Below, one piece after another: positions 1 through 44,963 of a stretch of 44,963 nucleotides of DNA. This stretch comes from Octopus bimaculoides (lineage: Eukaryota). The stretch covers positions 182,653,505-182,698,467 of the forward strand of contig NC_068981.1 of assembly GCF_001194135.2 (NCBI RefSeq), written 5' to 3'. The notes below the pieces were generated by a model that saw only the letters and a program-made list of their open reading frames with translations, did not search any database and was not told the DNA's origin. Every line of letters begins with the position of its first letter. Within the stretch, counting starts at the first letter, position 1. A program made the translations under genes and the position numbers.

Positions 1-16
1 GACGCTCTTCCGATCT
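1..16 (+). other. Illumina adapter remnant (assembly artefact)
   Basis: GACGCTCTTCCGATCT is the 3' end of the standard Illumina read-1 adapter/primer. Confidence 0.9.
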
Positions 17-130
17 AATGGTACTACTTGTCTGTGGAGTGTTCAACCACTTACATGTTAGTTTCACGAGCAGGCTGTTCCATTGATCAGATCAATTGGA
101 ACCCTTGTTGTTGCAACTGACAAGGGTGCG
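17..130 (+). mobile_element. SINE family A, 3' fragment
   Basis: Similar to the 3' end of the copy at 6744-7119 (gttaatttcacgag...ggctgttcc...gatcaa.tggaaccct). Confidence 0.7.
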
Positions 131-343
131 AGTGAGTGAGTTTGTTATATACTAGAGTCTAACAAATTATAACACCTTTAGCAAAAACAAATCCGTAACC
201 TTATATGTAGAGAAATAAATGTGACTGAGTTAAAAATTGAATTGTAGCAAAACATGAGACTGCTTTCTTTTGCCAACTGCTCTACTCTCAAGAGTTCACT
301 CTTGCAAGCATTTTTTTTTTTTTTTGCTCTTAGTCAATGGTGG

Positions 344-398
<55 letters not shown>

Positions 399-415
399 GG
401 AGAGAGAGAGAGAGA
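344..415. repeat. (GA)n microsatellite
   Basis: Direct reading. Confidence 0.95.
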
Positions 416-929
416 AGGCAGGTTATAAAGAAATACTTATAACATCATGTTGGATTATGAACAGCAGGATCACAAGTTCAAATCTAACAATAGCTAATAC
501 TGTGCTGTACTCTTGAGAGTGAGATACAAAATTATCTCTGTATTAGCTTGTTTCATTGACACACACACACACACAAAAAAAAAAAACATACTTTTACTTT
601 ACAATAATGGTGGTTAAGAGAAAGAACATCCATAATAAAAGTAAAAGACCATCAATAGCTTCAACAGCAACATATCTTTGCAATGGAAAAAAAAAAAAAA
701 ACATTTCAAAATCTCAAATCAGCAAAAACATTTCTCAAATGACAGATGAATAAAAAAACAAATTTAGTTTCTAGGTGACTAATTGGTGTTAGAAAGAGTA
801 TCAACCACAGTAATTCCTTGTAAATTAATATTGAAAGTTTTGCCTACTAATCTAATGGTGAAGGCTTTGCTTAATTAAATTTCAACTCAGTAAAAATTCA
901 TGTAAAAAAAAAAAAAAAATTTTTTTAAA

Positions 930-1145
930 TTGTGGAGGTGTATGGCTTAGTGGTTAGAGCGTTTGATTCACAATTGCAAGATTGTGGTTTCAATTCCTGT
1001 ACTGGGTGATATGTTCTTGAACAAAACACTTCATTTCATATTGCTCCCTGGTAAAAATGAGTAATCCTGTAATGGACTGGTGTCACATCAAGGGAGGAAT
1101 ATAAGCGCCAGAGAAACTGGGGAAAGTGGCCCTATGCCCCTTACA
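930..1145 (+). mobile_element. Degenerate tRNA-derived SINE (family F type)
   Basis: A-box-like tggcttagtggttagagc, B-box-like ggtttcaattcc, then ttcttgaacaaaacacttcatttca shared with 19987, 23000 and 40865. Confidence 0.7.
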
Positions 1146-1513
1146 GAATAATATGGGCTAACAAAAATCTAATTCAATACATTCCCATTTTGGTCGATAA
1201 TACAATCCTGTGTAACTCATCCAATTTCAATGTTTGCACAGTGATAACCATGCTCTGCATCTGCCAGCCAACTTGGAATGCACAGGTGACAAAGGCATGA
1301 ACACTAGAAGAAGGAAAATGTGGGAAAGACTTGGCCCAAGAACGCCTAACACCAAACATTACAGGAAGACTTCAAATATATGGAAACCAGTTAGACTGGA
1401 AAAGGAAATGCAGTAGATTATGAAGCTGGGGGAAGCTTCTTGCCTAATGTATCCCAACACAGAGGAAGAAGAGGCGAGGACTGTTGCTACTGCAATCACT
1501 ACCACCATTTCAT

Positions 1514-1735
1514 TTAACCCTTTAGCATTCAGATCACTCAGTCAAATGTCATGTTTATTTATTCACATTGTTTTGAATTAATCATGCATTACTTCATAGC
1601 TTTGAGATTTTGATGATAGGGTTGTTTATTTCTAGAATGACAATTTAGGGTAGGTATGAGAGGCCTGATCTGGTGAGTTGCATATGAACTAACTGGAAAA
1701 TATAATTAAGGCAACATATCCAGACTGCTACAGAG
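1514..1735. mobile_element. piggyBac-like MITE (family D), one end truncated
   Basis: TTAA|CCCTTTAGCATTC terminus; body similar to the intact copy at 23999-24225. Confidence 0.75.
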
Positions 1736-2029
1736 CACATTGTGTTCTGTTCCAAAACCAGATCAAAAAATGCAATGGTCAAGGTGCTGTATCCAGTAAG
1801 TGACCCCTTTCCTCAACATTTCAGATACCCACCACCTATACCAAAAGTCGATTGGAGGATACTGATTAATACCATGAGAAAATTTGAACTAAATAAAGGT
1901 TTCCTTTGTTCATTTACAGGAGAGATGAAAGGCAAAACTGAACTCAGTATTTAAACTTCAATCATAAAGAACTGAAATAAATACAGTAAAACATTTTTAA
2001 TAATGCTCTAACAATTACATCAGCTTGCT

Positions 2030-2412
2030 ATCAACCCCTGTACTTGAATGGTACTTTATTTTATCAACCTTGAAAGGATAAATGGCAAAGTAACCTAGGC
2101 AGGATTTGAACTCAAACTGTTACGAACTGGAATAAATACAGTGAGGCATTTTATCTGACATGCTAACAATTCTGGGAATCCAGTGCTGTCAATAATTTTT
2201 TCTACATTAGGCACAGGGCCAGCAATTTTGAGGGTAGGGCAAATCGATTACATCAACCCCCAGTATTCAACTGCTGCTTATTCTATCGCCCTTAAAAGAA
2301 TGAAAGGCAATGTTAACTTAGGCAGAATTTGAACCCAAAATGTAAAGATCAGGAAGAAACGGTGCTAAGTAGTTTTGTCTCGCACAATAATGACTCTACC
2401 AGCTCATTGCCT
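2030..2412 (-). mobile_element. Two tandem SINE family C copies
   Basis: Reverse complement of the ctgagttcaaat...tttgcctttcatcctt...ggggtcgat...gccttgtgcc family, seen twice. Confidence 0.75.
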
Positions 2413-2460
2413 TAGAAATAATAAAGAGAAGAACAAAAGTGAAAAATAAAAAGCCTTTAC

Positions 2461-2525
2461 CTTTTGTTACTACTAATAGATCGTCTGTGTTTCATATAGT
2501 GAAGGTTCCGATGGAGAAATATTGG
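2461..2525 (-). CDS. SUZ12: SUZ12 coding exon 3 (65 nt): PIFLHRNLHYMKHRRSISSNK(R)
   Basis: tttttag|CCAATATTTCTCCATCGGAACCTTCACTATATGAAACACAGACGATCTATTAGTAGTAACAAAAG|gtaaag. Matches the conserved PIFLHRxLxYM motif; phase 0 follows exon 2. Confidence 0.95.
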
Positions 2526-2629
2526 CTAAAAAGAATAAATAATAATAAAACAGTTAAGTGACAAAGTAAAAGAAAAATGAAGCAATTACAAGCAAATCTA
2601 AACAACAGTATCTCATTCTCTCCAAGGAT

Positions 2630-2865
2630 ACATCATCATCATCACCTTTCCCTGCTTATATGGGTCGGACAATTTGTTGAGGTAGGTTTTATACAGCTGG
2701 ATGTCTTTTCCATTGCTAATCCTTATCTGTTTCCAAGCAAGGTAATATTTACCTTGGCCAGATAGGTCTTTCATGGAAAACTGGAAATGGACAACATTGC
2801 TTGTGTGGCGCTGAGGCTGGTTTACAATCGCATGATATCAAGACAAGAGTACACATACACACACA
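2630..2865 (-). mobile_element. SINE tail with RTE-like 3' end and (ATG)n terminus, immediately intronic of exon 3
   Basis: catcatcatc...cagctggatgtc...ccttatctgtttccaagcaaggtaatatt; homologous to 16030 and 24570-24810. Confidence 0.7.
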
Positions 2866-4015
2866 ATAACATTTTAATAAATTAAAACAGAAAAATATTT
2901 AATATTGAAAGAGATGTTGTTGCGTGGCCTGTACACTATAGGAGTAAATCCCCTTTGAAAAAGTAACCAACACTTTTAAAATGGGATCACATACTGAGAG
3001 ACTTAAATCTTGGTTGAGACAACTAACACTTCTTAATTACATGCCTTCCTTAGCCTAAATTATTATTGTTAAAAGCAAGTCCCAAGTGAACCCAAAGACT
3101 TAATCTTTGATTAAAACAACACTAACAGTAATAATCTCTATGTTTGATAAAAGGCCATACACTTGAAGAAAAGTGCTATGGTTACTCAAATCAATCCCCA
3201 CTCAATCACTAATCCTTTACTCGACACTTTAATTTAACCGTCAACGCAGGCAACATCTAGATGTAGAGCGTAAAGGAATATTACTCGTAATTAATTAATA
3301 GGGCTTCTTCTGAGCATTTGCTTGGCTACCTACACAGAAGATTCACTCAAACAGCTGACTTAAAAAGAAAAAGTTATTATTTGCAAAGTAAACCATCTTA
3401 TGGTATCATGGCCAATAGGTTTATCCTGAATCAAGTCACTGAAGCTAGAGAGCAATGTAATTAATAGTAGAAGATATAGAAAGAAAAAGTAGCAACTTAG
3501 CAACTAATCTGGTAAGACAAAACTAAAAGCAAATATTATATACCAAAGAAAGATGTACTAAGCCATTAATAAAAATTAATGACATCACCCAACGAGATGT
3601 AGAATTAACTGTCTCTTGTGTGTAAGTGTGTATTTCTACTGCATCATCATTCTCTTATTAATCATTTAAGTAATAATCTACAATGATAGAATCTCAACTC
3701 ATCTAATCCTAAGTGGATTACAAAAGATGCAGAACTATGTGCATCAGTTACAAGTGTTGCACTTTATGAAGATGCTAGCACTGCTGCAACTTTCGGCTTA
3801 GGTAAGCAGTGAAAGCTCATTTACTCGTCTGGAAACAAACGGTGCAGTGTGGAGAAAAATCAAGATTAAGAAAGAATAAACAGGAAGTATTACTAATATT
3901 ATGAATTAACCATCTTGTTTCCATTTTTCAGTTGAGGTACTCTTGTCTATATTTCAATTTATTACTACTATCCCTTAATGTAAATATTATGAGACTGGTG
4001 TTTGGAATATAAAAT

Positions 4016-4573
4016 GGATCTTTTTAAAAACGGGGGCCACATTTTTCATTAACAAAACACTTTGAAACTTGGAACACTGGTAGAATGTGTCATATAAAAC
4101 ATCTTTTTCTGTTAGTCTTCTTAAAAAAAAAAAGAAATCCATAAGTTATTCCATGTTAAAGTTGTCGTATTTCTGTAATTTCAACCAATCACTGACATCC
4201 ATTCAGCCGATATACATTAAGTGCCGACTACATAAACAAACGATTCTGAAACAATTAACCCTAACCCTAAGGTTAGGGTTAAAGCAAATTTAAAATGAAA
4301 AAAAGCAAATAAAACGAAGGTATGGAGATTAAATACGCTTTACATCGCTTAATCAGCCAAAGGAGTAAATGTAAACAACTGAATACTTGTCAGTGATTGG
4401 TTGAAATTATCGAAATAAGACAATTTTTTACATGAAATAAATTCGAATACAAAAATATTTTTCTGTTCTATAACACAAAATAGATAAGTATACGAAGTTT
4501 GAAAGTCTTTCCGTACCAAAAACACTACGTAAAACATTAATGAAATATGTGGCCCCCGTTTTAAAATAGATCC
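4016..4573. mobile_element. Foldback/palindromic non-autonomous DNA element with telomere-like apex
   Basis: ~38 bp TIRs (GGATCTTTTTAAAAACGGGGGCCACATTTTTCATTAA / TTAATGAAATATGTGGCCCCCGTTTTAAAATAGATCC), inner inverted arms 4158-4215/4368-4427, and a central hairpin at 4255-4282. Confidence 0.75.
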
Positions 4574-4608
4574 TATAAAATTTTTGGAAGATTTTAATTC
4601 AGAAAATT

Positions 4609-4811
4609 TCAACCCTTTGGCATTCATATTACTGTCAAATGTAATGCTTATTTACTCACATTGCTTTGAATTAATCATGTATTATCTTAGAGTTACGAGA
4701 TTTTGATGGTTTATTTCTAAAATGACACTGTACAGTAGACGTGAGAGGCCAGATCTAGCCAGTTTGAACATAAAGTAGGTAAAATATTTGGGCCAGATGT
4801 AGCTGGGTTAA
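4609..4811. mobile_element. piggyBac-like MITE (family D)
   Basis: aaccctttggcattc...gggttaa; similar to the other family D copies. Confidence 0.75.
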
Positions 4812-5102
4812 AACAAAAAGTTTGTATTTTATAACCAAGGATGATATCAGGCAGTTTGATATCAAAAGGATTAACTGCTAACGTATTTTATTCTATAACT
4901 TAGTTGAAAGAAAGACAGTGCTAATGATCTTTTCCAAGGTCTCAGAGACTGGTGAAAGGAAGCGAAGAACTTATATTTAGACTGGAAACATGACCCAAAT
5001 ACTTGTAATAGAGTAGGCACTATGAAAGATACCCAAGGGCCAGGTGATGAATCAAGTCTACTATCCCTTAAATGCAAACATTATTATGAAAATACACACA
5101 AG

Positions 5103-5292
5103 GTAGCAAACTGGCAGAATCGTTAGGCAAAATGCTTAATAGTATTTATGTTCTGAGTTCAAGATCAACTTTACCTTTTATCCTTTCAGGGTTGATGAAA
5201 TAAGCAACCAGTACAGCCCTGGAGTCGATATAATTGACTAACCCCTCCCCACAAAATTTCAGCCCATGTGACTATAGAGGAAAGGGATTATG
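5103..5292 (+). mobile_element. SINE family C
   Basis: ctggcagaatcgttag...ctgagttc...cctttcagggttgat...aaattttcag. Confidence 0.75.
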
Positions 5293-5834
5293 AAAATACA
5301 TAAAATATCAAGTTGAGAGAGAGAAAATAGCAGGCTTGATGATGGGAATGAACCATGTAGCTATCAACTGCCAGGTGACTCGTGTTATTAAGTACATTAC
5401 AGACAATTTATCCTTTCATCACCACAAATTCAGTCCTTTATTTCTCCTAATTTAAATGTACTGTTTTAGTGTTTCCCCAAATTTCTAATTCAGCAAGGTG
5501 TTGTACCTGGGCTTAATGCTTTAAAAAAAGAATTAATCCCATGAATCAAATAACAAATTAACTGCTGTAATGACTTTCGATGTTATAATTATCACGTAGA
5601 GAGAAAAATTCCAACAGTAGGCCTTGTTGCTCATTCCTTTCACAAATCAGTGCTTTTAATGTGAATATCATTACTAAAACTAGTCCAACACAATAAGTCA
5701 GAACCCATAGCTCTTGCTGGAACTTTCAGAATCCATGTGATGTTCAGCTTAACACTCTTGCATTCACATTATTCTGTCAAATGTAATGCTTATTTATTCA
5801 AGTTGTTTTGAATTAATTATGTATTATCTTGTAG

Positions 5835-6178
5835 CTGATTCTACCAGAATATAAAGGATGGCACTTTTCTGCAGGTCAACAATGCGTGTTTCAATTCCAA
5901 TCTCTTTCAGTCTTTTTGGTAATATTTTGAGTGTTGTGCCAAGTGCACCAATCAATATAAGAATTGCTGCCTTGGTCTCCCACAATCTCCTCAGCTCTCT
6001 CTGACTAGATCCTGATACTTAATTTTTTCCAATTCTTTGGTACTGACTGCTATCATAGAGAATTGCAAAATCTATGATCTAACACTGTTTGTTTATTTTG
6101 ACCTCTATCATCATATCTGGTCTTCCTTCTTCTACAGTCAGTCTTTGTAGGGAAACTCCACAAGATCTTGTAATTCTC
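5835..6178 (-). mobile_element. 3' fragment of a restriction-like-endonuclease (RLE; R4/Dong/Hero-type) non-LTR retrotransposon, decayed
   Basis: Minus strand reads KILWSFPTKTD...IIDFAI..D...RELRRLWETKAAILILIGALGTTLKILPKRLKEIGIETRIVDLQKSAIL, the typical RLE-LINE C-terminus, with stops and frameshifts. Confidence 0.75.
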
Positions 6179-6249
6179 ATCATCATCATCATTATTTTAA
6201 TTATTGCAAAAAGAATATCCTTTTTTTGTTTTTTTTTTAATTGTGAAAG

Positions 6250-6730
6250 ATGAAATATTATTTAGTGAATGAAGAGTTGCATCAAAAGGTGACAATCTCT
6301 AATTGTGGAGGGAACATGTGTAGGGGAAGACTCAGGTAGTGGAGAGAAAAGATCTTCAGATGGTGGGCCTCACAGAGGGGGATGACAGGGGACCAAGACT
6401 CCTGGCAGTTTGCTGTGTTTGACAAGACATATCAAGCTAAGTAAAATTGTGGTTATCCTTGCATACAGGCATGTCCCCTGCATCCCTCTCCAGCTGAGCA
6501 TTCCTACTCTTGTGGGCTCATGGGTGCTGGTTTCACATAAACACAACCATACCAGTACTGTGTAAAAGCACACAGAGCACTCTGTAAAGTGGTTGGTGTT
6601 AGAAAGGGCATCCAGCCATAGGAACCGTGCCAAAACATGGAGCCCGGGCAGCTCTTCAGCTGACCAGCTCCTGTCAAACCATCCAACCCATGCTAGCATG
6701 GAAAACGGATGTATGGTAATGATGATGTTA
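6250..6730 (+). mobile_element. RTE-clade LINE 3' end (ORF end, 3'UTR, (ATG)n tail)
   Basis: Remnant reading ..ESCIKR..LIVEGTC..G.TEGMT.DQDSWQFAVFDKT, then ggttggtgttagaaagggcatccagc...ccaacccatgctagcatggaaaacgga...gatgatg. Confidence 0.75.
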
Positions 6731-6743
6731 TTACACCTACTGT

Positions 6744-7119
6744 GGAGGTCCAATGGCCCAGTGGTTAGGGCAGCGGACTCGCGGTCATAGGATTGCAGTT
6801 TCGATTCCCAGACCGGGCGTTGTGAGTGTTTGTTGAGCGAAAACACCTAAAGCTCCACGAGGCTCCAGCAGGGGATGGTAGCGAATCCTGCTGTACTCTT
6901 TCACCACAACTTTCTCTCACTCTTACTTCTTGTTTCTGTTGTGCCTGTAATTCAAAGGGCCAGCCTTGTCACACCGTGTCACGCTAAATATCCCCGAGAA
7001 CTATGTTACGGTACACGTGTCTATGGAGTACTCAGCCACTTGCATGTTAATTTCACGAGTAGGCTGTTCCGTTGATCGGATCAACTGGAACCCTCATCAT
7101 CGTAAGCAACGGAGTGCCA
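6744..7119 (+). mobile_element. Full-length tRNA-derived SINE family A
   Basis: Pol III A box (tggcccagtggttagggc) and B box (gtttcgattccc); high identity to the inverted copy at 24816-25159. Confidence 0.9.
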
Positions 7120-7378
7120 TATTACACCTACTATTTGAGTATTTACATCCATTTTGATCAGTCTGATCTCCAAACACCATTAGGTGTTTTATTTCTGAAT
7201 GTGTGTACACAGAATCAAACTCGATACAAACAAGGAACCTAAACATTCTTATCCATTAGGTTACTGACGCACATAGAACTCTAGGTTTTATATATTTACC
7301 TTTCAGCAGAGGCAGCTATGTTGAGTTAATGCCCACAAAAGTCTTATTGATTGGGTTCTTTTGTCTTTAGTTTTTTTT

Positions 7379-7607
7379 GTAACCCTTTAGCATTCAGATT
7401 ATTCTGCCAAATGTTATGCATATTTATTCACATTGCTTTAAATTAATCATGCTTTATCTTATAGCTTCAAAATTTCAGTGAAAACGATTGTATAGTTTTA
7501 GAATGACACTGTAGGGTAGATATGGAAGGTCAAATCTGGCTGGTTTGTGTATAAAACAGGTAGAATACGTGGGCCAGATATGGCTAGTTTAAATGCTTAT
7601 GGGTTAA
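7379..7607. mobile_element. piggyBac-like MITE (family D)
   Basis: taaccctttagcattc...aaatgcttatgggttaa termini. Confidence 0.8.
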
Positions 7608-7899
7608 AGATTTCCACTTTCTTTGTCCATCAGTAATGGTACATGTTTGCTTTTCTACATTCCGTTATTCCTTACTTAGATATTATTGTATTGTAACATC
7701 TAAAATCTGGAAATGAATTGGTTGGTTTAGGTAGACGCAGTTCTAATCACTCTTAGATAGATTTAACTCCAGGAAGAAATGAACATTAAATCAATATGGT
7801 TGTCTTTACAAAGTTGTAACAATTCAAGAGAGAAAAGTGAATTTTAAAAACTTAAGAGAAAATTATTCAAAAATAACTGAAGACAGATTGATCTTCTAT

Positions 7900-8265
7900 T
7901 TTTTACTTGTTTCAGCCATTAGGCCGTGGCCATGTTGGGGCACCGCCTTGAGGAATTTTTAGTCAAATGAATCGATCCCAGAACTTTTTTTAAGCCTGGT
8001 ACTTATTATATCAGTCTCTTTTGCTGAACTGTTAAGTTACAGGAACATAAACACACCAACACCAGTTGTCAAGTAGTGACGGGAAAAACTACACGCACGC
8101 ATGCGTATGATAGGCTTCTGTTTTCATGTACCAAATACGCTGACAAGGCTTTGGTTAGCCCAAGGCTATAGTAGAAGACACTTACTCAAGGTGTCATGCA
8201 GTGGGACTGAACTCAGAACCATGTGGTTGGAAAGCAAGTTTCTTACCACACACCCACACCTGCAC
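7900..8265 (-). mobile_element. tRNA-derived SINE family B
   Basis: Reverse complement of the 21721-22096 copy (ttacttgtttcagccatt...gggactgaactcagaaccatgtggttgg). Confidence 0.85.
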
Positions 8266-8372
8266 CTATTTTAATTTTTTTAAATTTTCATTTAAAAACT
8301 ATCAGATTAAATATCTCAATAAATAACAAATCACCAAGAGAGCGGACTAAGTTCACACTACTCTCTTTTACT

Positions 8373-8690
8373 NNNNNNNNNNNNNNNNNNNNNNNNNNNN
8401 NNNNNNNNNNNNNNNNNNNNNNNNNNNNNNNNNNNNNNNNNNNNNNNNNNNNNNNNNNNNNNNNNNNNNNNNNNNNNNNNNNNNNNNNNNNNNNNNNNNN
8501 NNNNNNNNNNNNNNNNNNNNNNNNNNNNNNNNNNNNNNNNNNNNNNNNNNNNNNNNNNNNNNNNNNNNNNNNNNNNNNNNNNNNNNNNNNNNNNNNNNNN
8601 NNNNNNNNNNNNNNNNNNNNNNNNNNNNNNNNNNNNNNNNNNNNNNNNNNNNNNNNNNNNNNNNNNNNNNNNNNNNNNNNNNNNNNNNNN
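8373..8690. other. Assembly gap
   Basis: Run of N. Confidence 1.
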
Positions 8691-9257
8691 CACACAGTGG
8701 GACTGAACCCAGAACCATGTGGTTGGTAAGCAAGCAAGCTACTTACCACACAGCCACTCCTACATTATTTTTTTTTCACCTTTTCTTTTTGCACTTAGAA
8801 AAAAAAAAACCATTTTCCTTTATACTGTAAACTTAAGAGAAGTCCTAACACCATTCTTCAGTGAGCCACAAAAATTATTATTCCTGTTACATTCTTCTCT
8901 GTATTTTAACTTAATTTAAAAATAACATTGACTATTTTGGGGTTAACATTATTGGCCCAAAAATAGTCGATATTGTTTTCAGAACAGCTTTCTATGAGCC
9001 TGTTATACAATGAAGCATTTCATAACACCAGAAAAGTACCCCACCCACCAATAAAATTTACCATTTCATATTTTATATATCAATCTCTCTTTCTCCCTCT
9101 CCCCTCTTCATGCACAATAGATAGGAAATATAAAAGTGTGTTTATACACATTAAAAGAAAATGAAGTTATGAGAAAAGAAGGTTTTTGTTCACTATAAGG
9201 AAGAACTGATTTAAAAGAAGGAATTCATTTTAAGTTGACATATACACAAGCATAGCA

Positions 9258-9646
9258 GTGTGGGAAGAAGCTTGTTTCCTCAGCTACATGGTTCCGGGTT
9301 CAGTCCCACTGCATAACATCTTGGGCAAGTGTCTTCTACTATATTCCCAGACTGACCAAAGCCTTGTGAGTGGACTTGGTAGATGGAAACTTAAAGAAAC
9401 CCGTTGTGTGTGTGTGTGTGTGTGTATACATATAACTCTTCGAAACGCTGGTGTTAAAACGGGGGTAGCTGATGAAGTAAAATGTTCTCTGTGTGGCTTG
9501 TGTGTGTTCTGTACTCTGGTTATTATTATTTTCTTGTCTACGTTTTGTTTGCAATGTCCTGTACCCAGATATACACCTATATATACAGGTAGACGTAGGT
9601 ATGCACATACCTGTACGTATATATGCATATACTCATTATTTGTTTT

Positions 9647-9682
<36 letters not shown>

Positions 9683-10166
9683 NNNNNNNNNNNNNNNNNN
9701 NNNNNNNNNNNNNNNNNNNNNNNNNNNNNNNNNNNNNNNNNNNNNNNNNNNNNNNNNNNNNNNNNNNNNNNNNNNNNNNNNNNNNNNNNNNNNNNNNNNN
9801 NNNNNNNNNNNNNNNNNNNNNNNNNNNNNNNNNNNNNNNNNNNNNNNNNNNNNNNNNNNNNNNNNNNNNNNNNNNNNNNNNNNNNNNNNNNNNNNNNNNN
9901 NNNNNNNNNNNNNNNNNNNNNNNNNNNNNNNNNNNNNNNNNNNNNNNNNNNNNGAGAGAGAGAGAGAGAGAGGGGGGGGGTTTCACCATTGCTTGACAAC
10001 TGGTTTATATCCCCGTAACTTAGTGGTTCGGCGAAAAGGAGACTGATAGAGGAAGCATCAGACTCAACAAAAAAAATAAGTACTGGGGTTGATTCATTCG
10101 ACTAAAAATTCTTCAAGGTGGTGCCCCAGCATGGCCACAGTCTAATGACTGAAACAAGTAAAAGAG
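9258..10166 (+). mobile_element. SINE family B split by an insertion, microsatellites and a gap
   Basis: Head at 9258-9405 (tgtgggaagaagc...gggttcagtcccactg) and tail at 9981-10166 (gcttgacaac...cagcatggccacagtc...gaaacaagtaaaaga). Confidence 0.75.
9683..9953. other. Assembly gap flanked by (GA)n
   Basis: Run of N. Confidence 1.
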
Positions 10167-10802
10167 ATCCACTGAAGACAACCCACCTACAAAGACAAAC
10201 TGCTTCAATATAAAACTATGTAAACAAACAGATGTGAGCACAAATCCAAAAAGGCTTATTAAGATTGTGTTGGTTGCTTTATAAAACAACCAGCTACCAG
10301 TCACACAAGTTAGTAAAAGAAAATAGCACCTATCAGTAAATTAACAGTATTAAGCTCTCTGACCCATCTTCTCACACACACAACTGAATAAATAAGAAAA
10401 AGGCATGATAAGCAAAGGTACAGCTGTGTGGTAAGAAGTTTGCTTCTCAACCACATGGTTCCAGGTTCAGTCTCACTGTGTGGCACCTTGGGCAAGTGTC
10501 TTCCAAACTAAAACTAAAGTTGATATTCTTCTTCCCTGCTAGTTTTAATTTAATCTGCATTTTTTTTCTTCTTTTTTCTTTAAACATGTAGCACAGTTAG
10601 TATATACCAGTAACAAGTAGATCATAGCCAGTAGATTACTAGCATGTGCATTTACTATCCCTGAACACACGGCATAACAAATATGAAAATATAAGCGTGG
10701 GTCATAGCTAGGGTTAGTCTGCATTTTACACAACAAAGGAAGTCATGACTAGTTTTCAATAATTACAAAAAGTTTTTCAGTTCTAAATAAGCAATTAGCA
10801 TT

Positions 10803-11032
10803 TCAACCCTTTTGTTACTATATTTCTGTTGAATTACATTGGTTTTGATTCAATTAGTTTTGAAAATAATAAAGAATTAAATAAAATAACTTTGCCATTA
10901 TTAACTTGGTATTTGGGACATAAATTAGCAAGGAACTTTAATGAAAGGTTTTAATTTAGATCACTTTAAAACCTGAAGTTTGCATTACAGAACCAGGAGC
11001 AGTCCCAGAACGGCTAATATCAAATGGGTTGA
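10803..11032. mobile_element. Second piggyBac-like MITE family
   Basis: caacccttttgttac...atatcaaatgggttga termini; homologous to 16860-17428. Confidence 0.65.
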
Positions 11033-11169
11033 AAGTTATTTTTCAAGCAAGTTTTGAAATCTATAGAAACTGGATAAAATATATCTCTTTTTTACCCCTT
11101 TTAAAATTAGTAATACAAAACTACCAAAGAAAACTTTGGATAATGAATTTGCAAACGTCTAATTAGCTT

Positions 11170-11619
11170 TTAATCCATCAGCATTTAAACCAGCCATATC
11201 CTGCCCAAAATGTTCTACCTGTTTTAAGTTCAAACTGGCCAGATCTGGCCTCTCACATCTACATGACAATGTCATAAACAATCACATCATTGAAACCTCA
11301 AAGCTAAAAAATAATACATGATTAATTCAAAATAATCTTTTCTACTCTAGGCACAAGTCCCAAAATGTTGGGGGAGGGGGGGGGGCGCCAGTCAATTAGA
11401 TCAACCCCAGTATGCAACCGGTACTTAATTTATTGACCCCGAAAAAATGAAAGGCAAAGTTGACCTTGGTGGAATTTGAACTCAGAAAATAAAGACAAAC
11501 AAAATACCGCTAAACATTTCGCCCGGCATGCTAATGTTTCTGCCAGCTTGACTCCTTTAAAATAATGCAAATGAATATGCATTACATTTGACAGAGTAAT
11601 CTGAGCGCTAAAGGGTTAA
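11170..11619. mobile_element. piggyBac-like MITE (family D) with a nested SINE C (about 11340-11562, minus strand)
   Basis: TTAA at both ends; the family D body resumes after the SINE C insert. Confidence 0.8.
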
Positions 11620-11854
11620 TTAATAAAACTGTTGACTATGATGAAGATTAATTCCATTTTAAAGAACTGCTGAATGAACGTATGCACGCACCAAGTTTAA
11701 AACATTCAAAATGTGACAGAGTTACGACTCGAAAATTTAACAACAAAATATTCAATACATGAAATTTTGCATTTTTTCAGACATGAAATATAAATTCACT
11801 CAACTATTTTAGTATTGAAGACATAAATATATCTATAAAGTAAATTATCTTATA

Positions 11855-12200
11855 TCTTTTGTTTTAGCCATGGTCAAACTAGAGCACTGCCTTGTAGAAT
11901 TTTTAGTCAAACAAATCAGCCACAACACTTTTTTTTTTTTTTAAACCTGGTATTTATTCTATCGGTCTCTTTAATGGAACCACTAAGTTACAGGGATGTA
12001 AACATACCGACACCAACTGTCAAGCAATGGTGTCACACACACACACACGATGGGCATCTTCATTTTCTATCTACCAAAATTCACTCACAAGGCTTTGTTC
12101 AGCCCAAGGCTATCATAAGGACACTTGCCCAAGGTACCATGCAGCAGGACTGAACCCAAAACCATGTGGTTGAGAAACAAACTTCTTACCACAGAGCCAC
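11855..12200 (-). mobile_element. SINE family B
   Basis: Reverse-complement head (ggactgaacccaaaaccatgtggttg) and tail. Confidence 0.8.
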
Positions 12201-13037
12201 TTTCTTATACAGGTAATTTCTTAAATATTGTTTTGACAAAGGAAGACAAATATTACAGGTGAACTGTCAAAAATATTAGACCAAAGCAACCAAAAATATC
12301 AACATATAAGCATCAGTGTGGCTTCCAATCACATGGTGGATGCTTTTTACGTGGCATCAGTATTGACAGGGTCACCAAGTAACGTGCAAGACAAAAACCC
12401 TTGGACAACGAATCAAATTTGATACAGACCCTGGCTGAGAACGACTGGCTTACACATACCCTGAGGAAAAAATCTGGAAAAGTTGCTTTCTAAATGAATG
12501 CTAACCTAGTACTGAATTCTCCTCATATATATATATATATATATATATTTAAAACAAGTTTGAAATCCACTGAAGTTGACTTCATCTCACAGAAATGAAA
12601 TCATCACCAATCAAATACTAGTTCAAATCAACCGACTATAAACCACCTCTAAAAATGCTTGGCCTAAACAATATAAAATGTTTAAACATAATAGTTGCCA
12701 AACAGTTTTTAATACTTTTCAGCTGCCATCACCAAGTCAAGACTTGTGAATACAGGCATTATTAAGTAAGCACAAAGCAGCTGCCATCTTCAGGTTTATA
12801 CACATATCCATGGACAATTAAAAAATCTAGTTGCCAAACTTAAAATCAAGTCTGTGGCTCAAGTTTTGAGTAAACAGTGAGACATGGTTTGGTTGTGCAT
12901 AAGATAGGAACAACTAAATACTTTTATATTTCAGTTACCTACCTACAATAAGCCACATAGTGAATATACTAGTACTGGAACATATAGCCATTGTAGACTG
13001 TTTGCCAACTGTATTTGGTGAGATATATGTTCTTGTG

Positions 13038-13206
13038 CAGTGCTCTGCGACCAGTATGCAGTGGCACACACTGGTGTGCCTCAGTGTAACCTGAATATAT
13101 ATTTTTTTCCCCCTATACTTTTAGTTATATTTTTTTCAAAATTTGGTGGCACACCTGAACTAAAAATATAAGTGTACTGCAAGTGAAAAAAAGTTGCAGA
13201 GCACTG
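13038..13206. mobile_element. hAT-like MITE
   Basis: TIRs CAGTGCTCTGCGAC / GTTGCAGAGCACTG; degenerate 8-bp TSD ttcttgtg/ctctagtg (6 of 8 match). Confidence 0.7.
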
Positions 13207-13214
13207 CTCTAGTG

Positions 13215-13505
13215 CAGCAGTTCTCAACCATTCTTTTTTCTATCTATGGACTCCTTTGATTACTATTTTATTCTGGGACCCCCATAACCACTTGATGGCT
13301 AAAAACTAGTTTATAGATTCTTCTTTCAAAATTCTTATTTTGTCTATCACACATTCTCTTATGTAGGCTGAACTATGCAAAATGTCAGAGAAAAAAAACC
13401 TAGATGGTTCTTGAAATAAATACATGTAAAGCAAAAATTTTTCATGAATCCTATTTTATTATTTTGCAAGTGTGGACCCCACAAAATCTTATATGGATCC
13501 AGAAG
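13215..13505. mobile_element. Second hAT-like MITE, partial
   Basis: Starts with cagcagttctcaacca (CAGTGGTTCTCAAC-type terminus); degenerate ggacccc end. Confidence 0.5.
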
Positions 13506-13755
13506 GGAGCTACTACTCTGACATTACAGACAAATGCCAAAGGATCTCTATATAGAAAGCAGATATGTTTAACATGTAATCATGCACATCTAAAAATGTG
13601 CACCAAAAGCATCTAAAAGTATGGCCATATTACTGATAGTAATGAATGACAAATTACAATTTGGAGTGACAATCTGTCAAGGTAGATGCCAAACTAAAAA
13701 GCAACAGACAGTTAGTTGCAAGACTTCCTTGTTGCATATGACAAAAACAAATCAT

Positions 13756-14093
13756 AACAAGGGCACTGAGAGAGTGCAAACCTCTGCCAAGGTAACACCA
13801 ACGTCCTCTCAACAATTAGCCGGAGATGATTTTTTAAAATGAAAACATCTGAAATAAACTCGACTGCTCTTACAAACAAGAATACTAAAAATGAACCCGA
13901 CCACTCTCAAAAATAAAGGAAAAAAATCTGGAAAAATAATTCAAAATCCTTGTCCGGTACCAGATTGATCCCAAAATCTTATCAGTTTGTGCCAGTCATG
14001 AAGCCAAACATCCCTGAAAGTTTCATCCAAATCCATGGACGAACATACAAACATGACTGAAAACAACACCTCTGCCTTCGCTGAGGCAGTGTG
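13756..14093 (+). mobile_element. Helitron/Helentron-like non-autonomous element (DINE/HINE type)
   Basis: Subterminal motif aacctctgccaagg near the 5' end and 3' hairpin ctgcct-tcgctg-aggcag. The classification is inferred from architecture only. Confidence 0.45.
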
Positions 14094-14339
14094 TGTAGTC
14101 AATAGAACTGATACCAGTACTTGACTGGTAATTATAGACTGATCTGAGAAGGGTTGAAAGACACAACTGATCTCAGCATTATTTTTCATCTTTTGCATGT
14201 TTCAGTCATTGGATTGTGGCCATGCTGGGGCACTGGACCTTAGTACTTATTTTTTTAAAAACCTTGCACTTTAGAAACAAAGAATTTAATTATTCAAATA
14301 CTGGAAAGTAATCAAAACTGTCAAAGCCTGAAATAATTG

Positions 14340-14545
14340 TTTCTAACATAGGCAAAGGGCTTGAAATTTAGTAGGGTCAGCCAGTTAAACTGGCCCCAAT
14401 ACTGACTAGTGCTTTATTTTACTGAACCCAAAATAATGAAAGGCAGAGCTGACCCAAGTGAAACTTGAACTCAGATTGTAAAGAGCTGAAACAAATGCTG
14501 CACTTTTTCCTGATGCTCTGACAGTTCTGCTAATCCATTACCCTT
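14340..14545 (-). mobile_element. SINE family C
   Basis: aatgaaaggcagagctgacc...ttgaactcaga (reverse-complement core). Confidence 0.7.
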
Positions 14546-14984
14546 ACAGAGTGTAAAATAATATAATACTTTCAGACTAAATGTTATCCTTCGTCCATTA
14601 ATACTGTTCTCTCCACCCACAAGTTTTATTGATCACCTACGCCCACTGAGCCACCAAATAATCTCTCCTCTCCCATCACCATACATCTCACCTTCATACA
14701 CTACACCTGCCTCTCTCTCTTCCTCAGCTACTCCTGCAACTGACCCAACACCATGTTGTCTCTCTTTCGTCCTTCACCTATCTACTGTATCATGTAACTT
14801 TTCTGCTACTCTGCATTATCGGACATCTGATCCTTCTGCCCCACCCATTCCTTGTACCATGACTACTATTTTTGTTGCATTCCAGCTCCAACAAAACTCC
14901 CATCCTCTCTTCTAAAAACGTGTGTGGTCATGCAGCTCCTCTACAGCAAGAAATTTGAAATGCTTTGGCCCCTCCTGTCATACT

Positions 14985-15209
14985 TTAACCCTTTAGCATT
15001 TAAGCCAGGCATATCCAGCCCAAATATTTTACCTGTTTTATGTTCAAAATGGCCAGATCTGGCCTCTCACATCTACCCTACAATGTCATTTTACAAACAA
15101 GCAATCATGTAGAAATCTCAAAGCTACAAGATAATGCATGATTAATTTAAAACACTGTGAATAAATAAGCATCACAATTGACAAAGTGGTCTGAATGCTA
15201 AAAGGTGAA
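14985..15209. mobile_element. piggyBac-like MITE (family D)
   Basis: TTAA|CCCTTTAGCATT...ctgaatgctaaaagg. Confidence 0.8.
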
Positions 15210-15249
15210 GCCCTTAAGCTGCATGGCAAACTTGTGATACAAAGAAAAA

Positions 15250-15420
15250 AAAGCACCCAATACTTGTAAAGTGGTTGGCATTAGGAAGGGCAACCAGCTA
15301 TAGATACAAAGCAAACATAGACACTGATGCATGATGCAGTCCTTGGGGCCACTGAACCCTGTCAAACTATCCAGCCCCAAGCAGTATGGAACATAGATGA
15401 TAAATGATGATGATGAACAT
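15250..15420 (+). mobile_element. RTE-type 3' tail fragment
   Basis: gtggttggcattaggaagggc...gatgatgatga. Confidence 0.65.
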
Positions 15421-15720
15421 TCAACACAATGTTTTAATCAATTCATTCTCATTAATATTATGTGTGTAATATAACCATAAACCTTAATGCTGGAAAATCA
15501 GAACCTTTATTTCAAGCAGTGTTTTGGTGTATTTAACCACTAAATTTCAATAGTAACAAGGGAGCTTTTAAGTGGATTGGTCTAATTTTGAGGCAGTATT
15601 TTGCAACCAGATCCCCTTCCTGTAATCAACTCTTTTAATCATCTTTTATGACACACAAATAAAGTGCAACTATCGTAAAATTGTAAAAACCAAGATATAG
15701 TGTATATCATTACGATGGCA

Positions 15721-15721
<1 letters not shown>

Positions 15722-15777
<56 letters not shown>

Positions 15778-15944
15778 TATAAATATATAATTTTAGAGAA
15801 AAGAACCAAAGTTCATAAACTCATCCATGAAAATCCAGTCACATACAGAAAAAATTAATAAGTAAATGCACGATAAAGAAGCATAATAAATATACAAAGT
15901 AAATATCATAAAATAATAATAATAATAATAATGATAATATTATC

Positions 15945-15991
<47 letters not shown>
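15722..15991. repeat. Compound microsatellite tract (TA)n(CA)n...(AAT)n...(TA)n
   Basis: Direct reading. Confidence 0.9.
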
Positions 15992-15994
<3 letters not shown>

Positions 15995-16029
15995 AGTGAA
16001 TGACATCATATTGCCTCAATGTCTACATT

Positions 16030-16330
16030 TCTGGTCAGATGGATCAGAGTTTTCTACAGTTGGATGCCCTTCTTGTTACCAATCTCCACCTGTTTCAAAG
16101 CAAAGTATAATTTCACCATGGCCTGATAAGCTTTTGCAGAATGGTGGAAATGAATGACACTGCTTGTATGACAGTGACACCTGTCTTAGAACTAACATGC
16201 AATGTCAAGGGATTACACACACACACACACACGCACAATGAGCTTCTTTTAATTCCCATCTTACCAAATGCACTCACAAGGTTTGGTTAGCCTGCAGCTA
16301 CAGAAGGCACTTGCTCAAGGTGCCACACAG
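16030..16330 (-). mobile_element. SINE with family B head, (CA)n and alternative RTE-like tail
   Basis: Head remnant cactcacaaggtttgg...cacttgctcaaggtgcc at 16270-16330; tail ttggatgcccttc at 16060. Confidence 0.65.
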
Positions 16331-16859
16331 CCTTGTGGCAATATTCATACATATACATCACCCTACCATCTTAAAAATAGAAAGAACTTTGAAGGATATA
16401 GTCTTGGATACCGCAGAAAAGCAAGAGGGTCATGGTTGGAAAACCTCTGAGAGCATGTCAGCTTAGTCAGGGATGACTAGGGAATGAATAACAACAACAA
16501 CAACCACAAATCTCTACTATAAACGGAGAATGAACTAATTAAAGCATGGCATAGAACTAACATGCTCAAGAGAATAAATTAATAGTCTGGAAATTTAAAA
16601 TTATTTTAGTAATAACCCATCTACAGAAAAGAAGGAAAAAAAAGCCAATAATCAGATATCTAGTCTAGAAAGCTTTCCATTAATTAAATTTGAATTTCAG
16701 AAAAAATAAATAAATAAATAAATCGCTAAAAGTAAAACCTATAAGCCTTATAATCCATGAACTCCTGGTATCCTTATCTATAGATGATCTTTTTTAACAT
16801 GCAAAAGTACCTTTAACGTGCATTTCTGAATGGGCCCAACTGATTAATCTCTTTACTTG

Positions 16860-17428
16860 CTGAAATACACTGTCTTTGTTTCAATTCGTTTTGAAATGAT
16901 GAAGAATTTAATAAAATAACTTTATTATTTAACTGATATCTACAATATTATTACAATTATATTATTAATATCTACAAGATTATTTAACTGATATCTACAA
17001 TATAAGTTAAGTTTTGATAGATCATCATCATCGTTTAACGTCTGCCCTCCATGCTAGCATGGGTTGGACAATTTGACTGAGGACTGGTGAACCAGATGGC
17101 TACACCAGGCTCCAATCTGATTTGGTAGAGTTTCTACAGCTGGATGCCCTTCCTAACGCCAACCACTCCGAGAGTGTAGTGGGTGCTTTTACGTGCCACC
17201 GGCACGAAGGCCAGTCAGGCGGTACTGGCAACGGCCATGCTCAAAATGGTGTATTTTACGTGCCACCAGCACAGGAGCCAGTCCAGCAGCACTGGCAACA
17301 AACTCGCTTGAATGTCTTTTCATGTACCAGGAAGGCGACGTGGTTTTAATTTAGATCACTTAAAAACAAATGAGTTTGTATTATAGAACCAGGGGCAGGC
17401 TCGGGTAGGTTGGTATCAAAAGGGTTAT
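16860..17428. mobile_element. piggyBac-like MITE (second family) interrupted by an RTE tail
   Basis: Homologous to 10803-11032; ends with ggtatcaaaagggtta; insert at 17023-17335. Confidence 0.65.
17023..17335 (-). mobile_element. Well-preserved RTE-type 3' tail element
   Basis: catcatcatcgtttaacgtc...cagctggatgcccttcctaacgccaaccactccgagagtgtagtggg; near-identical to 23400-23650. Confidence 0.85.
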
Positions 17429-17789
17429 ATAGTGCAACAACCAAAGCAACCTAATAAATAAAATGTCTGGAATATGAAAATTTATACTATCTTGTGCAAA
17501 AACATCAAGTTTCCTATTTACTCTCCCTTAAAATACAGGAGTTTTGAATATAATTAGAAACAAATTGATATTTTGTTTGAAAATTCTATAGATAAATAGG
17601 CACAGATCTGGTTGTGTGGTTAAGAAGCTTGCTTTACAACCATGTGGTTTGGGGTTCAGTCCCCTGTGCAGCACCTTGGGCAAGTGTCTTCTACTATAGC
17701 TCCACACCAGTCAATGAGGATACGAATGAATTTGATAGACAAAACTGTGTAGGAAGCCAGTCACATGCGTGTGTGTGTGTGTGTGTGTC

Positions 17790-18677
17790 TTGGGTTGAGG
17801 AATAATCCATGAATGTTTTTCTCAAATTTAAAAATGCACACAGAAATAAAATGCAATGGCAAAATATTTTATGCTATTTAAAAGAGAATGTTTTGCTCTA
17901 CAAGATAGTGTTTTCATTTTTTAATTCTATTATTTTTGTATATTTTCAGATCATTAAAATGGAATGTCAAGTGGACAAAACTGAACATTTTCAACACCAT
18001 TTGCTTTTTGCATTTAATTGAAGTGTTAAGGCTGCCAAAGCTGCTCTTGAGATTTATGCTGCTGTGTATGGACATGGAGCAATGCTTCAAAGTAGTGCTT
18101 GCCATTGGTTTTTGCACTTCAAAAATGGGAATTTTGACCTCAAAGATGGATCACACACCGGTCGACCAACTGAGAGAAGGTGGTTCACCAGTTTTTTTTT
18201 TTATCACAATGCATCTGCTCCACCAATTCTATGGTTGTTTGACATAGATTTTCATGAAGAAGTTGATTCAATCACTCATCTAACTCAATTGATCAATCTG
18301 TGTGTAATCTGTCCTTCAGGTCAAAATTTCCACTTTTGAAGCACAAGAACCAATGGCAAGGTAGTACTTTAGGCATTGCTCCTTCTCTATACACAGTACA
18401 AATCTCACAAGCAGCTTCAGTGGCCTTAATACCTGAATTTAATGCAAAAAGCAAATGGTGTCAAAAATGCTCAGTTTCGTCCACCTGACATTCCATTTTA
18501 ATGATCTGAAAATGCACAAAAATCAATAAAATTAAATAGATCAAAACACACTACCTTGTAGAGCAAAACATTCTCTTTCAAATAACATAAAACATTTTGC
18601 CAATGTGTTTTATTTGTGTGAATTTTTAAATTTGGAAAAGAAAAAAAAAAAAGCTCATGAATTATTCTTCAACCCAA
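17790..18677. mobile_element. Non-autonomous mariner derivative with two inverted 5' ends
   Basis: TIR TTGGGTTGAGGAATAATCCATGA / TCATGAATTATTCTTCAACCCAA+TA. Decayed Mos1-like HTH (MECQVDKTEHFQHHLLFAFN...VYGHGAMLQSSACHWFLHFKNGNFDLKDGSHTGRP). 18410-18677 is an inverted copy of 17790-18045. Confidence 0.85.
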
Positions 18678-18688
18678 TATATCTATAT

Positions 18689-18930
18689 ATAAAAATTATA
18701 ATTTTGGGTATCTAAGAGATACCACCATGCTTGAAATGACAGTCAAACTTTGACTCCAAAACCACATTAAATGTTCATACAGCACCAGGAAAAAAGACAA
18801 AGAGACAAAATAAACTAGCAAAAAATTACTGGAATTATCCAGTAATTTTTTGCTAGCTTATTTTGTCAAAGTTTGACTGCTATTTCAAGCATGGTGATAT
18901 CTCTTAGATACCCTAAATTATAATTTTTAT
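18689..18930. repeat. Near-perfect long inverted repeat (foldback)
   Basis: Arms 18689-18755 plus 18804-18833 pair with 18838-18930; 4-nt loop ATTA. Confidence 0.9.
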
Positions 18931-19986
18931 AATAATTATTACCTCTGAGGTTTTTATTCCCATGCTGGCTACCTGATAAGATCGGTATTTTTAAATAACG
19001 ATCTTATCCTTATTTATATATATACACACACACACACATAGATATGTGTGATTGTTTGTTGTCACCCCCACACAGCTTGACAACAGTGTAGACTTGTTCA
19101 TGTCTCAGTAACTTAGTTCAGCAAAAGAGACCGATAAAATAAGTACCAGACTTAAAAACAAAAAAAATCTTAAGTACTGAGATCGATTTGTTCAACTAGA
19201 ACTCTTTACCACAGTGCCCCGCCATGGCTGCAGTCCAATGATTGAAACAAGTAAAAGATAAAAGATGTACTAAAGCTACAAGGGGAAGTTAGATAACACT
19301 TAAATCCATTTATAGTGTCTGGAAGATGGGGAAACAACATACAATAATCCAATTCTTGAAGCTGTAGTATGATGTGAGAATGTATTGTCAAAACAATATG
19401 ATGTGAGCATGTATGGTTAAAAGGGTATCAGAACAAAATCCCATGGGACAAATTTTAAACAAAAATTTCAACTAATAAATATTAAAAATTTCTTTTCATA
19501 AAATTTCACTTTCCTAGGGGATATTGACTGGTGGGGATTGTCCTGGTACCAGTTAAAACATGACACTGTAGAAACTATAAATGGTTTCTTGTTAACTTGT
19601 GGGAAACTAAGATTTAGCTAAACAACCTCATTAAAATTAATTACATCTGTTAGATTATTAGTTGTTTTAACCATCACAGTGAAGGCTATACTGGAGTATG
19701 GGTTTCAAAAGCAAGATATTGTGGTCATGGGAAAAAGAATACTGGACATTTCACTACTCTTACTGTATTTCATTAGCATACCAAGCCAAATGCTTAGTGG
19801 CAATTTGTCCCATCTTAACGTTCTGCCAAAGTCAACTTTGCCTTTCATCTTTTCAAGGTCAATAAAATAAACACCAGTTGAGTACTGGGGGTCAATGTGA
19901 TTGATTAACTGGCACCCTACCCCCAATTTCAGGTCTTGTGCCTATAGTAAAAAGGATTATTACTACTACTACTACTACTACTACTG

Positions 19987-20326
19987 TGAAGGTGCATGGC
20001 TCAGTGGTTAGAGTAGAGCGTCGAGCTTACGATAGTGAAGTTGTGAGTTTGAATCCCGGACCGGGCTGCGTGTTGTGTTCTTGAGCAAGACACTTTATTT
20101 CACGTTGCTACAGTTCATTCAGCTGTAGAAATGAGTTGCGACGGCACAGGTGCCAAGCTGTATCGGCCTTTGCCTTTCCCTTGGATAACATCAGTGGTGT
20201 GGAGAGGGGAGGCTGGTATGCATGGGCGACTGCTGGTCTTCCATAAACAACCTTGCCCGGACTTGTGCCTGGGAGGGCAACTTTCTAGGTGCAAACCCAT
20301 GGTCAGTGATGACCGAAGGGGGTCTC
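19987..20326 (+). mobile_element. Full-length tRNA-derived SINE family F
   Basis: A box tggctcagtggttagag, B box gagtttgaatccc, central ttcttgagcaagacactttatttcac domain; flanked by (act)n. Confidence 0.85.
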
Positions 20327-20689
20327 AGAGACTACTACTAAGGCAGTGAGCTGGCAGTCATTAGCATGCCGGCCAAAATGCTTAGCGGCATTTTGTTTTG
20401 AGTTCAAATTCCACCGAGGTTGATTTTGCCTTTCATCCTTTCAGGGTCAATAAATTAAGTACCAGTTGCGCACTGGGGTCGATGTAATCGACTTAACCCT
20501 TCCTCCCAAATTTCAGGCCTTGTGCCTATAGTAGAAAGGATTGATTATTATTATTAAGATGGCAAACTGGTAGAATTGTTAGTACATCAGACAAATACTT
20601 AGCAGCATTTCGAGTTCAAATCTCACCTAGGTTGACTGCCTTTCATCCTTTCAGAGACAATAAAATAAGTACCAGTCAAGTACTGGGGG

Positions 20690-20732
20690 NNNNNNNNNNN
20701 NNNNNNNNNNNNNNNNNNNNNNNNNNNNNNNN
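20690..20732. other. Assembly gap flanked by poly-G
   Basis: Run of N. Confidence 1.
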
Positions 20733-21249
20733 GGGGGGGGGGGGTCGATATAATGGACTAGCCCTTCCCCACAAAATTTCAGGCCTTATGTCTATAGTAG
20801 AAAGGACTATTATTATTATTATTATTAAGATGGTGAGCTGGCAGAATCATCAGCATGCCAGGCAAAATGCTTTGTGGCATTCCATCCGTCCTTCCAGCTT
20901 CAGTTCAAATTCTGCACACGTTGACTTTGCCTTTCATCCTTTCAGGGTTGATAAAATAAGTACCAGTTGAGTACTGGGGTCGATGTAATCGACTATCCCC
21001 TCCCCCAAAATATTAAGCCTTGTACTTATAGAAGAAAGAATTATTATTATTTTAAGGGTATTTTATCCAATGCCCTAATCCTGCTAATAATCCTGCTAAC
21101 CTACTGTTACTAGTAGGAAGACTACATAGAATAACAGGTTACGTTAGTCCCAGCAAATTACCTAGTCACACACTAGGAATACTTTTGTAAAATCGCTGTC
21201 TAGATGCATCAAGCTAAGTGAAATCGCTGTCTTCCACATATATAAGCTT

Positions 21250-21412
21250 GTCCTTTCTGGTGCTGGTGCCGCATAAACAAACCTGTGCCGGTGGCACATA
21301 GAAAGCACCCAGCACAATCTACGTGGTTGGCATTAGGAAGGGCATCCAGCTGTAAAAACCATGCCACATGGCAGCATGGAAAGCAGACATTAACCAATGA
21401 TGATGATGATGA
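21250..21412 (+). mobile_element. RTE-type 3' tail fragment
   Basis: gtggttggcattaggaagggcatccagctgtaaaaac...gatgatgatga. Confidence 0.75.
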
Positions 21413-21674
21413 GACTTATTAATAATAAAATTAGGTGTAAATTTAAGAGTGTCTATTAATCTATATGTATAAAATAAATATATAAGATGTTGAAATGGCT
21501 TCATGTAACTTAATTCAGCATAATTTTAGATTACATATTTAATTACTCACATATTAACAGTATCCCTAAAATTTATTCAAGAAATAGAACACAAGCAATA
21601 ATGAAAAGTAGTTAAATTGCTAATCTCCACTTTAAACCCTAACTGAATAATACAGTTCAAACTACCTTGAACTA

Positions 21675-22238
21675 TGAGGGGGTGCTGAAAAGTACTTGGC
21701 TTTGGGTAAAAGAAAATACAGGCTTGCTTACGAACCACATAGCTCCGGGTTCAGTCCCACTGCATGGCACCTTGGGCAAGTGTCTTCTACTATAGCCTCG
21801 GGCCGACCAAAGCCTTGTGAGTGGATTTGGTAGACAGAAAATGAAAGAAGCCCATCGTATATATGTATATATGTGTGTGTGTGTGTATATGTTTGTGTGT
21901 CTGTGTTTGTCCCCCCACCAACATCGCTTGACAACCGATGCTGGTGTGTTTACATCCCAGTAACTTAGCGGTTCGGCAAAACAGCCCGATAGAATAAGTA
22001 CTAGGCTTACAAAGAATAAGTCCTGGGGTCAATTTGCTCCACTAAAGGCGGTGCTCCAGCATGGCCACAGTCAAATGACTTAACAAGTAAAAGAGTAACA
22101 GATTCTCCTCTCAGATTCACACATTTATTGCAGCAGTCCTTCAGTTTTTCTAAGTCTCGTAAAAGAACTTGAACAGTTGGGCACCAAATCAGGCCTTTCA
22201 CGATACCCTTAAAGCCAGGAACTTTTCAGCACCCCTCA
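21675..22238. mobile_element. Mariner-like MITE containing a nested SINE B
   Basis: TIRs TA|TGAGGGGGTGCTGAAAAGTACTTGGCTTT and AAAGCCAGGAACTTTTCAGCACCCCTCA. Confidence 0.8.
21721..22096 (+). mobile_element. SINE family B, near full length
   Basis: gggttcagtcccactg...gggcaagtgtcttctactatagcctcgggccgaccaaagcc...(TG)n...cagcatggccacagtcaaatgact. Confidence 0.9.
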
Positions 22239-22522
22239 CTTCAATTTCATATATACTTGTAAGCTGAAAGACGCTTTCCCACAAATTGCACACTTTCACC
22301 AGAATAACCATTCAACCTTCAATGTTTCCAAATAAATAGAATGTAAACAGGTCCGTATTATCAACCATAGGAAGAGACAATGCAGAGGAAACCATATTAC
22401 AATGTTAAATCTGCTAAATCCAATGTCAGTGTCCCCTGAATTCCAGCAACCTGAGACAAAAGGTTGTATTTGAACAAAATTACTCAAGGCAAAATTTAGG
22501 GCTGGTGTATAAGAATACTTAC

Positions 22523-22569
22523 TGAAACAATATTTCTGGCACGTAAATAACGATAGATTTGGGTTGGTT
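22523..22569 (-). CDS. SUZ12: SUZ12 coding exon 2 (47 nt): (K)PTQIYRYLRARNIVS
   Basis: ttttgcag|AACCAACCCAAATCTATCGTTATTTACGTGCCAGAAATATTGTTTCA|gtaagt. Matches the conserved KPTQIYR(F/Y)LR motif and joins exon 1 in frame. Confidence 0.96.
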
Positions 22570-22846
22570 CTGCAAAAATAAAAGCAAAGTTTTACGATAA
22601 GAAAATAAAAAGGCTAAACAAGATATAATAGCAACAAATTAAAATAGTCATGGCAACAGAATGCAATTTGTACATTATCAGTTTAATCCAAAATGACCTT
22701 AAAAATTTTCCTCAATCCATCTTGTAGAGGCAGTTGTGCAGTTTATTTTCACTATATTCCCATAAATATATCTTTCCTCTTTTGCAAACAATATCTTTCA
22801 TGTCTTTTAATGCAGTAAATTCATCTCAGTAAATCAAAAAGAACTA

Positions 22847-22936
22847 TTGGATTGGTGCATAATTAACGACTATTTTTCATTCTAAAACTGTTGTAAATTA
22901 AATTATAAAACGGTCATTAATTATGCACCAACCCAA
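22847..22936. mobile_element. 90-bp mariner MITE (MADE1-like architecture)
   Basis: TA|TTGGATTGGTGCATAATTAACGAC...GTCATTAATTATGCACCAACCCAA|TA. Confidence 0.85.
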
Positions 22937-22999
22937 TACATCCATTTGTTCCTAACTACTGCAGGTCTTATTTGTTACAAACCATTTGTCACTGAAGGA

Positions 23000-23250
23000 A
23001 ATGCTCGTGGCCTTGGTGATTAGGGTTTGTACTCATGATCGCAAGATTGTAGTTTCAATTCCCAAACCAGATGGTGCACTATGTTCTTGAGTAAAACACT
23101 TCATTTCACAATGCCCCAGTCCACTCAGCTGTAAATAAGTTACCCTACCATGGACTGGTATCCTGTCCAGAGGAATGTTATGATCTTAGTCACTGACACA
23201 CCATGGAAACTAGAAACTGGCCCTAAGAACCCTAGGACTGAAGACAATAA
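23000..23250 (+). mobile_element. Degenerate tRNA-derived SINE (family F type)
   Basis: gtttcaattccc B box; ttcttgagtaaaacacttcatttcac. Confidence 0.7.
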
Positions 23251-23399
23251 TGGCCAGAGGTCAAAGTTGATGACCTGTCAATGGTAGAATTGATAGAGTA
23301 GCAAATAAAATGACATGTGGTTCCATAGTTACAACCTGCTGAGTTCCACTTTGTCCTTCAACCTTTCAGGATCAATAAAACAACTACCAATCATATACT

Positions 23400-23650
23400 T
23401 CATCATCATCGTTTAACGTCCGTTTCCCCATGCTGGCATGGGTTGGACGGTTTGACTGAGGTCTGGAAAGCCAGCGGCTACACCAGGCTCCAATCTGATC
23501 TGGCAAGGTTTCTACAGCTGGATGCCCTTCCTAACGCCAACCACTCCGAGAGTGTAGTGGGTGCTTTTTACATGCCACTGGTACAGGAGCCAGTCAGGTA
23601 GGCCTGGCATCGAACACGTTCGGATAGTGCTTTTTACGTGCAACCGACAC
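23400..23650 (-). mobile_element. RTE-type 3' tail element
   Basis: catcatcatcgtttaacgtccg...ggatgcccttcctaacgccaaccactccgagagtg. Confidence 0.85.
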
Positions 23651-23998
23651 TTGGTTCGATTTAATTGATTACACACAACACCCACCTACATATGCAGCCT
23701 TGTGTCTTTGTTATGAATCTATATTTACACAGAAATTCCAACAAACCACTATTCAGAAGCAACAGTACAGCATGATCCAGTACTATAATTTGCTTTAATC
23801 TAGTTCTTAATTACATCTTTAAAATGTACTAGATAAGCAACATATAACAATTAATAATAGGTAACGCACAGCCTATTATTTTAATGAAGTTGCAAAATCC
23901 ATGGTTGGCAAAAAATATTGTGTGGTATTTTTTTCAGCATTATTTTAGTTTTGGACAAGGTTCTGCAGTCAAACCTTGATACACTGACTTTGTTTACA

Positions 23999-24225
23999 TT
24001 AACCCTGTAGCATTCAAACCAGCCATATCCAGCCCAAATATTCTATCTGTTTTATGTATAAATTGGCTAGATCTATCCTCTTACACCTGCCCTACAATGT
24101 CATTCTAAAAGTAAACAATCATCCCACTAAAATCTCAAAGCTACAAGCTAAAGCATGATCAATTCAAAATAATGTGAATTAATAAGAATTACATTTGACA
24201 GAAAATCTGAATGCTAAAGGGTTAA
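23999..24225. mobile_element. piggyBac-like MITE (family D), both TTAA intact
   Basis: TTAA|CCCTGTAGCATTC...GAATGCTAAAGGG|TTAA. Confidence 0.88.
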
Positions 24226-24439
24226 ACATCAACCAAAGAGATTATATTGATTATCCAATAATTTGGCTCTGATAATTTAGTCTATTAATGGATTCACAAA
24301 GCATTAGATTCCACTGTTTATCTAAACTGATTCCTTTCATCATCCTCAGTAACTATTAATTTCAATTCTCAAATTCATCTCTACTCAACAGTTACAAATT
24401 GAGTGTGAATGCTTAGAGCAGTGATTCTCAAGCAAGAAG

Positions 24440-24528
24440 AATCAGGAGTACCTTAAGCAAAGAGTCTTCTATAGTTGTAAACCAACCAAAGCCTTACATG
24501 GGGAACTGGTACACAAAAACCTAAAGGC

Positions 24529-24573
<45 letters not shown>

Positions 24574-24810
24574 AAGAGTGTCTCCTTGTCTTGGCACTAC
24601 ATGACACTTCTAAATGCATGCCAACATCACACAAGCACTGATGTTTCTTATTCTTCCAAGGAACATGTCCAGCCATTGAAAAATGTTACTTTACTTGGAA
24701 ACAAGTCAGGGTTGGCAAAAGGAAGGGCATCCAGTTGTTGAAAATTTGCCTCAAATTCCACCTGATCCATAAAAGCATGGAAAAGCGGACATTAAAATGT
24801 TGATGATGAT
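24440..24810 (+). mobile_element. SINE with degenerate family B head, (TG)n and alternative RTE-like tail
   Basis: ccaaccaaagcc...(tg)n...cttggaaacaagtcagggttggcaaaaggaagggcatccag...gatgatgat. Confidence 0.65.
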
Positions 24811-24815
24811 ATATC

Positions 24816-25159
24816 GTTGTTGGCACTCCGTCGCTTACGACGTCGAGGGTTCCAGTTGATCCGTGAAATTAACGTGCATGTCACTGAGCACTCCACAGAC
24901 AAGTGTACCCTTAACGTAGTTCTCGGGGGATATTCAGCGTGACAGTGTGACCAGGCTGACCCTTTGAATTACAGGCACAACAGAAGCAGGAAGTAAGAGT
25001 GAGAGAAAGTTGTGGTGAAAGAGTACAGCAGGGTTCGCCACCATCCCCTACCGGAGCCTTGTGGAGCTTTAGGGGTTTTCACTCAAACACTCACAACACC
25101 TGGTCTGGGAATCGAAACCGTGAGACCGCTGCCCTAACCACTGGGCCATTGCGCCTCCA
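24816..25159 (-). mobile_element. Full-length tRNA-derived SINE family A
   Basis: Reverse complement of 6744-7119; ends ccctaaccactgggccattgcgcctcca. Confidence 0.9.
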
Positions 25160-25984
25160 CGATGATGTATCATACAAACTACTAATAGACACTAGACAAA
25201 ACAATAAAAACGATCCCAAATTAGCACTTTACACACAAATATGCAGGTATTATGAAAATACTTCACAGAGTGATGACCATGTCCTGCATAGTAATAGGTT
25301 ACCATTTGGCAATGCAAATAGCACCCACTCAGCCACCCTGCCAGGAACATGATGAAGTAACAGGACTGCAGCATGGCAGATTGTGAAGAGGTAGTGGAAG
25401 AGCTCATCTGAGCCAATGGTGCTTCTTACATTGATAGTCAGGATCACCAAGCTCTGTCAAAAATATGCAACTGTAATGTATTCATAGGGGTTGCATCCAC
25501 GGTTGTGTAATCAGCTAATTAAAGATTCACTATGACTCAAGCTCCCAATTCAGATTCATAATAATGGAATTGGATGGCAACAGAGTGTCATGGGAATTTG
25601 TGAAAGTAGTGAAAAGAAAGACTTTACTTCAGATTTAATCCATTTAGAACTATTCAATTATTAAGGTTTGAAAAATATGCTCATGTCAATACGAAACTCA
25701 GGTGGGATTTGATAACTAACAGTCTGGACATAAAGACTGATACCACAGTTGGTTGAGTGTATGAGACAGCTATGCCTGAAAAACAAGCTTCATATCTAAG
25801 CTTGCTGCTCCACAAGGCTTCACCACTGCTGACAGTTGCAGACCAGTTTGAACAATACAAAAGCATGTGGTAAAAAGCAATGATCATTTTAAAATTTTCT
25901 TTCCAGATTCTTCATCCAAAATACCTAAAACAACATTTGAAAACTCAGCATTTTTCAAAAGCTAATAAATTAATTTGCCAATAT

Positions 25985-26190
25985 CTGGTAGAATATAAGG
26001 CTAGCAGAATGCATGATGGCATTTCGTTTGTCTTTACATTCTGAGTTCAAATGCTGCTGAGACGGACTTTGCCTTTCATCCATTTGGGATCGATAAAATA
26101 AGCACCAGTTGAGCACTAGGATCAATGTAATCAACTTATCCCCTCCTCTGAAATTGCTGGCCTTGTGCAAAAAATTTGAAACCAATATTT
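25985..26190 (+). mobile_element. SINE family C inserted in the hAT fossil
   Basis: ctgagttcaaatgctgctgag...ctttgcctttcatcc...gccttgtgc. Confidence 0.8.
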
Positions 26191-26354
26191 CAAATGCCTG
26201 AAAGGAGGTTGAAGTCCAAACAGCAGTAACTTCTGTTCATAACTCACTAGCAAGCTAGTTAGGAACTGTTTTCTTATTGCTAAAAAATTTAGACATTATG
26301 TTATTAGTGAAGAATTGTTGAAGTCAACTATTGAGATATATCTCAAGGCAATGC

Positions 26355-26700
26355 AAAACAAAAGTGCTGAGTACTGAAGGATGACCTTAGAACACTGAGC
26401 TTTTTGGACAAGATAACAAAGGACCGAGATACTCGGTACTTTACTGTACTCAAGAAGACCTGTCATCCACACCAGAAGTGTCAAGGCCATATTCCCAGGT
26501 GAAAAGGATTAGCCTACAAGAGTCTTGTGCCAGTGCCATATAAAAAGCACTCAGCACACACCATAAAGTGGTTTTAGGAAAGGCATTAGGCATAGAAACC
26601 AAGCTAAATCAGACTGGAACCTGCTGCAGTTACCCAGCTTGCCAAACCATCCAACCCAAGCCAGCATGGAAAACAGGCATTAAAGGATGATAGTGATACT
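26355..26700 (+). mobile_element. RTE LINE 3' end inserted in the hAT fossil
   Basis: EVLKDDLRTLSFLDKITKDRDTRYFTVLKKT, then tail ccaacccaagccagcatggaaaac...gatgatag. Confidence 0.75.
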
Positions 26701-26974
26701 GAGAACAGCATGGTTTGCAGTTGCATTGATAAAACAGCAGATGATGTTGACATAGAAATTGACCAACATGCCAAATTTTTTCCAGGCTTCAATGAAACAG
26801 TCTGTGACAGTGAGGTCCTTCTTATTGCCTATACAAAGTTTCAGCACAACTTAAAATTCATGAAAGAAATGCTATTTTGCAAGTCTTTGAAAACTACCAC
26901 CATTGATTGAGATACCTGGTAAGGAAGTATTTAATAAAAAGAACGATATTCCAATAAGTAAGATTTACAAGTAC

Positions 26975-28010
26975 AGGCATGGCTGTGCAGTTAAGAAGCT
27001 TGTTTCCTAACCATGTGGTCACAGTTTCAATCCCACAGTGTAGCACCTTTGGCAAGTGTCTTCTACTATAACCCCCAGGCTGGAACAAGCCCATTGTACA
27101 AATGTATGTGTATGTGTGTAGCCCAGTGGCAGCTTGTAGATAAAATTAGTGGAGGAGCCTCTTCAGAAAATTTTTAGCCATTGTTTTAATATTGTGTAAA
27201 AGGAAACAAACATATAAAATTAAAATTTATACATAAACTTGATTGGTTCATGTTTTAGCCACTGCCGGGTAGTGTGTTTAATTTGTTCATTGAACACCGC
27301 AGTGAATTCCCCCTTTGTTTTTCAAAAATCCCACCTAAATCACAAAATAAGGGGGAAAAATCTGCCCAATTTTTTAAATCCTGGCAGCAATACTGAAGCT
27401 GGAAGCAGGATAATGATGTAATTCTACACTTTATCACATTTCAAGAATATAAACACATTTTTAAGCACAACACACACAGTCAAAAGGAAACACTACTTTT
27501 CATCCGGCACTGTCGTTCATGCAGTACTCTCTCTCCCTAGTTTGAAGCTTCCTATCTCAGACATGTGAGCATGCGCACAATGGCCAAACACCACATAGCT
27601 GGAACTGTGAAGCACACAGTTTTATACAAAGATTTTTGTATTTTTTATAAACTAGGGGATGGCTACTGACTAAGCTTAAGGATTATATAATGTACAAGTA
27701 TAAAGAAAGAATTAAAGAAAAAAGGACTCATTATAATGAATGTTATTGATAATATCGAGTGGGTGTGCTGTAGATCCGCCTATACATGAGCCGCCACTGG
27801 TGTAGCCTTGTCTTGACATCATGCAATGATTGTATAAATGATCATCATACAAGTGATATTATTTGTCCAGTCTTCTGTGAAAAACATGTTTGGCCATGGG
27901 GAAAGTTGCTCAGAAACAGACGAGGGTTGCCAATAAGAAGGGCATCTGGCTATAGAAAATCTGCCCCATGCAAGTGTGGAAGAGTGAACGTTAAATTACA
28001 ATGATGATGA
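26975..28010 (+). mobile_element. SINE (B head, alternative tail) inserted in the hAT fossil, itself interrupted by a hAT MITE
   Basis: Head at 26975-27090; tail at 27808-28010 ending atgatgatga. Confidence 0.7.
27124..27799. mobile_element. Non-autonomous hAT element with a perfect 8-bp TSD
   Basis: TSD GTGTAGCC at 27116-27123 and 27800-27807; imperfect TIRs CAGTGGCAGCT / AGCCGCCACTG. Confidence 0.88.
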
Positions 28011-31000
28011 GGTCCATTAATGCAGACGTGGCACATATGTCGATGGGTAAACATAGGGAGGGTACTGAAAACTCTGAAAGATAACAATTCTTGATGACTG
28101 TTCACTGCTGCATTAGCCACAGAGAGAATTTGGCAATTGCTAGGCTTCTTCCTACACTGGATGAATTAAGCAAGAAGGGAATAAAAGTAGTAAATTTGAT
28201 GAAAGCACAACCAAAGACTGAAAGATTATTAAAAGAATTCGGCAAAGACATGACTAAAGACTAAGTGAGGCTGCTCTTTTATACCCATATACAATGGTTA
28301 TCAAAAGACAGCTCCCTGGAAAGATCTATTACTTTGTATGATACTCAGTTGGATTTTGGAAAAGTTTGAGATAGTGCAATTCACCAAGCTTTGATTTCAT
28401 ATCCTGCTAATATTTTGGTGAAATTAAATACATTAAATAAGGAGCTACAAGGTGAACAGGAAAGTCACTTAGAATTTCAAAACCAAAATGTTTCGTTTTC
28501 TCACCGAACTAAGTTTATTTGAAAGCCCAAGTCTTGGGAAAGAAACTTGTCTCACCTCAAACACCAAAGTAACTGTAATCCATCACAAAACATCTCACAA
28601 TCACAGAACACTTTACGATCTTCATAAAGACTTGACTGATAGATTCATCTGAACCCCTTTCTTTGATTTCCTCAGCTATTTCTTCAGGAAAATAGTAACT
28701 GCTTGGCAAAATTGGAGTCTGATTAGATCAACAAACTAACAAATACATAATTGACAATGTCCCAAGTTTAATAAGAGTGGTGACCTTCAAGAAAAACTGG
28801 ATTTCTTTTTCCATTTTCAAATGTAGTTATTTGCACGAGGATTTCATTGTTACCCCTTTTATTTTCTTTTGAGGACACTTGAAGTGATTTTGGTCTTCTC
28901 TAGCAAAATTTAGGCATTACATATGAAACTTTGATCCAGATATTAGCTATGAATGCTATGAAAGCAGTTTTTATAACTGGTAGTAATCCAGAAGATGGTT
29001 CAGGAAAAACTAAGAGAGATACCAATACCAACATTACACCCCAATAAGTTTCAACATAATAATTTTTAGATCTATCTCATCCATGCTAACATTAAAAACA
29101 AATCTTTTTAGGAACTTATTGCCTTATAAATTTTCTAGATAGGCTATCACACTACTTCATAGAAGTCTTCCAGAAGTTTTGATACATATTCCTTATAGTG
29201 AAATTAAGTGAAGCATCTCTAAGTATACTATTGTACTTAGAAATGAGAAAACACATTGGTCTGGTGGTCCAATACCAGAGCCAATTTGTCACGTTACCTA
29301 CAAGAGGCCTTTGGAGCAACTACAAATCTTGTCTTGAAAAAATAAAATTAAAATACTTTAATAATACATTTTATCATCAGTTGAAGTGTTGGGTCTAAAT
29401 ATAAGTATTTAGAAAAAACAGCTGGTTATTTAAAGATAAATGTTTATTTTATTCTATCACTTGACAGAGAAAAATAATATAATAATTATTCACGAATTTG
29501 TGAACCTTTAATTTCTAAATAGGTCTTCAATAATTACCCAATGAAGCATAACTTCATTACACTTTCATGCAAGACTCTTTAGCTTTCACTTATTTTATGC
29601 TCCCCCTGGCGTTTTTTGTATGTTGTTCCTTTTTTCACTATGAAGATAGTAGTTGCTAAACCACAGCGAGCTCCATTCTTTATTTAACATTTTTCTCATC
29701 TTTATTTTTATCAACCATTTGTCAATAGTATATACATGCAATCTACTTTACTAGTCCACTTGAACAATACGTACATTTGAGTAATAAATCTATCGAAAGA
29801 TCAATATTATCCTATGTGTTAAAGAAAAAAAAGTATCAATATTCGTTCAGATATACAAAATCCATACGGTATTTATTACCGTGTGTATTTATTTTATTAA
29901 CTAGCCCGAAATCTATTTCCTTTAACCAGACTTATTTATTCACGATGAGATGGTTCTTTTTCAATGCTAGATTTGTTTGATCCCATCTTACATAGCAGTA
30001 TCAGCTATGGCTTTTAGCACAGTCAAGAGCTACAAATTTTTGTTTCAAATACATATCTAGGGAAATTTAGAATTGCGTTCTTAGAAAGAAAAACAAAAAA
30101 AAAAAAATTAAAAGAAATTTGATAAAAAAAACTTGATTGAAATTAAGTTAAATAAGTGATCCTTTTATGAACAATATGTGTAGTGTTTAGCCCTTGTCTC
30201 TCCTGCATAAAACTGCTTTCTCGTTAAATCTCTGACAGTTTTTGTATAACAAGCAAACTTTTCTTACTCAGCTGGGTATATATACTGAACTGTAAGAAGA
30301 AACGGTGTTCAGAATGATTAAGCTGTACATGTAAGAGAGTCAATGACTTTAAAAAGATTAACACGAAGACAAATAGGTGTTGGATTTATCTTCAGCCGGT
30401 GTTTCATATTCACGTTCCAACTTGTCTTTTATTTCAACAAGATTCTTAAATATCGTTATTCTAAAACTTTTATAAGATTGAAAGACAATACCGCTTTTCG
30501 TTGAAGCCTTAATTTTAAGGATCGAGTTAAAGAACTGCTTGGAAAATGCAAAGCGATGAGATAATTACAAGGAAAAACCAAAGAGTTTTCTCAATGAATT
30601 ATTTTCCCCCATCGTCTTTCAACAAGTACATTTTCAACAATGCCTCAAAATAAGATAAATACTTCCTTTGCTTCATAAGTAATGAATTTTTTTATATATA
30701 TATTCGAATATAATTTGACTACACGAAAGAAGGTGTTTCTTACCTATTCACACCTTCTTCGTCAAAAAATGAATTTCTTCAGCCAAGTGTTGGAAATAAA
30801 ATGGTTTTAACAACATATTTTGAACGAGTATAAACCATGATATTCACACACATCTAAGTGTTGAAATTTTTTCTACTTAATAACAGTAAAGTTTCAGTTT
30901 AGATATTTTGGGGATCATGAATGCAATAAAGGACAAACTTTCACATGTTTAGAACATTGGTGTACTCGTCATGTTTCATTAAATCCAACAAGCTTGAGTT

Positions 31001-31506
31001 TTTTTTTTGTGTGTGTCTGACAGAAACAGACATCCAATTAAATGATAGTTTTTTTTCTTCCTATCTTATTCAATCAAACTGGAGGAGTTGCAGAAATATG
31101 GAATTTCTTTTTATTAAATGAATATATTTAAAGCATTTAATAGATCTAAGACAAAATTATGGGAACAGTTAACTTCAGATCTTATAAAGCTATATGGCTG
31201 GATACACTGGATTATTTGAAAGGTGGGGAAAGGTTGAATGATGAACACGTGTATCTTCAGAATAGTATCTTTTGTTTATATACAATCTAACAGGATAATT
31301 ATTAAAAAATAAAATAATTAACTCATAATTAATCAGTAATAAATGGGCACATGTTTTAGAGATGTGTGAAACAGTATTACATATTTTTTAAAGTTTATTT
31401 TTTTAAAAATCGTATGTGGAGAAAATACTGGAAGTGAAGGGAGACTAATTAAGGGAGCAAAGAAAAAAATAAGTAGGAGACAAATAGCAATTATATTTAT
31501 ACTTAC

Positions 31507-31759
31507 TTTCAAAAGCTTGCAGGAAAAGTTCGTGATCAGCTTTGATAGTTTCATATTGAGAATCTTGTTGATTAGTGTTAGAATTGTGATTAGTTGTATT
31601 ATGATGTGTGCTATTGTGAGATATAGCATGTCCACTTTGTACATGATGGTGGTGTGGATTGGAAGAGATGTGGTGCTGCTGATGTTGGTGCTGCTGGCTA
31701 CCGATACCAGGTTTTTCGCCAACATTCGGCTTTTCTTTATCTCTCTTTCTAGGCTTCAT
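31507..31759 (-). CDS. SUZ12: Polycomb protein SUZ12, coding exon 1 (253 nt, 84 codons + 1 nt)
   Basis: ATG at 31759 has an in-frame TAA four codons upstream. Translation MKPRKRDKEK...ETIKADHELFLQAFE ends in the SUZ12 signature ADHELFLQAFE. The GTAAGT donor (acttac at 31501-31506) gives phase 1, matching exon 2. Confidence 0.96.
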
Positions 31760-34700
31760 TATTTCCTTTTACCCTCTCCTTTCTTTAAGGAGGCAGGGCT
31801 TTGGTTATTTATTTAGTAATATTGTTGCTGTTTGGATTTTTAAAGTTCTTTTAGGGACACTTCCAGTCGATGCAAATCTTCCGAATATTTGAAATAAATT
31901 ACAAAACACGCTGCCAATTAATAAAGCGCTAAATACAATCCACATAAACACAAAAATATGAAGCTAAACATACACACCGTTACAAAAAAAGAGAGTCAAA
32001 GAGCATTCTAAGACACTAACAAGTAGTAGTAGTAGTACACCATTTAACAGTAAGTTACTAATAAACACTTTTTTGTTGTTGTTAGTTGCTTCGTGACTTT
32101 TAATTAAACACAATCTCTCGACCTGCGTTGTTAGCAGAGGTAAAAAAAAAATGAAATTAATAACGTAATAATAGCTAGTCTAACTAAAAAAAAATTGTCT
32201 CTGCCGCCTTTTTGTCTTCTAGTATTAATGCTCGTTCAGTGGCAAGAAATGTTGATTGATGCTTCAGTGCGATGGCTGTGAAGTTCGAGTAGTGATTTTG
32301 AATTGGTTCAAGGTATGCCAGTATCGATGTAAAAACAGAACTGAAGAAACAAGAGGAACACATATGTATAGGGTGCAGCATATATACATATGTACACACA
32401 CGATAAAGACTGAGAAAGAGAGGGGTAAATATAGTGTGCTAATAAATGTCTTGGTGTAATAATGTAGTAGCGATGGTATGCAAACATGCACCAGTACAGC
32501 ACCCGCCTTTAATGGTGCAAATACACAGACCTGTGCAGTCAATTTGGAGGGGTAAAGATCTATGTAAATCCCTTAACCTGGAATACCTCGTATCAGCCCT
32601 TAGTTGTTTGTCTGGGGCAAGACGGTATTGGCAATGATTCGGTGCTGATGGCCGTTGGCCGTCTCTCCTCACCGGTTCTTCTACCGGCTGTGTAAGACCG
32701 CTGTAGTTCCGTTCTCTTCTGTTCTTCTTTTAAATAGTATTATTTCCAGGATAAATATGATTTTGTGATGGCTATAGGCAGTCTGTCCCGATGTCCCTCA
32801 GTGTGAATCAGATATGTCCAATAAATGTTTATTTCGATATTTGATTTTTCGAGTTTTGTTTTTAAATAAGTTTGTAATCTTTAATGTGCAGGTGTGTACA
32901 TATGTATGTGTGTGTATGTATGTATATATACATACATATATCTATGTATGTATATATATATATAAATGTCCCTCCACACTCCGGCGTCAACTTCCCAATT
33001 CCGCGGGAAGCCTGCACACACAAAGCAGTCAAGGCATCATGGGATACTATTCACCAGAATAGCAGCAACAGCAGCAGCAGCTTTATCTGGCCCTTCTGAT
33101 AGTTTGAACGTCCGTCTCAACAAATTTTTAAGAAATAACTAAGCCATATATACATGTATATATCATACATACACGCACATGCATACACACGTTTTACTAA
33201 GGGTTTATCATTTAAGTGTTATTACATTTAGTTTGAGATAAGACTGGGACAAGTTGTTAGGAATAACTAAGCTATAACATGTCTGGCTCGTTTGTTAGGA
33301 CTAACTAATCTCTCATTGATCATACATGCAATCATACGTGCATACATGCTCAACTTGCAGCAGCACGTTGATAACATATTTTTATTGTAGTTACTACTAC
33401 ATATAGTTGTATGTATATCTATGTAATTTGGAGGATATACTCGGAATTGATATATATATATACGTTATAAAAATATGTAAAGTGAGCACTTTTTTTTCTG
33501 CATACATACAGAGCAGACCACCGCTTAGTTTATTGTAGATAATACACATAGTTTATATATTTATATAAATAACTGGAAGGATATAATTAGAAGTGATATA
33601 TATGTATATTTTTAAAATAATAATATACCGATCACTTTCCTTTTCTATGAAGCAACACTTTCGAGTTCGATACTAAAGCTAGGGCTAGGAGCAATTAGTA
33701 CAACTATATCGGCATAACTGCCATGTCGTTGTTTGATTTATAACTTGAAACGACGACTCTCACAAAATCATCGAATACCAAATATTTCGTTACAGATTTA
33801 ATTGATGAAGGATAGCAGTAATCCTTAATTTCTGTCTAGAAACTAGATGCAAACCAGTTCACTCGTAATGAAATCGTTCTTAAATAGACATTTCAATATT
33901 ACTAAATTGTTTCAACATTTGTTGATTAAGTTACGAAATGCAACTTTCAATCGATCGGGTACGTAAAAAAAAAAAAAATTAAAAAGCTCCTTGTCCTTTT
34001 AAGATTTTGATTACAAGATTTTAGGTATAACGAAGTATATATATGATCTACAAGATAAACTTCAAATAAGAATGTTAAATTTAATTTAAGATTAATAGTA
34101 ATGGAGTTGTCTGTAATGCATTTTTAGTTCATTGTTTGGTTAATTCTGATTCGTATTTCGCTGGTTTGTATTTCTACTTCGATAGAAATCTTTTTTATAA
34201 CATTTGTGGAAATTACTTCATTATTCCGTTATTTTAAACCGGAAGCTTTGCTAAAAACCTAAAATAGTTCAAGGATTTTTTTTTTTTATTTTTACAAGGT
34301 GGAAAGGTTGAAAAATTATCCGTAACTCAAGTAAATAATGTTGAAAACACTATCAGGAGTTTTCTAATCAATAAGCTTTAAATTTAATTTGGTCGTCTTT
34401 AGATTTTGAAGCTTAAAGTTAAGGGCAACTTCTGCAAAGATGTATCCAAGAAGATAATCTGGCAAGCCGAGCCCACCGATCCATCTTTACCCTCGGTTGT
34501 TTTAAATTCTTGTTTCACTTATCGCCGTTAAAAATATTTAGGAAAAGACGGACATTTTTTTATAATCTTCATTCTCTTCTTCCTATACATGTTACGGTCT
34601 TAAGACTAATTAAAAGAATTATTTTATCTCGAGGTTTACCAAAGTTCCTGCAACTTGTCTATTCTGTTTGTTTTTAACTCATTTCATTGTACTGATGATG

Positions 34701-35429
34701 TTCGTAAGGTGAACAAGAGCATCACAGAATCATCTCGTTTCTTTTTTCTCTAGCTTAATGCTATGTGCTCTGTGTAAGAAATCAAAATATTTTTAGCCTT
34801 CAAACCAGGATTTGAGATTTTAATGACTACCTTTGCCAATCAAGGGAGACTATCCATAGAATTTTACTTTTTTTTTTTTCTATTTCCTTGCTTAAAATTC
34901 TATCTTCCTTCACCTAGCACTTTTTTCCGGGAAAAACTAAGTAATTAATGTTTAAGTGAATGTATGTGTTTGTATATATAAAATTAAGTGGATTTAATAT
35001 CTGTTATAAATATGAGATAATATGAAACATTTTAAGAATCTGAAAATTTAATAAAACTTAAAAGGTTACATAGGTTTTTCTCAAAAAGCGAAAGTAAAAA
35101 ATAAAAAAAACCAGTTAATAGTGGTAAGGAATCGAATTTTATTTTATTACATAGTTTGGTGTTACAAAAGTAATAAAGAATATACAACTTGTAATTATTA
35201 AGAAATATCTATTTTAGAAGGTTAGTTATTGTGAGCTTAGGTGAACACCGTTCATTAGCGGGTAGGTTTTAGCGGGCAAAGTCTAGGACAAGATTTCCAT
35301 TCTCAATAGTAGCTATTTTTGTTAGATTCGATATCGTCTTTCGGAAACAAGCGAATTAAATTGTTTTCAAATGACACTACCAATTTTCTAGACAAATGTA
35401 TATGATATTTTTTGCACATATAAGATGTA

Positions 35430-35830
35430 TAGGAGGCGGGGGTAATAACCGGGGTAAAATGAGTAATTTTTGATTTCTCATTATGTTCTCCCCACCTGTT
35501 TGAAATCATTACATTACAAGAATCGCATCATCTTCAGGAGTAAAAATTGTTCAGCATAGTTGTTGTTGAAGTTGAGAGAGTCCAAGACATTCTCAGGTGG
35601 CAGATGCTTTTTTTTTTTTTTTTCAAGAAATATTCCCTAAACTTTGACCAGTTTGTAATCGAGGTTGCTAATATAATATCTGGATAATTTTTGGCGTTGA
35701 ACATCAATATTCTTTCCTCTTCTGGATCCCAAGTCAATTTTTTTCCCCACACTAATGTCTAATTTGATTATTTTCAATTTTCAAAAAAATATCTAAAATG
35801 GGACAAAATGAGTAATGACTAATTTCAACC
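35430..35830 (-). mobile_element. Possible pogo-like DNA transposon remnant
   Basis: Repeated GGG(G/A)(T/C)AAAATGAGTAA motif at about 35450 and 35800; GKKLTWDPEEERIL weakly resembles the CENP-B-type HTH linker. Confidence 0.3.
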
Positions 35831-36421
35831 ATTTCTTCTCTTTAACTAACTGCATGGTACTTAAATATATTGGAAAGAAAGCCACTCGTGAAGATCATGA
35901 AGAAGCTATAGAGAATATTTTATGCTGAGTTTTTCTTTTTATTTAGTCGAGTTTCGTTAATTTTATATGTGCAATTTTTCCCTGAGCCTCTTTCATATGA
36001 CCTAGATATTTATAAATTTTTGTTGCATTTCTGATCTTTTCTGATGTCTAGGGATGGATATCGATGTGTGTGAGTCTGTTCTCAAATGTGATTCTGGAGA
36101 ACTGAAACGACAAATTTACCTTATTTTGCTCCTGCTAAATTTGTCTTTATAGGCTCAAAGAGAACGGCGATAATTTTCTGAGATAGTGTTCGGATCATGT
36201 TATAATATTTTTATTACATTTAGAAACGGTCATTTGCTTAGCTCATATAATTTTTGTAACGTAGTGAACATCTGTAAAAAATATTTTTTTGTCTCAAAGT
36301 CAAAAATGCAGTAAAAACTCCTCAATGTGTCCCGCTCCCCCAAAAGATAGACAGGTGAGGGTGTCACAAGTAGGTTTATTAGTTTGACGCTCGGGAAAAA
36401 TGGAAAAGTCTGTGATGTTTA

Positions 36422-36423
<2 letters not shown>

Positions 36424-36484
<61 letters not shown>

Positions 36485-36488
36485 AATT
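36424..36488. repeat. (TA)n(TAA)n microsatellite
   Basis: Direct reading. Confidence 0.95.
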
Positions 36489-36545
36489 TAGACATATAAG
36501 TATAAGTCGACATTAAAAATCTGTAGTGAGACGTTTTTTATCGAT

Positions 36546-36590
36546 GTACCTGATGAGACCCAAACTAATGGGTCGAAACATATGTTGTAC
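36546..36590 (+). ncRNA. Minimal type I hammerhead ribozyme (Penelope-like element type)
   Basis: GTAC-CTGATGA-GACCC(AAACTAAT)GGGTC-GAAA-C(ATAT)G-T-T-GTAC. All core nucleotides are intact, helix II is 5 bp, helix I is 4 bp, helix III is the palindrome ACATATGT, and AATAAA follows at 36593. Confidence 0.8.
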
Positions 36591-38581
36591 CCAATAAAGA
36601 TTTAATTCTGAATCCATCTGTCAATATTTTATACACACATACACATACATACGGACAATGAGTATATCGGGATAAATAATCCAGGCGGATACCATAAGAA
36701 CTCTCGAACATAGTCCGGGTTCTGGATAAACGCATGTAGTAAGAAACATCAAAGATTGCTATGGGTGAGGAATCCCACTGTAATTCTGATGGGTAAATTC
36801 GGGTTTTAATTATGCTGTATAATTAACTGTTAAAATGAAAGAAAAATTTGAAGATGTACCAGTCCTCCATATTGTAATTGTTTTGGATATAGGATATATA
36901 TATATAGAGAGAGAGAGAGGGAGAGAGAGTGGATCTCCGACATTCGACTATGGTCCTGTGGGAGCATTCTACCGACACGTTTGCCCTTAACGTTGTTTTC
37001 TGGCAGAATCGGCGTGACATAGTCTATGACGAGGCTGTATATTTGAATTACAAATACAATCCAGCCGACGAGGCTTTATAAATTTCTGTCTACTCAGTTT
37101 TAATCAACCAAAGTCTATCGAAAACTTTTACCAAGATTCCATGCACTGGGATAAAACCCCTGACCTCTTAAGTGAGGAATGAACTCAACCATTCCGCCAA
37201 ACTCCACCTATACGCACGAACACACGTTTGAGTGTGTGTATGTGTCCGTAAAAAGAAAATATCGGTGTGTATATATTTTTATTCTAATAGTTTTAGTTGT
37301 AGGACTGGCCATGCTGTAGCACCGCCTTAACATGGGTATATAAATGGCTCATTATATGTTATACACACCGGTATTATATAGGCGTGCGTGGTGTATGTGT
37401 GTACACGCACGCCTTTCAGATTGCCCTCCCCTGGACTTTAATAAAACTTCTCGAAAAAACGCATATTTCTAAGTGAAATTTTACAGAGGTCATTTTTGTG
37501 AGGGTACGTTACGATTATAAAATTTTAAAAAAATTAATGAGTGTTGGATTATTCTCCTCCATTTCAACTTTGTTTCCTTATAACTCTAAAATGACATTTT
37601 GCAGAAATACATTTTCAGATGTCTAGATCACATTGGTGTTGATGTTTCAAATATATAAATTTGGAAAACAAGTGAAAAATGCCTAAGTTCAGAAATTCGT
37701 GATAACGAAGTCGAAGCAGGAGAGGAGTAAACGATGAGAAACGTTATCTTTTTCTTTTCTTTTTTTTTTTTAGTTCCTTAATTTTATTTACATGCCGTAT
37801 TTGATGGCTTAAACACACAGGCATATCATATGCACCACAATTTCAGCAATGCATATACGGGAAAGAAAACCTTTAGTACATTAAAACTCATGAGAGACTC
37901 AACTTTGCATGTAGGACCTGGAATGATTTTGAGATATTTGGTGGGTGGTGGAAATAACGCGCCTTAGATGCCATACAATATGGTAAATGTAAACAATCCT
38001 CTCGAAAACAGTAAACAGTTTGTTAAACAAGTAATTAATGCTGAAAGTACTTGAGTAAAAGCATAGGGCTTTTGGTAAACAACAAATGGTTTCTGTGTAC
38101 ACAAACGATACTGTAGGTACGATTTGTGATGCTACATGGTTATCAGACATGGACATTGAATTCTTTTTTAAGATCTGTAGAGATAAAGGAATCCGGTTTA
38201 ATTCATTGAATGTGCGATATTAATCAGCAGAGAAGGAGTTGGACAAGAAAACAAAGAAAGTGGTTTAGAATTAATAACATCAACTAATGTTTGTAAGAAA
38301 ATAGCAGCATCGAAATTTGATGAAAGCAGACGATTGCAGGATATAAAAGTGACAGAGAACGACTCAGAAAAGATTAAATCAAATCTCTCAGACAAAATGA
38401 CTCAAGATCAAGTGGGATGATTATATATCATACTACAGATCCAATACCCTCGGAGACACAAATGCTAAAAATTGTTTCTGATGATTGAAGTGAGCCTTAT
38501 TGGTTTGTTAGGACAGTATTCAAAATGTTCACTTCATCTGGTATAAGACAGTCAAGCTGCTGAAGCCCACACCCTCTTAAA

Positions 38582-38690
38582 CCTTACTGTAAATAACAGT
38601 GGGGTAAGGACACAAACTTGGTGAACTTGACCTGTACACTAAGATTCTCACTGAACTCATTGTTTGCTAAAACCTTGTTTTCAGCTCCCT
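38582..38690 (-). mobile_element. RTE reverse-transcriptase core fragment
   Basis: NNEFSENLSVQV / VHQVCVLTPLLFTV resembles the RTE motif EEF.V.VGVHQGSVLSPLLF, with a frameshift. Confidence 0.65.
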
Positions 38691-38759
38691 CATCTCCTAG
38701 AGAAGGAACTTGGAATACAAACTGACTTGAACTATAATGAACTGTCCAAGCCACACACC

Positions 38760-39255
38760 ACTGGGGTGCATTTACATGCCACCAGCACAGATGCACTTGG
38801 CTTGACAAGTCCTCTCAAGCACAGCACATTACCAAAGGTCTCAGTCATTGCCTCTGTGAGGCTCAAAGTTCAGAGATCATGCTTCACCATCTCATCCCAT
38901 GTCTTTTTGGGTCTACCCTACCACAGGTTCCCTCCACAGTTAGAGACCAGCACTCCTTTACACAGCTATCCTCGTCAATATGCATCACACAACCATACCA
39001 GCACAGTCATCTCTCTTGCACACCACATCTGATTCCTCTTATGTCTAACTTTTCTCTCAAGATGCCTACACTCTGTCGAACATGCACACTGACATTGCAC
39101 ATCCAGTGAAGCATACTGGCTTCATTACTTTCAGACATACGCATGTCCTCAGCGGTCATAGCCCATGTTCCACTGCCATGCAGCGTAACTGTTCGCACAC
39201 AGGCATCAAACAATCTGCCTTTCACTCTGAGAGAGAGGCCCTTTGTTGCCATCAG
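38760..39255 (-). mobile_element. RTE LINE C-terminal fragment
   Basis: TKGLSLRVKGRLFDACVRTVTLHGSGTWAM..EDMR...NEASMLHWMCNV...LREKLDIRGIRCGVQER...GRPKKTWDEMVKHDL. Confidence 0.9.
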
Positions 39256-39261
39256 GAATCA

Positions 39262-39553
39262 CTGGCGAAAGGATTAAAATTCCCTGTGGTGTAGTATACA
39301 GCTTAGTCACCCATGTAGTTAATCAGGTTATTCAGGAAGACACCATCCCCAATGACTGGTGTAGTAGTATTATAGTTAGCTGCTACAAGGGTAAAGGTGA
39401 TGCCTTAGATAGAAACAACTACAGAGGTATTAAATTGCTAGACCAAATGCCAAAGTGGAGAGAAGAGCTTGGCACAGTCCTCTGGCTAGCTAGCTCCTGT
39501 CAAACTGTCCAACCCATGCCAGCATAGAAAATGGACGTTAAATGATGATGATG
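39262..39553 (+). mobile_element. RTE RT N-terminal fragment fused to an RTE-type tail
   Basis: IPNDWCSSIIVSCYKGKGDALDRNNYRGIKLLDQ, then ccaacccatgccagcatag...aatgatgatgat. Confidence 0.85.
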
Positions 39554-40285
39554 ATTGTGTGTATGTGTATAATGAATGTCTGTAACATATGTATGTACCC
39601 AAGACTTTAGACTGCATCTGATAATAGGATTCTGGTTTGAAAATTCCAGGGTTTTGAGGAGTTTGGAACCACCTCTTAGCCACTGTTGTTTCTAGGTCTG
39701 CTTTACCCAGATTAGTCGTACCGATCAGGATTCCAGCTATAGGTTAACCAGCACCTGTAGATGACAATTAACCTGAAGGCATGGACATTGAAGTAGCCTT
39801 GGTTGGTGTTAGAGCATGCAGTAAAACCACTGACAGTGAAGAATCCTTCGCTTTTGTTACAGCATTTTTTTATTAGAAGAACACTGGTTTCATGTGATTA
39901 CTCGTCATCTTGCTATGACTTGTCACTAGGTACCAATCACAGAGTCACAGGAAATGGTACTCATGTTGTACAAGCATTCATCACTATAATCCAATGACAT
40001 ACAGATGTCTCTTCCATCTTCTGAAAATCCTATGGCAATGGAAAAGTGGTGACATGCAGACCTTACCAGCTTGAAATGCACAGTAAATTACAACTTCCAT
40101 TTTTTACCTATGCTCCAAACCATGCAATGAAGCTAAAACCTGAATAGTTATCTGAAAGGTCATGGGAGGAAAGTCAAAAATGCTATTGACAATCAGGAAG
40201 CACAAGGAGATAACAGTCATCTGCAAAATAGAGCAATCACCATATATATATATATTTTTTATATATGTGTGTGTGTGTATGCATG

Positions 40286-40316
<31 letters not shown>

Positions 40317-40334
40317 TTCTATTTTTGTGTAGGT

Positions 40335-40590
40335 AGCACGTAAAAAACATCATTTTGAATGTAGCTGTTGCCAGTACCACCTGACTGGCCCTCATGCTGG
40401 TGGCGCATAAAAGCACCCACTACACTCTCGGAGTGGTTGGCGTTAGGAAGGGCATCCAGCTGTAGAAACTCTGCCAGATTGGAGCCTGGTGCAGCCATCC
40501 GGTTCAGGTGCAGGCTTGGTGCAAACCTCAGTCAAATCGTCCAACCCATGCTAGCGAACGTTAAATGATGACAATGATGATGATGATGAT
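40335..40590 (+). mobile_element. RTE-type 3' tail element
   Basis: cactacactctcggagtggttggcgttaggaagggcatccagctg...(atg)n. Confidence 0.85.
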
Positions 40591-40741
40591 ATATATATAT
40601 ATATATATGTATATATTGTTAGCAATATTTAGCAGAGGTAACAGAGTGACTCAAGGTCCAAGACTTTTGTGTGTTGGCATATACACTCATATTTTTGAGT
40701 TCTATTTTTCCTGTTTGCATCATCATACCTATATATAGTAT

Positions 40742-40791
<50 letters not shown>

Positions 40792-40864
40792 ATATATAAT
40801 CACATGATCACATGATTGACCAGACTGTTAGAAGATGTTGTACATCACTGCTCACAATGATGCA

Positions 40865-41110
40865 CTTTGCATTGTTTCAGCTTCCGAATGATGCCACCCC
40901 ACTGGCTAGGCAAGCAGGCCAACATTCCCTTCTGATCAGAAGAAGGCAATTCCATTGCAGGGTGTACCCATTTACAGCTGAGTAGACTGGAGCAACGAGA
41001 AGTGAAGTGTTTTGTTCAAGAGCACAATATGTTGCTCGATCCAGGAATTGAACCTACAATTGCTAGATTGTGAGCACAACACCCTAACCACTAGGCCATG
41101 TGCCTTCACA
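40865..41110 (-). mobile_element. tRNA-derived SINE (family F type)
   Basis: Reverse complement: ccctaaccactaggccatg (A box), ggaattgaacc (B box), aagtgttttgttcaagagcaca. Confidence 0.75.
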
Positions 41111-41130
41111 TGTGTGTGTGTGTGTGTGTA

Positions 41131-41581
41131 NNNNNNNNNNNNNNNNNNNNNNNNNNNNNNNNNNNNNNNNNNNNNNNNNNNNNNNNNNNNNNNNNNNNNN
41201 NNNNNNNNNNNNNNNNNNNNNNNNNNNNNNNNNNNNNNNNNNNNNNNNNNNNNNNNNNNNNNNNNNNNNNNNNNNNNNNNNNNNNNNNNNNNNNNNNNNN
41301 NNNNNNNNNNNNNNNNNNNNNNNNNNNNNNNNNNNNNNNNNNNNNNNNNNNNNNNNNNNNNNNNNNNNNNNNNNNNNNNNNNNNNNNNNNNNNNNNNNNN
41401 NNNNNNNNNNNNNNNNNNNNNNNNNNNNNNNNNNNNNNNNNNNNNNNNNNNNNNNNNNNNNNNNNNNNNNNNNNNNNNNNNNNNNNNNNNNNNNNNNNNN
41501 NNNNNNNNNNNNNNNNNNNNNNNNNNNNNNNNNNNNNNNNNNNNNNNNNNNNNNNNNNNNNNNNNNNNNNNNNNNNNNNNN
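41131..41581. other. Assembly gap
   Basis: Run of N. Confidence 1.
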
Positions 41582-42481
41582 ATATATAAATAAATATTTC
41601 TACCCCCACGAGTTGTTTGCATTCAGGTGAATATGACATTACAGGTTGAATTGTTTTCTCAATACACAACTCTACCTAGATTATAAATTGTCAACAGGTA
41701 AACCCTTCTTTTAAGTGATAAATATCTTATCAATTTACTCAAAGTTAACTTTCATTACAATTGTTTCATAAATGATTACGTGAAGTGTATCAGTAGCAGA
41801 AAAACGATATTTAAAATATATTTAATGCACTCGCCTTTTACAAACATCAACAGCCGATGTTGATAAAGTTCACAGAGTACAAATAGGTGTACCCAATATA
41901 TTTATTACCTCATCTAAAACAGCTATGACTGAGTACATTCAAATGGTCTAGATGATCAATGCAATACAAATACAAATATCAAGTGTTGTTTGTTGGAATA
42001 ATATATTGATATTTTTATGTACCAACTGCTCATACAGAGGTTTCTAAAAATATAAGTTTCTGACCTCGAATGGAAAGCTTAGAGAACATCCAACATGATG
42101 CATAACAGGTTTGGGTGTTGTCATTATATTTTATAAATTCAAATTCTATTGGGTTCAACTTTGCGTCTCATTGTTTTGGAGTTTGTAAAATAAATATCAG
42201 TAAAATACTTTGGGCTGATTCAGTCGACTTAACATACCACTTCTTTTTTTTTTAATTGGCTTAGTGCTTGGTGAAAATAAATCAATATCAGCTGTAGAGT
42301 TACTGTAAAAAGCTAGAGATTAGAAGTGATTGCTTTTTCTACTCATACAATTTAGGAAAATACAATAGCCTATAAACTATCTGAAGAGATAATGGCATAA
42401 TATGTCATGATAACACTGGTTTATGGAAGTTGTTTATTTTCCTGGTTGCTTTCATAATTCACAGTTACTAATGTCATATAA

Positions 42482-42790
42482 ATGGAGGCACATAGCCTAG
42501 TGGTTAGAGCAGCGGACTTGCAGTCGAGGGATTGCGGGTTCGAATCTCATCCCGGGCGATGTGTGTGTTTATGTGAAAAACACCTAGGCTCTATACAGCC
42601 CTGGCAGAAGGTAATGGCAAACTTCTGCTGACTCTTTCGCCTCAACTTTCTCTCACTCTTTCCCCCTGCATCTAGCAGCTCACCTGCGACAGACTGGCAT
42701 CCCATCCAGGTGGGGAACCTATACATCAATGACATCAGGAAACCGGCCCTTATGAGCCAGGCATAGCTGAAGAAAGAACGAACAGCAACG
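42482..42790 (+). mobile_element. tRNA-derived SINE with a family A-like head and a different 3' body
   Basis: tagcctagtggttagagcagcggact...gggttcgaatc; shares aactttctctcactct with family A, then diverges. Confidence 0.8.
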
Positions 42791-42825
42791 ATGTTATATA
42801 ATCCTCCTCCTCCTCCACCACCACC

Positions 42826-42857
<32 letters not shown>

Positions 42858-42858
42858 T

Positions 42859-43157
42859 NNNNNNNNNNNNNNNNNNNNNNNNNNNNNNNNNNNNNNNNNN
42901 NNNNNNNNNNNNNNNNNNNNNNNNNNNNNNNNNNNNNNNNNNNNNNNNNNNNNNNNNNNNNNNNNNNNNNNNNNNNNNNNNNNNNNNNNNNNNNNNNNNN
43001 NNNNNNNNNNNNNNNNNNNNNNNNNNNNNNNNNNNNNNNNNNNNNNNNNNNNNNNNNNNNNNNNNNNNNNNNNNNNNNNNNNNNNNNNNNNNNNNNNNNN
43101 NNNNNNNNNNNNNNNNNNNNNNNNNNNNNNNNNNNNNNNNNNNNNNNNNNNNNNNNN
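42859..43157. other. Assembly gap flanked by (CCT/CCA/CAT)n
   Basis: Run of N. Confidence 1.
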
Positions 43158-43337
43158 ATTGATGCTAAAGAGGTTATCATGTCCTTGGCAGCACATGACT
43201 TCAGGGTCCTCTCAAACTTATATTTTTCCTGCTCATTTGGCAAGCACTTTACTGCGCAGATTGTGTGCAATTAATCATGGCACCTACACTAGTGAGGTTA
43301 CTTTGTATCCTGCAAGACAAAAGAAGAAATAAGGGTA

Positions 43338-43372
<35 letters not shown>

Positions 43373-43374
43373 CA

Positions 43375-43512
43375 CCATCATCATCATCATTTGAAGTGCA
43401 TGTTCTATGCTGGCATTGGTTGAATGGTTTGGCAAGATCCAATGGTTCTGAAGACAACATTGAACTCCAGTGTCTGCTTTGATATGATTTCTATGGCTGG
43501 ATTCCCTTCCTA
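43375..43512 (-). mobile_element. RTE-type tail fragment
   Basis: catcatcat...ctatgctggcattggttg...ggctggattcccttcc. Confidence 0.6.
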
Positions 43513-43664
43513 TGGTTTGAGGTGAAAAACAAAAACATGCAAATCATTTTGATCAAGCACAAGTTCATTTTGAACTGTGATTTGCTGTTCATATTTTCTT
43601 ATGCTATTCCACCTTGAATGTATTTCTTTTATATATTTGTATGTGTTAGTACCCCTATTTTTAT

Positions 43665-44020
43665 CTTTTATCTTTTACCTGTTTCAGTCTTTAGACTGTG
43701 GCCACGTTACGTTGGTGACTTTTAATCAAATGAAATCAAATTTATTTTCCTAAGTCTAATACTTATTCTATCAGTCTCTTTTTGCTGAACAGCTAAATTA
43801 CATAAGCATAAACACATCTCCATCAGTTGTTAAGCAATAGTGGTGGTGGTGGTGGTGGGCAATCACAGACACACACACACACACTTACTATGGGTTTCTG
43901 TCTACCAAATCCACTCATAAGGCTTTGGTTGGCCTGAGGCTATAGTAACAGACACTTATCTTATCCAGGTTTCCAGAGTGAGACTAAAGCCAGCACCATA
44001 TGGTCAGGAAGCAAAATTGT
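43665..44020 (-). mobile_element. SINE family B
   Basis: tctaccaaatccactcataaggctttggttggcctgaggctatag and the reverse-complement tail. Confidence 0.75.
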
Positions 44021-44511
44021 TATCTCAAAATATAAGTACTAGTGCAAAGTTTAAATATTTTGTTTCTAAGAAAAATCATAACATCTCTAATCACCCCCTC
44101 ACCCCATTGTGTTCCTTTGACATTTGGTGTCCACTTGTGAGCTCACAAACCCTCTCCCTCCCATAAGGAGGTGTGATCCAGGCTAAGAATGTTGGGTTAT
44201 ACAGAAGGACAATAATAAACACAGGCAAACCTCAACTTATGCCGTTTTAAGTTACATCTTTTTCAACTGCAAATTATTTAAATTTTTTTCTGTTAGGATT
44301 AACGAGAAAAAATAAACCTCAACTTTCATTGTTTTATTCGACTTACGTCATTCTCAGCAAACATATTAAAAACATTAAGATTTTTAAAAACCCCACCAAA
44401 TACCCAATACCGAAGTGGAACTATGGCTGTATTTAGAGGCATTAGTTTACCCTTGTACTGTTTCAATCAATTCTCTGCTCTTACTAGAACAGTTATTAAT
44501 ATAGAGTAACA

Positions 44512-44733
44512 TCAAGGCAGTGAGCTGGCAGAAACATGAGCACATTGAGTAAAATGCTTCGTATCATTTCATCCATCTTTACATTCTGAGTTCCATTTCC
44601 ACCAAGGTTGACTTTGCCTTTCATCCTTTCGGGGTTGATAAAACAAGTACCAGTTGAACACTGGGGTTGATGCAATCGGCTTAAACCCACCTCTAAAAAG
44701 GCTGGTTTTGCACCAAAGTTTGAAACCAATATA
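44512..44733 (+). mobile_element. SINE family C
   Basis: gagctggcagaa...gactttgcctttcatcctttcggggttgataaaacaagtaccag. Confidence 0.85.
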
Positions 44734-44963
44734 AAGTACCATTTATCTAAAAGCAATTTACTGTAGAGTTGTTTCAATAATAATTTACTCAATATATTAA
44801 TAAAGCTGTTTTTTTTCTCCCCTCGTCTCATTTGAGAATTTACATTAGAATGAGTAACATACTTGATTGAATAAAGGTGTGGCCTAAGAAGAAAATTAAG
44901 AAACCTATTGTTGATTGATTGACATAGATATAAACCTGCTACAACATGTTCAAACAGGACTGT

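What the first reader, a model, noticed from the sequence alone, without database searches (positions are those of the whole stretch)
36546..36598. Intact minimal hammerhead ribozyme upstream of SUZ12
Seen: every catalytic core base is in register. Helix I is GUAC/GUAC, followed by CUGAUGA, helix II GACCC/GGGUC (G10.1-C11.1), GAAA, a 2-bp helix III inside the perfect palindrome ACAUAUGU, and cleavage triplet GUU (cut after 36586); AAUAAA starts 6 nt after the cut site. Established: minimal type I hammerheads with a palindromic helix III occur in the terminal repeats of Penelope-like elements and related non-autonomous retrozymes, and cleave mainly as dimers. Inference: this is a solo, apparently unmutated element end with no Penelope ORF nearby. 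It is oriented divergently from SUZ12 at the edge of its promoter domain, so it could cleave or terminate a promoter-antisense RNA, or mark an undescribed cephalopod retrozyme-like family.
Basis: partly seen in the sequence, partly recalled or inferred. Interest (0 to 1): 0.85.

Follow-up and report, generated by a model that had tools for sequence, protein, structure and literature searches.

The report
Lone retroelement-type hammerhead ribozyme motif
A complete small self-cutting RNA motif (a type I hammerhead) lies 4.8 kb upstream of the SUZ12 gene, but it is a single isolated copy of a kind that Penelope-like retroelements and their derivatives scatter through animal genomes, so it is most likely an ordinary retroelement remnant, not a regulator of SUZ12.

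Summary
At 36546-36590 (+) every hammerhead core base is in register: helix I GUAC/GUAC, CUGAUGA, helix II GACCC/GGGUC, GAAA, palindrome ACAUAUGU, and a cut after U36586. Rfam Hammerhead_1 scores 29.9 bits, below the gathering score of 34, with E=0.0017 for the whole window. Only 1 of 3000 shuffled windows gives a hammerhead with a palindromic helix III.

It is the only such motif in 45 kb. Its flank is not repeated, it sits in no tandem array, and I found no reverse transcriptase or GIY-YIG reading frame. The 405-bp unique segment carrying it is bracketed by (TA)n tracts, an AT-rich setting of the kind Penelope-like elements insert into. Its RNA is not unusually self-paired.

SUZ12 exons 1-3 are confirmed on the minus strand. 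The motif lies 4,787 nt upstream of the start codon, and no compositional "promoter domain" is visible.

Best reading: an inert solo remnant of a hammerhead-bearing retroelement, either a 5'-truncated Penelope-like element or a retrozyme monomer. Efficient cutting probably needs a partner copy, and none is nearby. Penelope elements are abundant in cephalopod genomes.

I could not test copy number, covariation or conservation in related species, because no cephalopod genome was reachable. This is a new member of a known kind and of low interest.

The parts
36546..36590 (+). Complete type I hammerhead ribozyme motif (helix I open-ended)
   Evidence: Rfam Hammerhead_1, 29.9 bits, model 1-45. It is the only hit of my own descriptor in the window.
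36546..36549 (+). Helix I, 5' strand GUAC; pairs with 36587-36590
   Evidence: Sequence. 4 bp only, and it does not extend (U36545 faces C36591).
36550..36556 (+). Core box C3-A9, CUGAUGA
   Evidence: Sequence. It is the only CTGATGA...GAAA pair in the window.
36557..36574 (+). Helix II GACCC/GGGUC (G10.1-C11.1; a 6th pair A-U is possible) with loop 2 AAACUAAU
   Evidence: Sequence, and MFE folds that always form this hairpin. The loop resembles the Rfam consensus CCCA..AAU.GG.
36575..36578 (+). Core G12 A13 A14 plus A15.1 (GAAA)
   Evidence: Sequence
36578..36585 (+). Helix III region, the perfect palindrome ACAUAUGU. Within one molecule it forms 2 bp (A-U, C-G) plus the tetraloop AUAU. Between two molecules it forms an 8-bp helix III.
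   Evidence: Sequence. RNAcofold of two copies pairs the palindromes.
36586..36586 (+). U17, the predicted cleavage site (cut between 36586 and 36587; triplet GUU)
   Evidence: Position in the motif. Cleavage itself was not tested.
36587..36590 (+). Helix I, 3' strand GUAC
   Evidence: Sequence
36593..36598 (+). AAUAAA hexamer 6 nt after the cut site. It may be a poly(A) signal of the parent element, part of an AU-rich closing stem (36535-36541 with 36594-36600, seen by eye only), or chance.
   Evidence: Sequence. Background frequency is 1.8e-3 per nt. The closing stem is not recovered by MFE folding.
36424..36487 (.). (AT)23.5 (ATA)6.7 microsatellite directly upstream of the unique segment that holds the hammerhead; candidate AT-rich insertion target
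   Evidence: TRF
36488..36892 (+). 405-bp unique segment holding the hammerhead, bracketed by TA-repeat tracts; candidate insertion unit (boundaries inferred, not proven)
   Evidence: GC is 0.37 against 0.29-0.31 upstream. No copy elsewhere in the window. The RNA is not unusually structured, z=+0.3.
36895..36929 (.). (TA)6 (AG)12 microsatellite on the downstream side of the unique segment
31508..31759 (-). SUZ12 exon 1 coding part (ATG at 31759), given as context. Exons 2 (about 22502-22588) and 3 (about 2460-2525) lie further left on the minus strand.
   Evidence: ORF. The concatenated exon peptides match PDB SUZ12 chains at E=6e-20.

Best explanation
This is a solitary remnant of a hammerhead-carrying retroelement. 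The most likely parent is a heavily 5'-truncated Penelope-like element (PLE) fragment that includes its pLTR hammerhead. The alternative parent is a monomeric derivative of a PLE-related non-LTR retrozyme. Either would have been inserted by reverse transcription into an AT-rich (TA)n tract in the intergenic DNA 4.8 kb upstream of SUZ12.

In the parent element the motif sits in multimeric or tandem transcripts. There, two copies pair their palindromic helix III (ACAUAUGU) to make a double hammerhead that cuts after U17 and leaves 2',3'-cyclic phosphate and 5'-OH ends. At this locus the core is intact but no second copy lies within 45 kb. If the plus strand is transcribed at all, cleavage would depend on a 2-bp helix III or on rare pairing between two separate transcripts, or on help from a PLE protein. 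The motif is therefore most likely idle and has no role in SUZ12 expression.

Shown: the motif, its statistical significance, its solitude, the absence of a PLE ORF, the flanking TA tracts and the SUZ12 geometry. Inferred: the retroelement origin, the dimer mechanism at this copy and its inactivity.
For: - The motif is complete and significant.
- It shows traits listed as diagnostic of real PLE and metazoan hammerheads and not imposed by the core alone: a G10.1-C11.1 pair, palindromic 15.2-16.2 and loop 3, and a short helix I (PMC4209133). A helix III of 2 bp plus a tetraloop is described as typical of invertebrate hammerheads (PMC7229834).
- Most PLE hammerheads in a genome occur as single motifs, interpreted as probably related to truncated PLEs. 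Retrozyme monomers are dispersed evenly along chromosomes and enriched in intergenic DNA (bioRxiv 10.64898/2026.07.22.740005).
- PLEs favour AT-rich or (TA)n targets (PMC8557442; PMC11167929). The hammerhead-bearing 405-bp segment is bracketed by (AT)23(ATA)7 and (TA)6(AG)12.
- Penelope elements are among the abundant, anciently expanded repeat families of coleoid cephalopods (PMC8967140; PMC13282606).
- There is no second hammerhead, no repeat of the flank and no RT or GIY-YIG ORF.
- Single minimal hammerheads show no or low cleavage in vitro, and a PLE hammerhead needed its protein to cleave.
Against: - No other genomic copy could be examined. Membership of a repeat family, covariation and the boundaries of the insertion are therefore unproven.
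- The score is below the Rfam gathering threshold (29.9 against 34).
- The motif lacks two traits of the commonest PLE min-HHR: the bulged nucleotide between A9 and G10.1, and a helix II of 7-8 bp.
- TA tracts are common here (12 in the window). A second tract within 470 nt has roughly a 12% chance expectation, so the 'inserted into (TA)n' argument is weak.
- No reading frame continues from the hammerhead, unlike the Anolis Poseidon element in which the ORF starts inside the hammerhead (frames read).
- That the window comes from a cephalopod was not verified with tools.
Confidence: 0.74

Rival explanations
1. The motif is a dispersed monomer of a still-active, so far undescribed cephalopod non-LTR retrozyme family. 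Such families are tandem repeats with hammerheads that are expressed as small circular RNAs.
For: - Type I hammerhead with a helix III of 2 bp plus a palindromic tetraloop, as in invertebrate retrozymes.
- Low-GC unit of about 400 bp, within the published size range of 51-972 bp.
- Intact core.
- Retrozymes co-occur with PLEs, and PLEs are abundant in cephalopods.
- My literature search found no paper describing cephalopod hammerheads.
Against: - There is no tandem unit here.
- The 405-nt RNA is not highly self-paired, as linear or circular (z=+0.3), unlike described retrozyme circRNAs.
- Helix I is 4 bp, not the canonical 6 bp, and no recognisable loop 1-loop 2 contacts were shown.
- A single monomer cannot be excised as a circle.
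Confidence: 0.14
2. The motif is a chance occurrence in AT-rich intergenic DNA and has no ribozyme ancestry.
For: - Helix I is only 4 bp and the score is below the Rfam gathering threshold.
- A loose descriptor hits 1.2% of shuffled windows, which would mean hundreds of hits per gigabase-sized genome.
- No second copy is available to show covariation.
Against: - With the palindromic helix III only 1 of 3000 shuffles hits.
- The Infernal E-value extrapolates to about 0.02 for one family over about 2.7 Gb.
- G10.1-C11.1, a 5-6-bp helix II and a loop 2 resembling the metazoan consensus are extra matches that the core does not require.
- Real hammerheads of this kind are expected to be frequent in a PLE-rich genome.
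Confidence: 0.08
3. The motif is an exapted cis-acting ribozyme. Together with the adjacent AAUAAA it would cleave or terminate an upstream antisense or intergenic transcript that diverges from the SUZ12 promoter.
For: - Intact core.
- Orientation divergent from SUZ12.
- AAUAAA 6 nt after the cut site, about 1.8% by chance.
- Isolated, conserved hammerheads with roles in mRNA biogenesis exist in amniotes (cited in PMC7229834).
Against: - The motif is 4,787 nt from the ATG, and no compositional promoter domain reaches it.
- No transcript evidence is available.
- Helix III is too weak for efficient cleavage in cis, and single minimal motifs are inactive or poorly active in vitro.
- No reads ended at the cut site even for an expressed PLE hammerhead.
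- Conservation could not be tested.
Confidence: 0.04

Closest known systems
Hammerheads of Penelope-like elements: min-HHRs and the variants with a small palindromic helix III (Cervera & de la Pena 2014, PMC4209133)
   Same: Type I topology, intact core, G10.1-C11.1, short helix I (4-5 bp), and palindromic 15.2-16.2 and loop 3 that imply action as a dimer. These motifs mostly occur as single dispersed copies interpreted as truncated elements, and they associate with AT-rich or microsatellite targets.
   Different: Here there is no bulged nucleotide between A9 and G10.1, and helix II is 5-6 bp, not 7-8 bp. No pLTR pair and no RT/GIY-YIG ORF were found in the window, and family copies could not be examined.
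Canonical type I hammerheads of metazoan non-LTR retrozymes and satellite DNAs (newt satellite 2, Schistosoma Sm-alpha, mussel and coral retrozymes; PMC7229834; Rfam RF00163)
   Same: Best Rfam match is Hammerhead_1. Helix III is 2 bp plus a palindromic tetraloop. Loop 2 resembles the consensus (CCCA...AAU). The context is low in GC.
   Different: Helix I is 4 bp, not 6 bp, and loop 1-loop 2 contacts were not demonstrated. There is no tandem repeat, the RNA is not highly self-paired, and the cleavage triplet is GUU, not GUC.
Poseidon PLE of Anolis carolinensis (PAc; PMC11167929)
   Same: The hammerhead is close to an element end and insertion goes into AT-rich DNA. An AC-rich run (36633-36652) lies 47-66 nt 3' of the cut site. 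This loosely recalls the AC-rich stem-loop where PAc reverse transcription starts, 111-118 nt into its ORF.
   Different: No ORF starts in or continues from this hammerhead. The AC-rich run is a common microsatellite type in this window and forms no significant structure. The resemblance is a lead only.
Isolated hammerheads in mammalian and amniote genomes (HH9/HH10 and similar)
   Same: Single copy near or in a gene, not in a tandem array.
   Different: Per Rfam, HH9 and HH10 are separate families in the hammerhead clan. From memory, they are ultraconserved, structurally stable type III motifs that are efficient in cis. Here the topology is type I with a dimer-type helix III, and conservation is unknown.

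Membership tests
Hammerhead ribozyme, type I (Rfam RF00163) | Conserved catalytic core: C3 U4 G5 A6 N7 G8 A9, G12 A13 A14, A15.1-U16.1, H17 | tested here: met
   All positions are present in register at 36550-36556, 36575-36578, 36585 and 36586.
Hammerhead ribozyme, type I (Rfam RF00163) | Three helices around the core, with helix I open-ended | tested here: met
   Helix I is 4 bp, helix II is 5-6 bp, and helix III is 2 bp plus a tetraloop or 8 bp as a dimer.
Hammerhead ribozyme, type I (Rfam RF00163) | Score at or above Rfam's curated gathering threshold (34 bits) | tested here: not met
   29.9 bits. It is still significant (E=0.0017 for the window). The deficit comes from the short helix I, the loop 2 insertion and U17.
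Hammerhead ribozyme, type I (Rfam RF00163) | Site-specific self-cleavage after H17 | not testable with these tools
   This needs in vitro transcription or RNA-end mapping.
Penelope-like element (PLE) terminal hammerhead | The motif lies in a pseudo-LTR flanking an ORF with telomerase-like RT and GIY-YIG endonuclease | tested here: not met
   There are no RVT or GIY-YIG Pfam hits in the three + frames of 35000-39000, and no YxDD or GIY/YIG motifs in low-stop context anywhere in the window. A truncated copy would lack them, so this does not exclude a PLE origin.
Penelope-like element (PLE) terminal hammerhead | A second hammerhead in the other flanking repeat (direct, about 3 kb away) or in an inverted neighbour | tested here: not met
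   Only one motif was found on either strand in 45 kb.
Penelope-like element (PLE) terminal hammerhead | min-HHR architecture: short helix I, G10.1-C11.1, palindromic 15.2-16.2/loop 3, extra nucleotide between 9 and 10.1, long helix II | tested here: inconclusive
   The first three traits are met. The bulged nucleotide is absent and helix II is 5-6 bp (compared with PMC4209133).
Penelope-like element (PLE) terminal hammerhead | Insertion into an AT-rich or microsatellite target | tested here: inconclusive
   TA tracts lie on both sides of the 405-bp segment. Such tracts are frequent in the window (about 12% chance expectation), and no clear target-site duplication was found.
Penelope-like element (PLE) terminal hammerhead | Member of a multi-copy genomic family showing covariation in helices I and II | not testable with these tools
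   No cephalopod genome was reachable. Metagenome scans gave nothing relevant. The protein database lacks this locus.
Metazoan non-LTR retrozyme | Head-to-tail tandem units (about 150-450 bp), each with a type I hammerhead | tested here: not met
   There is no tandem or dispersed copy of 36488-36900 in the window and only a single hammerhead.
Metazoan non-LTR retrozyme | The unit RNA is highly self-paired and accumulates as circRNA | tested here: not met
   The MFE of 36488-36892 is no better than shuffles, as linear or circular (z=+0.37 and +0.31). circRNA expression is not testable here.
Metazoan non-LTR retrozyme | Low GC content (<45-50%) | tested here: met
   GC is 0.37 at 36500-36999. 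This is uninformative, because the whole window is AT-rich.

The most novel reading that the evidence does not exclude
The lone hammerhead has been co-opted. It would be conserved at the orthologous position upstream of SUZ12 in cephalopods and, with the adjacent AAUAAA, would cut or terminate a divergent non-coding transcript. That would make it an invertebrate example of a domesticated retroelement ribozyme acting in the regulation of a Polycomb gene.
Probability: 0.03. Interest if true: 0.6.

Novelty: new member of a known kind. Interest (0 to 1): 0.15.

Why it matters
It matters little on its own. Minimal type I hammerheads left by Penelope-like elements and retrozymes are reported in thousands of copies in many metazoan genomes, mostly as single dispersed motifs. 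Cephalopod genomes are rich in Penelope elements, so one intact copy in intergenic DNA is expected. The finding is useful as an annotation: a hammerhead-bearing repeat fragment near SUZ12. It is also a seed for cataloguing cephalopod hammerhead and retrozyme families, which my literature search did not find described. It would become interesting only if the site proved conserved across species or cleaved in vivo.

Tried and rejected
1. Finding other copies or orthologous loci.
- The protein database search with the SUZ12 exon-1 peptide found nothing.
- Exact look-up of 10 window ORFs, including the one overlapping the hammerhead, found none in the collection.
- I therefore could not fetch cephalopod contigs and did not spend further protein searches.

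2. Public DNA scans.
- The specific pattern CTGATGAGACCC..GGGTCGAAACATATGT gave 0 hits in metagenomes.
- The relaxed pattern CTGATGAG..CGAAACATATGTT gave one hit (L120). It has no helix II and no Rfam hit, so it is a chance match.
- A generic helix II pattern in viral contigs gave more than 119 matches. I did not inspect them, and they are not informative about this lineage.

3. PLE ORF search.
- Pfam on the + frames of 35000-39000 found no RT or endonuclease.
- A hallmark-motif regex over all six frames of the window found nothing.
- The minus frames were not scanned with Pfam.
- Two ORFs at 39.0-39.5 kb that look like LINE RT fragments by eye gave no Pfam hit.

4. Retrozyme-like rod structure: rejected.

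5. Structured AC-rich stem-loop downstream, as in the Anolis PLE: not significant.

6. Target-site duplication: only a doubtful 28-nt, 75% match dominated by TA repeats.

7. Promoter-domain claim: GC and CpG profiles show no domain boundary near the motif.

8. An extended helix I (internal loop CGAU/CCA plus the 7-bp AU stem 36535-41/36594-600) can be drawn by eye. MFE folding does not recover it. MFE instead predicts an alternative hairpin that sequesters part of the CUGAUGA box.

Full report
**Observation.** The plus strand at 36546-36590 reads GUAC-CUGAUGA-GACCC-AAACUAAU-GGGUC-GAAA-C-AUAU-G-U-U/GUAC. This is a complete type I hammerhead.
- Helix I is 4 bp (GUAC/GUAC).
- The core bases C3-A9, G12-A14, A15.1 and U16.1 are all present, and position 17 is U.
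- Helix II has the G10.1-C11.1 pair and is 5 bp, or 6 bp with A36562-U36569.
- Helix III lies inside the perfect 8-nt palindrome ACAUAUGU.
- The predicted cut is between 36586 and 36587, and AAUAAA starts at 36593.

**Significance.**
- Rfam at gathering thresholds reports nothing in the window.
- With E-value reporting, Hammerhead_1 (RF00163) matches 36546-36590 over the full model at 29.9 bits against a gathering score of 34. E=1.4e-5 for the 351-nt stretch and 0.0017 for the whole window against all 4227 families.
- The missing bits come from two absent helix I pairs, a 4-nt insertion in loop 2 and U17 in place of C17 (alignment).
- My own descriptor required CUGANGA, helix II of at least 4 bp, GAAA, U16.1, H17 and helix I of at least 4 bp. 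It finds only this site on either strand. It hits 35 of 3000 dinucleotide-shuffled windows, and only 1 of 3000 when helix III must be palindromic.
- Scaling the Infernal E-value to one family and about 2.7 Gb gives about 0.02. This is my arithmetic, and the genome size is an assumption.
- The motif is therefore real in the statistical sense, although it would not be auto-annotated by Rfam.

**Folding.**
- As a 45-48-nt monomer, the MFE keeps helices I and II but mispairs the core.
- In longer context an alternative hairpin pairs UAUCGA with part of the CUGAUGA box.
- Two copies co-fold through the palindrome. This is the double-hammerhead geometry described for newt, viroid and PLE motifs (PMC4209133).
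- Within one molecule, helix III can only be A-U and C-G closed by AUAU. PMC7229834 describes a 2-bp stem plus tetraloop as typical of invertebrate hammerheads.

**Surroundings.**
- The window is AT-rich eukaryotic DNA with many interspersed repeats, microsatellites and five assembly gaps.
- SUZ12 exons 1-3 lie on the minus strand, with the ATG at 31759, exon 2 near 22502-22588 and exon 3 near 2460-2525.
I then confirmed them independently: the concatenated exon peptides match PDB SUZ12 chains at E=6e-20.
- The hammerhead is therefore 4,787 nt upstream of the start codon, on the opposite strand.
- GC and CpG observed/expected between 30 and 38.5 kb show no island or boundary that would make this an 'edge of the promoter domain'.

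**Is it part of an element?**
- No second hammerhead, even a weak one, exists in the window.
- The 413 nt from 36488 has no other copy in the window apart from short microsatellite matches.
- There is no tandem array.
- The three plus-strand frames of 35000-39000 contain no RT or GIY-YIG domain. No YxDD or GIY/YIG hallmark occurs in open context anywhere in the window.
- No reading frame continues out of the hammerhead; all frames stop within about 15 codons. This differs from the Anolis Poseidon element, whose ORF starts inside its hammerhead (PMC11167929).
- The unique 405-bp stretch 36488-36892 is bracketed by (AT)23.5(ATA)6.7 and (TA)6(AG)12. It is slightly richer in GC than the upstream DNA.
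- PLE endonucleases prefer AT-rich DNA, and PLEs show a microsatellite, notably (TA)n, insertion bias (PMC8557442; PMC11167929). This fits an insertion into a TA tract.
- That argument is weak, because TA tracts are frequent here: 12 in the window, giving about a 12% chance of a neighbour within 470 nt. No convincing target-site duplication was found.
- The 405-nt RNA is not unusually self-paired (z=+0.3), unlike retrozyme circRNAs.

**Related sequences.** I could not reach any cephalopod genome.
- The protein index returned nothing for SUZ12 exon 1.
- None of 10 window ORFs is in the protein collection.
- Metagenome scans gave zero hits and one spurious hit.
- A generic helix II pattern matched more than 119 viral contigs. 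I did not inspect them, and they say nothing about this lineage.

**Literature context.**
- Minimal and small-palindromic-helix-III type I hammerheads occur in PLE pseudo-LTRs. They are found in thousands of copies in metazoan genomes, mostly as single motifs thought to mark truncated PLEs. They show little or no cleavage as monomers (PMC4209133).
- Canonical type I hammerheads belong to tandem non-LTR retrozymes (PMC7229834).
- Retrozymes appear to derive from PLE pLTRs, and their monomer derivatives are spread evenly through genomes and enriched in intergenic DNA (bioRxiv 10.64898/2026.07.22.740005).
- A purified PLE protein was needed for its hammerhead to cleave, and no RNA-seq reads ended at that cut site (PMC11167929).
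- Penelope elements are among the abundant, anciently expanded repeats of octopus and squid genomes (PMC8967140; PMC13282606).
- A search for hammerhead ribozymes in octopus found no dedicated description.

**Interpretation.**
- The best explanation (about 0.74) is an inert solo remnant of a hammerhead-bearing retroelement, either a truncated PLE end or a retrozyme monomer. It keeps an intact core but lacks the partner copy that its dimer-type helix III calls for.
- Rival explanations and my confidence in each:
  - a monomer of an active, undescribed cephalopod retrozyme family: 0.14
  - a chance motif: 0.08
  - an exapted cleavage or termination device for a SUZ12-divergent transcript: 0.04
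- The last is the most novel reading still open. The distance from the gene, the absence of transcript evidence and the weak cis architecture all count against it.

**Verdict.** This is a new member of a known kind and of low interest (0.15).

Noticed in passing
window 22845-22938: A 94-nt near-perfect palindromic hairpin with TIR-like ends (TATTGGATTGGTGCATAATTAA / TTAATTATGCACCAACCCAATA). It gives sub-threshold mir-548 hits on both strands (52 and 45 bits, gathering score 90). It looks like a MITE and lies about 260 nt from SUZ12 exon 2.
   Followed up: partly
window 17839-18620 and 18797-18876: Nested inverted repeats (arms 17919-18061/18394-18536 at 83% complementary, and 17839-17914/18545-18620 at 88% complementary). 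Beside them is a hairpin with weak mir-15/MIR6024-like hits. Both lie in a SUZ12 intron.
   Followed up: no
window 39007-39252 (-) and 39243-39527 (+): Two short ORFs on opposite strands resemble, by eye, flanking segments of non-LTR (LINE) reverse transcriptases (for example '...NYRGIKLLDQ'). Pfam gave no hit, so this rests on memory only. They are 2.4 kb from the hammerhead and are not PLE-like.
   Followed up: partly
window 8373-8690, 9683-9953, 20690-20732, 41131-41581, 42859-43157: Runs of N (assembly gaps) show that the window comes from a draft assembly. Repeats next to the gaps may be collapsed.
   Followed up: yes
window 1-31000 and 39000-45000 (e.g. 20323-21040, 11378-11577, 44494-44681, 21323-21379, 40433-40489): Several families of interspersed SINE-like repeats of about 50-190 nt occur in both orientations through the SUZ12 introns and the upstream region. 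ARAGORN finds no tRNA-like heads.
   Followed up: no
window 31445-31759 (-): SUZ12 exon 1 encodes a long His/Gln/Asn-rich low-complexity N-terminus before the conserved ADHELFLQAFE motif. Introns 1 and 2 are about 9 kb and 20 kb.
   Followed up: partly
window 36633-36652: An AC-rich run (ACACACATAC x2) lies 47-66 nt 3' of the hammerhead cut site. It loosely recalls the AC-rich site where reverse transcription starts in the Anolis PLE. However, it is a common microsatellite type in this window and is not significantly structured.
   Followed up: partly
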